Shown here: one piece after another, positions 1 to 64,000 of the stretch
Position numbering within the stretch: the stretch's first letter is position 1
Layout of the letters: the number at the start of each line of letters is the position of its first letter
NCBI GenBank assembly: GCA_963745835.1
Contig: CAVUZH010000019.1
Coordinates: 224,001 to 288,000, forward strand
Direction of reading: 5' to 3'
From: an uncultured delta proteobacterium
GTDB taxonomy: Bacteria > Desulfobacterota > Binatia > UBA9968
DNA length: 64,000 bases
Program-made: the position numbers and the translations under genes
Notes under the pieces: model-generated
What the model saw: only the letters and a program-made list of their open reading frames with translations
Told to the model about the DNA's origin: nothing
Database searches by the model: none

Positions 1-868
1 TGGCAACCCTAGCTGAATTACAAAAAACCGTGAAGGGATTGGTGATGCCGATTCCGGCAGTATTCGATGGCAAGGGAGAACCGGACCTGCCGATGATGGC
101 AGAGCTAACCCAGTGGTATCTCGACACCGGTGTGCACGGATTTTTTATTCTCGGCTCGCAAGGCCAACGCCCCGCCACCACCATCGAACAACGCAAAGCA
201 ATTGTGAGTCGGTCGTGCGCCGCGTCAATAAACGGCTTCCCTGCATCGTTCAGATCGGCGCTGTCGAACCTTATATCAGCATCGAGCTCGGCCACCATGC
301 CAGAGAGATCGGCACCGACGGCGTTGGCATCGTTGGACCGTACTACTATAGCGATCGAAACGAATGGGAGATCATCGAGCATTTCAAGGCCGTCGCAAAG
401 AAGTCAACATGCCGATCCTGCTTTACAATAATCCCGAATACTCCGGTTATCCGATCCCGCCGGCGATGATGAAGAAAATGCGTGACGAGATGCCGAACAT
501 CTATGCCGCAAAGCTTGCCATGGGCAACATAGATTTGGCAGTCAATTACCTGCGCTTGCTGTCGCGCGACTTCGTCATCTTCATTCCAATCACGCAGATG
601 TTGCCCGGCATGCTGATCGGCGTCGCCGGCAGTATCGCCGCCGGCACCCCGTTACAGCTCCGGAAGCCGGCGTGCAATTGATCGAAGCGATCTGGGCCAA
701 GGATTTTAAAAGAGCGCAGAAAATACAAGTCTTGCTGCTCTCGAGGATGGCGAACGGATAGCGCTGTTGTCGGCGGAGCATATGACGCTTTACCAGGAGG
801 CCATGGAGCGCTTCCTCGACGAGCTCGCCACACTCACCCCGGCGCCAAAGAAAAAACTCGCGGTGTAG
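1..868 (+). CDS. DapA-family (dihydrodipicolinate synthase-like) class I aldolase; several frameshifts, start codon at the window edge
   Basis: Pieces in three frames: KGLVMPIPAVFD..HGFFILGSQG, CIVQIGA..DGVGIVGPYYY, PILLYNNPEY..IYAAKL (Tyr/Lys motifs); probable stop TAG at 866-868. Confidence 0.75.
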
Positions 869-921
869 AGCGCCAATCATCGATCGAGCGTAAAACTGGG
901 AAAGGCGAAAGGACTAGAGAA

Positions 922-2076
922 ATGGCTCGTCAGTACAAATGCATCTCCGGCGATGGACACATCGATCTCAACCCGGATATCTGGCGCGATCGTGTTCAAG
1001 CAAAGTATCGCGAGCGCGCGCCCAAGCGCGTGAAAATGCCCAACGGCTCGGACGCGGTCGTCATCGACGGCGGCAAGCCCAACACCATCGGTATCACTCG
1101 CAGCGTTCGCGTCGCTCACGCCGACCTTGCCAAGCAAGTGCCTACCTTTGAAACCTGTGCCGGCACGGGCACGCCGGAGCAACGACTCGCCGAACAGGAT
1201 CAGGACGGCATAGATTGCGAAATCCTTTTTTCGCAGATCACTTTCGTTCTGCGCCAGACCAAAGACGATGAGTTTTATAAAGATTGCATACGCGCTTATA
1301 ACGAATTTCTCGGCGAAGAGTATATGGCGCCAGCGCCGGATCGTTTGGTTTGCATGGGCACATTGCCCGCTACCGGCGTCGATGATGCGATTAAAGAAAT
1401 GGAACACTGCGCCAAGCTCGGCATAAAAGGCGTAAAGCTCGACCGCTATCCGAGCGGTAAAAGTTATCCGACGCCTGAAGACGACAAATTCTGGGCGGCG
1501 GCGCTCGAGATTGGCATGGCGCTCACCAACCATAACACCGGCACCATGGGGTCTGGGAAAGGCGAGCCCGATTATCTTTACCCGAAAACTCCAGGGCACG
1601 ACGTGCACCAGAAAGACGCCTTTAAATTTTTCACCCGCTTCACCAACGATGCCATGACCGGGACCCTGCAGATGGCCTTCGCCGGAGTGTGGGATCGCTT
1701 TCCCAAGCTGCAATTTTATTGGGCGGAAACCATGGTTGGGTGGTTGGAATATGGTCTGTGGCAAATCGACGATCATTACTGCCGCTACATTGGCATGATT
1801 CACGACAACTGGGGGCTCAGTAAATTGGACCGCGTCCCGAGCGAGTACATCAGAGACCGCAACTACTGGGGATTCCTTCACGATCCCGTCGGCGTCCGGC
1901 GTCGCGCTTGCATCGGCTATGACAAAATCATGTGGGGCACCGATTTCGCCCATGCCGCCAGCGAGTTTCCGAATTCACAAAAGCACTTGGAAGAAGACTT
2001 TAGAGGCGTGCCGGAAAATGAGAAGCACGCGATGACGGTGGACAACTGCGTTAAATATTTTCGCTTGAACGATTGA
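922..2076 (+). CDS. Amidohydrolase_2 family metallo-hydrolase/decarboxylase
   Basis: ISGDGH, RAYNEFL, MWGTDFAH motifs; 384 aa. Confidence 0.9.
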   Translation: MARQYKCISGDGHIDLNPDIWRDRVQAKYRERAPKRVKMPNGSDAVVIDGGKPNTIGITRSVRVAHADLAKQVPTFETCAGTGTPEQRLAEQDQDGIDCEILFSQITFVLRQTKDDEFYKDCIRAYNEFLGEEYMAPAPDRLVCMGTLPATGVDDAIKEMEHCAKLGIKGVKLDRYPSGKSYPTPEDDKFWAAALEIGMALTNHNTGTMGSGKGEPDYLYPKTPGHDVHQKDAFKFFTRFTNDAMTGTLQMAFAGVWDRFPKLQFYWAETMVGWLEYGLWQIDDHYCRYIGMIHDNWGLSKLDRVPSEYIRDRNYWGFLHDPVGVRRRACIGYDKIMWGTDFAHAASEFPNSQKHLEEDFRGVPENEKHAMTVDNCVKYFRLND

Positions 2077-2150
2077 ATCCAAACGACTGGAACTGCTGAA
2101 ACAACTGAAACTGTTCCAATAATTCCAACGGTTCCAATCGTTCCAATCGA
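2066..2150. repeat. Intergenic 9-mer tandem repeats (GTTCCAATC-like) in inverted arrangement
   Basis: ggaactgctgaaacaactgaaact followed by gttccaata attccaacg gttccaatc gttccaatc. Confidence 0.7.
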
Positions 2151-2185
2151 CTCGGAAGGTTTGCTGCGGTTGTAGGAGTCACTTA

Positions 2186-3208
2186 ATGAGCGATGTAGGA
2201 ACGACGCACGAAGATCTCGAGCGCTTTCTCGCCGAGCATCATCTGGTCGGCGCTGGCCTCAAACGTGACGGGCGCGCCGCGCCGCGCCAGGGAAACACGA
2301 CTGCGCACTGGGAGTGGGATGGGATTTACCGCGGCCTAATGCGCTCGGGCGAGATCGTCACGGTCGGTCCGAACGGCATGACCGGCATGCGCTCGGTCGT
2401 CGGTATCGAAGCGCGTAAGTTTCCGATCTGGATGAACGCGCAGATCCTTATGCCCGGTGAGCGCACCCAGGCGCATCGCAACTTGCGCAGCGAAACTCGC
2501 CTGGTCTGCCAGGCGCCGAAGAATGCTGTTTTCGTGTGCGAGTATGAAGCCTACCCCATGGAGCGGGGCGACGTGGTGATCAGCCCCGCCTGGACATTCC
2601 ACGATCATTGGAACCAAGACACGACGCCCGCGATCTGGATTGACGGTTACGATAACGGCTACAACCCCAATGTAAACATCAACGAGCGCATGCCCAACGA
2701 TGAGCCTTACGAAGAGATAAAAAAGCCGCCGGCGTACGGCCAACGCACGCTTGGGCTGGCGCGTCCCCTATCCAACGCTACACCGTTTCCACTGCCGCCG
2801 GTGCGCTATCCGTGGGCCGATACCCATGCGGCGTTGACGGCGCTTAGCGAAAACGGCGAGAGGGATCTTTATGATGGAATCATGATCATGCTCGCTAGCC
2901 CGGTGGACGGTGGACCGACCTTGCCGACGATTGCCTGGCAAGCTCAGCTATTATCAACGAAACAAAAAACCCTGCCGCACCGGCACAACAGCACCACCTT
3001 CTATTTCGCCTTCGAGGGTGAAGGCGCGGTGGTCATCGAAAACGAGCGCCTCCAGTATCATCAGGGCGATATCTTCGCTGTGCCCGCCTGGACCTGGCAC
3101 CACCACGAAAACACCAACGACAAAGACACGATTCTCTTTTCCATCGATGACTGGCCCGCCATGACAAAGCTCGGTTTCTACATGAAGGAAGAAGCCAAGG
3201 GATTTTGA
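2186..3208 (+). CDS. Bicupin, gentisate 1,2-dioxygenase-like
   Basis: QAHRN, PAWTFHDH, PHRHNS, VPAWTWHHH cupin motifs; YPW motif. Confidence 0.85.
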   Translation: MSDVGTTHEDLERFLAEHHLVGAGLKRDGRAAPRQGNTTAHWEWDGIYRGLMRSGEIVTVGPNGMTGMRSVVGIEARKFPIWMNAQILMPGERTQAHRNLRSETRLVCQAPKNAVFVCEYEAYPMERGDVVISPAWTFHDHWNQDTTPAIWIDGYDNGYNPNVNINERMPNDEPYEEIKKPPAYGQRTLGLARPLSNATPFPLPPVRYPWADTHAALTALSENGERDLYDGIMIMLASPVDGGPTLPTIAWQAQLLSTKQKTLPHRHNSTTFYFAFEGEGAVVIENERLQYHQGDIFAVPAWTWHHHENTNDKDTILFSIDDWPAMTKLGFYMKEEAKGF

Positions 3209-3335
3209 AAGCCGGCCACAGTTAAGATCAGTTGCCCATCGGGGAGGGGCCGGTTTGAAACCTGGCCTCCGTCATTCAGATGTTCACAGTTTCCCCTAGA
3301 GTCCTGAACCAGTTTCGTATAAGAGAAACAGCACC

Positions 3336-4511
3336 ATGAGCCTTGCCGCATCCAAGCCGACTGTTTCTGCGGCTCCTGCCAAAGTCGCCGTGCGTCTGGC
3401 GGCGTTGTGGAAAACCTATCCCGGTGGCGCAAGCCCTGCGGTCAAGGATCTTTCCCTCGACGTACTGCACGGCGAGATAGTCACTCTGCTTGGTCCGAGC
3501 GGCTGCGGCAAGACCACGACATTGCGCATGGTCGCGGGGTTGGAGACCCCCGACGCCGGCGATATTTTTTTCGGCGAGCAAGCGGTCGTTATCAGCTCGC
3601 GGCGAATCTCTCTGCCGCCCAATAAGCGCAACGTCGGAATGGTCTTTCAATCCTACGCCATCTGGCCGCACATGACGGTGGCGCAGAACGTCGCCTTCCC
3701 CCTCAAAGCACGCAGATTTCCGAAGAATGAAATCAAAGATCGCGTGCTGCGCGCGCTCGATCTCGTCGGCCTGACGGGATACGAAGATCGCCCGGGCCCG
3801 CTCCTGAGCGGCGGCCAGCAACAGCGAGTCGCGTTTGCCCGCGCGCTGGTTACCGAGCCGCGCGTTCTGCTGCTCGACGAACCCTTCAGCAATCTGGACG
3901 CCAAGCTGCGCGAGCAGATGCGCATTAGCGTGAAGCTCTTACAAAAACGGCTTCACATTGCGATGTTGTTTGTCACCCACGATCAGATCGAAGCGCTGAG
4001 CCTGTCGAACCGCATCGCACTGATGAATTTCGGAGTCGTGCAGCAACAAGGCGATCCGCGCCTGCTTTACGAAAAGCCCGTCAATGAATTCGTGCGCGAC
4101 TTCGTCGGCAGGACCTTGCTCTTCAAAGGCACAGTGCAAACCAGCAATCCGTCCGGGCAGATGGCGATTGCACTCGCCGGTGCGCGCGACTGCGTCGTCT
4201 TCGGACGCTGCTACAACCCGGGCGGCATGAAGAATGGCGCATCGGTGTATATTGGCGTTCGTCCCGAAGATATCGACATTCAGGCTGCGCTCGGCGCCGA
4301 CGCCCCCGCAGGCATGATCGGCGGCATAACCCAGGCCGCCCTTTTCGTCGGCGAGCGCATCGAGTATCAGGTGGAGGTCGACGGCCAGGGAATCATCATG
4401 ATCTACGGCGAACGCCACAAGCCGGTCGATGAAGGCAGTAAAGTATGGTTGAAGCTCCGCCCCGAAGGCCACACGGCCTGGCCATCGGATTGGTCGCACA
4501 AAGAAGAGTGA
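3336..4511 (+). CDS. ABC transporter ATP-binding protein (PotA/FbpC-like, TOBE C-terminus)
   Basis: GPSGCGKT, LSGGQQQR, LLLDEP. Confidence 0.95.
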   Translation: MSLAASKPTVSAAPAKVAVRLAALWKTYPGGASPAVKDLSLDVLHGEIVTLLGPSGCGKTTTLRMVAGLETPDAGDIFFGEQAVVISSRRISLPPNKRNVGMVFQSYAIWPHMTVAQNVAFPLKARRFPKNEIKDRVLRALDLVGLTGYEDRPGPLLSGGQQQRVAFARALVTEPRVLLLDEPFSNLDAKLREQMRISVKLLQKRLHIAMLFVTHDQIEALSLSNRIALMNFGVVQQQGDPRLLYEKPVNEFVRDFVGRTLLFKGTVQTSNPSGQMAIALAGARDCVVFGRCYNPGGMKNGASVYIGVRPEDIDIQAALGADAPAGMIGGITQAALFVGERIEYQVEVDGQGIIMIYGERHKPVDEGSKVWLKLRPEGHTAWPSDWSHKEE

Positions 4512-4566
4512 TTGGCTTTGGGTATGCCACAGGCCCAAGGTAATCGGAATCTTTGGAGGAAGACTC

Positions 4567-5790
4567 ATGCTGGATAATCACGCGCAAAGACACCACCGAA
4601 ACCTCGATACAAGGATTGGGAGTGTCGCGGGGCGTTGCCTTACCCGCCTGCTCGTTTTGCTGCTGCTTTTCTTTTTCAGAGCGCCTGCGGCATTTGACGC
4701 AGCCGCGCCGCAAGCATCCACCAATTTCGAGCAGGAATGGGCGAAGCTGATCGCTGCCGCCAAGCAAGAAGGCACGCTTTCGGTCGCTTCCGGAGGCGCT
4801 CCCTCGCGTCAGTACCGGCCAGTAATGGATGCCTTTACCAAGAAGTTCGGCATCAACGTCGAAGTGTCCACCGGCAATGCCATCGACACGGTCAATCGCG
4901 TGCTCGCCGAACGTAAAGCCGGCAGATACACCGTCGACGTGGCTTTGATCAGCGTGCGCGAAAACCAGCAACGGCTGGTGCCCTCGGAATCTGTGATGCC
5001 TTTTGCGCCATTGCTGATTCATCCCGAAGTAGTGAACACTTCGCTTTGGTATGGCGGCAGGCATTGGTACGGCGACAAAGATTCAAAGTTCGCTTTTATC
5101 TATCATGCGGCGGTCGAGGACCAGTACGAAGTCTGGTACAACAGCGACAAGCTCAAAGAAGTCGACATCCTCAGCGTCAAGAAACAAACCGACATCTTCG
5201 ACCCGCGTTGGAAGGGCAAAATCCAGGGCCAGGGAATGGGCGATCCATCCGGGATTCGCCAGATGATCGATTCCTACTTCGAGCCGGACCGCGGTCCGGA
5301 TTGGGTTAAAACCTATCTCACCAGCGCCGGCGTAACCTTCTCCGACGACCGCAGAATTTTGGAGACCTGGCTGGTCGGCGGCCGATTTTCCGTGCAGTTC
5401 GTCTCCACCGCCGAGGAAGAGCTGCGCGCATTGGCCAAGAAGGGTTTACCAGTCAAGCAGGTGTTCTTACCCAAAGAGGCGGGCATGATCCGGGCCGCGG
5501 GATCCGGCTGCTGCATCTCTGCTTTCGCCAACCCGCCCCATCCAAACGCGGCGAAACTCTTCGTCAACTGGTTCCTGTCCAAGGAAGGCCAAACGCTCAC
5601 CCACATGATGATTCCCAATATCGACCGCTCATCGTTGCGCACTGACGTGCCAGTCGGCCAAGTGGTCGCCGATCAACAACGCAAGCCCGGCAAGCAGTAT
5701 ACCTTCCCCGACGCCGAGCCCGGCATCGGCGCCAAGCACGAAGAAGCTCAGAAGTGGATCTTCAAGATCTGGGAGTCGAGGCAGAAGTAA
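4567..5790 (+). CDS. ABC transporter periplasmic binding protein (Fe3+/FbpA-AfuA-like)
   Basis: Signal peptide; AAAKQEG; PHPNAAKLFVNWFLSKEGQ. Confidence 0.9.
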   Translation: MLDNHAQRHHRNLDTRIGSVAGRCLTRLLVLLLLFFFRAPAAFDAAAPQASTNFEQEWAKLIAAAKQEGTLSVASGGAPSRQYRPVMDAFTKKFGINVEVSTGNAIDTVNRVLAERKAGRYTVDVALISVRENQQRLVPSESVMPFAPLLIHPEVVNTSLWYGGRHWYGDKDSKFAFIYHAAVEDQYEVWYNSDKLKEVDILSVKKQTDIFDPRWKGKIQGQGMGDPSGIRQMIDSYFEPDRGPDWVKTYLTSAGVTFSDDRRILETWLVGGRFSVQFVSTAEEELRALAKKGLPVKQVFLPKEAGMIRAAGSGCCISAFANPPHPNAAKLFVNWFLSKEGQTLTHMMIPNIDRSSLRTDVPVGQVVADQQRKPGKQYTFPDAEPGIGAKHEEAQKWIFKIWESRQK

Positions 5791-5797
5791 AACTCCT

Positions 5798-5888
5798 GTT
5801 CCAAATGTTCCAATCGTTTCAAACGTTCCAATTGTTAGCCCGATAAACTGCATCGATCAAAACACCTGAACATTGGATTGGAACTATT
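5798..5888. repeat. 9-mer GTTCCAA tandem repeats between the binding protein and permease genes
   Basis: gttccaaat gttccaatc gtttcaaac gttccaatt, with an inverted ttggaact downstream. Confidence 0.65.
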
Positions 5889-5891
5889 TAA

Positions 5892-7694
5892 TTGCCCGTG
5901 GACCAATCCCCCACCCTAGAGCAATTGACCATCGCGCGACGCGCAGTGGCGCCGCGCCTGACCAAGGGCCACCTCATCATGGCCGTGGTCCTCATCTCGC
6001 TCGGCTATTTTCTCATCTGGCCGGTGCTCATTCTGTTAATCAACAGTTTCAACGCCGCCAATGACTGGTTTGTCGAGCCACGGCGGTGGGGAGTAGATCA
6101 TTGGATCAACGCCTTTCACCGGCCCGGCCTGCTCACTTCGCTGGGCAACTCATTGCTCGTCTGGTCCTTGACCGTCACCATCAGCTTTCCCCTCGGCGTC
6201 GCCATCGCCTGGCTGCTGGCGCGCACCAAAATTCCCTTCAGCCACACGTTGGAATTTCTTTTCTGGGTTTCTTACATGGTGCCGGCGCTGCCCACGACGA
6301 TCGCCTGGATTACCTTGCTCGATCCCGATATCGGCGTGATCAACGTCGGATTGAAGAATGTTTTTCACTTGGAGCACGGACCGTTCAATATTTTCAGCGT
6401 GCCGGGGATCGTCTGGGCCAACTTGATGGGCCACGGCATCTCGATCAAAGTCATGCTCTTGACCCCGGCGTTCCGCAACATGGATTCCACCCTCGAGGAA
6501 GCCGCCCGCGTCGGCGGCGCAAGCAATTTAAGAACGCTTTTCAGAGTCACCCTACCGCTGATGATCTCGCCAATGATGATGGTTTTCGCCCTGCAGCTGC
6601 TGCGCGTATTTCAATCGTTTGAAACGGAATACCTGCTCGGCATGCCCTTCGGTTTCTTCGTCTATTCGACCAAGATTTTCGCCTTGGTGCGAAACCAGAT
6701 TCCCAACTATGGCGAGGCCACCGTGCTGGCGAGCCTCACGTTGCTGATGATTGCCTTGATCATTCCGCTCCAGCGCTGGATTTTACAGCGGCGCCGCTAC
6801 ACCACGATCACCGGCAGCTTTCGTCCCGGCCTGATCGATCTCGGTCGATGGAACTACGTTACCTTCGGCGCGATCGCCTTGTTGCTCGCGCTCTTGACGG
6901 TGGGGCCGTTGGCGATCCTGGTGCTGGGTAGCTTCATGCAGCGGATCGGCTACTTCGTCTTGGGATATACCCTCGATCACTGGCGCTTCGTATTGAGCGA
7001 TCCGGTGTTCGTCAAGGCATTGCGGACGACCCTGATACTGGCCGTGACAGCGGCGGTTTGCAGCCCGCTCATCTTCTCGGTGCTCGCTTATATTCTGGTG
7101 CGCAGCCGTTTGCCCGGACGGGGCGCGCTGGATCTGATGATCTGGAGTGCCGGCGCCATTCCCGGCATTCTCGCAGGGCTCGGCCTGTTATGGGTTTTCA
7201 TCGGCACGCCCGGACTGAACTTTCTGTTCGGCACTATCTGGGCGCTGATCATCGTCGTCATCCTGCAAGGCAAGACCACCGGCGTCAACATCATGAAGGG
7301 CGTGCTAGTGCAAGTAGGCGCCGACATGGAAGAGGCTGCGCGTGTCTCCGGCGCCGGCTGGATCAGAACCTATTGCCGCATCTGGCTGCCGCTCTTGATG
7401 CCTACCCTGATTTTGCTGGCGGTGATGAATTTCGTCAGCGCCGCGGGCGCCACCAGCAGCATTATTTTGCTTGCTTCCCGCGACACCATGACGCTCTCGC
7501 TGATGGCATTGGAGTTGTCTTCCGCGGCGGTCAGCAATCGCGAAGCCGCGAGCATCATCAGCATTTTTATAATTCTGTTTACCGTCGCCGGCGCTCTTGT
7601 CGTCCGCTATTTCGGTGCCCGCCTGGGGGTTCGCCACGACATGCATGCTATTGAAGGCGCTCCACAAGCGGCCCTTCAGATGCGAAATCAGTAG
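5892..7694 (+). CDS. ABC transporter permease (FbpB-type, two TMDs fused)
   Basis: Multiple TM helices; two EAA motifs (LEEAARVGGA, MEEAARVSGA). Confidence 0.92.
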   Translation: MPVDQSPTLEQLTIARRAVAPRLTKGHLIMAVVLISLGYFLIWPVLILLINSFNAANDWFVEPRRWGVDHWINAFHRPGLLTSLGNSLLVWSLTVTISFPLGVAIAWLLARTKIPFSHTLEFLFWVSYMVPALPTTIAWITLLDPDIGVINVGLKNVFHLEHGPFNIFSVPGIVWANLMGHGISIKVMLLTPAFRNMDSTLEEAARVGGASNLRTLFRVTLPLMISPMMMVFALQLLRVFQSFETEYLLGMPFGFFVYSTKIFALVRNQIPNYGEATVLASLTLLMIALIIPLQRWILQRRRYTTITGSFRPGLIDLGRWNYVTFGAIALLLALLTVGPLAILVLGSFMQRIGYFVLGYTLDHWRFVLSDPVFVKALRTTLILAVTAAVCSPLIFSVLAYILVRSRLPGRGALDLMIWSAGAIPGILAGLGLLWVFIGTPGLNFLFGTIWALIIVVILQGKTTGVNIMKGVLVQVGADMEEAARVSGAGWIRTYCRIWLPLLMPTLILLAVMNFVSAAGATSSIILLASRDTMTLSLMALELSSAAVSNREAASIISIFIILFTVAGALVVRYFGARLGVRHDMHAIEGAPQAALQMRNQ

Positions 7695-7842
7695 GGTGCT
7701 CCCAGCTGTAAAACTGTGCTTGCTACTCTCGAAAAGCGCTTCCGGTTTCTGTTTACAAGCAACCGCAATCAGGAGTAGTATCCGGCGCAAATGGTGGGAA
7801 TTTTATCGTTGCTAATTTCGCTTTCTGCTCGCCTCGACTGCC

Positions 7843-8811
7843 TTGGCTAATCCTTATCTGGCCAAACCAGGGGAAAAGCCTCTTTCAATGCGCGTATCCA
7901 CGTGCGCGGTGTCCGGCGGTTTCGTGCACCTCTACACCGCGCTGGACAATGGCCTATTCGACAAATACGGCATCAAGCTCGAGAATATTTTTATCCGCGG
8001 CAGCGCTCAGAATCTCACCGCTCTTGCCACTGACGAAGTCCAGTTCACCTACTGCGCCTCGGACGCGATCATCCCAGGTATGGCAGCCGGCATAGACGTG
8101 AAAATCGTTGCCTCGCCTCTGGTAAAGCTGCCTTACGTGCTGGTCACTCGCAAAGAAGTCAGGCGGCCTGAGGATCTCACAGGGAAAGCGCTCGGCATCG
8201 CGCGCGCCGGCGACCTGAGCGACCGCTTGTCGCGGGCAGTCGTGAAAAGATTAGGCCTAGCGCCTGAGGCCGTGACGATCCGGCCCATCGGCGGCAGCCA
8301 AGGCGAGCGCTACCAGGCGATGGCTGCAGGGATCGTCCATGGCGTGATCATCACGCCGCCCCTGGACGTCCGCGCTAAGAACGAGGGCTACAACGTCATG
8401 TTCCGCTTGATCGAGTTGAACATCCCGTTCATCTATAGCTCGCTCCATACCAGTCATAAAATGCTGCGCGAGCGTCCCGACATTGTCCAGCGCATGGTCG
8501 CGGCCTTCGCTGAAATTATCCATTTCGTCGAAAAAAATCCCGATAAAGCCAAAGCCTCCATCGGCAAAGCCATGCGCACGAAAGATCCGGAGGCGCTGCA
8601 GTCCGCCTATGACGTCTACGCCAGGGAGATTCTCGATCGCACGATGGTAGTTCCCGGTAGAGCGGTGGCCGATACCATCGAGCTCACCCGCGAAAGCGGT
8701 GCGCCTGTCAGAAGGAAAGCGGAAGAAATCTACGACAACAGTTTTGTGAACAATCTGGAGAAAAGCGGGTTTTTAAAAGAGATCTGGGGTAGCGAGAACT
8801 ACAAGCGTTGA
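7843..8811 (+). CDS. NMT1/SsuA-type substrate-binding protein; true start and signal peptide probably upstream (~7780-7800) across a frameshift
   Basis: GLFDKYGI, DLTGKALGI; in-frame LLASTALA precedes the annotated start. Confidence 0.85.
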   Translation: MANPYLAKPGEKPLSMRVSTCAVSGGFVHLYTALDNGLFDKYGIKLENIFIRGSAQNLTALATDEVQFTYCASDAIIPGMAAGIDVKIVASPLVKLPYVLVTRKEVRRPEDLTGKALGIARAGDLSDRLSRAVVKRLGLAPEAVTIRPIGGSQGERYQAMAAGIVHGVIITPPLDVRAKNEGYNVMFRLIELNIPFIYSSLHTSHKMLRERPDIVQRMVAAFAEIIHFVEKNPDKAKASIGKAMRTKDPEALQSAYDVYAREILDRTMVVPGRAVADTIELTRESGAPVRRKAEEIYDNSFVNNLEKSGFLKEIWGSENYKR

Positions 8812-8938
8812 TCCAGCCGATCTCGACGCGCCCGCATTGCAGCGCTAGTTGTTTCAGTTGGTAGAAGTTTTACCTGTAGCTTCTATCTTGAGGGTGCCGT
8901 CGCAGTAACGATTATTCCCCGGATCCCGGCATCGGCGC

Positions 8939-9265
8939 TCACTTTTGCACTTCAAGCGCATTAATGACGCTTTGCACACCGGGCGCATTCCACGCGATCT
9001 TGACCGCCTGCTGACGTGCATCCAACGACTGCACCGTTCCGCTGAGGTAGACTGTCCCTCTGCTCGATACCACCTTGACTCCGGTCAAATCCACTTTCTT
9101 ATCGGCGAGAAGTCTATCCCGCACCGACTTCGACAACGCTTCGTCTTGGGGAGTTTGCGCAGTCGGGATTTCCACGGTAGCTTCGCTTCTCATCATTTGA
9201 CAACCCGAAACAAACGGTAGAATTGAGACCGCGGCGGCGAACGCAAAGTGACCGGCGATTTTCAT
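8939..9265 (-). CDS. BON-domain (OsmY-like) lipoprotein
   Basis: Lipobox VSGC; GTVYLSGTV..APGVQSVINAL. Confidence 0.9.
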   Translation of the reverse strand: MKIAGHFAFAAAVSILPFVSGCQMMRSEATVEIPTAQTPQDEALSKSVRDRLLADKKVDLTGVKVVSSRGTVYLSGTVQSLDARQQAVKIAWNAPGVQSVINALEVQK

Positions 9266-9620
9266 AGCTTCTCTTTATCACATGCAGAAATTTTAGCGTA
9301 GCTTTAGTGGATCACTAGGCTATTACATATCAAAGGGCTTAAACGTGAGAACGAAGCATCGAGTGTGAATCAAGCGGATTGCCATCGACATCCCAACAAA
9401 GATTGCCCATCTGTTCCGTAAGTCCGATGTGGCGCGAGTAGAGAACAGTGTCCGAATTGATAGCACTAACAGTTCATGAGAAGGTTTTTTACCACTTCGG
9501 AACGTAGCAAAAAACATAGGGCATGATTCTCATACTGATCGGCTTGAAGGATTTGAAGCTCAAACTTGATCGGTCACTCGCAACGAAATTATGCCGAGTA
9601 GCTCGAGAATAGAGAATTCG

Positions 9621-10592
9621 ATGATTGAAATGGAATCGCCAGTGCAGCCTAAGCTGCCGATCTGCGACGCGCATCATCATCTCTGGGAACGGCCACCGAG
9701 CGGCTATATGCTCGACGATTTGCTGCAAGATTTGCGCGCCGGGCATAATATTGTCTCGACTGTGGCGGTTGAATGCCGCTACGGTTATCGCAGGGACGGC
9801 GCGGAAGAATTAAAGCCGGTTGGCGAAGTCGAATTTCTCGAAAGCATAGCCAATCGAGTTGCCACTGATCCGACGATCTCACCTCGCGTTGCCGCCGCGA
9901 TCGTTGGACATGCAAATCTCCTTTTGGGCGACGCCGTCGCGCCGGTACTCGAAGGGCACATGGCAGCCAGTCCGCGCCGGTTCCGCGGCATTCGTCACTC
10001 GACCACATGGGATGCGAGCGATGCGTTGCGCAGCGAAGCGCCACGAGGGCTACTTGGCGATGGCAAGTTTCGCCAGGGCTTTGGTTGGCTTGCAAAGTGG
10101 GGCCTCAGCTTTGATGCGTGGGTATATCACCCACAACTGACGGAGGTTGCAGAGCTGGCGCGAGCGTTTCCGTCTGTGCCGATCATACTGAATCATATTG
10201 GCGCGCCGCTTGGGGTGGGCCCGTATGCCGGGAAGCGCGCTGAAGTTTTTCAGCTCTGGAGCAGCGGCATCGTCCAACTTGCCAAATGTCCCAACGTGGT
10301 GGTGAAATTGGGCGGCGTCGGTTCAACGCGTTCCGGTTACAACTGGCATGAGCGGGCGGTCAAGCCGTCATCGCAAGAGCTAGCGAAAACTCTACAACCG
10401 TACTTCGAGCATTGCATCGAGAAATTCGGTGTTGATCGCTGCCTGTTCGAGAGCAACTTCCCAGTGGAAAAACTTGCCAACACCTATGTCAATCTTTGGA
10501 ACGCCTTTAAGCGCATGACGGAAAGTTACACTATCGCTGAACGAGCGGCGCTATTTCATGACACAGCCGCGCGAGTTTACTGCATTGGCTAA
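9621..10592 (+). CDS. Amidohydrolase_2 family (lactonase-like)
   Basis: ICDAHHHLW, FRGIRH, ILNHIG, FESNFP. Confidence 0.9.
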   Translation: MIEMESPVQPKLPICDAHHHLWERPPSGYMLDDLLQDLRAGHNIVSTVAVECRYGYRRDGAEELKPVGEVEFLESIANRVATDPTISPRVAAAIVGHANLLLGDAVAPVLEGHMAASPRRFRGIRHSTTWDASDALRSEAPRGLLGDGKFRQGFGWLAKWGLSFDAWVYHPQLTEVAELARAFPSVPIILNHIGAPLGVGPYAGKRAEVFQLWSSGIVQLAKCPNVVVKLGGVGSTRSGYNWHERAVKPSSQELAKTLQPYFEHCIEKFGVDRCLFESNFPVEKLANTYVNLWNAFKRMTESYTIAERAALFHDTAARVYCIG

Positions 10593-10754
10593 CCCCCTGA
10601 AGTCGTGTTTAGTTAACCAGGGTCTCGAGGAGTTCGTTTGTTCGTTGCTCGACAATAATGAACTCAACTGACGCGCCACCTCGTCAGCCGTACTCCGGCA
10701 CTTACCATAATTTGCCCAATGTAGTATGGAAACGGTCAAGACCAGGCCAACTGA

Positions 10755-11231
10755 ATGAGAATAGGACGATCGATCTTTCGCGCATTGACAGGATGCCTCC
10801 TCACAGTAGTGTGGCTTACCGGTTGCGCTAAATCGATTAAGCAGGACGAGAATCTCGCCGCCCAAAGAGGCATCGAGTTCGCCCGCATCGTGCTGATCAA
10901 CAAGGACTTCGATCAAGGCTACGAGTTACTTTCCGATAACGGCAAGCGCCATATCTCGTTGGCAAAATTCAAAGAGACCATGATCCGCCTGCATCCCCGC
11001 GGTTTTCCCGCCCGCGTGACGGCAAAGGAATATCAACCTATGCCCGGTGAGAATGCATTGTGGATTTATCTGATCGGAGAGAACCCCGAAATGCATTACC
11101 GCATGACGATGGAAGCCACCCCATCCGGGGATTACAAAGTGCTGGGCATTGACAGTGGAGTCGTCGGTCGAATGTTCTCGTCCACTAGTGACAAGAAAGA
11201 ATTCCCAGAAGTTATCAGCACCCGGCCCTGA
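10755..11231 (+). CDS. Hypothetical lipoprotein
   Basis: Lipobox LTGC; 158 aa. Confidence 0.7.
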   Translation: MRIGRSIFRALTGCLLTVVWLTGCAKSIKQDENLAAQRGIEFARIVLINKDFDQGYELLSDNGKRHISLAKFKETMIRLHPRGFPARVTAKEYQPMPGENALWIYLIGENPEMHYRMTMEATPSGDYKVLGIDSGVVGRMFSSTSDKKEFPEVISTRP

Positions 11232-11739
11232 GTTTTTCGCGTGCGTCATACCAGCCTATGAAGCGCTCGCGCCACCGCGAGAAGCCCGCGCCTTCGGACT
11301 CGAAGGTAAGTCAACCGCAATTGCGAGACCAGCACCCAAACGCGGCCGCCGATTCTATTCACGCTCTCGCCAAACCAGCGGGTCGTTAATCTCCTCCATG
11401 CTAGTCTAGAAATAATTGCGCAGACTTCTCATCCGAGGCGCGCGAAACCGGCCAACTCACCTTGAGCGCCAGATCAGGCGGCTACGCCAAGGTTGTAGCT
11501 ATTCCACGGCAATCGCCAGTCCTCGCAAGTGCAGGTGAATGTCAGCTCGTCGCGTTGTAAATTTTTTCAGAATGGTTTCATCGCCGAATGTAAAACCGCG
11601 TTCAGAGTAAACCAGTAGGGAATCAAAAGCCTTATGAGCGCGAGGAGAAGTAATCCCGTGAAGGGAGCTCCCACAGTAGGCTAACAATCGCGTTCCTGTC
11701 TTGTAGACTAGATGGATCTACTCAAACTGAAAGGTTGTC

Positions 11740-13005
11740 ATGAACTTCCCATCGGAGCACGACTTTGGGCTGCTGTTGTTTCAGCTCTTCATCATCTTGA
11801 CGGCCGCGCTAAGCCTCGGCGAACTGTTTCGGCGATTCGGTCAAGCGCCGGTCATCGGCGAAGTCACCGCCGGCATTCTGCTCGGCCCTTCAATCCTGGG
11901 AGCGCTTTTTCCCGCGCTATACGGTTCTTTGTTTCCACCTTCTCAAACTCACCTGTTAGGCACGCTCGCGTGGCTCGGCAGTGTTTTTCTGCTCCTGGTT
12001 GCCGGTATCGAAGTTGATCTGGCTGCGATTCTCCGTGAAAGGCGAGTGATTTTTTCGACAAGTTCCTTCAGCATTTTAGTGCCGTTCGCATTGGGATTCG
12101 GCTTTGCCATGGGGCTTCCGGACGGTTATCTGAGAGATCCTTCCCACCGGCTTACTTTCGCTCTTTTTGTTGCCACGGCGCTCTCAATCTCGGCAATCCC
12201 TCTGGTTGCAAAAATTCTGATGGATTTAAATCTCCTGAAGACATCGTTGGGACAAACCATAATAGGTTGCGCGGTGATTAATGATCTCGTCGGATGGATA
12301 TTTTTCGCGATAATTTTGACGATGATCAGTAAAAGCGACGGCAGTGAAATATCCGTAATCGGAATTGCGCTCCTCACTTTGGGTTTCAGCTTCGTGACGC
12401 TCACGGCCGGAAAACACCTGGCACAGCGTCTTTTTGCAGCTTTTCACCGTCGCGGCTTTCCTTACGAGGGAATTTTGGGACTGGCTGTCCTGGTAGCATT
12501 TTTTTGCGCCGCGGTGACGCAGTGGATCGGCATTCACGCTATCTTCGGCGCGTTTCTGGCAGGCGTGATGATTGGCGAGACCGGCGAGATCATCAACAGC
12601 ACGCGAGAGACGTTGCGCAATGTTTCCTTCTACGTCTTCTCGCCGGTGTTCTTCGCTTCAATGGGATTACAGGCAAACTTTATCGCCAATTTCGACTGGC
12701 TCCTGGTCGGTAGCACGATCGCTCTAGCCTGTATCGGTAAAGTGAGCGGCGCCACCTTGGGCGCGATTGTCGCCGGTAGGCCGCGCCCCGAGGCGCTGAC
12801 CATCGGCTTCGGGCTTTTACCACAGGGGGCCATGGGGATGATTCTGGCCTTTTTGGCCTTACAATACGGATTAATCAGTGACCCAATTTTCGTTGCGCTC
12901 CTGCTTGCGGCCATCGCTACTTCTGTACTTGCAGGACCGCTCATCCAGGCCATGGCCCCGGCGTTGAAACGGACACTGAGAGCACATGAAGGACAAACTA
13001 AATGA
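11740..13005 (+). CDS. Cation:proton antiporter (CPA2/KefB-like)
   Basis: Many TM helices; GILLGPS, AVINDLVGW, HAIFGAFLAG. Confidence 0.9.
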   Translation: MNFPSEHDFGLLLFQLFIILTAALSLGELFRRFGQAPVIGEVTAGILLGPSILGALFPALYGSLFPPSQTHLLGTLAWLGSVFLLLVAGIEVDLAAILRERRVIFSTSSFSILVPFALGFGFAMGLPDGYLRDPSHRLTFALFVATALSISAIPLVAKILMDLNLLKTSLGQTIIGCAVINDLVGWIFFAIILTMISKSDGSEISVIGIALLTLGFSFVTLTAGKHLAQRLFAAFHRRGFPYEGILGLAVLVAFFCAAVTQWIGIHAIFGAFLAGVMIGETGEIINSTRETLRNVSFYVFSPVFFASMGLQANFIANFDWLLVGSTIALACIGKVSGATLGAIVAGRPRPEALTIGFGLLPQGAMGMILAFLALQYGLISDPIFVALLLAAIATSVLAGPLIQAMAPALKRTLRAHEGQTK

Positions 13006-13064
13006 GGCTCGGAATTCCGATACACAACCGGCGAGCAGATTAAGAGAGAAGGTGATCGAACAGT

Positions 13065-13385
13065 TTGATGTCTCTACTCGACAGGTCTCATATGGCAAAA
13101 GACGTGCTTGTCGATGCTGTCTTGGCGTGGGATCTTTTGAAACCGGGCGGATACATTATCTTCGACGACTACAACTGGTATGGGCCTCGATCGCGGCTCG
13201 TCCCGAATTTCACGCCTAAACTCGCTGTGGACGCATTCGTAAAGATCTTCGACCCATATCTGGAGCTGATACACAAAGATTATCAGTTAGTAGTTCGAAA
13301 GACGATGAACCCTGATAACGTCGCACTCGACACCTACAAACAGCTTCGCCCCGTCGTCATTGAGCTCCAGCAAGCGCTTAGATGA
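13065..13385 (+). pseudogene. C-terminal fragment of a class I SAM-dependent methyltransferase (Methyltransf_24-like)
   Basis: DRSH..DAVLAWDLLKPGGYIIFDDY; SAM-binding motif I absent. Confidence 0.6.
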
Positions 13386-13562
13386 CAAGATCTACCTGTA
13401 AACTCCCGAAGAATCTTGTACTTATTGTCAGCTAGGTTTCGGTGATTCGCCGATAGCTAATAAAATCTCTGGCGGCGACCCGTCCGCGTGGTTCCAGCAC
13501 ACACGCCCTCTGTCAATGCCCATAGCTCCAGGGTCCCCAGCCGCCCTCGCTTGTCACCGTGC

Positions 13563-14468
13563 TTACACGTTGATATCAACGAGATCAGTCGCGCAGGGGG
13601 CGGTCTCTAGGAAATCCCAGCTCTTCATCCATTCGTAGGTGCGTTGGAGCTCGTCGGCCGGAATCGGCGCAGGATCGACCAGATAGAGGCGGCTCTCGCG
13701 CAGATCGTTGACGGTGAGCTGACTGATCTGCGGATCTTTATCGCGATAGTAGTCGATGAAGTAGTGCATATAGGCGCGCTTGTTAGCCATGATGCGCCGG
13801 ACGGCTTCGCGAATCGCGCGGTTAAAGGCGGCGTAAGTTTCGCCATCTACACGATCGGACGCGACGTCGGTGCCGTGGTGGAAAGCCGAGATGACGACAC
13901 GGCAGCCCATTTTCTCCGCCAGCGAAATGTACGGTTCCGTCAGAGTCGTCGCTTCGATAGTCTTGTCCATGAGCATTTTGAAGCGGTAGTTCGAGCCGTT
14001 CGGCACGCGGCCGATTTTGATCAGCTCGCGCGGCACGAAGCCTTCGAGCATCTGCAAGCAGAGGTAATGCGTGCCGCTGTACATCGGCACGCCGATCTGG
14101 ACGTTGGCGAATTGTTGCGGCACCTGCACGGGCGAGTCTGCGCGAACGATGATGCCGGCAAAATTCACCATCGATCGACGGCCAACCTGGCGGCTGCCGA
14201 CGTTGGTGGTTTCAACGCGCGAGAAATTGCCCCATTCGCAAGCGTTGTAGAGGTCAGCCTGGCCTGATTCCATCATGCGCCCGTGGCTGGTATAGCGAGA
14301 GGCGTCCTTATGATCCGTGATATGCAACTCGGGGCTTTTGTCGAGGCCCTTCTCGCGGTCCATCCACTCAATCTGGATGCCTTCTTTTTCGAACAGACCC
14401 TCGTCATAGGCGACGAGCTCGGCCAAGCCTTGAAATGGCGCAGTGGTTTCCAATCGCAGTGTCTTCAT
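13563..14468 (-). CDS. NMT1/SsuA-like substrate-binding fold protein, no evident signal peptide
   Basis: AYDEGLFEKEGI motif; GGAGAGG RBS upstream. Confidence 0.8.
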   Translation of the reverse strand: MKTLRLETTAPFQGLAELVAYDEGLFEKEGIQIEWMDREKGLDKSPELHITDHKDASRYTSHGRMMESGQADLYNACEWGNFSRVETTNVGSRQVGRRSMVNFAGIIVRADSPVQVPQQFANVQIGVPMYSGTHYLCLQMLEGFVPRELIKIGRVPNGSNYRFKMLMDKTIEATTLTEPYISLAEKMGCRVVISAFHHGTDVASDRVDGETYAAFNRAIREAVRRIMANKRAYMHYFIDYYRDKDPQISQLTVNDLRESRLYLVDPAPIPADELQRTYEWMKSWDFLETAPCATDLVDINV

Positions 14469-14886
14469 AGATCCTCTCCGTGGGGCGTTAGTTAATTATA
14501 TTCTATACAATGGCTGGCGATCTAACTTCTGTCAAACGCCCTCATGTGGAGAAAGCTCATCGCGATCCCGCTGGACGCTTAACGTAATCCCAATCCGATG
14601 CCGGCGCGAAAACTAGTACTTTCTAGCTAACGAACTGATCAAGCAGTGCAGCACCGATTGCCCATTGCTCAATAACAACCGACTAGGAGAAAGACCAGCG
14701 GTTTGCTGTTACAAAACTTCTATTTGAGCGTAACTTCTGCCTCAGCGAAGCTGACGTTTTTGTCCAGAATCTTCTTTGTCATGACTTTCCTTCCGTAGAG
14801 ACAACCTCTCCTACCGTGGCATATTGCTTGCTCACAAGCAGTTGTCCGCCAGGATATTTACGAGATCAAACGACAAAGAGGTTGCT

Positions 14887-15423
14887 ATGGCAGCTGAAGA
14901 AACCAGACACGATTTGTGGCTCAAAAGAATTAATACGTGGATTGCGATTCTTGGGGGCTCAGTCGCCTCGGTCGCCGGAACCTACAATTTTCTTCCCTCT
15001 TTCTTTCCGCCTGCTCCCGGCCACATCGCGGCTGTCGTCCGCGAGCAAGGTGGAACTCCGGTCCCGCGCGCGCATGTGGAGCTTTTAAGTTCGGACAATG
15101 TTTTGCTCGCTACCTCTGAGACGGATCGCAACGGCCGCTTCATCAGAAAGGACCTCGAGGCCGGCAGTTACATTGTGAAGGTAAGCAGGGCAGCCTTTGA
15201 GCCGCAGACTGCGAAAGTGAGCATCGCTTCCAAAAAGACCACGGATCTGGATTTAGTTTTAAGATCGCGAAGCCGCGCTCAAGTCCCCAACACTCCCCAA
15301 CCAGCGGCCATTTCGAATCCGCAACCGGCGGCCATTTCGCAGCCTGACGGCAGTGCCATTCGCTCGGCGCTCGAAGAGACCGGCGCCGCCTGGATTAAGA
15401 ATCTCAGCAACCCCCGAAGGTAA
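14887..15423 (+). CDS. Membrane-anchored carboxypeptidase-regulatory-like (CarboxypepD_reg) domain protein
   Basis: One TM; TDRNGRF..LEAGSYIVKVS; short PQPAAIS tandem repeat. Confidence 0.7.
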   Translation: MAAEETRHDLWLKRINTWIAILGGSVASVAGTYNFLPSFFPPAPGHIAAVVREQGGTPVPRAHVELLSSDNVLLATSETDRNGRFIRKDLEAGSYIVKVSRAAFEPQTAKVSIASKKTTDLDLVLRSRSRAQVPNTPQPAAISNPQPAAISQPDGSAIRSALEETGAAWIKNLSNPRR

Positions 15424-15817
15424 AACTCAAATGCCGAAAGTACGGCAATGCATTTTTTGCCACTGCTAAGCTTCTCTTAACTTTACAACGCGTCCTCTCG
15501 TTGTACTCTGCTATCCTCCGGATAGGTCCAATCACAGGGCAGAAACGATTATTCGCCCCACTGTTAGAATTCAATCAGAACATCTTATCTTGATCGTCCT
15601 CGTACCTAGAGAAAGATTCGTCGCGGACTCCATCCTGAGCTTGCAGGCTGGAAAGAAGAGTTAAAAACAAGCTAACAATTCATAGTTGACCGAACACTCA
15701 GATGGTTCGGAGGAATAATCAGTGCTGCTGCGCTGACCGAAAACGGTAGCCGGGGCCGACATAGCGGCGACAACGCATGGCGCATTACGAAGCTGGATTG
15801 TAGGCTTCATTTCCTGT

Positions 15818-15865
15818 AACGAATTGAACTGAGCGCAGCGGTTGAACGGGTGCAACGGTTTGAGC
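15818..15865 (-). repeat. ~48-bp REP-like element, same family as 39003-39051
   Basis: Reverse complement reads gctcaaacc gttgcaccc gttcaacc gctgcgctca gttcaattc gtt. Confidence 0.65.
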
Positions 15866-15888
15866 AAATTCCTATAAAGACTGGAGGC

Positions 15889-16650
15889 ATGCAGATGCGG
15901 GAAGCCCAGCAAATCAGTCGCCGAACGTGGTTGGCCCAAGTCGCCTTGGGCGGTTTCGCAGTATGGAGCGAGCTCAATTTCGGCCTGGGACGGAAAGGAT
16001 GGAGTGTGGCTATCGGCGGCAGCGAACTCGCTAGCGGCATCGCTCACGCTCAGAACCGGGAACCGGCCAAAGCCCTTCAAGTCAACCTCGGCTTCGTCAA
16101 CGCATACGTCCTCATCCGCGGTAAGGAGGCAGCGGTCGTCGATACCGGTACGGCTGGCAATGCGTCGAAGATCGCCGATGTCGTTCGCACAGGCGGCCTG
16201 AGTTGGGACGCGGTGCAGCATGTGATGCTAACTCACTATCATCCCGATCACATCGGCAGCGTCGGGGAGGTACTGGCGGCGGCGAATAAGGCGACGGCGT
16301 ACGCAGGCGCAGCGGACATCCCGCAGATCAAATCGCCGCGCCCGCTCAAAGCTGTCGGCGACAACGATGAAGTGTTCGGTTTGCGCGTGATCGCCACGCC
16401 CGGTCACACGCCGGGTCACATCTGCGTGTTCGATCCGGCTGGCTCGCTGCTCATTCTCGGCGATGCCATGAACCACACCGGCAACAAACTCGCTGGCCCG
16501 AATCCCCAGTACACTACCGACATGGCCGAGGCGCATCAGAGTGTGAAGAAAGTGGCGAAACTCGAGTTCCAGCGCGCCGTCTTCGGCCATGGCGAACCGA
16601 TCGAGAACAACGCATCACAGGCGATCGCCAAGCTGGCCGGCACTCTCTGA
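15889..16650 (+). CDS. Metallo-beta-lactamase-fold hydrolase, probable Tat substrate
   Basis: SRRTWL Tat motif; THYHPDH, TPGHTPGH, FGHG; GGAGG RBS. Confidence 0.88.
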   Translation: MQMREAQQISRRTWLAQVALGGFAVWSELNFGLGRKGWSVAIGGSELASGIAHAQNREPAKALQVNLGFVNAYVLIRGKEAAVVDTGTAGNASKIADVVRTGGLSWDAVQHVMLTHYHPDHIGSVGEVLAAANKATAYAGAADIPQIKSPRPLKAVGDNDEVFGLRVIATPGHTPGHICVFDPAGSLLILGDAMNHTGNKLAGPNPQYTTDMAEAHQSVKKVAKLEFQRAVFGHGEPIENNASQAIAKLAGTL

Positions 16651-16929
16651 GGATTCATCAAGATCGAGTTATTGGTGCAACGGAAGTTCCTTTTAATAGT
16701 CTCACGAGAGAGTGCTCTAGGTTTCGCCTTCTCCAATGAGACCATGAATCACGACGCGATTTCTGTGACCGCGCCAGCTCGCCGCGGAATGGAAGCCCGT
16801 GCTAAAGCAAGTGAAGCATTCATTTGCGCTTTTGACACCGGTGGGAACTTTTTCCGGCCGCGCGTACCTGGAGTAATTCGACACTATGGAAGCTGCTTCC
16901 GGCGATCGGGGCAGTGAGGCCTTAACCCA

Positions 16930-17130
16930 ATGGAGGCGATCATGCGATTCATCAGACCCTTATATTTACTTCTGGCGACTGTCCTGCTAAGCGGTTGCGT
17001 TCTCACCAAGCTTGTGAGTGTGCCGATGCGAGTGGTCGGCGCAGTCGTTTCCATCATTCCCGTGGCTGGCAACGTCGCCCATGACGGCATCGACGAGGTC
17101 GCCGACGGCGTCGATAATTTGCCCATTTAG
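16930..17130 (+). CDS. Small lipoprotein (DUF6726-like)
   Basis: LLSGC lipobox; TKLVSVPMRVVGAVVSIIPVAG. Confidence 0.7.
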   Translation: MEAIMRFIRPLYLLLATVLLSGCVLTKLVSVPMRVVGAVVSIIPVAGNVAHDGIDEVADGVDNLPI

Positions 17131-17149
17131 GTGAGCAGCCATACTGTGC

Positions 17150-17298
17150 AGGCCCCCGACCATCTCGCTCCACCCGGCGTACAGGTGGTCCAAGGGCTCA
17201 AGTTCGCTTTTTGTGTCCGATACCCCTCCGGCGCCCAGAGGGTTTTTATGAATATAGCGGACCACCGATAAAAAATATTCCTCAGGGGGGCTGCACAA
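17150..17298 (-). pseudogene. Remnant of a REP-associated tyrosine transposase (RAYT/Y1)
   Basis: EEYFLSVVRYIHKNPLGAG matches the RAYT YIHxNP(V)xAG motif; HUH motif missing. Confidence 0.6.
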
Positions 17299-17519
17299 AT
17301 TCCCCCTCAGACAAGCAACCTGATCGCGGGAAGGTTAAACGGCTACGGCTGGTTAGTTAGATGGGTGCCGGTTTTGTCTAGGGACGCGATCCAAACTCTA
17401 CTAGGTGCTTCACCGACTTCCGATTTCACGGAAAGAATGGATCGAAATCAGTGTGACAGCGAAGCTTCGGACGCCTTGATTGTCATGCGACGAGACGCCG
17501 ATCCAGAAAGGAAGTGTCC

Positions 17520-18632
17520 ATGGCACAAAATAGTGACGTGCGATTAGCCGTTCTCTCGCCTGGTGATCGTGAAGCGAGGCGGAACGCAACCGCCGAGAAT
17601 AGCCGGTTCGCAGATTTGTTCAGGGCCTTTGCTGGCAGGGGGATTCATGTCGAGCCCGCGATCTATCACGATGATTTCTGCGAGAAGGTTCGAGAGCAGC
17701 TCATGCGGGTTGACGGCGTTCTGGTATGGGTCAATCCGATTGAAGGAAGGCAGGACAGATCCGTGCTCGATTCTATGCTTCGGGATGTTGCCGCCGCTGG
17801 TGTATTTGTCAGCGCCCATCCCGAGGTCATCCTAAAGCTAGGGACAAAGGAGGTTCTGTATCGCACGCTTAATCTCGGATGGGGCTGCGACACAGATCTA
17901 TACGCCAGTTTGGATGAGATGGTTCAAAAGCTGCCTTTGCGGCTGGCAACCGGCAAGGCCAGAGTCCTCAAGCAGCATCGCGGCAATGGTGGAAACGGCG
18001 TATGGAAAGTTCAACTGGCGATAGACGACTTTGCCAATCGAACAGACGCCGATTCCGCTGCGTTGCCGCAGCCTGAAACCGTCATTCGTGTACGACATGC
18101 TTTACGTGGTTGCAGCGAAGAGGAAATCAAGCTCGGCGAATTTTATCATCGCTGCGAGCCTTACTTTTACGCTGACGGCCTGATGATTGATCAAGAGTAT
18201 CAAGAGCGTCTGCCGGAAGGCATGATTCGCTGCTACCTCGTGCATGACACCGTAGCGGGTTTTGGCCATCAGGCTATCAACGCGCTATTTCCCGCGCCCT
18301 CCGGCGCGCCTTCAACCGAAGCGCCCCCGCCCGGGCCGCGTTTATACCATCCGCCGTCCATGCCTGCTTTCCAGACTGTCAAAAGCAAGCTGGAGCAGGA
18401 GTGGGTGCCGTCAGCGCAGCGGCTGCTGGGCATCGAGACTGAAGATCTTCCTATTCTCTGGGATTGCGATTTCCTGCTCGGTTCAAAGGGCGACAATGGC
18501 GAAGATCGCTATGTATTATGCGAAATCAACGTCAGCAGCGTTGCGCCGTATCCTGAATCTGCGGTGCCTTACATAGTCGATGCAGCCGTTGCGCGGGTGC
18601 GGGCAGCGAGACAAAGACGCCGTCCTGAGTGA
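17520..18632 (+). CDS. Cj0069-family ATP-grasp-like protein
   Basis: VLVWVNP, SAHPEVILKLGTK, RVLKQHRGNGGNGVW, LWDCDF, YVLCEINVSSV. Confidence 0.8.
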   Translation: MAQNSDVRLAVLSPGDREARRNATAENSRFADLFRAFAGRGIHVEPAIYHDDFCEKVREQLMRVDGVLVWVNPIEGRQDRSVLDSMLRDVAAAGVFVSAHPEVILKLGTKEVLYRTLNLGWGCDTDLYASLDEMVQKLPLRLATGKARVLKQHRGNGGNGVWKVQLAIDDFANRTDADSAALPQPETVIRVRHALRGCSEEEIKLGEFYHRCEPYFYADGLMIDQEYQERLPEGMIRCYLVHDTVAGFGHQAINALFPAPSGAPSTEAPPPGPRLYHPPSMPAFQTVKSKLEQEWVPSAQRLLGIETEDLPILWDCDFLLGSKGDNGEDRYVLCEINVSSVAPYPESAVPYIVDAAVARVRAARQRRRPE

Positions 18633-18927
18633 TTCTTCTTCCCGAATAAGATTGCCTCGCATCGAGGATTGAAGCTCGCGTCGAGTCTCGTTTAACTGCG
18701 CATGCCGAAAACCATTGACCATAGATCTCCATCAGCAACCGAAATGATTCGCCATGAATGTAGGCATGACACATTCCAGATGTCGCGAGATACCGAGGTC
18801 AGCGCCAGTCTGACGAACAACGCGATGCTGTCCGGCCAAAACAGTTCGCGGCAAAACAAATCAATACGACATTCTGATAGCGGTGTCGTCCGCGGCAACG
18901 AACCCAATGGACGGCCGTCTAAAGTCC

Positions 18928-20163
18928 TCAGCCGACCGGCTGCGTGCGGTCCACGGGCGTGCCGCGCAGGATTACCGTCAAGATCCGTCGCGTATTGGTG
19001 ATGTCGTCCAGCGGGTTTGCATCCAGGACGATGAAGTCGGCGCTCTTTCCGGCCTGCAGGGTGCCGGCGTCGGCGAGCCTGAGAAACTCGGCCGAATTGC
19101 GCGTAGCCGCAACGATGACCTGCATCGGCGTCATTCCAGCCATGACCATGTCCAACATCTCTTCGTGCGGACCCCACGGGCGATTGCCGTCCGTTCCGAG
19201 AACGATGCGAACGCCTGCCGCATTGAGCTTCGCCAGATTGCGCGCCTGGATCCCGTAGAGGGCCTGCACTTTGGGCCGGTCTGTGTTAGCCGCTTCGAGC
19301 TTCTTGAACTCGTCTTGCGGAAGGCTGGCGCGCAGCCAGCTTATGTCCGCTTTTACGCCTCGATCCGGCAGGTTCGGCGTGAGAACCAGGTTCGGACGCT
19401 GCTTGAACATGGCCACTAATTCGTCATCGATGTCCCTGTCGCGAATGCCGTGCGCGAACGCGTCGACGCCGGCACGGATCAGCCCCTTCGCATCCTCGAG
19501 TTCGAAGATGTGCGCGGTGACCCGGAGCCCGCGCTTATGCGCCTCGTCAATAATGGGGCTATATATTTCAGGGGTGAGCTTCTTGTACTTACCGTCTCGA
19601 TCATCGACCCAGATTTTAACGATGTCGACCTTGTGCGCCGCGAGCTCCTCAACCGCTTTCCGGCCTTCCGCCGCGCTCGTCACCCAGTAAGGCACTTTTG
19701 TTCGCCCCGGCTCGGGCATCGTGATGCCGCGCCCGGCGCTGCGATACCGAGCGGCCCCGGCGATCGTCTGGCTGTGCAGGTCGAGCACTTCGTAGCCGTC
19801 GGTGCCGAGACTGAGCACAGCGCTGACGCCGTAGTAAGTGCGCATTCTCAAGTCGCGGATGACCGCCTCGCGCGTGTCACTGAGATGGACGTGAGTGTCG
19901 ACTATCATCGGCATCACGGTCTTGCCGGCGAGATCCACGCGGGTGGCGCCAGCCGGCACACGAACGTCGGCCGCCCGGCCGACCTGCGCGAGTTTTGCAT
20001 CCTGCACGACCAATGTCGCGTTCTCGATGACTTGCCCGTCACCGATGATCAATCGGGCGCGTTCGTATGCGGTGACGGACGGCTCGGACACCGGCACCGC
20101 GCACCCGGCAAGAAAACCACAGATGATCAGTGCCGCAACTGCGATCAATTTCGCTCGGTGCAT
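18928..20163 (-). CDS. Lipoprotein amidohydrolase (imidazolonepropionase-like)
   Basis: LAGC lipobox; DTHVHL, TAH, LGTDG, GKSADF. Confidence 0.88.
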   Translation of the reverse strand: MHRAKLIAVAALIICGFLAGCAVPVSEPSVTAYERARLIIGDGQVIENATLVVQDAKLAQVGRAADVRVPAGATRVDLAGKTVMPMIVDTHVHLSDTREAVIRDLRMRTYYGVSAVLSLGTDGYEVLDLHSQTIAGAARYRSAGRGITMPEPGRTKVPYWVTSAAEGRKAVEELAAHKVDIVKIWVDDRDGKYKKLTPEIYSPIIDEAHKRGLRVTAHIFELEDAKGLIRAGVDAFAHGIRDRDIDDELVAMFKQRPNLVLTPNLPDRGVKADISWLRASLPQDEFKKLEAANTDRPKVQALYGIQARNLAKLNAAGVRIVLGTDGNRPWGPHEEMLDMVMAGMTPMQVIVAATRNSAEFLRLADAGTLQAGKSADFIVLDANPLDDITNTRRILTVILRGTPVDRTQPVG

Positions 20164-20495
20164 GAAACCTCCTGAATACGATACTGAGGACGATCATTGA
20201 GTGAGCGGCCATCGACCGACCGCAAAAAACCTCTGCGCCTAATCTCGTATGAGGTTGCAATTCGCAACCCGAAAATATCCTCCGCCTCGCCCAACCTGTC
20301 AAGATGTTGTGAACGCGGCGGAATACCAAAGACTTCATGAATGATCCCGCGGAAAATGTCCAGCAAAGGACTGCGCGCATGCGGCTCGATTAAGCGAACC
20401 GATTTCACGCAAGATATTCGCTAAGCCTTCGGATAGGTGTCCGTTATGAAATGTTCTCCGTGGAATGACGCGTTGCGCTGTCTCGACATAATCAG

Positions 20496-21257
20496 TCATT
20501 TCATATTCGCCAGGAGCTTTCCCCAACCTTGCACCGGCGGGATGATGCCGGGGCGCACGAGATCGTTCCATACTTCAGCGCTCATGTTGGTAAAAGTCGG
20601 TTTGCCATATTCTTCCTCTATCGCAGGGATGACGTGCAGTGACATGGCGGCGCCGCCGGGCACCGAGATCGCTTCTGCGTCGGGCCAGGTTGTTGCCGCT
20701 TCACGGCCGACATCGAGGGCCATTTCCAAGCCTTGTTCCAAAGTCATGGCAAAGGAGTCCGATGCCCACTGGTTTCGTTTGGTGATGCCGACGACCTGGA
20801 GCCCGGCAGCCTCGAGATACCGTTTGATTGCCTCGTTGACAGGATCCGCCCAGCGGCTGCCGATCGCGAGCTTCGTCAATTCAAGATGATTCATGGCGGC
20901 AATCAGCGCCTCGAGCGGAGCGTCGGCAGATACTCCGGTTCTTTCTTTCGTTTCGCGCAGCAATTCGAGCACCCTCGGGCGGGTCAGCATCGCGGAAATA
21001 GGCGCGCCGCTGAAGATGATATGATCGACCTTCTCTTTCACCAGCCGGTCGACACAGGTCCAGTAATTCTGAATCGCCTTCTCGACGCCTTCTTTCGTAT
21101 AATTCTCGAGCCCGAGCCCCGTGGAGATCTCGATAAAATCGAGGGGCAAGAGCCGATAGAGCTGATAGCTTCGCGCGCGCTGTACTTCTTCGTGGGCGCG
21201 CGGCTGGATCACTCCGTAACGAAAACGCGGCAGAAGTTTATTCACGTAGTCGGTCAT
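20496..21257 (-). CDS. Asp/Glu racemase superfamily (arylmalonate decarboxylase/maleate isomerase-like)
   Basis: IFSGAP, ALIAAMNHL..KLAIGSRW..YLEAAGLQVV, IPAIEEEYGKPTFT. Confidence 0.75.
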   Translation of the reverse strand: MTDYVNKLLPRFRYGVIQPRAHEEVQRARSYQLYRLLPLDFIEISTGLGLENYTKEGVEKAIQNYWTCVDRLVKEKVDHIIFSGAPISAMLTRPRVLELLRETKERTGVSADAPLEALIAAMNHLELTKLAIGSRWADPVNEAIKRYLEAAGLQVVGITKRNQWASDSFAMTLEQGLEMALDVGREAATTWPDAEAISVPGGAAMSLHVIPAIEEEYGKPTFTNMSAEVWNDLVRPGIIPPVQGWGKLLANMK

Positions 21258-21321
21258 AAGCAGCTCCTTGAGATTCTTGGTCGATGCGACGCCGGATACC
21301 TAGCGAGCCTTAAGTTTCCTT

Positions 21322-22359
21322 CTATTTCTCGTGCAACCGTTTGACGAAACCGCTCGCCTCGATTTCCCGCGCGATCTTGTACGAGACGAATTGTTCCGGA
21401 TCGGCGTTCTTCGCCGCCGGCGTGGTGCTTGAAAGCTCCGTCAGAATGGTACGAATTCCCTCCAGTGTTGGGATCGGCATCGCCAGATATTTTTCCGCGA
21501 TTTCATTGTAGTTATGCTCCAGCACCTCGCGATCGTCGGTCCGGGTATATTTTTTCAGCACCGCCAAGGCCGCTTCTTTATTGCGCTTGAAGTCATGGAT
21601 CGCCTCGATGTAGGCGAGCATGAATCCTTTTACCGTCGTTTCGTTTTTTTGCAGATAAGATTTGGTGGTGCCGATGGCCGACGTCGGATAATCGAGGCCC
21701 AGATCCGCGAGGTCCCCCAGTTCGCGAAAGCCCGATTTGCGCGCGATCAGCGAGGATGTGCCGCTCGTCACCCCGGCGTCAAGCATTTTGGCCTGTAAGG
21801 CGCGTGCCGTGTCCTGGGATGTGCCGATTTGAAGAATATTGACGTCGCGCTCCGGGTTCAGCCCCCATTTTTTAAGCGCCAGCCGGATCGCAAAATCGGA
21901 TGTCGCACCGTAGCGGCTGACGCCCAATTTCTTGCCCTTGAGCTGCAAGGGAGTGGAGATTTCCGGCGCACTGAAGACCTTGAAAACAAATCCATTAATG
22001 AGAGCAGCGATGAGAACGGTGTCGGCGCCTTGCAATGCCGCTTGCACCAGACCGGAGCCGGAAAGCGAGGCAATTTGCAGATCTTTAGCGATCAGCGCCC
22101 GCAACGACACTGACCCGGTACCCATACCGACCAGCACCACGTCGAGACCGTGCTTCTCGAATAATTTGGTCTCCTTGGCAAACCCCAATACCGCAACACC
22201 GCCATCCGTAGAACCATAGCCGATGACCACTTTAACGAGCGGCTTGGCCTGGCCCCCCAACGCGCTCGGCGTTTGGACGCAAAGAAAAAGAATGACAAGC
22301 GCTGCGAGCAATAATCCATGAAGACGCTGCGGCAGTCGTCCGAAGCGAGAGATGGTCAT
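21322..22359 (-). CDS. NMT1/SsuA-type substrate-binding protein
   Basis: Signal peptide; LFEKHGLDV; LKGKKLGVSRYG. Confidence 0.9.
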   Translation of the reverse strand: MTISRFGRLPQRLHGLLLAALVILFLCVQTPSALGGQAKPLVKVVIGYGSTDGGVAVLGFAKETKLFEKHGLDVVLVGMGTGSVSLRALIAKDLQIASLSGSGLVQAALQGADTVLIAALINGFVFKVFSAPEISTPLQLKGKKLGVSRYGATSDFAIRLALKKWGLNPERDVNILQIGTSQDTARALQAKMLDAGVTSGTSSLIARKSGFRELGDLADLGLDYPTSAIGTTKSYLQKNETTVKGFMLAYIEAIHDFKRNKEAALAVLKKYTRTDDREVLEHNYNEIAEKYLAMPIPTLEGIRTILTELSSTTPAAKNADPEQFVSYKIAREIEASGFVKRLHEK

Positions 22360-22800
22360 AATTTCGCACCGAAATTTGTCACAGCCAGCTTTTCCGTGCT
22401 GAGCATCACCGTTCTCGGTCAAACGTATTCGTTGATCTAATGACTGTCAAATTCACTGATCTGATCATTGTTATCTGAAGAAGCTAAACCCCACCCCGGG
22501 TGGAACGCAGGAACATAACATCGATTAGCTCGCAGGATGTGAGAGTCACTACATCACTGAAGGGATTGACTACCGACTGGCGCACTCCCAAAAAATCTGG
22601 CAATCACCTGCTTCCCAGCTCCCGCTACGCCGATCTGACAACCGAAAGATCCGCAACATAACCCAGAGAAACTTAGCGAAGCGCGACTCGAGAGGTCCGA
22701 TGACAAGAACCTAATTTTCCTTGTCGGATCGATGCCAAGATGCTCCACGAGTTAGTGGCCAGCAATGCCCGGAACTCGTTTTATGAATCAGGCCATTACT

Positions 22801-23112
22801 TCAGCGCCACTCCGAGTCGGCCGGGATTAAGTTCTTTCCGAAGCGGCGCTCCGGGGCCGCGGCCAGCCAGGGCGAAGTCTTCTCGACGTAAAGTTTGAAA
22901 TGAGGCGATTGGCGATGCGCCTCCAGCGCGGCCTCATCTTTATAGACTTCGTAGTAGTAGAAACGGTTAGCATCATCCCGGTCTTGAATAACGTCGAACC
23001 GCAGGCATCCAGGCTCGTCTTGCTCTGAATGCTCCGCATCGTGACGCACCGCTTCCAAGTATTCGGGCACATGCTCCGGTTTCACCTGAACAGTGACGTG
23101 CAATATGACCAT
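22801..23112 (-). CDS. Antibiotic biosynthesis monooxygenase family (LsrG/YgiN-like)
   Basis: EPGCLRFDV, YEVYKDEAALEAHRQSPHF; GGAGG RBS. Confidence 0.9.
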   Translation of the reverse strand: MVILHVTVQVKPEHVPEYLEAVRHDAEHSEQDEPGCLRFDVIQDRDDANRFYYYEVYKDEAALEAHRQSPHFKLYVEKTSPWLAAAPERRFGKNLIPADSEWR

Positions 23113-23444
23113 AGATCACCTCCGGTTTGTCTATCGTGACAAATGACGATCACTTGAAATAATACCACCTGATCAGGGCCAAAATGCAATTGAGAAAATC
23201 AGAGCAATACGGCAATACGGCGATGGCCTGCGGAATGATCGGATTTTCCGGCGCTCTGACCTTGACGACATGGCGAGACGGACAAACCCAAAGGTCGAAA
23301 TACAAAACATGACCTCGACGCTAGTGGTCAGGTGTTTGTGCCGCCAAGAGACGTAACCAGAGCTCGCTTTGGGTGGACTAGGCAGATCGCCCGACGGGTG
23401 ATAAGAACGTTAATATTCAGACCAAAATACGGGAGGTAAACACA

Positions 23445-24050
23445 ATGGCCGACTTAAAACTCGGAACGAAGGTGTCGGATTTTGAGCTCGAAACGTACGA
23501 GCCGACGAAAGGCGACTTTGGCAAGTTCAGCATGCAGGACCAGATCAAGAACAAACGCTGGACTATCCTCTTCTTCTATCCCGCGGATTTCACGTTCGTC
23601 TGAGCGACCGAATTCGCTGCTCTGGCAGAGCAGCACGATCGCTTCGTCAAAATGGGCTGCGACATCGTCACGGTGAGCATGGACACCAAGTTCGTGCACA
23701 AGGCGTGGCAGGAGAACGAAAAGGAGCTGGCCAAGGTCAAGTACCCGATGGCGAGCGATCCGACCGGCAAGGCCGCGCGGATGTTCGGCGTCTACGACGA
23801 GGACACCGGGCTTGCGCTACGCGGGACCTTCATCATCAATCCCCAGGGCGTCCTGATGAACGCCGAGACCAACTTCTACAATCTTGGCCGCAACATTGAT
23901 GAGCTCATGCGAAAGTACAAAGCGAACATCTATCTCTCCAAGAAAGCCGACGAGGCCTGCCCTTCAAAGTGGAAGGACGAGGGAGACAAGACCCTCACCC
24001 CGTCGGCAAAAATGGTGGGCAAAGTGCACGAGGCGCTGCAGCAGAAATAG
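23445..24050 (+). CDS. prxU: Selenocysteine-containing AhpC/Prx1-type peroxiredoxin (PrxU), 201 aa
   Basis: GGAGG RBS, ATG 23445; FFYPADFTFV-TGA(23601-23603)-ATEF puts TGA at the peroxidatic Cys; frame continues into ORF 23652-24050 with ALRGTF and resolving EACP. Confidence 0.92.
23604..23640 (+). promoter_or_regulatory. Bacterial SECIS-like hairpin
   Basis: GCTGCTCT-GGC-AGAGCAGC: 8-bp stem at 23616-23634 with G-containing loop, 12 nt after the UGA. Confidence 0.8.
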
Positions 24051-24451
24051 CTGTTTTCTCGTTTTTTCAAAAGTGATTGGGCTAGCGAAGCTCGGGGTCG
24101 GATCTTTATTTTTCACGTTCCAGAGGAAAAAAAGATTCTGCGACCAGGGCGAGCGGTTAAGAAGGCGGTCAGAGAACCGCTGCGTTGTGATGGACAAAGT
24201 CGCCGGCTGGTGTTTCACGTCCGTACAACATGAATAATCTATTGTGGGATGTCTTCGACCCAAAGGAGATGCGCCGAGAAGGGTGTTTTGCTGAGGGCAC
24301 GATAGAAATTTCGCATCGGCGGTGACCAACCGGGACTCAAGCGCTATCGGCAGCATTATGCGCAGCGGCATGGCCGCTGATATTCTTCAACGCATCGAGC
24401 TTGTGTCGCATCAATGCCGAGGACATTTTCGCGCTTCGTCCGACGGGATTC

Positions 24452-26158
24452 TTAACTTGTAACCTCGGAGCTCTTGCGGCGGGTGTTTGGCGAGCCGCTC
24501 GCCGATAACAAGCGACTCTCGTCACTGATGGCGTACACAATCAGCGGTTCCCGGCGATTCCTGACGTTAACCTGATGCCGCGGCGAACTCTGCATTTCGA
24601 TTCCGGCCCGTGTGGCGACCTGCTCGGAAATAACAAGTGCGCAGTCGTATTCTTTCGTTAGCTCCTGCAGCCTACTTGCGACGTTCACCGTGTCGCCCAC
24701 GGCAGTAAGATAAGTCCCCATACCATAGCCCATCTGTCCAACCACTGAAGGTCCGGTGTGGATGCCAATGCCTACCTTAAGAGATGACTCTAGTTCCTCG
24801 GAAAGCATATCGCTGAGCTGCGCAACGCTGCTGAGAATCTCGCGCGCTGCTGCGAGCGCGGACTGGCATCCCTGCACCGGCCCCGTCTGGACTCCGAACA
24901 GGGCCATGAGGCCGTCGCCCGTGAATTGGTTCGGCATCCCTCCCGCGCGTTCGACCGCGGTGCCAACAATTTCGGCATAGCGGTTTAAGATGAAGACCAG
25001 ATCATACGGCAATTTGCGTTCTGCTATGGTGGTGAAAGAACGAAGATCCGCAAACAGCACAGCCATGTCGCATTCTTGCCCCGCCAGGTAGGAAGGCTTA
25101 ACGAAACCGTCGCTTGCATTTGCGTCTGCGGGAAGCAAAGGCACGATGGAAATATCGCTCGTCGGTTGCAGCTGACAGGCCAACCGCACATTGGCCGGCG
25201 CGCCGATGCGGGCGAGCACTTTCAGTTCCGCCGGGCTTGGCATGGGGACAGATTCCAATCCTTTAATTATGCGAATTCTACAGGTGGAACACCGGCCCCG
25301 TCCGCCGCACACGGACGCATGAGGAATGCGCGCAAAACGGCTCGCTTCCAGGACTGTGAACCCGCGCGGCACCTGCACCGGACGGTTGTCCGGATAGGTG
25401 ATTTGAATTCTGCCTGGGCGTTCGAAGACATGGCGCGCCGCGCGCGCCACCAACACCGCACCAAGACATGCCCAAAACCCATAGATAATTCCATCACGCA
25501 GATTGACCAGGTCTTCGCCCTGGCCAGGGCGCAAAACGTTGGTTCGCTGATAGAGCTGCTCGATCCACTCGGGATTGCGGGCGATAAGATAATCAACTTC
25601 ACGCCCGGCCTGGACGAAGCCAAGCAACGCGAACACCGGCAGCAGCAGTACAAGCGCATAGAGCGCCGCGGCGTAGCGCGGATACCATGGCCGCAGCCTG
25701 AGCCAAAAGTACAGGCCGATACATCCATGCGTCCACGCGATCAACACCAACGAGGCTTGGCGCAGGCCGTTGATCGGATTCTGGCGCCACAAGCTCAACA
25801 CGGTCTTGGCGTACATGTCTTCGATGCCGTACCACTCGTAAGCCATGCGGGTGCCGACGAAATGAGTTGCCAGCAGCAGCGGTATGCACAAGCCAAGCGT
25901 GAGCTGGAGCGCCTCCCAAAACGGCATACGCAGGTGCCGTCGTTGATAAATCGCGTAGAGCGCCAAACTGAAATGGGTCAGGAGCGAGCCATAGAAGACC
26001 GAGGTGCCCAAAGGATTGCGCCACAGAGCCAGAAACCATGTGCGGCCGGCTTCCATGGCATCGAGCGAAATCAATCCGAGAGAATGATTGAGCAGATGGG
26101 TGGTGAGATAAGTAAACAGCACCAGACCCGTGGCGATCCGCGTGCGCCGAATGTTCAT
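24452..26158 (-). CDS. Membrane class III adenylate/guanylate cyclase with heme-b-type TM domain and 2Fe-2S ferredoxin (CyaC-like)
   Basis: TM histidines (THLLNH, LTHF, ATHF, WTHG); CGGRGRCSTC..RLACQ; FADLRSFT, FTGDG, GDTVNVASRL. Confidence 0.9.
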   Translation of the reverse strand: MNIRRTRIATGLVLFTYLTTHLLNHSLGLISLDAMEAGRTWFLALWRNPLGTSVFYGSLLTHFSLALYAIYQRRHLRMPFWEALQLTLGLCIPLLLATHFVGTRMAYEWYGIEDMYAKTVLSLWRQNPINGLRQASLVLIAWTHGCIGLYFWLRLRPWYPRYAAALYALVLLLPVFALLGFVQAGREVDYLIARNPEWIEQLYQRTNVLRPGQGEDLVNLRDGIIYGFWACLGAVLVARAARHVFERPGRIQITYPDNRPVQVPRGFTVLEASRFARIPHASVCGGRGRCSTCRIRIIKGLESVPMPSPAELKVLARIGAPANVRLACQLQPTSDISIVPLLPADANASDGFVKPSYLAGQECDMAVLFADLRSFTTIAERKLPYDLVFILNRYAEIVGTAVERAGGMPNQFTGDGLMALFGVQTGPVQGCQSALAAAREILSSVAQLSDMLSEELESSLKVGIGIHTGPSVVGQMGYGMGTYLTAVGDTVNVASRLQELTKEYDCALVISEQVATRAGIEMQSSPRHQVNVRNRREPLIVYAISDESRLLSASGSPNTRRKSSEVTS

Positions 26159-26295
26159 AAGTTGCGCCAATCTACTACGAGGCAAGCATGGCGTCTATGC
26201 GCCGCAAGCGCGGGTGATTGGCACCCGCGATAGGGAGCGCCTGTGAAAGACCCAGTGGGTGAGCAAGCACCGCAACTGCCGATCAGCGTGCAATC

Positions 26296-26365
26296 TTTCA
26301 AACAGTTCCCAACGGTTCCAATCGTTCCAGATATGCGGAACCATTTTTAGGCTCTGGAATCGTTC
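26296..26365. repeat. 9-mer GTTCC(C/A)A tandem repeats
   Basis: tttcaaaca gttcccaac ggttccaatc gttccagat. Confidence 0.6.
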
Positions 26366-26582
26366 GGCTGAACTATACTTTTCTTGTTCTTTAACCCGTC
26401 GCGTGTTTTTTTCGAGGTGAGTTTCACAATGACGATTAGAGGACCTACCGCCAAAGTTAATGCATCCGCTCATGCTATAAATAAGCGAGCAAATCGTCAT
26501 CGCCAGCAGCATTTCTAAGGAATCGAAAAAGAGGTTAGCCTGGGCTAGTCGAACTCACAAAGACCGTGCATGGAGAAAATTC

Positions 26583-27293
26583 ATGAACCAAACGATCGTC
26601 GGAGATCTTGTAACTGCCAGCCACATTCTTGCGGACCAGGGCGTGCTCGATGGGCTCGGCCACGTCAGCGTGCGCCATCCGGACAACCCGCAGCGTTACT
26701 TGATGTCGCGTTCTCTCGCACCGGCATTGGTGACGCCCGCGGACATCATGGAATACGACCTCGATTCAAACGCCATTGACCGACAGGGTCGATCGCTTTT
26801 CCTCGAACGCTTTATTCACGGGGAAACCTACAAGGCCCGGCCCGACGTTTTCGCGGTGATCCATAGCCATTCGCCGACTGTCATTCCGTTCAGCATCAGC
26901 CAGACCCCATTACAGCCGGTATTCAACGGCGCCGCATTTCTGTCTCCATCCGCTCCGGTATTTGACATTCGTAAAATCGCTGGCATGACGGACTTGCTGA
27001 TCGGCACTGGCGAATTGGGCAAGGCGCTCAGCGCTTCTCTCGGAGAAAGCGCAGTCGTGCTCCTCCGCGGGCATGGCAACGCCGTCGTCGGAGAAACTCT
27101 GCGGCAGGTTGTTTACCGAGCCATTCAAACGGAGCTCAACGCCCGGCTGCAGCTTCAGGCGATGATGCTAGATGGGCCGTTGATCTACATGGCGCCGGAA
27201 GAAGCCGTAAAGGTGAACGCCCGCTCAGGACCCGACGCGACTCAGATAGGTCGTACCTGGGAGCTTTGGAAGGAACGAAGCCGTCGACAATGA
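26583..27293 (+). CDS. Class II aldolase/adducin family protein
   Basis: GHVSVR, ERFIH, VIHSHSP, LLRGHG. Confidence 0.92.
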   Translation: MNQTIVGDLVTASHILADQGVLDGLGHVSVRHPDNPQRYLMSRSLAPALVTPADIMEYDLDSNAIDRQGRSLFLERFIHGETYKARPDVFAVIHSHSPTVIPFSISQTPLQPVFNGAAFLSPSAPVFDIRKIAGMTDLLIGTGELGKALSASLGESAVVLLRGHGNAVVGETLRQVVYRAIQTELNARLQLQAMMLDGPLIYMAPEEAVKVNARSGPDATQIGRTWELWKERSRRQ

Positions 27294-27505
27294 TTAGCCT
27301 GGATGAGCTGCGAACACACTCGAGCGAAAGATTAGCGAGATCTAAAAGTCTGGCCTGCATGTTTGATTTTTGTTCGGTCGGACAATCCGATCTTCCCGCT
27401 AACCAGCTTGTCTTAGTGCACTTCGCGGTGGTATGCATTTGATATCGCGACACGAAGAAACTTGAGTTCGAGTTCGATCTATCAACCAACAAAAAGGAGA
27501 GGTCT

Positions 27506-27898
27506 ATGGCATTCTTCAGTAAGATACTCGAAAAACTGGGATTCGGCAGCTCGGCGGGCGCTGCGCCTCAGCAAACCACAGCCACGCCGGGAAGTTCGGG
27601 TGCGGCTCCAACGGAAGCGGCGCCCAAGCCGGTCGCGGTCGTCGATGTGGTCGCACAACTCGAGCAACGCGCGGCGGCCAATCCACAGAAGCTCAATTGG
27701 CGGACTTCCATCGTTGACCTGCTGAAGCTTCTTGACATCGACAGCAGCTTCAACGCCCGTAAGGAGTTGGCCACCGAGCTCGGCTGCCCCGCGGATCTGA
27801 TGGGAGATTCGGCAAAGATGAATATGTGGCTACACAAGACAGTGCTGCAGCGCATCGCTGACAACGGCGGCAATGTGCCCAAGGAATTGCTCGACTGA
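27506..27898 (+). CDS. DUF3597 family protein
   Basis: LNWRTSIVDLLKLLDIDSS..ARKELA..DSAKMNMWLHK. Confidence 0.9.
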   Translation: MAFFSKILEKLGFGSSAGAAPQQTTATPGSSGAAPTEAAPKPVAVVDVVAQLEQRAAANPQKLNWRTSIVDLLKLLDIDSSFNARKELATELGCPADLMGDSAKMNMWLHKTVLQRIADNGGNVPKELLD

Positions 27899-27935
27899 GC
27901 AGCGGCAGGCAACTACCAACTAAGGAGTCACACAC

Positions 27936-28538
27936 ATGCAGATCACCGATATACTCGCACAGATGGGTGGCCTTCAATCGATGGCCCGGGAGCTGGGCGT
28001 CAGCGAGAACCAGGCGGCGAGCGGCGCGGAGGCGCTCATCCCGGCGATCCTCGGCGGCTTCAAAAAGCAGGCGCAGTCACAGCCGTCGGGGGCCGAAGGT
28101 CTTGGCGACTTGTTCGGACAGCTCGGCGGCGGCGCGCTTATGGACGACGTGCTTTCGCCGCAGCCGACGCACGTGGATCGGGGCGATGACGTCCTCGGAC
28201 AGATCTTCGGATCCAAAGACGTGAGCCGCACGGTCGCCCAGAACGCGGCATCGCAGTCCGGTCTCGATCCATCGCTGCTCAAAAAGATGCTGCCGATGCT
28301 CGCCATGCTCATCACAGGCTACATGGCGAAACAAAGAAGCGGCGCTAGTCCGGCGCAGGCGTCGCCGACGGGCGGCGGGCTCGGTGATCTGCTTGGCGGT
28401 ATGCTGGGTGGGCAGGCGAGCGGAGCTGGCAGGACGATGTCAGGTGCCGGCGGCGGACTCGGCTCCCTGCTCGACCTGAACGGCGACGGCAACCCGCTCG
28501 ACGACATCCTGAGAATGGCCGGCAAGGTATTGCGCTAG
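27936..28538 (+). CDS. DUF937 family protein
   Basis: ALIPAILGG, VLGQIFGSK, KMLPMLA, LDLNGDG. Confidence 0.88.
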   Translation: MQITDILAQMGGLQSMARELGVSENQAASGAEALIPAILGGFKKQAQSQPSGAEGLGDLFGQLGGGALMDDVLSPQPTHVDRGDDVLGQIFGSKDVSRTVAQNAASQSGLDPSLLKKMLPMLAMLITGYMAKQRSGASPAQASPTGGGLGDLLGGMLGGQASGAGRTMSGAGGGLGSLLDLNGDGNPLDDILRMAGKVLR

Positions 28539-29289
28539 CCGACAGTCCAGACCACGCTGTCAGACTTGCCTCAAGAACCAGACGCTGGCGTATCGCGCGA
28601 AGTCTGGAGCTAGGCAAGTCCGACACCAATCTGTCCAACACAAATCTCTCGGCTCGATCGTAAGTTTCCACTACACTAGCGCGACCTGCAGCAGATAAAA
28701 CCATGTGGGCCTATACAGGCGATCAACGCCCGTCCTCGCCGAAACACCGGCGACTGGACAGGAGTCGGTGTGGGATTATTCGCGCCCTCCTAAACTGGTC
28801 GTAGATCATCGGCGGATCGTCGTCTAACGCGGCGATTTATTAATCGCCGACTCCCGTGAAAATTATCGCATCCTCGAGAGTTTTCCAGCTCCGGCCATAA
28901 ACTCGCGCCTGCTCAAACGGTACTGCGACTCTCGGGCGCTGAACTCTTCTATTTCTTCACGGCTCGAAAGCTGCCGCCGCTCGCGGAAATCCGCGGCCGC
29001 GACGATCCTATGTAAACTTCAAAACCACGATGAACCTGCCATAAAATACTTCCGGAGATCGACTCGCAAGCGATTTTACCCGAGGCGCGCTGGAGCATAA
29101 AGAGCCCGAAGGCGCATATGGCTACCATCGGCGAGAAAAAGAGGTCGGGAGTGTTTCGCCCTGGCTCCCATGAAGTGCGATGCGCGATACTGTGTGTGTT
29201 CAATGCGGTCCGTTGAATTCGGGGGAAGTCAGGATTTCTCTTTTCATGGGTGTGGAAATCAAATAGGAAGCTACTCTAGAGGAGGCAGC

Positions 29290-29694
29290 ATGAGTGATGA
29301 AATTATCCGCAATCGCGAATATCTCAAAGGCAGCGTTGAGACGGACCGCAGCTACTCGATCGCGGTCAGTGCTTTCGGACAAAGAACCATCTATGTATCC
29401 GGCTTAGCCGCATGGGAGGATGAGACAGGAAAACCGCTTCCTGGTGATTTCGATGGACAGACCAGAGTTGTATTTCGTAAATTGCGGCAAATTTTGGAAA
29501 CACTCGGCGCCACATTGGATGACATCGTCTCCATGACTGTTTTTGTCACCGATATGCAGTATGGAAAGATGTTCACTGAAATTCGGAAGGAGTATTTTAC
29601 CCAAGACTACCCTGCGAGCGCTCTGATCGGTATAAAAGAGCTTGCGCGTCCTCCGATGATGATCGAGATTCAGGCTACTGCAGTCACTGATTGA
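29290..29694 (+). CDS. RidA/YjgF family protein
   Basis: IYVSG, YPASALIGI, MIEIQATA; GGAGG RBS. Confidence 0.88.
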   Translation: MSDEIIRNREYLKGSVETDRSYSIAVSAFGQRTIYVSGLAAWEDETGKPLPGDFDGQTRVVFRKLRQILETLGATLDDIVSMTVFVTDMQYGKMFTEIRKEYFTQDYPASALIGIKELARPPMMIEIQATAVTD

Positions 29695-29732
29695 AGTCGT
29701 ATTCCACGCGGTTAGGAGTTTAGGAGGGTTAG

Positions 29733-30767
29733 ATGTTTACCGACGTTCTAAGGCTGATCGTAGCGGTTATTCTCACTGTTGCGGTCCATGCCAGTTTTGC
29801 ATCTGCGGACACGCATGACTTTTACAAGGGAAAAACTATCAGGATCGTCGTAGGATTTACCGCGGGCGGGGCTTTCGATGTCTATTCCCGCACAATCGCT
29901 AGATACATGGGGCAACATATTCCGGGCGCTCCCACAATCATTGTGGAGAATATGGCCGGAGCCGGTAGCCTGGTTGCCGCCAACCACCTCTATAAGGCCG
30001 CGAATCCTGATGGACTCTCCATCGGGAATATAATCGGGGGACTGTTTGTCGGCCAAGTACTTGGCCGGCCGGGAATTGAGTTCGATGCACTTAAGTTCGA
30101 GTATCTTGGTTCTCCGATGAGAGAGAACACTGTCTGCGTCACGACGAAAGGCAGCGGAATAACCAATGTTGAGAATTGGAGAAAGGCGAAGGTACCGGTC
30201 AAGCTTGGCGCGACGGCTCCAGGCGCTACTACTCACGACTCTGCCGCGGTCTTGAAGGCGGCTCTGGATCTCCCTGCTCAAATCGTCTCGGGCTACAAGG
30301 GAGCGCCGGAGATTCGTTTGGCTATGCAGAACGGTGAGCTTGATGGGACATGCACGTCATGGGAATCGATACGGGTCACATCGCGCAACGAAATACAATC
30401 CGGCGACGCAGTGGTCGTGCTGCAAATTACGCCAAAGGCTCATCCTGAGCTTCCCAATGTGCCCGTAGCGATTGAGTTTGCCAAAACAGAACGAAGCCGC
30501 CAGCTCATACAAACAGGCATTCACGACGTCAGTTTAATCGTCCGGCCGTATGTGGTCCCGCCGGGCACTCCAAAGAACAGGGTCCAGTTACTTCGGAAAG
30601 CTTTCGTAGACACTTTACAAGATCCCGGATTTTTGACAGATGCTAAGAAGTCCAACTTAGATCTCGAACCGATTTCGGGTGAAGAGCTGGAAAAAACCGT
30701 GGCCAAGCTGTTCAAGGTATCACCCGCCGGAAAGGAAGAATTATCTAAGGCGTTGCTTGCGAAGTGA
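29733..30767 (+). CDS. Bug/TctC tripartite tricarboxylate transporter substrate-binding protein
   Basis: FYKGKTIRIVVGFTAGG, IVENMAGAG, GYKG. Confidence 0.9.
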   Translation: MFTDVLRLIVAVILTVAVHASFASADTHDFYKGKTIRIVVGFTAGGAFDVYSRTIARYMGQHIPGAPTIIVENMAGAGSLVAANHLYKAANPDGLSIGNIIGGLFVGQVLGRPGIEFDALKFEYLGSPMRENTVCVTTKGSGITNVENWRKAKVPVKLGATAPGATTHDSAAVLKAALDLPAQIVSGYKGAPEIRLAMQNGELDGTCTSWESIRVTSRNEIQSGDAVVVLQITPKAHPELPNVPVAIEFAKTERSRQLIQTGIHDVSLIVRPYVVPPGTPKNRVQLLRKAFVDTLQDPGFLTDAKKSNLDLEPISGEELEKTVAKLFKVSPAGKEELSKALLAK

Positions 30768-30871
30768 TACGGTGGAATTCCACGTTTGCGGAATCTCGTA
30801 AACGTAGAATGCAACTTTGTGCAGTCGCACCAGCGAAGTCAAAGATTGGGCATGCCGCTCATCTTGATGAT

Positions 30872-31818
30872 GCGTGGGCTATCGGTTAATGGACGCCGTA
30901 AAGGCGAGCGCAGTTGTCCCAGAGAATTTTCCTTCGTGAATTGCTCGGCATCTCCATCGCCATAAAATGATTCATCGCATCCGGCCAATGGGAGTCGGCG
31001 TGCGGATAGTCCGTGGAGATCACCACGTTGTCGTCGCCGATTCGTCTGAGCACGTCGCCGAGCAAGTCCTCTTCAACATCCACCGAGATAAAGCATTGGC
31101 GCATAAAATAATCACTCGGCTTCATGCTCATCGGTTCGTTGCAGTACCCCTTGCGCATCTCCCAGCGTTCGTCCAAGCGATAGAGCGCCCACGGTAACCA
31201 GCCGCAATTGCCTTCGAGAAACGCTACCCGCAGCTTGGGGAATCGCTCCAAAACACCGCCGGCGCAAAAACTCCCAACCGCCAGCATCAGCTCCACGGGA
31301 TTGCGAAAAGCGTTGATCAGCACCGCTTCATTGTTATGGCCTTTGAAACGATGCACCACCTGGTCGGTGTTGGGATTTGCGGCCGGATGAAAACACACCG
31401 GTACACCGAGCTTCTCCGCTTCGCGCCACACCGGATCGTAGTAGCGATCGTGTATGTGGCGCCCGTTGGCCGGCTCCGGCACCAGACATAAACCAATGGC
31501 GCCTAATTCCGTGATCGCGCGGCGCGTTTCGTCCACCGCCAGATCGACATCATGAAGCGTGATCAGCGCCGATGGTCGGAGCCGCTTGGGATCAACTTTG
31601 CAAAAATCCGCCATCCAGCTATTCCATGCGCGGCACAGATCGTTGGCATATTCCGGCTCCAGGCTGTCGTCGCAATGCAGAGGAAAAGTCCGAAACAACA
31701 CCGCCACGTCTAAACCCTCCACGTCCATCGCTTCCAGCTGCGACACCGCATCGTAATCCCGCGCCAACGCTCTCTCGTAGCGGTGCGCTACTTCCGCTTC
31801 GCCGGGGCAGCTTCATTG
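30872..31818. repeat. ~940-bp direct repeat, copy 1
   Basis: Near-identical to 33168-34116, including ~14 bp beyond the stop codon. Confidence 0.95.
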
Positions 31819-32048
31819 ACGTCTTCGATGGGTTTTCGAAGTCGCGCTGGGGGAGGCTTGCATGCCCGGATTTTCGTAACGGCATACCGATCGCCGAACG
31901 AAAAATGCATCTGGCCGTGCCTTTTTCGCGGGGTTGTCCACGCGGTATCCGATCACCCCACTTTGGATCCATATAATTTCAGATACAGATCATGCGGCTC
32001 GAAAACGTGCATATCGCTGTCCAGTATCGCAAAACCGTTTCTTGCCAT
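30886..32048 (-). CDS. Amidohydrolase_2 (copy B); 5' ~250 bp diverged and carrying several frameshifts
   Basis: ATG 32048 gives MARNGFAILDSDMHVFEPHDLY; C-terminal ~290 aa identical to copy A. Confidence 0.75.
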
Positions 32049-32082
32049 TATTCTGCTCCTTTGGGAACCGCCGAAAACTCTT

Positions 32083-33084
32083 TCACTTATACAGATTATC
32101 GATAAACCCGCTCTCATCGAGTTCCTTGATGAAACGCATATCTACAAAATTCTCCGGCTTGGCATTTTTAGCCTTGGCGTCCTTCTGACCCAATGAATCC
32201 AACACCGTTCTTATCCCCTCCAAACTCGGGTATTGCTTGCGCGGCATCACACCATCACGAAAAGCAAGTTCGTAGGTCTTCTCTAGGACTTCTCTGTCAT
32301 CCAAGCCTTTGAAGTACTTGCTCAGTACAGTCATGCCAGTTTTTTTATCCGTCTTTATACGATGAACAGCTTCGACATACGATCGGATGAATTTCCGAAC
32401 GGCATCTGGATTATTCTGAATTAACCGGCGGGTAGTGGATGGGCCGGTATGTGGAAACGGGACATTCAAAGCGGAGATATCCATGAGAAGATGCAAGCCC
32501 TTCTTCTGAGCTAGAATACTTGCGGGTGGTTCCAGAGGAGTTGCTTGCATCCTGCCGGTCTCTATAGCCCCCATACGCGTAGGATTGTTGCCCGCCGGGA
32601 CGATAGTCACATCTTTTCCCGGAACCAAACCAAACTTTTGAAGCGCAAAGCGCGCTGCGAAATCAGTTGTCGACCCAAAGCCGCCGATTGCAATGGTTCC
32701 TCCTCTAAGCTGCTCCCGGGACTTTGTCTCGGGGCCGGACATCAGCCAATAATTGATGGATGTGGTACCGCCCGCAATCATGACCAGATCCGAGCCACCG
32801 AGATTACTCGCGATAACGCCGTTGCCTGCGCCGTGATAGATCTGAGCCTCACCGGAAAGTATAACAGAGATAGTGATGGGCCCGCCGCCACCTAACCAGA
32901 CAGCCTGCGCATCCAAACCATTCTTTCTGAATATACCTGTTTCATAGGCAACCCAGATCGGCAGTCCGGGAGCGCCGATAGACGTGTTACCAACCACGAA
33001 CTTTTGACCGAGGGCGTTAGAAGGGCCAATAGCTATCACGAAAAGGAAAATTGCCGCCGTCCTTGCAAAAGAAAGTCTTCTCAT
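32083..33084 (-). CDS. NMT1/SsuA-type substrate-binding protein
   Basis: Signal peptide; GIFRKNGLD; YPSLEGI. Confidence 0.9.
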   Translation of the reverse strand: MRRLSFARTAAIFLFVIAIGPSNALGQKFVVGNTSIGAPGLPIWVAYETGIFRKNGLDAQAVWLGGGGPITISVILSGEAQIYHGAGNGVIASNLGGSDLVMIAGGTTSINYWLMSGPETKSREQLRGGTIAIGGFGSTTDFAARFALQKFGLVPGKDVTIVPAGNNPTRMGAIETGRMQATPLEPPASILAQKKGLHLLMDISALNVPFPHTGPSTTRRLIQNNPDAVRKFIRSYVEAVHRIKTDKKTGMTVLSKYFKGLDDREVLEKTYELAFRDGVMPRKQYPSLEGIRTVLDSLGQKDAKAKNAKPENFVDMRFIKELDESGFIDNLYK

Positions 33085-33167
33085 TTGTGTTCCCGGATAG
33101 CTTCCTTCGTGGTCAGCGGAACCTCGCCTTCAATTCTTCGGTATCGTTGCTCTAAGATGACACTGTC

Positions 33168-34116
33168 GCGTGGGCTATCGGTTAATGGACGCCGTAAAGG
33201 CGAGCGCAGTTGTCCCAGAGAATTTTCCTTCGTGAATTGCTCGGCATCTCCATCGCCATAAAATGATTCATCGCATCCGGCCAATGGGAGTCGGCGTGCG
33301 GATAGTCCGTGGAGATCACCACGTTGTCGTCGCCGATCCGTCTGAGCACGTCGCCGAGCAAGTCCTCTTCAACATCCACCGAGATAAAGCATTGGCGCAT
33401 AAAATAATCACTCGGCTTCATGCTCATCGGTTCGTTGCAGTACCCCTTGCGCATCTCCCAACGTTCGTCCAAGCGATAGAGCGCCCACGGTAACCAGCCG
33501 CAATTGCCTTCGAGAAACGCTACCCGCAGCTTGGGGAATCGCTCCAAAACACCGCCGGCGCAAAAACTCCCAACCGCCAGCATCAGCTCCACGGGATTGC
33601 GAAAAGCGTTGATCAGCACCGCTTCATTGTTATGGCCTTTGAAACGATGCACCACCTGGTCGGTGTTGGGATTGGCGGCCGGATGAAAACACACCGGTAC
33701 ACCGAGCTTCTCCGCTTCGCGCCACACCGGATCGTAGTAGCGATCGTGTATGTGGCGCCCGTTGGCCGGCTCCGGCACCAGACATAAACCAATGGCGCCT
33801 AATTCCGTGATCGCGCGGCGCGTTTCGTCCACCGCCAGATCGACATCATGAAGCGTGATCAGCGCCGATGGTCGGAGCCGCTTGGGATCAACTTTGCAAA
33901 AATCCGCCATCCAGCTATTCCATGCGCGGCACAGATCGTTGGCATATTCCGGCTCTAGGCTGTCGTCGCAATGCAGAGGAAAAGTCCGAAACAACACCGC
34001 CACGTCTAAACCCTCCACGTCCATCGCTTCCAGCTGCGACACCGCATCGTAATCCCGCGCCAACGCTCTCTCGTAGCGGTGCGCTACTTCCGCTTCGCCG
34101 GGTGCAGCTTCATTGA
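33168..34116. repeat. ~940-bp direct repeat, copy 2
   Basis: Partner of 30872-31818; four synonymous substitutions seen by eye. Confidence 0.95.
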
Positions 34117-34333
34117 CGTTCTTCTTGGGCGAAGTCGCGCTCAGCGAGGCCGTCCCGGACGGCCGCAACGGCTTACCGTTAGCCAACGTAAACTTGATTT
34201 GACCATGCCGCTTGCGCGGCGCGCCTTGCGGAATCCGATCGCCCCACTTGGGATCCATATATCTCAGATACAGATCATGCGGTTCGTACACATGCATGTC
34301 GCTATCGAGAATTTTGTAACCGCTTCGTGCCAT
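33182..34333 (-). CDS. Amidohydrolase_2 (copy A, intact)
   Basis: LDSDMH, RAWNSW, AFLEGNCGW, STDYPH. Confidence 0.92.
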   Translation of the reverse strand: MARSGYKILDSDMHVYEPHDLYLRYMDPKWGDRIPQGAPRKRHGQIKFTLANGKPLRPSGTASLSATSPKKNVNEAAPGEAEVAHRYERALARDYDAVSQLEAMDVEGLDVAVLFRTFPLHCDDSLEPEYANDLCRAWNSWMADFCKVDPKRLRPSALITLHDVDLAVDETRRAITELGAIGLCLVPEPANGRHIHDRYYDPVWREAEKLGVPVCFHPAANPNTDQVVHRFKGHNNEAVLINAFRNPVELMLAVGSFCAGGVLERFPKLRVAFLEGNCGWLPWALYRLDERWEMRKGYCNEPMSMKPSDYFMRQCFISVDVEEDLLGDVLRRIGDDNVVISTDYPHADSHWPDAMNHFMAMEMPSNSRRKILWDNCARLYGVH

Positions 34334-34345
34334 GATCTTTCCTTT

Positions 34346-34499
34346 CTAGCAGGCTGCTGAAAAAACCCATATGCTTCGTTGCCGCTCAATCGCCTCGCTG
34401 CAACGTACTGTAAGTACGCCTCCGCTCGTCGATTTTTCGCGCGTCTCGCCTCTGGATCTTTTTGAGCAGCCTGCAAGAGGCTTTTTCAGCGTCTGCTAG
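34346..34499. mobile_element. MITE-like non-autonomous element flanked by CTAG
   Basis: CTAG-CAGGCTGCTGAAAAA ... TTTTTCAGCGTCTG-CTAG, with internal IR TTTTTGAGCAGCCTGC; second copy at 57837. Confidence 0.75.
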
Positions 34500-34907
34500 T
34501 GATTACGTCGGTATAAGAAATCGATGTAATCGCTATCCAGAATCCCGTCCACGCCGGCTTATCGTCCTTAAGAAATACCTCAATCTGTGTGTTGTCTCGA
34601 TTGATTACGTGAAAACAAATGTGACCTACCGAAGCTCGGCCAGCCACGGCATACTGCCATCTACCGCGGATAATCCTCGTCACGCAAGAGAAAAAATGTC
34701 CTCTTTCATCGGCTTGATCAGCACACGCTATTGCTTTGCCGGCATTCGGGTTGCAGCTCCGGTCTTCGAGTTGTTATTGCGCTGGAACGGACAAGCCAGG
34801 TCTTCGGATCACGCAGGGGTTCAGGCCCGAGTAGCCGCAACACCGTTAGATGGCAAATATTCTGAGCAGAGATAACAGGAGTCTTTTTTGACGTTGGCAT
34901 TCGCGTG

Positions 34908-35216
34908 TCATGCCAGCACCCTCCGATTGTCTTCGATCCTTTTTCTCACCGTCGCCGGCAGCCCTTTCTCAGCGGTACGCAAGTCATAGGTCATTTGCAG
35001 GTTCATCCAGAATTCCGCCGAGGTTTTGAAAAACGTTCCTAGCCGGATTGCGGTGTCCCCCGTGATGCCTCTTTGATCCTTCAGAATCGCCGTAATCCGA
35101 TTGGCCGGCACCCCGATCGCCTTCGCGAGCGCGTTGGCCGTCAGACCCAAGGGTTTCAAAAATTCCTCTTTGAGAATTTCACCCGGGGGAATCGGTCGCA
35201 TTCCATTCTTTTTCAT
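34908..35216 (-). CDS. higA: HigA family antitoxin (HTH_3/VapI)
   Basis: PIPPGEILKEEFL..ALAKAIGV..TAIRLG..FWMNLQ. Confidence 0.92.
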   Translation of the reverse strand: MKKNGMRPIPPGEILKEEFLKPLGLTANALAKAIGVPANRITAILKDQRGITGDTAIRLGTFFKTSAEFWMNLQMTYDLRTAEKGLPATVRKRIEDNRRVLA

Positions 35217-35226
35217 TGGTTACTCC

Positions 35227-35505
35227 TTAATGATAATCCACAATTTCAACCTCATGTGGCCCGTCATCTTTCCACGTAAAACAGATCCGCAACTGGTCAT
35301 TGATCCGGATACTGTATTGTCCGGCCCTGTCGCCCGATAACTTTTCCAATCTGTTTCCGGGACTCGCGGCAAGGTCGCCCAGCTTCACCGCGCTATCCAG
35401 CATAACCAGCTTGCGCTGCGCCACCTTCTTGAACCCTGAGAACTGCCTGACATTGTCTTCACCGAAGAAATCCTCCGTTTTGCGGTCGTTGAAGCTTCTG
35501 ATCAT
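35227..35505 (-). CDS. higB: HigB/RelE-family toxin
   Basis: MIRSF..PGNRLEKLSGDRAGQYSIRINDQLRICF..EIVDYH; toxin-first gene order. Confidence 0.92.
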   Translation of the reverse strand: MIRSFNDRKTEDFFGEDNVRQFSGFKKVAQRKLVMLDSAVKLGDLAASPGNRLEKLSGDRAGQYSIRINDQLRICFTWKDDGPHEVEIVDYH

Positions 35506-35525
35506 GTATTTGAACGCTACCACAG

Positions 35526-35542
35526 TTTACGACTTACGTAAA
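35526..35542. promoter_or_regulatory. Putative HigA operator palindrome
   Basis: TTTACG-ACTTA-CGTAAA ~20 bp upstream of the higB ATG. Confidence 0.55.
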
Positions 35543-35728
35543 ACATAGGCACCCTCGAAAAGGTTTCCCGGATGAACCGGATCCAAGCAGTCCGGTTTTA
35601 GCCGGCAATTTCCGTTTTCTTGACCACGCGCTTATTGCAGTCACCACGCCTGCTCGGGTATGTTCGAAAAAGTTTTCGGATTCATCGTATAGCTGAATTC
35701 CTCTTTAGAATCTTTGAAGGAGAATCAC

Positions 35729-37012
35729 ATGGCAGATTTATTTCGCTTATCGGCGAGCGAAGCGGCGGCGCGCATCGGCGAAGGCAAACTCACCTCCGAA
35801 GCTCTGGTGCGCTCCTGTCTCGAGCGAATCGATTCACGGGAGGCGCAAGTGAAAGCGTGGGTCCATCTGGACCGCGATTTTGCCCTTGCGCAGGCCCGGG
35901 AGTGCGACAAGAGCGGAAGCCGAGGTCCGCTTCACGGAATTCCTTTCGCCGCCAAGGACATCATGGATAGCGCCGATCTGCCCACGGAGTACGGGTCTCC
36001 TATTTATAAAGGCAATCGTCCGAAGGCGGACGCGGCTTGCGTGGCGCTGAGCCGCGCGGCCGGCGGAGTGCTGCTGGGCAAGACGGTGACGACCGAGTTC
36101 GCCAGTCGATCTCCACTGGGAAACACGACCAATCCGCACAACCCGGAGCATACGCCCGGCGGTTCCTCGAGCGGCTCGGCGGCCGCAGTCGGCGATTTCA
36201 TGGTGCCGCTGGGGTTCGGCACTCAGACTGTCGGATCGGTGATCCGTCCGGCGGCGTTCTGCGGCTGCATCGGATACAAGCCGAGCTTCGGCGAATTCAG
36301 CACGCAGGGCGTGAAGCAGAATACCGCGTCGTTCGACACCGTTGGATTGTTCGCTCGCGCTGTCGAGGATCTCGCGCTGTTCCGAGCCGCGCTGACAGGA
36401 TTCGCTGCGAAACCTCTGCACGCCATTCCGGTGAATAATCTCAAGATTGGTTTTTGCCGATTGTTCTGGGACCGCGCGGAGGAATACACGAAGAAATTTC
36501 TTGAAGAGGCCGCAAGCGCGCTGGCGAGGGCCGGAGCGAAGGTCTCCGACGTCGATCTCGGCAAGCCGTTCGAACAGTTCGAGACCATGGGCCGGCGCAT
36601 AAATGATTTCGAGTTCTCGCGTGGCCTTACCTGGGAACGGCAGCATCATTGGGACCTCTTGAGCCAGTTCCAGCGCGACAAGTTCGCCGGCTGGCTCAAT
36701 ATTTCGTACGAGCAATACCGCGAAGCCGAGGACGTGCTGGGGAAGTGCCGCAATCATCTCGCCGATGCTATGAAAGATTTAGACCTGCTGCTCACACCGA
36801 GCGCGCCCGGCGAGGCTCCGGCGGGACTAGCCAGCACGGGCGACACGTCTTTCAATATTCTATCGACGTGGACCTATACTCCCTGCCTCACGCTGCCAGT
36901 GTTTACGGGACCATCCGGCTTGCCAGTGGGCATTCAGCTCATCGGCCACCGCAACCAGGACCACCGTCTGTTGGAAGGAGCACAGGCCGTGTACCGGGTA
37001 TTTGCGAAATGA
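35729..37012 (+). CDS. Amidase signature family protein
   Basis: AKD, TPGGSSSGSAAAV, GTQTVGSVIRPA; AAGGAG RBS. Confidence 0.92.
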   Translation: MADLFRLSASEAAARIGEGKLTSEALVRSCLERIDSREAQVKAWVHLDRDFALAQARECDKSGSRGPLHGIPFAAKDIMDSADLPTEYGSPIYKGNRPKADAACVALSRAAGGVLLGKTVTTEFASRSPLGNTTNPHNPEHTPGGSSSGSAAAVGDFMVPLGFGTQTVGSVIRPAAFCGCIGYKPSFGEFSTQGVKQNTASFDTVGLFARAVEDLALFRAALTGFAAKPLHAIPVNNLKIGFCRLFWDRAEEYTKKFLEEAASALARAGAKVSDVDLGKPFEQFETMGRRINDFEFSRGLTWERQHHWDLLSQFQRDKFAGWLNISYEQYREAEDVLGKCRNHLADAMKDLDLLLTPSAPGEAPAGLASTGDTSFNILSTWTYTPCLTLPVFTGPSGLPVGIQLIGHRNQDHRLLEGAQAVYRVFAK

Positions 37013-37151
37013 AAATGATTGCCACGTCGTCATTCCTGCCCTCACCTTAGCGTCTCTTTGAGGGTGAGGGGAGCTTCGCGATGACGGGCATGCCGCCATC
37101 GCGTGCTCCCTGAATAGATGGCTTCATTCCAATCGGTTTCTCGGAGGCTCC

Positions 37152-38501
37152 ATGCAGAACGTAAATCCCGACATCATCGTCATCGGCGCCGGCGGATGCG
37201 GGCTCATGGCGGCGCTAGTGGCAGCCAAGAAGGGCGCGCGGGTGCTGTTGCTCGAGAAAACGGATAAGCCCGGCGGCGGGACAGCGTTTTCGTCCAAGGG
37301 CATTCGTGCCGCCGGAAGCCGCCGGCAACGTGAGTTGAACATCGAAGATAGCGCGGCCCTCTATGCCGAAGATATTTTGCGGCGCAACAACGGCGAGAGC
37401 GATGCTGTCCTCACCCGTCGACTGACGGAGAATTCCGGGCGAGTCGCCGACTTTCTCACGGACCAAGTCGGCATCGAGTTTGAAATCGGCGAGTTTGCCT
37501 TCGGCCACAGCGGCAAGCGCTCACACTCGTGGAAGGAGGACAAGACCATCACCGATTTTCTGTTCGCGGCAGTGGAGCGGGAAAAGAATATCGAGGTACG
37601 CTTCTCCACGCCGGTGGTCGCGCTCGAACAGGACGCCGGCGGCGCCGTTATCGGAGTAAAAACAGAAGACGGAATTCTCACCGCGCGAAAAATTATTCTG
37701 GCATCGGGCGGATTCGGCGCCAGCGCGGAGTTATTGTCCCAATACATTCCCAAAGCCGTCGGCATCCCATTCCCCGGCCATCACGGCAGCACCGGCGACG
37801 GCATCAAAATGGGCTTGGAGATTGGCGCGGCGCTGGAGAACATGGCCGCGTTCCAGCCCTATCCGGCCTACCTCGGTCCGGGAAAGCGCGCGGTGCCGCC
37901 GGAAGTCGCGCTCTCCGGCGGCATCATGGTCGATGCCTTGGGAAAGCGTTTTGTCGATGAGAGGCGATACCCCGGCGGCCTCGGGATTAGAATGCTCGAT
38001 CTGCCCGGCAAACAAGCCTACGAAGTTTTCGATGAGCGGATTTTTCAGTTGCATCGGGAGGCGCCGGGCGTGAGAAGCTTGGGACGTCTTTTCGACGCGG
38101 GGCTTTTGCTGAAGGCCGAAACGCCGGAGGAGCTCGCCGGCAAACTCGGAATTGACGCCGAGGGGCTGAAGCAAACCATCGACGAGTGCAACGCATTCTC
38201 GGCGGATGGTGAGCAAGATGCGTTCGGGCGAGTTCTGCCCCAGCGTTTCGAGGCGCCCTACTATGGAATCAAAGTAACCGTGGCGCTCTACCATACTCAG
38301 GGCGGCTTGAAGGTGAACACCGATGCCCAGGTTCTGCGCGCCGACGGATCGATCATTCCCAACCTTTACGCCGGCGGCGGTGTCGCCGTCGGTGTCTCGG
38401 GCAAAGGGCTGGAAGGTTATCTGCCGGGAAACGGATTGTTGGCTTCGCTCGGTCTCGGCATGATCGCAGCGGAGCAGGCGGTAGCTTCGTTGAGAAAATG
38501 A
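37152..38501 (+). CDS. FAD-dependent oxidoreductase (FAD_binding_2; flavocytochrome c/fumarate reductase-like)
   Basis: GAGGCG, LASGGF, STGDG, HTQGGL, PNLYAGG. Confidence 0.88.
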   Translation: MQNVNPDIIVIGAGGCGLMAALVAAKKGARVLLLEKTDKPGGGTAFSSKGIRAAGSRRQRELNIEDSAALYAEDILRRNNGESDAVLTRRLTENSGRVADFLTDQVGIEFEIGEFAFGHSGKRSHSWKEDKTITDFLFAAVEREKNIEVRFSTPVVALEQDAGGAVIGVKTEDGILTARKIILASGGFGASAELLSQYIPKAVGIPFPGHHGSTGDGIKMGLEIGAALENMAAFQPYPAYLGPGKRAVPPEVALSGGIMVDALGKRFVDERRYPGGLGIRMLDLPGKQAYEVFDERIFQLHREAPGVRSLGRLFDAGLLLKAETPEELAGKLGIDAEGLKQTIDECNAFSADGEQDAFGRVLPQRFEAPYYGIKVTVALYHTQGGLKVNTDAQVLRADGSIIPNLYAGGGVAVGVSGKGLEGYLPGNGLLASLGLGMIAAEQAVASLRK

Positions 38502-38504
38502 ACG

Positions 38505-38610
38505 TGTTCCAGCTGTTGCTTCGTTCCAGAACTTCAGCGTATCTTCGTACCGGCATGCGATGGATTATCGGGTTCGAAACGATTGGAACTTTTGAAACGT
38601 CTGGAACTAG
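38505..38610. repeat. 9-mer repeats in inverted arrangement
   Basis: gttccagct..gttccagaa versus gattggaac ttttgaaac gtctggaac. Confidence 0.55.
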
Positions 38611-38635
38611 TTGGATTGCATGGAGGTAATTAAGT

Positions 38636-38980
38636 ATGGCTTTGGTACGGTGCGTTACAGAAATGGGCATGGGAGTGGATGTTCATGGATTGGATTACAC
38701 GAGTGCCGCCAAGCGAGCGGTGTTCGATGCCATCCATCACAGCAGCCTGGGATTTCCCAAGCTAGTGGGAAAGACCGCCGATGATATGCGGGTCGATGTC
38801 ACTATCGGCGTGCCGAAGCCCGAGGCGGTAGATAAGCAGGCCGTCCTGGAATCGTTGCCCCACGGCGGCGGCCACATCAACGTGGTTCAAGGCGGATTGC
38901 AGGTGCTCAATGAAACGGGCAAGGACGGATGGCTGATCGCGAACGCGATTATCGTCGTCAGCATCGACGACGGGAAATAG
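38636..38980 (+). CDS. Lin0512 family protein
   Basis: EMGMGVDVHGLDYTSAAKRAVFDAIHHSSL. Confidence 0.9.
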   Translation: MALVRCVTEMGMGVDVHGLDYTSAAKRAVFDAIHHSSLGFPKLVGKTADDMRVDVTIGVPKPEAVDKQAVLESLPHGGGHINVVQGGLQVLNETGKDGWLIANAIIVVSIDDGK

Positions 38981-39002
38981 CCAGCAGGAGCGTTGCTCCT
39001 TT

Positions 39003-39051
39003 GTTCAAAACGTTCAAGCTGTTCAATCGCTACGCTCCGTTCAAATCGTTC
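39003..39051 (+). repeat. ~48-bp REP-like element
   Basis: gttcaaaac gttcaagct gttcaatc gctacgctcc gttcaaatc gttc. Confidence 0.65.
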
Positions 39052-39059
39052 GCCCGTGC

Positions 39060-39236
39060 ATCAGGAATTGAAAGGTGCAAAGAGAACTTTTCACCGGCTG
39101 GTGCAGGATCTCAAACCAGGATCCACTGTATGGGAACTAGCCGAGCTTACGAAACGCATCGCCGAGCGAGTAGCTCCACAATCCGGACCGGCTGCCGGCG
39201 TTACGGCCCAGCTTACCATTCACGGTCGCGGCGAGT
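39060..39236 (+). pseudogene. Possible M24 peptidase fragment truncated at the island boundary
   Basis: LKPGSTVWELAE..AQLTIHGRG resembles the M24 'HGxG' region; no start or end. Confidence 0.4.
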
Positions 39237-41021
39237 TCAGTCGAGTTGGTCCAGAATTTCCTCGTCTGCAAGGCTAAGTTGGACGGTCTGTTCGTTTAAA
39301 TCGAACTCAGCCAGAAGAACGTCATTTTCATCTACACCGTACCTTCTCATGAACTGTCCATATCCGTACGAAGTGCCCCGATCATTTATGGCGATGTTCC
39401 GCAATTTTACCATATTCCTTCTTTTGATTTACACGCAAACTGTTGCCCGTCCAAGAAAGCCCCGGACGGGGCCAGGACATCGATAATCATTGAACTTGCG
39501 AGCTTAGGCACCCGAACCGCTAACCAAAAATGCCATCCATTCCCCATCCAAATTGTAAGACGCCGTTGCTTGGGCCTAAGGTGGTTGGCAATCCGCATCG
39601 CCTCAACAGCCGCTGGGTCTACTTTGACGCCTCGGAGCCTCCAAATATTGACATCAACATGTTCCAGAATGGGAATTAACTTGTGTACACGTTGAATGTG
39701 TCCTCGTTCATGCCCCGCTGCAGGCACGCAGCCGCAAGGCTATCTCGGTCTAGTATTCCCGAAGGAGATGATCGGAGGGCTTCAACGAATACATAATCGG
39801 CGTCAGAGAGTTCTTTTTTCAGATCAAATGGTACAGAAGCGTGGATCAATTCGTTCTCGACACGAAAACCTGGACATCTCCTATAAAACTCCAGAAGAAT
39901 CCGGGCGGGTGGCACCATCAGATCTTTCCATATCGGTTCCAGAAAAGCTCCGCCATTTATAAGCTCGTCGTAAACCATCCCTCAGCGTCAGAACATCCTG
40001 AGGAGAAGCGACTGACAATAGTTTCCGCGTAAGATTGTGCAATCGGTTGCGAGTGTATTTTACATCCGGAGCCCAAAACCAATCGTCATCCAAAAACTCA
40101 AATTCCCTCCGCGGATATTCTCACGAACCTGGGCCTCTGTAGTTCTAGAGCGGTGCTCCTGCGCTGCTTCTTGCACCTGAAAAACACTCGCCACTCCGGA
40201 TTTAGTTGCCATTCGTCTCGCTAGCATCGGAATCAATCGTAACATTCGTGCTTCAGAGCGGCGCGTTAGCATTTTATTGCCTGAACGCGTTTCAGTTATA
40301 CTCAAAACACTTTCCCTACCCAGGAGGGCAGCTGCTTCTAGGATTCCAGCCGGATGAAAGTCTCCTCGAGAGATCCCCAAATCTCGTAGTAAACGACTCG
40401 CCTCGAGAAGGTTGAGCGGCGCACGTTGTTCTAAAGTGGCAAGCGCTTCATCAAGCTGCGGCATGAATACGGGGTGCTTAGGTATCCTAGCTATCACTGA
40501 GGCTTGGATTTGGCGTAATTTTCTCTTGTAATGCCAAGCCGCTGCCCACACATTTCTAGTGTTTCAGGTTCTTCACCATTCCAGCCAAATCGAGCAGCTA
40601 GGACGTTTAGACGTTCTCCTCGGTATCGCGAAAGGAAGCTTCAATAGTCCTTGTAAAAGCATCCTCAAGCGAACAACGCTTCGCCTGATCCAATATATTC
40701 CTCAATTTTTTCAATCGAGTCGGCTAAAGCACGCAAGGGGCAAACACTACCCAGGATAAGGCTGCAAAAAAGTAGGCTTTCTATTCGCTCTAGAAGTGTA
40801 CCGTGGCCGCCGTGGGGCAAGAACCGCTTAAAAACGTCGAATATGCTCACTTACCTGTTCTGGCCAATCAGTCGCAGCCACTCGCTCTAATGTATGAATA
40901 TCTTCGAGTCGATTTTCTACCAAAGGAAGGATTACCGCCTGATCACCGACGTAATCGCGATGCTCCATTTCGCCTATCCTACCGCCACGTAACTAGAAAC
41001 GAACTGATCGTAATAATCCAT
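39237..41021 (-). CDS. Large (~590 aa reconstructed) protein with a sigma70 region-4-like HTH; multiple frameshifts
   Basis: LAARFGWNGEEPETLEMCGQRLGITRE/LRQIQ at ~40500-40600; C-terminus ..RRYGVDENDVLLAEFDL..DQLD* (stop 39237); start uncertain. Confidence 0.65.
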
Positions 41022-41522
41022 GGCGCCTTCTAGAGTCGCCAAGAAATCAAGGATCGATTTCGCACCCATGCCCTTCATTTCAAAGAGATCATGAAACGTA
41101 AGCTTTACCAGGCTGGCAACGGCCTCTTCGGTCAGGTAACCCTTCTTTCGTTAACGCATTACGTGTCCAACACATCCATGAAATGTCGGCCATTTAAGCC
41201 CGAGTGGCCAGCTCCTATCGAAACACTTCAAAGCTTAACAGTGGCAAACCGGAGAATCAAGAAATTGAAATATAAGGAAATGCTCCAACCGCGGAAGTAA
41301 TTGATTCATGGTGCCCAAAACATTTGGGCCAAGCATCTCCATTGTTGATCCGAGTGGCAGCCCCGTGGCCGTACAGACCCAGTCTGGAAGAAGATGATCG
41401 CGCCACACCTGGCGAAGAACCTCGGTAAAAGTGGAGCCGGGGTATGTCCCCAGCGGATTGCAACTATGTCAAGGATTTTGGAAGTTGAAAAACTCATTGG
41501 CTTGAGGTACATTATAACAAGA

Positions 41523-42134
41523 ATGATAAATGGAAGTCAAAAGCCCTTGACAAAGTCTCCGCGTCAGCTGGACATAGTCAATTATCGCCGTGCATCTGCT
41601 CGGCGGCGGCCGGAAATCGGTGGATACCGAAGATGTTGCCGTTAAGTGCCACGAATTGGCACCCGGACTGTTCTCATGGCGAAAGTACCGCGAACAAATC
41701 AACCTCGAGCTCGTAAGAGTGGCGCTTTCAGACGCTAAACGCTCATACGGTCAGTTACTCTCGGGTTCCGGTAGGGAAGGTTGGCGGCTAAGCACGCGGT
41801 ATTGATTGGATGGCATCTAAGGGCGACGGCTTCTTAGTGAAGGATTCGCTCGAATCGATCGTGAGCGACTCAGTGCCGGCTCTGTAGACGCAGTACGCAA
41901 GAGGCGAGAAAGATCAAGAATTTTCTCGTCTGCAGCATGGAAAACCTGGAGTGAACATAAGACGATCTCTTTGCGTGACGCACGTAACTTGTTCCGAATT
42001 GATGAATATGCCACCAACAAAATTCAGGATAACAAAGTTGTTCGTCTGCGTTCGCAATTCGAGGACGACAACGGCTTAGTCCTTTTATACGTGAAGCCGC
42101 GGAACTGATCTTGGGCAGCAAGGAGGAGACATGA
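41523..42134 (+). CDS. Uncharacterised ~200-aa protein, putative winged-helix N-terminus; frameshifted
   Basis: HLLGGGRKSVDTEDVAVKCHELAPGLFSWRKY..SGSGREGWRL; C-terminus ..EAAELILGSKEET*; stop overlaps the next ATG (ATGA). Confidence 0.65.
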
Positions 42135-43789
42135 GTGCGAAATCGTTGAAGGTAACGTCTCACGTCGGCAGGGATCTTTTAGCGTCAGCCGCGAGCTTCA
42201 AACAGAAGCCGCCGTCGTATGGGAATACGTTGTGAATAGCTTGCAGTATGTAGACGCTGGAGTTTCTCCTAAGGTGCAGGTTCTTGTTAATCCGAGACTC
42301 AAAGTTGTTGAGGTCCGGGATAATGGGCGCGGCATGAATAGCGACGGACTACGTCAATACTTTACGATGCATGGAGAGAACATTGATCGATTGCGCGGTC
42401 GACCTGGTCGCGGCAAATTTGGTACGGGAAAATCGGCGGGTTTCGGGATAGGAAAATTGTTGCGGATCGATACGCGGCGGAACGGGCTGCGAAACGTCGT
42501 CGAGCTTCATCGTGATGCGATTGAAGCTTCGAAAGGTGCCGACATTGATCTAAGCTGGGTAATACGCGACGAGCCAACCGAGTTTGCAAATGGAACAACC
42601 GTCACGATACAGGAAATTTTCTTACCAAAGCTAAGCATCACACCGATCAATTGAATATATTGAGCGCCATTTGCAAGTGTTTAGGGCATCTATGCCGCAA
42701 GTGGCCTAACGACCACGTGTGTGAATATCGTGAACCAACGGTCGCGGAAAAATTTACATTTGTCCCATCCCCGAAGCAAGCCGAGGTGCTTAGCGAAGTT
42801 GAACTAGTTGTGAAAGTTTCCACTATTCCCCTTCCGGCAGCCGAACAGGGCATCGCTGTCAGTGCTGGATCTGGAAATCTGATAGCAATCGAAACTGGGG
42901 GCATTGAGAACAAGGAATTGGGAAATTATCTCTTTGGAGAAATCGATGTGCCTGCACTCGAAAAACATAGATCGCCCATTGAGCCGTACGACACAACGCG
43001 GTCTCTCCAATTGAATCCTCAACATCCACTCGTTCGTGTCCTAATCCCGTTCATTGGTTCAAAGCTAGAAGAGGTACGTCGTATCCTGCTCGAAAGGCTC
43101 AATGCGTCACGGAAGACAGAAGAAGCGCGGCGCTTGGCTCTGACGGCGGACAAAATCGCGAATATACTAAACCAAGATTTCAAAAACGTAATTGGCCGGT
43201 TGCAGGACATTCGCGCGGCGTCTGCTCGGCCGGGAGATGTCAGGCCGAACCAAATAAATTCTGGAAGAGCAGACAACGCAGAGTTAGGGTGGATTGAAGG
43301 AACGACGGTCCCTGGAGGCTTGCATCAAAGCAAGGGGGTACGTGGCAAAATAAAACCGCCCCTTCCACCACGACCCGACATTCCAAAGCCTCGGCCTGCG
43401 ATTCTCAAGCACGGTACTCCGAGTGACGACGGCACTTCGTCTTTAGATAAAACGGATCAGAGTAGAAAAGCTCGCAAATCGCGCGGCGGTTTCAACGTTG
43501 ACTATCGGCATTTGGGACCGGAAAGCGACCATCCAAATACGATCGTATAAACTTGTCGATTCTTATTAATCTGGATCACTCCGTGATTCGTAACGCTCTG
43601 CGCACGGGAGGGGTTGAGGACTTAAATTTCAGACGTCTTTCCTACGAAATTGCGTTCACCGAATACTCAATTGCGCTAGGCTACGAGATGATGGAGCAGG
43701 ATCCTGACGTTCCAGCAGACGACTTGCTGTTCGAGGTCCGAACTACTCTCAACAGAGTTTCTGCTAGTGCCGCAGCCCTTTATGCCTAA
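42131..43789 (+). CDS. MORC/MutL-like GHKL ATPase (HATPase_c_3), ~550 aa reconstructed; frameshifted
   Basis: AGGAGG RBS; EYVVNS (N box), RDNGRGM (G1), GKFGTGKSAGF (G2), NGTTV; joins ORFs 42232, 42651 and 43553. Confidence 0.8.
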
Positions 43790-43960
43790 ATGAGAAATAG
43801 AGGACCTGCGACGGCGCAACGGTCTCCGATTGCGGTCACCTTGAGCATCAAAATCTTGGTTTTGGACGTAGTAGGCACACCTCAAGCGCGGTAGATACTC
43901 GAAACCTCACAGTAACACCCATCGTCTATAGGTTTCACGAACTGCCTGTGATGACACCAG

Positions 43961-44589
43961 TTACAGCGGTCTGATCTGCACTCTGCGCCATTTGATCGCG
44001 CCGCCGGGGCTCCTTTTTCGCGGTTGCCAAATTGAAGCGAAATCGGACCTTCCGCGAATTGGGCATGCTGAACGTCGACAGTTTTCGTTCCATTGAGCAC
44101 GATCGTCAGATGCGAGCCTTTGGCAGTGATCTCCAGAGTATTCCATTTGCCGCCCGCCTTTGGCATAGGCGATACCTTGGCGACATTGACGATGGCGCCG
44201 GTGCCGTACTCCGGCTCCGGGCGCTGATCGTAGATATTCGCCTCGTACGCTGTCTTGGAGCCGATTTGCTTTGGATCGGAAATTCGAAAAAAGATGCCGC
44301 TGTTGGTAGTGTGATCGGCCCAGACCTCAGCGCGAATTTGGAAGTCTTTGTAGGAGTTTTTCGAAACCAGATTACCACCTTTTCCTTTGTCGGCCACGAT
44401 CGCGCCGTCTTCAGCACGCCAATTGGCGTCGCCAATCCGGTTCCAGTTGTCCAGGGTCTTTGGGTTCGAGCCGTCAAGAAGCGTAATCCAACCTGTGTCT
44501 CCCCAATTGAACATCTCCCATGAGCACCCCATAACCGTGAGTCCCGTCACGAGCAGTAGCTCCAGAGTAATCGCGCGCATACTTTTCAT
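43961..44589 (-). CDS. DUF1080 (3-keto-disaccharide hydrolase-like) lipoprotein; one 3' frameshift
   Basis: VMGC lipobox; NSGIFFR, YEANIYD, WNTLEI; terminal IKWRRVQIRPL in the adjacent frame. Confidence 0.85.
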
Positions 44590-44660
44590 TGCTATCGGCT
44601 CCTTTCGTATTGATTGAAGATTGTTATCCGACTCAGTGGCAAGTCCTTCGCAAAAGATTT

Positions 44661-45647
44661 TCACCGCTCCAGCTTGAATAGTGTTCTCACGAAATCTTTG
44701 ACGGCAATCCGCGCTGCGCCCGCCGCTGCCTCGTTGTAGCCGGTGTGCGGGTCGGTTTGAATGCACGGGTCCTTCCAGGAGAAGCGCTCGCCGGATTCGG
44801 CGTGGACTATCGTGCCGAGCGGTTCTTCCTTGAGCTTGCACGCGCGGAAGCTTTGCGAGCCCTTCGAGATCGTCGGAACCTTATTGCCAAGCGGATTATC
44901 AAAGCTGTGATGCGCGTCCGGATACTCGGTCAGCACGGCATCGCGCCCGGCAGCACGCAATCGTTCAAAATAAGCCCGGCACGGCGCCACGGGCGTGTAG
45001 TCGTCGGCCGCGCCGTGAAACTGTCGTATGGGCGCGGCGCCCAGGTCGGTGTCGCCAATATACGTAGCAGAGCAGCCGGCATAAAAGGGAATGTGGGCGA
45101 TGAAAGCAACCCGCGGGTTCCACATCTGCTGAAATCTTTTCATGCTCGAATAGAGTGCCGAGATGCCGCCCAATGAGAACCCCATGATTGCAATCCGCGT
45201 TGGATCGATTCGCGAATGATTCGCCAGCACGTTGAAGGCGCGATAGGCGTCGAGAATGACGCTATACGAGTTGAACTGCCCAAGATTCGTCGAGGTACGA
45301 ACCAGGCCGCGCCCGGAGAAGCTGTCCACCAAAAATGTCGCGATCCCCATCTCGTTGAAAGTCTTTGCCCAGAGTTCGTCGTGTGCATTGGAGCCGGACG
45401 AGTCATGTTGCAGGATGACTGCCGGCAACCGGCCGCTCGCCGCTTGTGGAAAGCGCAGATGGCCCGCGATGGTCACCGGTTTGCCATCTTGGTCGCCGGT
45501 CAAGAACTGCCGCACTGAAACGATGAGCGTCTGAATGGGGTGTACTTCAGTCCGTGCCGCCAGATCTCTCACGCTCGGGTCGGCAACAGCCGCTTGAACC
45601 CACAGAAGGCTAAGAACCAGACAAGCTGCTCGCACTGCGTGTCTCAT
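44661..45647 (-). CDS. Secreted dienelactone hydrolase-like alpha/beta hydrolase
   Basis: GFSLGG, HGAADDY, YPDAHHSFD. Confidence 0.88.
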   Translation of the reverse strand: MRHAVRAACLVLSLLWVQAAVADPSVRDLAARTEVHPIQTLIVSVRQFLTGDQDGKPVTIAGHLRFPQAASGRLPAVILQHDSSGSNAHDELWAKTFNEMGIATFLVDSFSGRGLVRTSTNLGQFNSYSVILDAYRAFNVLANHSRIDPTRIAIMGFSLGGISALYSSMKRFQQMWNPRVAFIAHIPFYAGCSATYIGDTDLGAAPIRQFHGAADDYTPVAPCRAYFERLRAAGRDAVLTEYPDAHHSFDNPLGNKVPTISKGSQSFRACKLKEEPLGTIVHAESGERFSWKDPCIQTDPHTGYNEAAAGAARIAVKDFVRTLFKLER

Positions 45648-45814
45648 GGGCCTCCGATCACGCCAGCAAATGATCTGACGCATGGCGGAGAGTAGCCATT
45701 AAGGAAATCTCATGTCAACTGACTTTTCAAACGCGCCGATCGCGCGCGAGCGGTCCGGCGATCAAGCGGATGAGCATTCGGGAGAGCGACCAGAACCCAA
45801 ATTGATTCGAGCGT

Positions 45815-45912
45815 GGACAGTTTAATAATGAAAGCAGCGCTACCCTCGTGTTGGATGCACTTTGAGGCCGCCGCCGAGCGGCGGAGGTTCGGTTGTAGAG
45901 ATCGCGCCGGTC
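45815..45912 (-). pseudogene. Decayed duplicate of the 3' end of the MBL-GHKL gene (49503-49620)
   Basis: ctaccctcgtgttggatgca shared; KCIQHEGSAAFIIKL vs ECIQHEGSPDFIIRL. Confidence 0.7.
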
Positions 45913-45984
45913 CTTGCCGAAGGCTCTTCAAATCCCCGATTAGATTGCGGCGCAAGTTGCTTGGAGTCGGCGTACCCGGACGTC

Positions 45985-47694
45985 TCAATGTTCGAGATGA
46001 AACTGAACACGACAGCGGCTGTCGATGCGGTCGGACTTGACCCGATCAACGTAGTTCTTTATCAGAAAACCCGCCAGCTTCGCGACCGCACGCTCGTCCT
46101 CCAATAGGTCCTCGGCCGTAGGCCGCTGTCTGGGAAATTCCATAGGCTCGCCATCGTAGCGCATATCGATGTCGAGATTGAACTCATCAAAGCTGACTTC
46201 AGCGTCGATCTTGCCGGTGCTTAGCTCCAACGCCCTTGCGGCTTCGATAAATTCGTTCATCGCGGACTTGGCGCGATCGATGACTTCCCTTCTCGCACCC
46301 CAGACTCCTCCCTGCTTCTCCATGAATAAAAATATTTGCTCTGAAGAGTCCGCATGTGGATCGATTTTCAGCTGCGCGCGCTGCCCGATGCCGATACGAA
46401 ACAAGAGATTCAAGAGCAATGCCGACAAGGTGGCCACCGAAAGCGAGGAGCCAAAAACAGGTAAAAACATGGTGTGAACGGTTTGGTAGACCCCAGGCAA
46501 CATGTCGACGCTCAGGCCCAGAATAATCGAAACTCCCACCACGAATGTCTTGCGAGCATCCATCATACGCGAGGTAAGAATCTGAACTCCGGCAACAATC
46601 ATGAAGCTAGCCGCGAAAAACAGAAGAGCCCCGACCACCGGACTCGGCATGATCGCAAACAATACCGTCAGCTTAGGCACGAAGGCCAAGACAATAAGAA
46701 TTCCGCCGCAAGCAAAACCAATCAGGCGGCTCGTCGCACCGGTCGCGATGGACAGACCGACGTTGGCACTGGAGGTCGACTGTCCCATGGTGCCTACTCC
46801 TCCAGACAAGATCACACCACAAGCATCCGCAAGGAGGCCGCCACTGATAGACTGCATATCCGGCCTCTTCCACTCGGCGTCGTTCACTTTCTGACATGTC
46901 GTCAAATCACCCACGGCCTTAAGTGATGACGCCAACGCCGTTACCAGAAAGGGGATCAGCAACGCGCCGCTAAAGGACCAGCTCTCTCCGGGAAAAGACG
47001 GCAGAGCGAGAAGAGAGGCTTGCTCTAAACGACGTAGGTGTTCATCGGTCACTAGACCACTCGCATAAGCGCAGATCGAGCCAGCAGCGATCCCGATCAA
47101 AACACCATACAACCGAAGCCTCGAGGAGCCCCAGACGGTCACGCCAACCATGACGGCGAAAGTAATGGAAGCGATACTCACCGAGAGCGGATCAATGACC
47201 GCGCGTGAATCCTCGATTCCTAAAAACCTAGAGACCGCTACCGGAATAAGCGCGAGACCAACCATCATCACGATTGTGCCGGTGACTTCGGCCGGGAAAA
47301 AGGGACGGAGACGGCCCATGAGACGAGAGAGCACTACACCGAAAAGACCGCTCACCAGAGTCATTCCCGCCAGCAGCGGCAGGCCGCCCGTCTTGACCGC
47401 CAGAATAGAGGCCGGGATATACAGGGGGTGCACCTGCTGAAGACAGAAAAATCCAGATCCTATAGGGCCATGACGTAGCGTTTGCAGGATGGTCGCAATC
47501 CCCATGACGATCATCGAGGCGTGGATCATCCGTTCCGCCTGCGCGGCAAGGATGCCGGTCTCCTGCAGGAGGATCACCGGGTAAACGAAGGCACTGGACA
47601 AGGCGAGGATATGCTGCAGCCCGAGCAAAAGTGAGGTTGTTAGGGGGGGAATTTCCTCAAGTCCATAAATCAAATTGGCGGGCTTCTTTGCCAC
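45985..47694 (-). CDS. NCS2 (xanthine/uracil permease)-family transporter with a C-terminal degenerate RsbW/HATPase_c_2-like domain
   Basis: LLGLQHIL (TM1 QH), SANVGLSIATG signature, many TMs; ~130-aa soluble tail aligns by eye with the kinase domain of 54098-56431. Confidence 0.85.
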   Translation of the reverse strand: MAKKPANLIYGLEEIPPLTTSLLLGLQHILALSSAFVYPVILLQETGILAAQAERMIHASMIVMGIATILQTLRHGPIGSGFFCLQQVHPLYIPASILAVKTGGLPLLAGMTLVSGLFGVVLSRLMGRLRPFFPAEVTGTIVMMVGLALIPVAVSRFLGIEDSRAVIDPLSVSIASITFAVMVGVTVWGSSRLRLYGVLIGIAAGSICAYASGLVTDEHLRRLEQASLLALPSFPGESWSFSGALLIPFLVTALASSLKAVGDLTTCQKVNDAEWKRPDMQSISGGLLADACGVILSGGVGTMGQSTSSANVGLSIATGATSRLIGFACGGILIVLAFVPKLTVLFAIMPSPVVGALLFFAASFMIVAGVQILTSRMMDARKTFVVGVSIILGLSVDMLPGVYQTVHTMFLPVFGSSLSVATLSALLLNLLFRIGIGQRAQLKIDPHADSSEQIFLFMEKQGGVWGARREVIDRAKSAMNEFIEAARALELSTGKIDAEVSFDEFNLDIDMRYDGEPMEFPRQRPTAEDLLEDERAVAKLAGFLIKNYVDRVKSDRIDSRCRVQFHLEH

Positions 47695-47893
47695 TATCCA
47701 AGCTCTTGGATTGCGCAGCGGCTATAGCGTGACGCGATGAAATATCCACCGTTAAGGATTTTCAGGTACGGGGTCCCTTTGCGCGTGCTCATGCCTTTTT
47801 GTTTCGAGTACAAACGCGCCCTATATTTCAGCGCGTAATCAGAGACAAAAAGAGGCACAAGAACGAAACGGCGCACGATTGCAGATGATGCGA

Positions 47894-48250
47894 TCACTGC
47901 GATGGTGCCAGAGTAGATAGGCCTTCGATTGCCTCGTCGCGCGAGCCGTAAATGAAAATGATGGACGAGAAGCCGGATAAGTCGAACACCTGCCGAATCT
48001 GATCTTGCAGCCCGCACAAGGTAATCTTTCCGTTTGTCGCCTGCAGTCGCTTGGCGGCAAGCAGAAAGACCCGCAGGCCCGAGCTGCTGACGTAATCCAG
48101 CTGAGCAAGGTCGACAACGAGTCTCTGGGCGGCGCCCGAGTCGATCACAGTGAAAATTCTATTCTCGAAGGCTTTTGCTGTCGTGGCATCGAGTTTCCCT
48201 GACAATGCCAATATGACCGCGTCGGCTTTTCTATCTTCACTAATGTCCAT
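47894..48250 (-). CDS. STAS anti-sigma-factor antagonist (RsbV/SpoIIAA-like)
   Basis: GKLD, LVVDLAQLDYVSSSGLR. Confidence 0.92.
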   Translation of the reverse strand: MDISEDRKADAVILALSGKLDATTAKAFENRIFTVIDSGAAQRLVVDLAQLDYVSSSGLRVFLLAAKRLQATNGKITLCGLQDQIRQVFDLSGFSSIIFIYGSRDEAIEGLSTLAPSQ

Positions 48251-48488
48251 GATCTAAGATTGCTGCGTCTTCTGCTTAATGTCCTACACGACCATGTCTC
48301 CAACCTGAGTGCAAGAGTGCGCGGTGTCGTCAACGAGCCGTGCTGGAAACGCTTTTCCACCCCGGCCGTCGACGGCGTATTGCAGGGGCTTAACGAAAAT
48401 GGGCGATGACGGCTGGACTGATCGGCAGCATCGTCGTCAGCTTAGACGGCGGGAAATAGGGAAACTTCGTATCACCGCATCGAGTCGC

Positions 48489-49280
48489 TTACTGGGCTGG
48501 AGCACTCTGTCTAGGATTATATGCCGGGCTCGTTTGGCTTGGATCTCGTTGCACGAGAGACTGGCGTGGATCTTGACGTGGTGAGTTCTCGGCCGACTTT
48601 GGAGTTGTCGGAGACTGGATATAAGGTTCTGCCTGAAAACTTGCTTCGCGCTCGCCTCCGGTCGTGAACCACCAAATTCCCGCAACGATCAGTGCCACCG
48701 CCACAACCGCCGCGGCAATGAAGCTCATGTTAGGACGCGAGCTCGCGCCAATAACTGACGTCGAACTTTGGTTTCGCTGCTCGGGTCTGATCGGTGGCAC
48801 CGCCGCTCTTTGTGGATTGAATATTTTTTCGATGGCCTCGATCAATCGATCTACGTCTGAATGAAATCTCGAGTCGCTTATCTCGATCGCGTTCCTGCGC
48901 GCGAAAGGCTGCAGAGGCTCCGGCAACGACTTCGCCGAGGGCATCTCGGCGTCCGCGAGAAGAACCGGGATGATAACGGTCTTTAGCTCGAGCCCGGCAA
49001 GAATCTCCAAGCGTACAAAATCTTCCGGATTGTCGAGTCGAGGGACGCCGCTTTTGTCGGTCATCTTGATCCACTCTCGTCCGATGAGGACGAGGAGAAC
49101 GCCCGCTTCCGCCACGCTATGATTGATGGCATCGACGAAATCTTGTCCCGGCTCGATTCTGTCGATGTCCATAAAAACATTATGCTCGCCGTATTTCGCC
49201 GCCAGGCGATCATAGATGCGCCCCGCGTAGGCTGCCGTATCTTGGCGTCGGTAGCTTATAAAGATTGATTGCTTAGACAT
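48489..49280 (-). CDS. TIR_2 domain protein with one TM helix and a short low-complexity tail
   Basis: IFISYRRQD, VFMD, DFVRLEI (catalytic-Glu position), IIPVL; TM FIAAAVVAVALIVAGIWWF. Confidence 0.88.
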   Translation of the reverse strand: MSKQSIFISYRRQDTAAYAGRIYDRLAAKYGEHNVFMDIDRIEPGQDFVDAINHSVAEAGVLLVLIGREWIKMTDKSGVPRLDNPEDFVRLEILAGLELKTVIIPVLLADAEMPSAKSLPEPLQPFARRNAIEISDSRFHSDVDRLIEAIEKIFNPQRAAVPPIRPEQRNQSSTSVIGASSRPNMSFIAAAVVAVALIVAGIWWFTTGGEREASFQAEPYIQSPTTPKSAENSPRQDPRQSLVQRDPSQTSPAYNPRQSAPAQ

Positions 49281-49502
49281 GATCAGCCGTATTCCGATTA
49301 TCTTTGGCGAAGGATGTCAACCAAATTTTGCTCATTCGGGTGCGCAGGCCAGCTCTTTCTGACGCGCAAAGAGCAGGAGGAATCGAGCGGTGAGTCGTGC
49401 ACGCACAATTCTCTTTGCGAAGCGAGCGTGCGATCACGCAATCCTGTTAGCGCTAACTCATTTGCCGCGGAGTTCTGGCGTTTTTCTTAGAACCGCTCCG
49501 CT

Positions 49503-51230
49503 TCACATTGTTTTGAGCGCCGGCAGTCTGATGATGAAATCAGGACTACCCTCGTGTTGGATGCATTCGAAGCTGCCGCCGAGCCATCCGAGGGTTCTGT
49601 TGTAAAGATCGAGCCGGCGCTTGCCGAACACAGCCGAATCCATCCGTTCGTGGCTTGATAGTCGAATCTCCACCTGGCCCAATGCCACCTGAGTGGCAAT
49701 GCTGATGTGCTTGACGCCCATTCCGGCCATTCCTTCCATCACGTTGGTCAATATATCGCCGAGCCGCTCCGCCCCGATGTTTGCTTTGGTCTCCTGCGCC
49801 GCCGGCGCAAATTCAAACTGGACATCCCGCAGAGGCGAGTACGCCGCCAGCCGGCGCGTGAGAGCCTGCAGAAAAGATTCATCGTCCACCGCTTCCATCA
49901 GATCAGCGGATTCCATCAACGTGGTTTCCTTGGTCTGCTTCAGTAGCTCCGTTATGATCTCGTTTACGGCTCCCGGTTGCTCCGTCTGGAAAAATTGCAA
50001 GCCGCGCACGAGATTCAAGAAATCTTCTAGCCGCCGCTGGGCCCGATCAACCAGAGAGAGATCGAGGATTTGGCGAACGTTTTCCGCGGCCAGAACTTTT
50101 TGCAATGATCTGGCGACTTGAACGCCTTTGAGCACTACGGTCCATTCGGGCACCGGGCTGCCGTTGAACGCTTCCGCGACACGGCGAAAGTCCGAGAGGA
50201 TGCGGTCGATCTGATCGATATCCAAGCTCTCCAGAATCCGGCTGGCCGCGCCGTCCTCCTCCTCGAGCATGGATAGGCAGTAAGACACCGTGTACAGGCG
50301 CCCGGAGAAGATCGTAAGCAGCGCCGCAGTTTCTTCCAGCAGTTCATCCGCGTAAATTTTAAGAGCGCTAATGCGTCCGGCATCCATGAGCGGTACGTCG
50401 GTCAGATTGGAAGCTTCGGTCTCCATCAACCGGAGCTTCTCGCGCATGCTTTGCGCCGAAACGCAGTAACCGTGCCCGGGGCAACACGCGGTGATCTCGG
50501 GTATTTCCAGGAGCCGATCGACGTTGCGCAGTGTTTGCAGAAGATCTGCGTGGTTCCAGCCGTCGAGGCCGCACACTCCAGGGTTGGCGGCGAACGGCAA
50601 ATCGCCAATCATCAACAACGATCCGATTCTTAACGATATGCTGCACGCCGAATGTCCGGGCGTGTGATAAATCTCAAGCCGATTTCCAGCGCCGACAGAA
50701 AGCCATTGGCGTTGCAGCGTTGCGCCATCGGGCAGCGCCATCGGCTCGGTGTAAAGCTCCAATCGTCGGCCGCCGGACAATTCCAGCGCGGCCGGTTCAG
50801 ACGCCGGGCTGGAAGCGAATAGGATTCCGTCGAATCGCGCCGTGCATATTTCAGGGTTCCATGGATAGAGATAAGCGGTAGTCAGGTTGCGGTCGCGGTG
50901 TTTGAGAGCCTCAACTCCCGACTTGTGCGCGAACCGCTTGACTTCCGTACCGGTGGGAAGTTCAAGACCCGCCTCCTGTGAGTGGTCTTGATGGCAATGG
51001 GTAAGAAATAGGAGGACCGGGCGCTGTGACACTGTCAGTGCGTCGGTTAGAATTCGGCTTATCTGCCGCGTCTGCTCGGCGCTGGCGCCGGGATCGACGA
51101 CCACCAGCGCCTCGGGAGCGGAAAAAATGTAGCAATTCGATGAAACGCAGTTGGCCTTAGGTATGATCGGAAAGATGTCGACGGACGAAGTGCCAGAAAC
51201 TTTCTGCCAAACGTTGGCTTCTATCTTCAT
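49503..51230 (-). CDS. MBL-fold metallohydrolase fused to a helical domain and a degenerate GHKL/HATPase-like C-terminus
   Basis: THCHQDH, HTPGH, GD, PGHG; tail ERLGDILTNV..LGGSF..FIIRLP. Confidence 0.8.
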   Translation of the reverse strand: MKIEANVWQKVSGTSSVDIFPIIPKANCVSSNCYIFSAPEALVVVDPGASAEQTRQISRILTDALTVSQRPVLLFLTHCHQDHSQEAGLELPTGTEVKRFAHKSGVEALKHRDRNLTTAYLYPWNPEICTARFDGILFASSPASEPAALELSGGRRLELYTEPMALPDGATLQRQWLSVGAGNRLEIYHTPGHSACSISLRIGSLLMIGDLPFAANPGVCGLDGWNHADLLQTLRNVDRLLEIPEITACCPGHGYCVSAQSMREKLRLMETEASNLTDVPLMDAGRISALKIYADELLEETAALLTIFSGRLYTVSYCLSMLEEEDGAASRILESLDIDQIDRILSDFRRVAEAFNGSPVPEWTVVLKGVQVARSLQKVLAAENVRQILDLSLVDRAQRRLEDFLNLVRGLQFFQTEQPGAVNEIITELLKQTKETTLMESADLMEAVDDESFLQALTRRLAAYSPLRDVQFEFAPAAQETKANIGAERLGDILTNVMEGMAGMGVKHISIATQVALGQVEIRLSSHERMDSAVFGKRRLDLYNRTLGWLGGSFECIQHEGSPDFIIRLPALKTM

Positions 51231-51272
51231 ACTGTCTCGCGCGCGCCGCAGTCCATGGCCGCGCCTATGGCA

Positions 51273-51587
51273 TCAAGGGCTGACGTCAATGAATGTCGCA
51301 AAGCCGGTGAGATTCAATACGTTCTTAATGGGCAGCGGGACGTTGATAAGTTTCAGGCGTTCGCTGCGTTTTTGCAGCGCCTTTGCCGCCATCAGCAAAG
51401 CGCGCAAGCCGGCGCTGCTCAAATACGAAACCTTCGCCAGATCGAGCTCCACGCCTCCGGCGGAAGTCTCAGTCGCGCGCAACAAGGCCTGTTGCAGCTC
51501 CGGAGCCGTATTACTATCCACGGCGCCGACGACGGAAAGAACAGTCGTCGATTGCGACTGCTGCTCAGTGATTTCCAGTTCCTTCAT
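51273..51587 (-). CDS. STAS anti-sigma-factor antagonist
   Basis: GAVD, LDLAKVSYLSSAGLR. Confidence 0.92.
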   Translation of the reverse strand: MKELEITEQQSQSTTVLSVVGAVDSNTAPELQQALLRATETSAGGVELDLAKVSYLSSAGLRALLMAAKALQKRSERLKLINVPLPIKNVLNLTGFATFIDVSP

Positions 51588-51650
51588 TTCGCGACCCCTT
51601 TTGATTATGGAACTTGGCTTCTTGAAAAATAGATTTGCGAAATTTAACTG

Positions 51651-52961
51651 CTATGGCGCTTGATCTTCAGTTCTTCTCTTCTCTTTTCGTGTTCCAAAGT
51701 ATACTAGGGCAAGAAGGGCGATATCGTCCCATTGTGGCGCTCCAGCGGCATACTGCCTCACGTCGTCGACCAAATCGCCGATGATTTGTCGCGGATAAGA
51801 ACGACGATTGCTCGTCAGGAATCGCGCGAGCCGCCGATCCGAGTACGGTATCTCGTTTGGGTCCATTGCCTCGGTCACCCCATCCGTGTAAAGCAGCAAG
51901 GCCTCGCCAGGCCCGAGAACCATCCGCCCCGACGCATAGGGACTTTGCTTTACCAGTCCCAGAGCCCTACCGCCGAAATTTAACAACGGACTCACGCCGC
52001 TGTGTTGGAGGTGATAAGGCAGGTTGTGCCCACCGTTACTAAAATCGACCTGACCGGTGCTGATATTCAAGATAGCGCAAAAAAGAGTGACGAACATGCA
52101 GGACTCGTTATCGCCACAGATCTCGGCATTCAAGCGCGCGAGGATTTCACCGGGAGTGCCACCGCTGCCGGCGGTCGCTCTGAACAGCGTCTTGGTCACG
52201 GCCATAAAGAGAGACGCGGGCACTCCTTTGCCGGAGACATCGCCGATAGCAAAGCATAGATGATCGTCATCGATAAAGAAAAAATCGTAGAAGTCTCCTC
52301 CCACTTCTTTCGCCGGTGCAATCGAGGCGAAAATGTCGAATTCGTGGCGCTCTGGGAAGGGAGGAAAAATCTTGGGCAGCATACTCATTTGAATGTCGTG
52401 CGCGAGCTTTAGCGCCTCCTCCATCCGCTCCTTCTCGACATAGGCTTCGATCAAGCGGGCCCGCTCCAGCGCTACTGTTATATGAGCACTTAACCCGCCC
52501 AGAAGCGACTCATCGCTTTCATTAAACACTTCTTGGTCTTTCTTGTTCAGCACCTGAATGACGCCGATCAGCTTATCCCCGTTGCCGATCAGAGGCATAC
52601 AGAGAATGCAACGCGTGCGGTAGCCGGTCTCCTTGTCGAACTTTGGATAAAACCTGGCGTCGGCGTAGGTGTCAGGACAGTTAATCGGCGTACGGGTTTT
52701 GGCCACGGTTCCGGCAATGCCGACCCCGAGCGGAACCCGAATTTCCTTTATTTCAAGCCTTTGCGTAGTCTTGCTCCAAAGCTCGTTACGAGATTCGTCA
52801 TAGAGGAAGAGTGAGGCGCGATCCGCGTCCAAGACTTCGGCGGCTTCCTGCACAATCACTTGCAACAGGTCATCCAATCTAATTTCAGTGGCCAAAGCCT
52901 TCGAAACCCTCAAAAAAGCGTTGAGGTTTCGCGTCTGACGTTGGCTATCGCTGAATGTCAT
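51651..52961 (-). CDS. GAF-domain SpoIIE/RsbU-type PP2C phosphatase
   Basis: GAF (GIAG..DTYADARF..LNKK..F..DE); VGGDFYD, GDVSGKG, YTDGVTEA, DDI. Confidence 0.93.
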   Translation of the reverse strand: MTFSDSQRQTRNLNAFLRVSKALATEIRLDDLLQVIVQEAAEVLDADRASLFLYDESRNELWSKTTQRLEIKEIRVPLGVGIAGTVAKTRTPINCPDTYADARFYPKFDKETGYRTRCILCMPLIGNGDKLIGVIQVLNKKDQEVFNESDESLLGGLSAHITVALERARLIEAYVEKERMEEALKLAHDIQMSMLPKIFPPFPERHEFDIFASIAPAKEVGGDFYDFFFIDDDHLCFAIGDVSGKGVPASLFMAVTKTLFRATAGSGGTPGEILARLNAEICGDNESCMFVTLFCAILNISTGQVDFSNGGHNLPYHLQHSGVSPLLNFGGRALGLVKQSPYASGRMVLGPGEALLLYTDGVTEAMDPNEIPYSDRRLARFLTSNRRSYPRQIIGDLVDDVRQYAAGAPQWDDIALLALVYFGTRKEKRRTEDQAP

Positions 52962-53105
52962 TGTGCTTCAGTTTCCCGAAGTAATACCGCGGCGACTTTT
53001 CTGTCTGCGCCAATTTCCATGATCTAAGGCTCCTCTGTCTTCTTTTTATCGGAAATCAGCAGCATAGCCTGAAGCGAGGAGGATTAAACTAAACCCGAAT
53101 AATAG

Positions 53106-53147
53106 CCGCACAAACATAGCGATGTAGAACATCGGATAAGTTCGAGC
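53106..53147. repeat. 42-bp direct repeat with internal palindrome (copy 1)
   Basis: 39/42 identical to 54020-54061; contains CGATGT-AGA-ACATCG. Confidence 0.8.
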
Positions 53148-53199
53148 ACTGCATAGCCTTCCAGAGGCGCGATCTCAGCCGCGACCTGCGCAGCGGTGA

Positions 53200-53564
53200 T
53201 TCTACCCGGCTGCCCGTTAGCCACAGTGTATAGTCTATATACGATTCCGCTTCCAAATAACTCTCGCGAATTTCCGAGTCATAGACCGCCTCCTGCTCGT
53301 CGCGGACCACGTAGAAGAGCCATATTCGCCGGAAATCTCGATTGGTAAGCTCAAAATTAGAGTAACCGACCATATTATGGTGAGCTGTGAAACCGCGCGC
53401 CAAGGCCAGAAGTCGGTTGGAATCTCATCCGGAAATCGGGCTACGATCCAAAGAACGGTCGTGATGATCAGGGAGCCGGTGGTGAGAATCCAACCTGGTC
53501 GCAAGGACTCAAAACTGGGCAAATGCCTGCTAAGAGCATTTCTGAGGATCACGCCTTTATGCAC
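53200..53564 (-). pseudogene. Internally deleted remnant of a possible ferric-reductase-like membrane oxidoreductase
   Basis: N-terminal TM segment joined to an FNR-like piece (IWLFYVVRDEQEAVY). Confidence 0.4.
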
Positions 53565-53630
53565 CCCTCCAGGCGCGGGCCCTTTTTTGACGAGCCGGTC
53601 TATCTGGGATTTAGACTGTATAATTTACGG

Positions 53631-53963
53631 CTAGAGATTCTTGATCGCATCGTCGTCAGAGCCGTAAATGGAAAAAACAGACGAAAACCCGGTTATGTCG
53701 AACACTTCTCTGACTGGACTCTGAAGCGAACAGAACAAGATCTTGCCGTTCGCGCTATTGAGTCGCTTGGCCGCAAGGAGAAACACGCGTAATCCTGAAC
53801 TGCTGATGTAGTCGAGCTGCGCAAGATTGATTACAAAGCGCCGCTCGCCCGATTCTATTTGGCTGAGAAGTTTTTCCTCAAACGTCTTCGCTGTCGTAGC
53901 GTCCAGTTTTCCAGAGAGGCCTAGGGTGACAACGTCCGCAGTTTTGCGTTCGGTAATTTCCAT
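53631..53963 (-). CDS. STAS anti-sigma-factor antagonist
   Basis: GKLD, INLAQLDYISSSGLR; close paralogue of 47894-48250. Confidence 0.92.
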   Translation of the reverse strand: MEITERKTADVVTLGLSGKLDATTAKTFEEKLLSQIESGERRFVINLAQLDYISSSGLRVFLLAAKRLNSANGKILFCSLQSPVREVFDITGFSSVFSIYGSDDDAIKNL

Positions 53964-54019
53964 AACCTAAGTCTCCTATCTCCTCATATCATCAGCACAG
54001 GATTTTCCAGCTCTGGTCA

Positions 54020-54061
54020 CCGCACAAACGTTGCGATGTAGAACATCGGATAAGTTGGAGC
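54020..54061. repeat. 42-bp direct repeat with internal palindrome (copy 2)
   Basis: Partner of 53106-53147. Confidence 0.8.
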
Positions 54062-54097
54062 GCGTGTACCGAAACCTTCTTCGCTAATCTCCATGAC

Positions 54098-56431
54098 CTA
54101 AGCTTTCTGCGTCTTTTTTTTAATCGTCAGCAGATTTCTCTCTCCTTGTCGCTTGTACTCAAGGGCATCCACGATCTTGCGCACAAGATGGATTCCGAGT
54201 CCACCGATCGTCCTTTCGTCCAACAATTTCGCTGTGTCAGGCTCAGGCACATCAAGGGGATTGAAGGGTTGCCCATCATCTTCCACTTCGGCTTTAACCT
54301 CTCCTGCCTGCAAGCTCAGGCGCACTCTGATCTCGTGTTCCCCGCTGTCGGTGTAACCGTAGGAGATAATGTTGGTGAGAATTTCTTCCAGGGCGAGGTT
54401 GAGATCATGCAGGACCTTATCGGATAGTCCAAGTCGGCGGCCGAATTTCGTCAGCGTCTGATTAAAGCGGTCGAGCTCTGAAAGCTTGTTAAAGAGCTTG
54501 ACCTCCACGCGTTCCGTCATTTTCTCCGTGGCCCCGAAATAGCGCAGCGCCAGAACCGTGATATCATCCGATTGCGGCGCTTGGCCAGCGAAATGCCTTA
54601 CATCGCTGACCAAATCGCCAATGATCTGGCGCGGAGCCGAGCTGCGATTCGTTCCTAAGAACTGCTCGAGCCGCTCATCGGAGTAAAGCGTCTTGGCGAG
54701 ATCCATCGCCTCGGTCACGCCATCGGTATAAAGCAGCAAGTCGTCGCCCGGACGAAGAACCATGCGCCCTGTTGCATAGGGGCTTCCCTCCACAAGCCCC
54801 AGGGATATTCCGCCGAAGTTTTCCAAGGGACTAACGCCGTCGCGGCTCAGATAAAACGGCAGATTGTGCCCGGCGTTACTATAATGGACCTCGCCGGTGT
54901 GGATATTCAAGATCCCACAGAAAAAGGTCACGAACATACAGGACTCGTTATCGCGACAAATTTCGGTATTCAACCGCGCGAGGATTTCACCCGGACTGCC
55001 GCCATTGCCGGCGGTCGCGCGAAAGAGAGTTTTGGTGACGGCCATAAACAGCGACGCCGGTACTCCCTTACCGGAGACGTCGCCGACGGCGAAACATAGA
55101 TGATCGTCATCGATGAAGAAGAAATCGTAGAGATCCCCTCCTACCTCTTTGGCCGGTACCAGAGTGGCGAAAATATCGAACTCGCTGCGCTCGGGAAACG
55201 GAGGAAAAATTTTCGGCACCATGCTCATCTGAATATCGTGGGCGATTTGTAGCTCGCTTTCGATGCGTTCCTTCGCCGCGGTGGTTTCCTTGAGGTGCTC
55301 GATGGATTCGTTCAAGCGCCGCGTCATCTCGTTGAACGAGGTCGCAAGAGCGCCAATTTCGTTTTTTGCCGAGATGGCGATTCTTTGAGTGAAGTCACCG
55401 CCTGCGATCCGTCGGGTCATCTCCGTCAAGTCGGCAATGGGCCGGGAAATCGTCTTGGCGCCAAAGATGGCGATCATCGATCCGAGCAACAATACCAACC
55501 CGCTCACCACCATGGCCAACCGAATCCTGTTCTGAATCGCAGCCTGCACGTGATCCGTCGGCAGAGTGACCAGAATTGTTCCACCTTTTAGCTCTCCCCC
55601 CTCTTCGCCGATCGGAACGACGACCTTGAGCAGAGATGCTTCCGAAGAGCTTTCGGTTCGCCCTTCGCGCACCAAGTTGCGCCAATCCGCGAAGTCGGCC
55701 TCGGTCGGCTCCGGAAGCTTGTTGTCTCGGAGCCTCTCCGCATAGTCCACGGTGACCATGTTCTTGTCGAGGACACGGATCGCAATGACGCTTCCGTCGG
55801 ACACCAGCTGGTTGACCAGACGAGTCAGCCCCATGCTCTGCTGCAAGTGTCGGAGCATGGTGGCGTGATAACCGACCTGGACGATGCGCGGCTTATCCAC
55901 CCCCGCGACCCCCACGTACTTGAAAACCTGCGTGTCGATTTCGCGCTGGCGCGCCTCCTGGACGACAGCTTTGCTCTTGCCGGTGAGCAGAGGCCAGAAG
56001 GCGTGAGCCTGGGGTTGCCGCTCCCGATCCGGACTGAACGTGAAGTCTACTTCCGTATTATTTCTTAAGTAAGCATGACCCTTCTCGTCGGTAATCCAGA
56101 TTTCGTCCAGCACCGTGTCGTCGGCAATTTGTTTTAATCGCCGGTTGATTTCCTTCGCGCCGACTCCTGCCGCCTCACCCAGAGCTACCAAATGCGCAGC
56201 GATCGTGGCCTCGACGATCATCTGCTCACCAATCGCTTTCTCGAGATCGCTGGTCACTTGCGCGCCGAAGGCCGCGCTACGAGCCAAGAGCCTGGCGATG
56301 ACCACACCCTGAGCTTCGCTTTCAGCGAGCAATGCCCGGCGCGAGCCCCAAACCACGACTCCCGCGGTGGCGAAGACCGCGACGACGAGCAACAGGGTGA
56401 CCATTAAAAGCGTTTGAGTCTTGATCGTCAC
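54098..56431 (-). CDS. Membrane sensor: TM, Cache-like domain, TM, HAMP, SpoIIE PP2C phosphatase, RsbW-type Ser kinase (HATPase_c_2)
   Basis: AAGGAG RBS then GTG 56431; HAMP (NEIGALATSFNEM); GGDLYD/GDVSGKG/YTDG/DDIT; EEILTNIISYG, EDDG, GGLGIHLV. Confidence 0.92.
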   Translation of the reverse strand: MTIKTQTLLMVTLLLVVAVFATAGVVVWGSRRALLAESEAQGVVIARLLARSAAFGAQVTSDLEKAIGEQMIVEATIAAHLVALGEAAGVGAKEINRRLKQIADDTVLDEIWITDEKGHAYLRNNTEVDFTFSPDRERQPQAHAFWPLLTGKSKAVVQEARQREIDTQVFKYVGVAGVDKPRIVQVGYHATMLRHLQQSMGLTRLVNQLVSDGSVIAIRVLDKNMVTVDYAERLRDNKLPEPTEADFADWRNLVREGRTESSSEASLLKVVVPIGEEGGELKGGTILVTLPTDHVQAAIQNRIRLAMVVSGLVLLLGSMIAIFGAKTISRPIADLTEMTRRIAGGDFTQRIAISAKNEIGALATSFNEMTRRLNESIEHLKETTAAKERIESELQIAHDIQMSMVPKIFPPFPERSEFDIFATLVPAKEVGGDLYDFFFIDDDHLCFAVGDVSGKGVPASLFMAVTKTLFRATAGNGGSPGEILARLNTEICRDNESCMFVTFFCGILNIHTGEVHYSNAGHNLPFYLSRDGVSPLENFGGISLGLVEGSPYATGRMVLRPGDDLLLYTDGVTEAMDLAKTLYSDERLEQFLGTNRSSAPRQIIGDLVSDVRHFAGQAPQSDDITVLALRYFGATEKMTERVEVKLFNKLSELDRFNQTLTKFGRRLGLSDKVLHDLNLALEEILTNIISYGYTDSGEHEIRVRLSLQAGEVKAEVEDDGQPFNPLDVPEPDTAKLLDERTIGGLGIHLVRKIVDALEYKRQGERNLLTIKKKTQKA

Positions 56432-56976
56432 AAGATTTCTCCTTCGCCTTTCATTCGTTCCGGGCCCAGTCAAGCCACATCGCGAATCAAAAAAAAATAG
56501 CCCGATTTTTAAGTGCGACGGCACCAGGTTCAAAACGTTCAATCCGGTCTATCGTCGCTGCGCTATTCAGGACAAGCGCTAGCAAATAATCCTCATTGCG
56601 GGCAAGCGCGAAAACTGGCGCGACTCGGAATCGAGAAAATTGAAAGAGATCTGGAGCCGCTTTCGCGGGTAATGACGGCTGTGAGCGCCGGGATATTCCA
56701 CGGGATTTCTCGAACAGACCAGTACCATCTCGTTTACTCATTCCACTAAGCTCGCGCGTGATTGACACCTCGTCGCTTGAGCGTTATAGGTCGGCTCAGA
56801 AAAGGTTCGTCATGCTTTCTCAGATACAGAGTATGTAAAAACTCAGATCCAAGCTGTTCAAAGAGCTCTTGATGCGCGCCGCGCGACAGGGTCCAGGGTC
56901 AGTACGTCAGCGCGAGGCGGTTGTTGCACGGGGCCTTTTTTGCGGCCTGAATCCCTGCTTAATAGGAGGCAATGTC

Positions 56977-57840
56977 ATGGATAACGTGGAAAGAACCAAA
57001 CCGAAAGACAAGTTCGTTAACGTCGATGGGCTGCAGCTCCGTTATATCGAAGAAGGTTCAGGCCCATCGGTGCTGTTTCTACACGGCGCTTCGCTGGGAA
57101 GCTCGGCGGACGTGTTTCTGCGCAATCTCGGTCCTCTTGCGAAAGCCGGATTTCGTGCGGTCGCCTTTGACCTTCCTGGGTTTGGCCTCTCCGACGTACC
57201 CGCCAAGCAAAGCACGGCGCAGCAACGCAATTCCATTCCTAAATTCATCGATGCCGCGGGATTGGGCAAGACCGCATTGATTGCGCATTCACGCTCCGGC
57301 GGCTTCGCGGTTCAGCTAGCCTTGGAAGATCCCAGCCGCTACTCGCATGTGATCATTCTTGGCACCGGCTCGCTGCTGCCGCCGCAGACCCAGGAGCAGG
57401 TCGGCAAGTACGAAGCGGTCCAGGCGCGCGTCGACAAGGAAATGGCGCAAAAGGAACCGACCCTGGAGGATGCCCGCAAACTCTTGCAGGCCGACACCTT
57501 CAATCATTCGTTGATCTCGGATGAAGACGTGGCGATCCGCCACAGCCGCATGACCGGCCGCAATTTCAAAGCGCATCAGGAACGGCAGAACCAGGATGCC
57601 CCCGCCGGCGGCGGCGCGTCGCAGGCCAAGCCCATATGGCAAAGGCTGACCGAGCTGAAGATGCCGCTTTTGATGTTCTTTGGCCGCGAAGACCGCGCGC
57701 ACGCCGGTGAACGCGCCGAATTGCTTGAAAAAATGCAGCCAGAGATCAATCTCCACATCATCAATGGCTGCAAGCACATGGTGCATTGGGATGCCTTCGA
57801 CGACCTGATGCGCCTGGGCGTGCCTTTTCTGAAGAGCTAG
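56977..57840 (+). CDS. Alpha/beta hydrolase (MhpC-like)
   Basis: FLHGA, DLPGFGLS, AHSRSG, CKHMVH; AGGAGG RBS. Confidence 0.9.
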   Translation: MDNVERTKPKDKFVNVDGLQLRYIEEGSGPSVLFLHGASLGSSADVFLRNLGPLAKAGFRAVAFDLPGFGLSDVPAKQSTAQQRNSIPKFIDAAGLGKTALIAHSRSGGFAVQLALEDPSRYSHVIILGTGSLLPPQTQEQVGKYEAVQARVDKEMAQKEPTLEDARKLLQADTFNHSLISDEDVAIRHSRMTGRNFKAHQERQNQDAPAGGGASQAKPIWQRLTELKMPLLMFFGREDRAHAGERAELLEKMQPEINLHIINGCKHMVHWDAFDDLMRLGVPFLKS

Positions 57841-57964
57841 CAGGCTACTGAAAAAGCCTCATATGCTTCGTTGCGCTTGCCCGACTCGCTTCAACGTACT
57901 GAAGCATACGCCTCAGCTCATCGAACTTCGCGCGCCTTGCCTCTGAGGTTTTTGAGCAGCCTGC
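57837..57964. mobile_element. MITE-like element, second copy (partial)
   Basis: CTAG-CAGGCTACTGAAAAA..catatgcttcgttg..caacgtactg..TTTTTGAGCAGCCTGC, homologous to 34346-34474. Confidence 0.75.
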
Positions 57965-58453
57965 ATATGAATAAGGCCGTCCATAAGTAATCCGGCAGTA
58001 GATTAACAATTAGAGCCGCGTTGGCAATGGCATCGAAGCAACGCGAACAGCTGAATGAATTAGCGAACCTCGAAAGACTTAAGCTCGTGCGGAATAGGTG
58101 TTTAGGTCTAGGAGTCGTCGCCTGCTTGATCGCTATTGAGACTATCGCCGGTTGGGGAATCGGCAATCCCAACAACTGGGCAAGCTCATACGAAGCATTT
58201 GCTGCGGCCGGTGAGCTTCGGTAGGTCTTTGTCCCGCTCATCGGAATTGCCATTGCCCTTTCGCAGTCGGCATTTTCCTGTGCATCGTCGTCGCCCCACG
58301 AGAAGATTGATCCATCACTCTCAGATCCGAAAGATTGTGAGCGAGATCCCTGCACGGCGGGGTCTAACTTTATGGTCGACAATGACGCTCCGCGAGCGTC
58401 GCTCGCACGCGCATCTATCGCGGACGTCATGCGTCACACGATGAGGCGACCTC

Positions 58454-58885
58454 ATGATTTTACCGGTTTGGATGCTGGTCGGATTCGCCGCTTGGACCGT
58501 GTTGTTGTTGCTCGCGACAGTGGGGGTATACCGATGGAGTCGGATTCTGACGGGACGTGTGGCGATACGCGAGTTCCGCGCCGATCAGATTGAGGGAGCC
58601 GATTGGTACAAACGGGCCACGCGGGCACACGCAAACTGCATTGAGAATCTGCCGGTTTTTGGCGCAATCGTTTTCGGGCTGTACGTGGGCAATGTGGGCA
58701 GCGCCTTGGTGAATGCGCTGGCAGTCGCGGTTCTGGTCGCCCGCATCATGCAATCGCTGGTGCATGTATGCTTCATCCAGACCGACATCGTGACATCCGT
58801 GCGCTTCGGCTTCTTCTTCGTGCAGATCGTCAGCTTTCTCTGGTTAACTGTAATCCTACTGACTGAGCTGAGCGGAATCGTATAA
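58454..58885 (+). CDS. MAPEG family membrane protein
   Basis: RATRAHANCIENLPVF; four TMs. Confidence 0.88.
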   Translation: MILPVWMLVGFAAWTVLLLLATVGVYRWSRILTGRVAIREFRADQIEGADWYKRATRAHANCIENLPVFGAIVFGLYVGNVGSALVNALAVAVLVARIMQSLVHVCFIQTDIVTSVRFGFFFVQIVSFLWLTVILLTELSGIV

Positions 58886-59053
58886 CAAGCTCGAACGATT
58901 GAGAGCTCCATCTTTGGAGAGAGCAAAGTCTGTATAACGTAGTCGTATTGACTTCGCCGCAATTCTGGACCCGTCGCATTTTTTTATTTCTCGCTTTCCT
59001 TCTTCAAGAACTCGACACGGGTCTTCGTTGACACTTTGCGAACCAGCTAACCG

Positions 59054-59680
59054 TCATTTCTTTTGAGCTCCCCAAAGCTCTTGGAGGCGGCTGTCGCGGC
59101 CGCAGCCATACCGATAGATTTTGTAGCGAATCGGGTTCTTCTTATAATAATCCTGGTGATAATCTTCGGCCGGATAAAATTCGGAGGCGCGAACGATTTC
59201 AGTCACGATCGATTGTTTGAAACGATCTTGGAGTCGCTTTTTCGAGGCTTCCGCAAGAGTCTTCTGGTTTTGATCGTGATAAAAAACGGCGGAGCGATAT
59301 TGGCTGCCGGAGTCACAGAACTGCGCATTGGCGGTTAACGGATCGATGTTGCGCCAGAACACATCGAGCAGTTTCTCATAGCTGATTTTCTTTGGATCAT
59401 AAGTGATCTCTACCGCTTCCGTGTGGCCGGTGGTACCGGCGCTGACCTGCTCGTAGGTCGGATTCTTCTTAGTGCCGCCCGTATAACCGGAGATTGTCGA
59501 AGTCACGCCTTCGAGCTCATCGTAGGGCGGTTCCATACACCAGAAACAGCCGCCGGCAAACGTTGCTTTGGCCAGCGGCATGCTATCGCGGTTTGACTCA
59601 GCGCCATGCGCAAGGCCTGTCAAAATTAGAAGCATCGCCGCAACTCTTGCCAGCGGCTGTAGAAGAGTTTTGCTTCGCAT
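59054..59680 (-). CDS. msrA: Peptide-methionine (S)-S-oxide reductase with signal peptide
   Basis: AGGCFWC, TGHTEAV, AEDYHQDYY; GGAGG RBS. Confidence 0.95.
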   Translation of the reverse strand: MRSKTLLQPLARVAAMLLILTGLAHGAESNRDSMPLAKATFAGGCFWCMEPPYDELEGVTSTISGYTGGTKKNPTYEQVSAGTTGHTEAVEITYDPKKISYEKLLDVFWRNIDPLTANAQFCDSGSQYRSAVFYHDQNQKTLAEASKKRLQDRFKQSIVTEIVRASEFYPAEDYHQDYYKKNPIRYKIYRYGCGRDSRLQELWGAQKK

Positions 59681-60075
59681 GTATTCCTCCGAATACGCTA
59701 ATTCCCGTCTCCGGCTGATCTTATTCGCTGGTAGCCCGCTCTGCAATCAGAGAGCGCAGTAGAACTCGGTCCGATGTTCCTTTTTAAGTTTTTCAGGAAG
59801 TGCGAATTCGGATGACACCACATTTCATTCCGTTTAATTCGGAATTATTCGTTTATGCGTATCGACAGGCCGAACGGCCTGCCACTGAATGCATGCTAGA
59901 TTGGTCGCCGTGGGGAGCCGCATAGGACCTGAAAACGACCGCGATGTGAGGAAGTCGGAACTGATCAGCGCTCACATTCGACTCTCGCTAGACCACTAAC
60001 GATTGACACATTCTTATCTCGACAGTAGAACCGTTTTAAGAAGCTCATTAGCAAGTGAACCGCTACGGAGGGTTT

Positions 60076-60486
60076 ATGAAAATTGACGGTAGTTGCCATT
60101 GTGGTTTTATCACCTACGAGGCTGAAATCGATGCGGAAAAGGTCGGCGTATGTCATTGCACGGATTGCCAAAGCCTCACGGGTTCAGCTTTTACGACGTC
60201 AGTTTCGGCTGACAAGGAGGCTTTCAGGTTGCTCAGCGGCCAACCAAAAATTTATGTCAAGACCGCGGAAAGCGGCGCTAAGCGAGCTCAGGCTTTCTGT
60301 CCTGAATGCGGATCACGGATTTACGCAGCCGCCGAAATCGATCCACAGACATTCAACCTCCGAGTCGGAACGATTCGCCAGCGACGGGAATTGCGGCCGA
60401 AAACACAATCCTGGTGCCGCTCGTCGCTGGATTGGGTTATGGATTTGGGTTCGGTGCCCCAGAACGCACAGGGCAGACCCAGGTGA
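60076..60486 (+). CDS. GFA (CENP-V) family Zn protein
   Basis: GSCHCG, CHCTDCQ, FCPECGS. Confidence 0.92.
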   Translation: MKIDGSCHCGFITYEAEIDAEKVGVCHCTDCQSLTGSAFTTSVSADKEAFRLLSGQPKIYVKTAESGAKRAQAFCPECGSRIYAAAEIDPQTFNLRVGTIRQRRELRPKTQSWCRSSLDWVMDLGSVPQNAQGRPR

Positions 60487-60743
60487 CAGTAGCTGTTGAT
60501 CCTCCTCATCATTCACATTCAAAGCCAACAGCGGAAAACGGATTGGCGTGGCAAAGAATGGTGGCTTCTGGGAACATTTGTCAGAATTGAATGATGGATT
60601 AGCTAGAGGTTGATCGGTGCGACCCAACATGCTTGTAGCAAGTGATCCTATTCTAGAAGAACAAATCACGGGAGTGCTAGAGATTTTCGCACTGAGGTCG
60701 CCAGGTTGCATGGACGTCGGCCGTTATACGTAAGCAGGTAAAT

Positions 60744-61820
60744 ATGTCTGAATCATTGCGCTACTACATCGCTCATAATGGCGGATTGAAGATAATGGAA
60801 CCGCAGAATTCGTCAATGAAGACCCTCGGCGAATTCTTCCAAGGAAAAACACTCGAGCATTTGACCGGCTGCACGACCAAGCCCGAGATCGTTTTTGCCG
60901 CAGTCGCATTCGATGGCGGCTATCGCACCGATGACGCAGGAAAGACTTGGACCAAGATTATGGATGGCGATGTGCGCACGTTCACGGTCGATCCGCATGA
61001 CGAGCGCATTGTCTACATGGGCATCGGCCCGATCCGCCTTTTCCGCAGCGAAGACAGTGGTAAAAGTTGGCAGCCGCTCGACAGCATGCTCAACTTTGGT
61101 GACGAAGTAAAAACGAAATGGGACGTGCCGCCGCGCTTGCGCGGAGTCGAGTTTCCCCATGTGCGCCAGATCTTCATCCATCCCGATGAGCAGAATCTGA
61201 TTTGGGTTCTGCTCGAACATGGCGGGAACCTGCTGAGTCGAGATCGCGGTAAGACGTGGGAAGACCGGAGCACCGGGATCGATTATGTCGATATGCATCA
61301 CATTGAAAATTACCCTGGCAGCAAAGAACGTTATTATGTTTCATCGGCCCGGGGATACTATCGCACTGATGACGCAGGCCAACAATGGCGCCGAGTCGAG
61401 AACGGCATGCCGTGGGCCTATACCGAGCTGCACAGCTATTCGCACGAGTGGCATTTTTTGCCGGGAGTGAACCCGCGCATGGTCGTCTGCGGCGGCAAGG
61501 GTTCTCCAGGCGTGTGGATGCGTGAGAGAATTACACCCAAGGGACATATTATGCTAAGCGACGACGGCGGCGAGAACTGGCGTATCGTCGCTCAGGGCCT
61601 GGAAAAAGAGAATCCCTGGATGCCATGGGTTTTACTGCGCCACCCGAGCGATCCCAATGGGCTCTTCTGTGGCATGGGCGATGGCGCGCGCGGCTACGGT
61701 TTCGATGCGCGTATCCAAGGTAAAGGCGCGCTCTACAGGAGTCTTGATCGTGGCGAGTCATGGCAGGCGCTGATGCAGGACACGCCATCGATTCTGACGG
61801 CCTGGGTGGCGCCGAACTAG
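60744..61820 (+). CDS. BNR/Asp-box beta-propeller protein (Ycf48/VPS10-like)
   Basis: Repeated Asp-boxes: RTDDAGKTW, RSEDSGKSW, SRDRGKTW, SDDGGENW, RSLDRGESW. Confidence 0.85.
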   Translation: MSESLRYYIAHNGGLKIMEPQNSSMKTLGEFFQGKTLEHLTGCTTKPEIVFAAVAFDGGYRTDDAGKTWTKIMDGDVRTFTVDPHDERIVYMGIGPIRLFRSEDSGKSWQPLDSMLNFGDEVKTKWDVPPRLRGVEFPHVRQIFIHPDEQNLIWVLLEHGGNLLSRDRGKTWEDRSTGIDYVDMHHIENYPGSKERYYVSSARGYYRTDDAGQQWRRVENGMPWAYTELHSYSHEWHFLPGVNPRMVVCGGKGSPGVWMRERITPKGHIMLSDDGGENWRIVAQGLEKENPWMPWVLLRHPSDPNGLFCGMGDGARGYGFDARIQGKGALYRSLDRGESWQALMQDTPSILTAWVAPN

Positions 61821-62087
61821 ATAACGAATACCAGTCTCTCGCAATCCGCTTAGAGCCTACGAGTAGCAAACAAGCAGAGGCACTCATACCGCGAGCAGAC
61901 ACCAGCGGCGGGATGCACGCCACACGGATGTAACATTCGAGGAAATCCATCTCTTTCCCGACGAGCGGCCAGGTATCGGAAAAGCGTTCGACGGCTGCGC
62001 GACTACTTTTGATTAGAAAACCTGCAGCATTCGCGTACGGTTTTATGCGTGGCCGTTAGTCAAAAATAGAATTCGGCGGAGGAGGTC

Positions 62088-62804
62088 ATGCGCTACGAGC
62101 TCTACTACTGGCCCGAGATACAGGGACGCGGCGAATTTGTTCGGCTCGCCTTCGAAGACGCCGGCGCGGCTTATGTCGATGTCGCGCGGCGGCCACGCGG
62201 GATGGGGGCAATGTCGAAGTTTCTGGAAAGCCGGTCGGTCAAGCGACCACCGTTCGCGCCGCCGTTTTTAAAAGCCGGCAAGCTGGTCATCGCCCAAACC
62301 GCCAACATTCTATTCTTCCTCGGCCCGCGTCTTCATCTCGCGCCAAAAGAAGAGGCGGCGCGCTTTTGGGCGCATCAACTACAGCTCACCATCGCCGATT
62401 GGGTCGCCGAAGTTCACGACACGCATCATCCGGTCGCAAGCAGCTTGTACTACGAAGAGCAGAAACGTGAGGCGAAGCGGCGCGCGGAGATTTTCAAGGT
62501 CGAACGCCAGCCCAAGTTTCTGCGTTACTTCGAGCAGATCCTGGAGCGCAACGGCGGCCGCGTTCTAGTCGGCAATGCGGTTTCATACCTGGACCTGTCG
62601 CTCTTCCAGATGATTGAAGGTTCGCGCTATGCATTTCCACGGGCGATGGCAAAACAGGAACACAAATATCGACGAGTGATCGCGCTGCACGAGCGGATGG
62701 CCGCGCGTCCGCGGTTGGCGGCGTATCTCGCGTCCGAGCGGCGTCTGCCGTTCAATCAGGAAGGCATCTTCCGCCACTACACTGAGCTCGATGATCGGTC
62801 CTGA
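62088..62804 (+). CDS. Glutathione S-transferase
   Basis: YWPEIQGRGEFVRL, IAQTANIL, SYLDLSLF; GGAGG RBS. Confidence 0.92.
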   Translation: MRYELYYWPEIQGRGEFVRLAFEDAGAAYVDVARRPRGMGAMSKFLESRSVKRPPFAPPFLKAGKLVIAQTANILFFLGPRLHLAPKEEAARFWAHQLQLTIADWVAEVHDTHHPVASSLYYEEQKREAKRRAEIFKVERQPKFLRYFEQILERNGGRVLVGNAVSYLDLSLFQMIEGSRYAFPRAMAKQEHKYRRVIALHERMAARPRLAAYLASERRLPFNQEGIFRHYTELDDRS

Positions 62805-62829
62805 TAAAGACGCGCGCAACAAACTGCAA

Positions 62830-63230
62830 TTACGGCACCCAGCCACCGCCGAGAGCTTTGTAGAGATTGACTATGGCCGTCAATCTTGCGCGTTGGAGCT
62901 GTACCTGCTGCAGCTCGGCGCTAAAAAGACTTCGCTCGGCGTCGAGGACTTCCAAAAAACTCGAATAGCCATTCTCATAGCGCAGGTTCGCAAGCCGCAA
63001 GGTTCGTTGCAGTGCCTGCACCTGCCGGTCTTGCGCCGCCTGTTGTTCGCGGATCTTTCGCGTTGCAATCAAAGCATCTTCCACTTCTCTGAAACTTGTC
63101 TGTATGTGCCGGCCTCGGAATTTACATTCTGGCCGTCTCGATCACAGCCGCTCACGGCTAAAAAAATAAGTGAAATGAGAATCGCTAAAGTTAATCGCAG
63201 TAGCCGGGGAGATGAGTTGGGGCGGCGTTC
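62830..63230 (-). pseudogene. Deletion remnant of an efflux operon: lipoprotein N-terminus joined to the C-terminus of an OprM/NodT-type outer-membrane factor
   Basis: FLAVSGC lipobox fragment, then EDAL..LRYENG..LEVLDAERSL..LYKALGGGW. Confidence 0.7.
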
Positions 63231-63484
63231 GCGCAGTTGGCCTGCATATCCAGGCTCTCCCCGTCGAACTCCAATTGTTGTCTTTTCGGCGCAGCATCGA
63301 AGCTCGCGGCGCATTGCTTGATCGGAGAGATGAATCCCAATCAGCCGATCAGTAGGCAATGCGCCGCGGTCTTACGAATATGGAGACGCAAATAGTACGA
63401 GCCCTATCATGCGAAAATTCTTGCGACACCAGCCGGTCGCAGCCAGGGGCCATCGATCACTTCGAAGGATATTCTCCGTTCGAT

Positions 63485-64000
63485 TTATGCCTTCTTGAAA
63501 TCGCCAAGGCGGCCTTCGACTGCCTGCCAGTCAATGTTGGCGAAAAACGCTTCGATGTATTTGGGCCGTTCCGCGGGCTTGTAGTCGAGCAGGAACGCGT
63601 GTTCCCATACGTCCATCACCAGCACCGGCTCGAATCCCGCAACATTGCCGATCTCATGCAAGCTTACCCAGTGATTGCTCAGCCGCCGGCGTTTGGGATC
63701 CTGAAAGCAGATGGCCCAGCCGACACCGCGCATTTTACCGATGCTGACAAAGTCGGCTTTCCAGATATCATAGCTGCCGAAGCCGCTTTCTGCCGCTTTA
63801 TAAAAAGCCGACTGCTTGCCCGGATCACCCGATCCACCTTTGGTCATGTTGCCGAAATAGTACTCATGCAGCACCATGCCGTTGTATTCGAAACCCATAC
63901 GCCGGGTGAGCTCTGAATAAGCCGGCATCTCCTCCTGATCGACCTGGCCATCTTTTAAAAACTCCGAAATCTTTTCTGTCAGCCGGTTGGTTTCTTTGAC
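63485..64000 (-). CDS. Fe/Mn superoxide dismutase (5' end beyond the window)
   Basis: NGMVLHEYYF, GVGW, MDVWEHAF; frame open to the window edge. Confidence 0.92.
   Translation of the reverse strand, partial: VKETNRLTEKISEFLKDGQVDQEEMPAYSELTRRMGFEYNGMVLHEYYFGNMTKGGSGDPGKQSAFYKAAESGFGSYDIWKADFVSIGKMRGVGWAICFQDPKRRRLSNHWVSLHEIGNVAGFEPVLVMDVWEHAFLLDYKPAERPKYIEAFFANIDWQAVEGRLGDFKKA

Follow-up and report, generated by a model that had tools for sequence, protein, structure and literature searches.

The partner switches of Bacillus subtilis are RsbU/RsbP-RsbV-RsbW, which belongs to sigma B, and SpoIIE-SpoIIAA-SpoIIAB, which belongs to sigma F. Partner switches without a sigma factor as output include SiaABC-SiaD of Pseudomonas aeruginosa, SypE-SypA of Vibrio fischeri, HsbR-HsbA and the BtrUVW system of Bordetella, and their targets comprise a diguanylate cyclase, polysaccharide/biofilm machinery and secretion. 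To our knowledge, no domain family other than that of the RsbW-type kinases is known to bind STAS proteins. The SLC26/SulP anion transporters, which have a 7+7 inverted-repeat fold related to that of NCS2/SLC23, carry a fused C-terminal STAS domain. Phosphorylation of STAS-type proteins can control non-sigma outputs (PMC8256260), and the STAS protein MlaB binds and regulates the transporter subunit MlaF in the ABC transporter MlaFEDB (PMC7367683). Here we describe a bacterial gene cluster that is, on balance, best read as a partner-switching circuit with a transporter as receiver in place of an anti-sigma/sigma pair, and whose switch probably acts on transport and not on transcription.

Organisation of the cluster

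Eight genes occupy positions 45985-56542 on the minus strand of the 64,000-nucleotide stretch of DNA that was analysed (the window), their positions and common orientation agreeing with the initial annotation and their domains being assigned with Pfam (Table 1). The order runs from a membrane sensor with HAMP, PP2C and RsbW-kinase domains through STAS1, a GAF-PP2C protein, STAS2, an MBL protein with a tail, a TIR-TM protein and STAS3 to an NCS2 permease with a tail of its own. In total, there are three STAS proteins with a phospho-acceptor serine, two PP2C phosphatases and a single RsbW-type Ser kinase, which is fused to the sensor.

Table 1. Features of the cluster, in gene order, with their positions in the window
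Feature	Position	Strand	Evidence
Membrane sensor: outer domain, HAMP, PP2C (SpoIIE), RsbW-type Ser kinase (HATPase_c_2)	54098..56542	-	Pfam
STAS1, single-domain, anti-sigma-antagonist type	53631..53963	-	Pfam STAS E 1.8e-21
GAF-PP2C phosphatase, cytoplasmic	51651..52961	-	Pfam GAF E 1e-21, SpoIIE E 1.5e-46
STAS2, divergent STAS	51273..51587	-	Pfam
MBL-fold hydrolase with 305-aa tail, 575 aa	49503..51230	-	Pfam Lactamase_B 28-238
TIR-domain protein, one hydrophobic segment at the C-terminus	48489..49280	-	Pfam TIR_2 E 4.3e-14
STAS3, directly upstream of permease	47894..48250	-	Pfam STAS E 2.8e-22
NCS2/SLC23-fold permease, 569 aa with tail	45985..47694	-	Pfam Xan_ur_permease 21-399
Permease domain alone	46408..47694	-	Pfam Xan_ur_permease E 7e-57
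Permease C-terminal tail, 140 aa, RsbW/HATPase_c_2-derived pseudo-kinase	45988..46407	-	Profile comparison

In the sensor, HAMP (residues 362-412), SpoIIE (478-668, E 1.4e-51) and HATPase_c_2 (687-809, E 1.3e-26) domains are recognised, and the kinase motifs E..N, DDG and GGLG are legible in the translation; the gene starts at 56542, the start at 56431 given earlier being an internal GTG. The protein is likely both the writer and the eraser of STAS phosphorylation. Its outer domain (residues about 55-347) had been described as Cache-like, a label not borne out by Pfam, which gives no match up to E 5; dCache_2 is found at the position of the outer domain in the equivalent sensors of two Armatimonadota loci. 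The same sensor architecture also adjoins NCS2-tail genes in L002, L006, L008 and L011, and the sensor matches NCBIfam SiaA weakly, far below the cut-off. The GAF-PP2C phosphatase is a second input. STAS1 is 63% identical to STAS3 and scores above the cut-off of TIGR00377 (84.8 bits), and STAS2 is 30% identical to STAS3. The three proteins carry the motifs DYISSSGLR, SYLSSAGLR and DYVSSSGLR, in which both Ser and the Arg do not vary across an alignment of 20 STAS sequences, in agreement with the phospho-acceptor motif first noticed in all three.

The permease and its C-terminal tail

The closest solved structures to the permease are UapA (E 3.7e-17), SLC23A1 and UraA. Its score against TIGR03173 (pbuX) is 250.9 bits at a cut-off of 414, and it falls below the NCS2 superfamily cut-off as well. 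Lys259 aligns with the TM8 Glu of UapA, a position that is occupied by Lys in 23 and by Asp in seven of 40 members of the permease family, and the NAT motif opens with Ala/Ser. Judged by these residues, the substrate site is non-canonical, and the substrate is probably not a canonical nucleobase.

No Pfam family matches the permease tail; profile comparison agrees with its initial description as RsbW-like. An hhalign comparison of 37 tails with 23 RsbW-type kinase domains, the latter taken from the related loci, gave a probability of 96% (E 4.9e-9) over 132 columns, and the tail aligned with the kinase domain of the window's own sensor at 63% (E 7e-5). Pfam HATPase_c_2 is weakly matched by four of the 37 tail-family members (best E 4.3e-4), weak reciprocal profile matches lead from RSBW to the tails of L029 and L030 and from the tail to a true RsbW (L012), and the atlas lead for the tail likewise points to HATPase_c_2 clusters. 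At the level of sequence profiles, the tail is distantly homologous to the kinase domains of the RsbW type. It is also, as read from its residues, catalytically dead, the ATP-binding positions being gone: Ala56 of the tail replaces the Mg-binding Asn, an invariant Tyr84 replaces the adenine-binding Asp, and the glycine-rich G2 box is lost. Near-invariant are G33, W36, G37, R39, F73, D74, E75, D121, H137 and H140, and the most conserved segments (WGAR, FDEFNLD and LHFxH) are ones for which a model of the transporter as receiver gives no reason, which speaks against that model. AlphaFold, given the tail as a single sequence, returned a model of low quality (pLDDT 48).

Prediction of the complex of STAS3 with tail residues 13-140, both supplied as alignments, gave an ipSAE of 0.58 (0.56-0.61 across runs) compared with 0.00 for the best of three controls, with runs agreeing in at least 98% of contacts and a partner pLDDT of at least 80. 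Among 157 solved complexes the mark applied is passed by 116, and among 215 mismatched pairs by two; passes at or below 0.60 include 18 of the solved complexes together with both of the passing mismatched pairs. The docking of a STAS protein on the tail that had been proposed initially is thus matched by a weak pass for STAS3, and the model lends weak support to it. As structures of SpoIIAB-SpoIIAA-type complexes are already solved, the pass may reflect likeness to, or memory of, these complexes.

Gene neighbourhoods of tail-bearing permeases

The tail family comprises 587 representative clusters at 50% identity (E<=1e-3), where it forms the C-terminus of proteins of about 570 aa or makes up short, likely fragmentary proteins, and it was confirmed in 236 of 259 candidate stretches from species-representative genomes, including Methanothrix. 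A single peptide pattern retrieved these 236 loci. The neighbourhood survey covers the best 80 of them, and its STAS, PP2C and RsbW profiles were built from the same loci; the sample is therefore not unbiased. The linkage counts are lower bounds, because the profiles missed stressosome STAS proteins that Pfam detects. Among the 55 tail genes that are well flanked (at least 3 kb on both sides), 36 have STAS, PP2C or RsbW nearby: STAS within 3 kb in 31, PP2C within 5 kb in 26 and an RsbW-profile match within 5 kb in 18, two of the last being the tail itself. Within 3 kb of the tail gene, STAS density reaches 9.6 per 100 kb, as compared with 1.1 per 100 kb beyond 5 kb, and a same-strand STAS gene lies directly beside the tail-bearing permease in 17 other loci. 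As a control, 20 NCS2 genes without the tail were taken from the same phylum, and none of them has STAS, PP2C or RsbW within about 6 kb. The linkage of the transporter to STAS/PP2C genes foreseen in the initial annotation is real but not universal, as such neighbours are absent from 19 of the 55 well-flanked tail genes and from both tail-bearing genes of the same-phylum sample (L120 and L121). In those 19, the neighbours are a BcrAD/BadFG activase in five Smithella-type loci and mixed genes elsewhere; outside the 19, a REC-GAF-PAS-GGDEF protein is encoded directly upstream of the tail gene in four Cloacimonadota loci.

Pfam-verified operons have the order STAS, 5TMR_LYT-SpoIIE, HATPase_c_2 and permease with tail in Methanothrix (one of them on a closed chromosome), and 5TMR_LYT-SpoIIE, STAS and permease with tail in Smithella. 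Minimal modules of PP2C, STAS and permease with tail, with no other candidate target, occur in several phyla, and about half of the STAS-linked loci have no RsbW-type kinase within 5 kb that could phosphorylate STAS, a point against the circuit proposed below. Tail-bearing permeases repeatedly adjoin STAS and PP2C genes, with or without an RsbW kinase, in many phyla and in archaea.

The MBL and TIR proteins

The MBL protein has the HCHQDH motif, and its tail is composed of a helical bundle and an alpha/beta domain (AlphaFold, residues 271-575: pLDDT 82, pTM 0.80). The top Foldseek matches of this tail in the PDB are all histidine kinases (5c93_B, E 5e-7), and alignment A3 of the MBL tails contains no invariant His; the tail is modelled as a degenerate histidine-kinase DHp-CA-like module. 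Its initial description as GHKL-like holds at the level of fold, but the type is DHp-CA and not RsbW. It is doubtful that docking of STAS on this degenerate kinase-like tail gates the hydrolase as well. The predicted module and the location of the gene between STAS2 and the TIR gene are compatible with such gating, as is the STAS tree, in which STAS2, L001_1823 and L008_12914 form a distinct starred clade (100/99) whose member lies just upstream of the MBL-tail gene in all three clusters; yet the fold matches are to histidine kinases, which pair with receiver domains, and not to RsbW-type proteins. Moreover, none of seven distant homologues of the MBL tail from the same phylum has STAS, PP2C or RsbW within about 7-8 kb, so the linkage predicted across genomes is not seen in these homologues and what ties the hydrolase to STAS is gene order in a few related clusters. 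An MBL-tail protein is encoded in four of the 80 loci (L001, L007 as a fragment, L008 and L066). Of the 80 related loci, L001, a close relative, is the only one that also has the TIR gene. The ThsB-like matches of the TIR protein are weak and score far under the cut-offs, and the gene is a passenger of the cluster restricted to this lineage. Both the MBL-pseudo-histidine-kinase gene and the TIR gene are additions specific to the lineage, and it is gene order that suggests their connection to the switch.

A transporter as the proposed receiver of the switch

In the circuit that we favour, the sensor would set the phosphorylation state of the STAS proteins, and unphosphorylated STAS, with STAS3 as the proposed ligand, would dock on the pseudo-kinase tail by analogy with RsbV/SpoIIAA on RsbW/SpoIIAB. 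Since the tail directly follows the last transmembrane helix, docking would be expected to alter transport, turning it on or off, and since the tail appears unable to phosphorylate its ligand, release of STAS would depend on a separate kinase. Of the two effectors initially placed under STAS control, the transporter is retained as a candidate on account of its pseudo-kinase tail, recurring linkage and weak complex pass, whereas the hydrolase, with a histidine-kinase-like tail and unlinked distant homologues, is a doubtful one.

It is unlikely that the genes are functionally linked without STAS ever touching the transporter, in which case the tail would serve the permease in dimerisation, ligand binding or stability and the switch would have another target, the permease adjoining it because both answer the same substrate. 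Contact-free linkage of this kind would accommodate the near-invariant tail residues, which are not those of classic GHKL domains and could make up a site for a ligand or a metal, as well as the 19 of 55 tail genes without switch neighbours and the low margin of the STAS3-tail pass; it is harder to reconcile with three-gene modules that recur in several phyla with no other candidate target, with the descent of the tail from the RsbW family, the family of STAS-binding domains, and with the lack of linkage in all 20 tail-less NCS2 genes. We consider it quite improbable that the transporter is itself the sensor (a 'transceptor'), its transport state tuning the sequestration of STAS by the tail and so relaying substrate flux to the switch, while the real outputs lie elsewhere, for example in the MBL-pseudo-kinase. 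With its three STAS proteins, and another degenerate GHKL protein besides the permease, the window does have more STAS than obvious receivers, and STAS2 co-occurs specifically with the MBL-tail gene (3/3 clusters), but most linked loci have neither an MBL-tail gene (4/80) nor another candidate output, and the linked phosphatases have membrane or extracytoplasmic sensor domains of their own (5TMR_LYT in 19 and dCache_2 in six of 36 scanned).

Neither a sigma factor nor a free anti-sigma accompanies the module, as was claimed initially: the window's contig has no match to sigma-70 region 2, all 19 matches in the genome being on other contigs, and its sole HATPase_c_2 match is the sensor. The genome, which is 97% complete, contains no stand-alone RsbW partner, the sole stand-alone HATPase_c_2 protein being RsbT of a stressosome-like cluster, and both of its SpoIIE-type PP2C profile matches fall in the cluster described here. 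Archaea, as far as we know, have no sigma factors, and the output of the module in Methanothrix therefore cannot be one. That the tail is a membrane-tethered anti-sigma holding a sigma or other transcription factor for release by STAS, as in RsbV-RsbW-sigma B, is very improbable: the tail does share ancestry with RsbW-type anti-sigma kinases and 19 sigma-70-family matches lie elsewhere in the genome, but the archaeon Methanothrix has the tail alongside STAS, PP2C and an RsbW-type kinase, the window and contig are free of sigma factors, and sigma-70 domains occur in only one of 50 scanned neighbours (L014).

Comparison with known systems

Read as a partner switch that acts on a transporter, the cluster shares with the B. 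subtilis switches STAS proteins with a phosphorylatable Ser, SpoIIE-family PP2C phosphatases and an RsbW-type (HATPase_c_2) Ser kinase. It differs from them in having no sigma factor and no free anti-sigma, in the fusion of kinase and phosphatase within a membrane sensor, and in the proposed STAS receiver, an RsbW-like domain that is catalytically dead and fused to a permease. SypE resembles the sensor in combining an RsbW-like kinase and PP2C in one protein; our literature search found no published description of a partner switch acting on a pseudo-RsbW-tailed transporter, and in this respect the cluster is unlike the non-sigma switches. With the NCS2/NAT transporters UraA, UapA, XanQ/PbuX and SLC23, the permease has the Xan_ur_permease domain in common, whereas its scores below cut-off, altered TM8 Glu and NAT motif, and additional tail set it apart. 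In having a transporter of 7+7 inverted-repeat fold alongside a cytoplasmic STAS module, the cluster recalls SLC26/SulP, and the proposed action of a STAS protein on a transporter recalls MlaB-MlaF. Unlike in both of these, the transporter here would bear the STAS-binding partner domain instead of the STAS domain, and the STAS protein is separate, would act in trans, is phosphorylatable and is provided with its own kinase and phosphatases.

Composition of the cluster

ORF calls and Pfam searches place eight genes in one orientation, as the initial annotation had described, on the minus strand between 45985 and 56542 of the window, with gaps of 42-669 bp between them (see table). The partner-switch parts comprise three STAS proteins, two SpoIIE domains and one HATPase_c_2 domain with intact motifs, the last belonging to the sensor, whose kinase domain looks active from its translation since E..N, DDG and GGLG are all kept. 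For the outer domain of the sensor, previously called Cache-like, Pfam returns nothing at E values up to 5, and that name stays unconfirmed. The phospho-acceptor motif claimed for all three STAS proteins is indeed present (DYISSSGLR, SYLSSAGLR and DYVSSSGLR), and S55, S56 and R60 are invariant among 20 aligned STAS proteins from the window and related loci; we take the conserved acceptor Ser to correspond to Ser58 of SpoIIAA. The STAS tree mostly tracks taxonomy and does not resolve 'permease-adjacent' from 'phosphatase-adjacent' proteins (10 changes each), the sole clade standing out being that of STAS2 and its MBL-linked relatives.

Features of the window, of its own genome and of related loci
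Feature	Position	Strand	Size	Content
Sensor, membrane protein	54098-56542	minus	814 aa	Pfam HAMP 362-412; SpoIIE-type PP2C 478-668, E 1.4e-51; HATPase_c_2 687-809, E 1.3e-26
Gap, STAS1 to GAF-PP2C gene	52962-53630		669 bp	two small ORFs without family matches
Small ORF in gap	53089-53403
Small ORF in gap	53235-53564
STAS1		minus	110 aa	Pfam STAS
GAF-SpoIIE		minus	436 aa	Pfam GAF, SpoIIE
STAS2		minus	104 aa	Pfam STAS
MBL protein		minus	575 aa	Pfam Lactamase_B 28-238, no other domain
TIR-TM protein		minus	263 aa	Pfam TIR_2, single C-terminal hydrophobic segment
STAS3		minus	118 aa	Pfam STAS
NCS2 permease	45985-47694	minus	569 aa	Pfam Xan_ur_permease 21-399, no other domain
Permease tail	45988-46407	minus	140 aa	C-terminus of the permease
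HATPase_c_2 + GNAT fusion, Dehalococcoidales MAG	L012:10793-12382			beside a stand-alone RsbW-like kinase, directly 3' of the tail-bearing permease
Second NCS2 lineage, two same-phylum genomes	L122:1996-3786; L123:5145-6956		597-604 aa	different degenerate RsbW-like C-terminal domain
Stressosome-like cluster, own genome, contig 25	L096:4461-9506	plus		RsbRD_N-STAS, STAS, RsbT-like kinase (136 aa), HATPase_c_2-SpoIIE, hybrid histidine kinase (762 aa)
STAS gene, own genome, contig 15	175357-175719 (L097:5355-5717)	minus	120 aa	Pfam STAS E 8e-16

Scans of the cluster for promoters (9 against 5.8±2.5 in shuffled sequence) and terminators (15 against 12±3.6) returned no more than expected. The long stretch that separates STAS1 from the GAF-PP2C gene could serve as an internal promoter region or contain a small gene that went unrecognised.

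The TIR-TM gene is treated as a passenger, and among the 80 related loci fetched it occurs only in the near-identical relative L001. A Thoeris-type TIR defence protein was considered and rejected, as the ThsB models are matched far below cut-off (ThcB4 model, 47 bits against a cut-off of 220; PADLOC ThsB, E 3.8e-11 over ~60 residues only) and the neighbours scanned include no ThsA-like gene. PADLOC assigned no defence system to the cluster, giving weak TIR matches only.

The permease tail resembles RsbW-type kinases

Residues 430-569 of the permease have no Pfam match, HATPase_c_2 being absent even at E<=10; the curated cut-off of that model is not reached by this tail, and 4 of 37 family tails match it weakly (best E 4.3e-4). 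When the alignment of these 37 tails was compared by hhalign with a profile of 23 RsbW-type kinase domains taken from related loci, the two matched at 96% with E 4.9e-9 over 132 columns, and the sensor's own kinase domain was matched at 63% with E 7e-5 over 110 columns. Profile-profile comparison thus establishes whole-domain homology to RsbW-type kinases and upholds the degenerate RsbW-like tail proposed from the sequence. By the hhalign registers, the tail retains the catalytic Glu (E52) and has Ala56 in place of the Mg-binding Asn, an invariant Tyr84 in place of the adenine-binding Asp and L(S/A)GF (LSGF or LAGF) in place of GGLG, so that the ATP-binding motifs (N-box Asn, G1 DxG Asp and G2 GxGL) are absent from the tail. 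Because of these replacements the tail is very probably an RsbW-derived pseudo-kinase, which should no longer bind ATP. A feature-based atlas search of the tail led to clusters bearing HATPase_c_2 and serves as a lead only.

The aligned tails make up a compact domain in which WGAR, FDEFNLD, Y.G, D121 and an LHFxH at the end hardly vary. Residues W36, G37, R39, D74, E75, D121, H137 and H140, all of them almost invariant and none a GHKL catalytic residue, may form a STAS interface or a metal or ligand site. A single-sequence AlphaFold model of the tail (pLDDT 48) was too poor for a fold search, and a profile search for a homologue among PDB sequences stayed at chance level, the best match being to a designed spike helical bundle (E 0.0016) and everything else lying above 0.1.

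Among 1.84 billion representative proteins, 587 clusters carry the tail at E<=1e-3; the match is either to the extreme C-terminus of proteins of ~570 aa or to short proteins that are probably fragments. A tail gene standing by itself was not found among the 80 loci, where short matches fall at contig ends or frameshifts. A second NCS2 lineage in two same-phylum genomes (L122 and L123) ends in a different domain that matches the RsbW-kinase profile (E 4e-5 and 1e-4) and leaves the tail profile unmatched; no STAS gene was found in its fetched flanks. This lineage suggests that RsbW-like domains were fused to NCS2 permeases repeatedly or anciently.

Tail-bearing permeases are linked to partner-switch genes

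Species-representative genomes were scanned with the motif [SRA]FDE[FY]NL[DG][VI], which gave 259 stretches, 236 of them confirmed, and the scan for related loci was seeded with an eight-row tail alignment. The best 80 of the 236 confirmed loci were retrieved together with flanks of up to 10 kb, and neighbours were labelled by the window proteins and by profiles iterated on the same loci. In these loci the tail occurs in Binatia, Thermodesulfobacteriota (Smithella, Syntrophaceae), Bacillota (two Sporomusa genomes among them), Chloroflexota, Acidobacteriota, Nitrospirota, Ignavibacteriota, Armatimonadota, Cloacimonadota, Verrucomicrobiota and alpha-, beta- and gamma-proteobacteria, and among archaea in at least 10 Methanothrix/Methanotrichaceae records (one a closed chromosome), Halobacteria and Methanophagales.

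Flanks of 3 kb or more on both sides are available for 55 of the 87 tail genes. Among these well-flanked genes from the best 80 of 236 loci, a STAS gene lies within 3 kb in 31, a PP2C gene within 5 kb in 26 and an RsbW-profile match within 5 kb in 18 (two of which are the tail itself), and at least one of the three is nearby in 36; these counts are lower bounds from a biased sample, because the survey used one motif and profiles drawn from its own loci, and those profiles failed on stressosome STAS proteins of the window's own genome that Pfam detects. Up to 3 kb from a tail gene, STAS genes number 9.6 per 100 kb, against 1.1 beyond 5 kb, and in 17 loci a STAS gene directly adjoins the tail gene on the same strand. 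In the tail-less NCS2 control, STAS, PP2C, RsbW or tail was found beside none of 20 genes from 18 same-phylum genomes (~6 kb on each side). The linkage is almost certainly real.

Pfam confirms the order STAS / 5TMR_LYT-SpoIIE / HATPase_c_2 / permease with tail in Methanothrix and 5TMR_LYT-SpoIIE / STAS / permease with tail in Smithella. In a Dehalococcoidales locus it reads STAS / permease with tail / HATPase_c_2 / HATPase_c_2-GNAT, with 5TMR_LYT-SpoIIE on the opposite strand; the fusion of a kinase domain to a GNAT acetyltransferase is listed in the table. An RsbW-type kinase was not found nearby in roughly half of the STAS-linked loci. Domain architectures were read for 36 of 43 linked PP2C ORFs, the other seven being near-duplicates or truncated: 19 are 5TMR_LYT-SpoIIE, six dCache_2-(HAMP)-SpoIIE (two with HATPase_c_2), four share the architecture of the window's sensor (unknown outer domain-HAMP-SpoIIE-HATPase_c_2), three are REC-SpoIIE, and one each is cNMP-linked, FHA-linked, HAMP_2-linked or bare.

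Linkage of the NCS2 tail to at least one kind of switch gene (STAS, PP2C or RsbW) across genomes holds for 36 of the 55 well-flanked genes and fails for 19 (best 80 of 236 loci), whose contexts are diverse; both tail-bearing genes in the same-phylum sample (L120 and L121) likewise have no switch neighbours. A recurrent alternative context is a ~1400-aa BcrAD/BadFG ATPase with DUF2229, a 'CoA enzyme activase', encoded directly 5' of the permease at five Smithella-type loci without switch neighbours (L045, L051, L059, L060 and L062). One Sporomusa locus without such neighbours has an ECF-type sigma factor downstream of the tail gene. Outside the 19, four Cloacimonadota loci (L063, L068, L071 and L075) place a REC-GAF-PAS-GGDEF diguanylate cyclase directly 5' of the tail-bearing permease, and in L068 dCache_2-SpoIIE and STAS follow ~7 kb downstream.

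The module is unlikely to end in a sigma factor

Partner switching is taught as a means of freeing sigma factors, and the tail might be read as a sigma-binding inhibitor. The initial annotation had noted neither a sigma factor nor a stand-alone anti-sigma in the window, and genome-wide scans for sigma-70 and HATPase_c_2 bear this out: no cognate sigma factor or free anti-sigma occurs in the window or on its contig. In the 7.28-Mb genome (97% complete, 9% contamination), all 19 matches to sigma-70 region 2 are on other contigs, the one nearest any HATPase_c_2 match lying on contig 24, ~3 kb from a weak, sub-threshold match in a 377-aa frame. HATPase_c_2 is found above cut-off in the sensor, in three contig-25 proteins of one cluster and in one larger contig-13 protein (425-aa frame, 29.5 bits), and the sole small HATPase_c_2 protein is a stressosome RsbT. 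The SpoIIE-type PP2C profile has two matches in the genome, both inside the cluster. The operon of STAS, PP2C, kinase and permease with tail is conserved in Methanothrix, and archaea are not known to have sigma factors, which argues that the receiver of the module is not a sigma factor; the archaeal members and the lack of a sigma factor nearby also argue against the tail as a sigma-binding inhibitor.

The stressosome-like cluster on contig 25 has no adjoining sigma factor; its 762-aa protein combines HATPase_c_2, HisKA, HATPase_c and REC, and a PAS-HisKA protein and a sigma-54 activator are encoded upstream. On contig 15 a further STAS gene lies between mraZ and rsmH/mraW, where the dcw cell-division cluster begins, in the order MraZ, STAS, MraW, FtsL, PBP, MurE.

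Permease domain and possible cargo

The permease fits the fold model PF00860 over positions 3-386 of 389 (E 7e-57) and falls short of the curated models (NCBIfam pbuX, 250.9 bits against a cut-off of 414; ncs2, 190.8 against 291.8). It is a distant NCS2 member (UapA, E 3.7e-17; UraA, E 7e-10), in which the TM8 Glu of UapA is replaced by Lys259 (of 40 full-length family members, 23 have K here and 7 have D) and the NAT motif is altered at residues 310-311, Gln/Glu/Pro giving way to Ala/Ser with Ser/Ala at the first position. On account of this distance, the missed cut-offs and both substrate-site changes, there is reason to doubt the label 'xanthine permease XanP', which several sources assign automatically. 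Sensors with 5TMR_LYT, sCache_2 or dCache_2 domains prefer carboxylates; as the linked sensors are mostly 5TMR_LYT or dCache_2 and the acidic TM8 residue has become Lys, one might speculate that the permease carries a small anion, for instance a C2-C3 carboxylate, and not a nucleobase. An Rfam scan of 45000-57500 gave no riboswitch hint to the substrate (no match at E<=1). Acetate is not pressed as the cargo in Methanothrix, where AceP homologues for acetate are present according to a published study (PMC10598746).

Proposed STAS docking on the permease tail and on the MBL protein

The initial annotation had suggested that STAS proteins may dock on two tails, that of the transporter and that of the MBL hydrolase. 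For the former, a complex predicted from tail residues 13-140 and STAS3, each with its family alignment, scored an ipSAE of 0.58 (runs 0.56, 0.58 and 0.61) against 0.00 in all three controls, which is weak support: 116 of 157 solved complexes pass the mark, as do 2 of 215 mismatches, and at scores up to 0.60 it is passed by just 18 of the solved complexes and both of those mismatches. Contacts agree by at least 98% between runs, with pLDDT of at least 80 for the partner and ~79-81 for the tail. Structures of RsbW-type kinase/STAS complexes have been solved, so the pass may show likeness to these and not binding, and the score raises the odds of docking modestly. Homology and conserved gene order lend the transporter half of the proposal good support, complex prediction adds weak support, and we consider it fairly probable that STAS docks on the tail to control transport.

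The hydrolase half fares worse. The MBL domain keeps HCHQDH when read in translation, and its tail (residues 271-575; AlphaFold pLDDT 82, pTM 0.80) is modelled as a long bundle of helices that leads into an alpha/beta sandwich, a DHp helical hairpin and CA (Bergerat) fold. Top Foldseek matches in the PDB are solely histidine kinases (DHp-CA) and PDK-type kinases (E 5e-7 to 2e-5; best 5c93_B, E 5e-7, probability 1.00; 277 matches at E<=1e-3), with whole-model TM scores of 0.32-0.38 only. There is no Pfam kinase match at E<=10, and the MBL-tail alignment (16 sequences, nine of them diverged homologues at 19-26% identity) contains no invariant or nearly invariant His and no readable DxGxG. Given these fold matches and the missing His and DxGxG, the model identifies the tail as a degenerate histidine-kinase-like module, so that the earlier call of a degenerate GHKL domain stands at the level of the fold and not as an RsbW type. 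A sample of 400 other genomes of the phylum contains the family in 7, and no STAS, PP2C or RsbW gene lies within ~7-8 kb of any of these seven homologues, contrary to a linkage across genomes; in switch clusters the gene is confined to L001, L008 and L066, with a fragment in L007. One point in favour is the long-branched, well-supported STAS2 clade, all three members of which precede an MBL-tail gene. STAS gating of the MBL hydrolase is unlikely.

Implications and comparison with known systems

We tentatively propose that bacteria and archaea share a large class of SLC23-fold transporters, so far unannotated, that would be gated post-translationally when a phospho-switchable STAS protein docks on the fused, catalytically dead RsbW domain. 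If so, partner-switching modules would gain a direct membrane-transport output, a fast post-translational route from extracytoplasmic sensor to solute flux, and STAS/PP2C/RsbW modules in sigma-less archaea such as Methanothrix would acquire a role and a plausible target. A function would also be given to a 140-aa domain that is unannotated in hundreds of protein clusters labelled 'xanthine permease'. As Methanothrix and syntrophic Smithella/Syntrophaceae, which are among the hosts, play a central part in methanogenic carbon flow, it would be worthwhile to identify the substrate.

The literature searched, which covers few of the subscription journals, gives no account of an RsbW-like tail on an NCS2 permease, nor of a partner switch that acts on a transporter of this kind, and the available part of a STAS review (PMC8256260) mentions neither permeases nor pseudokinases. 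The parts of the cluster are those of RsbU-RsbV-RsbW and SpoIIE-SpoIIAA-SpoIIAB, and the fused kinase-phosphatase of the sensor has a counterpart in SypE. Only a handful of non-sigma outputs of partner switching are known, among them SiaABCD, SypA, HsbA and BtrUVW. MlaB serves an ABC transporter as a STAS subunit, whereas the STAS proteins here are free and switchable. In SLC26/SulP transporters STAS is fused to a related transporter fold, whereas here the fused tail is RsbW-like and the STAS proteins are separate genes; gating as proposed would thus re-create in trans the in-cis STAS-transporter pairing of SLC26 and link the regulatory logics of SLC23 and SLC26. What is new is this inverse arrangement, in which a putative STAS-binding domain, apparently dead as a kinase, is fused to an SLC23-fold permease and STAS is free.
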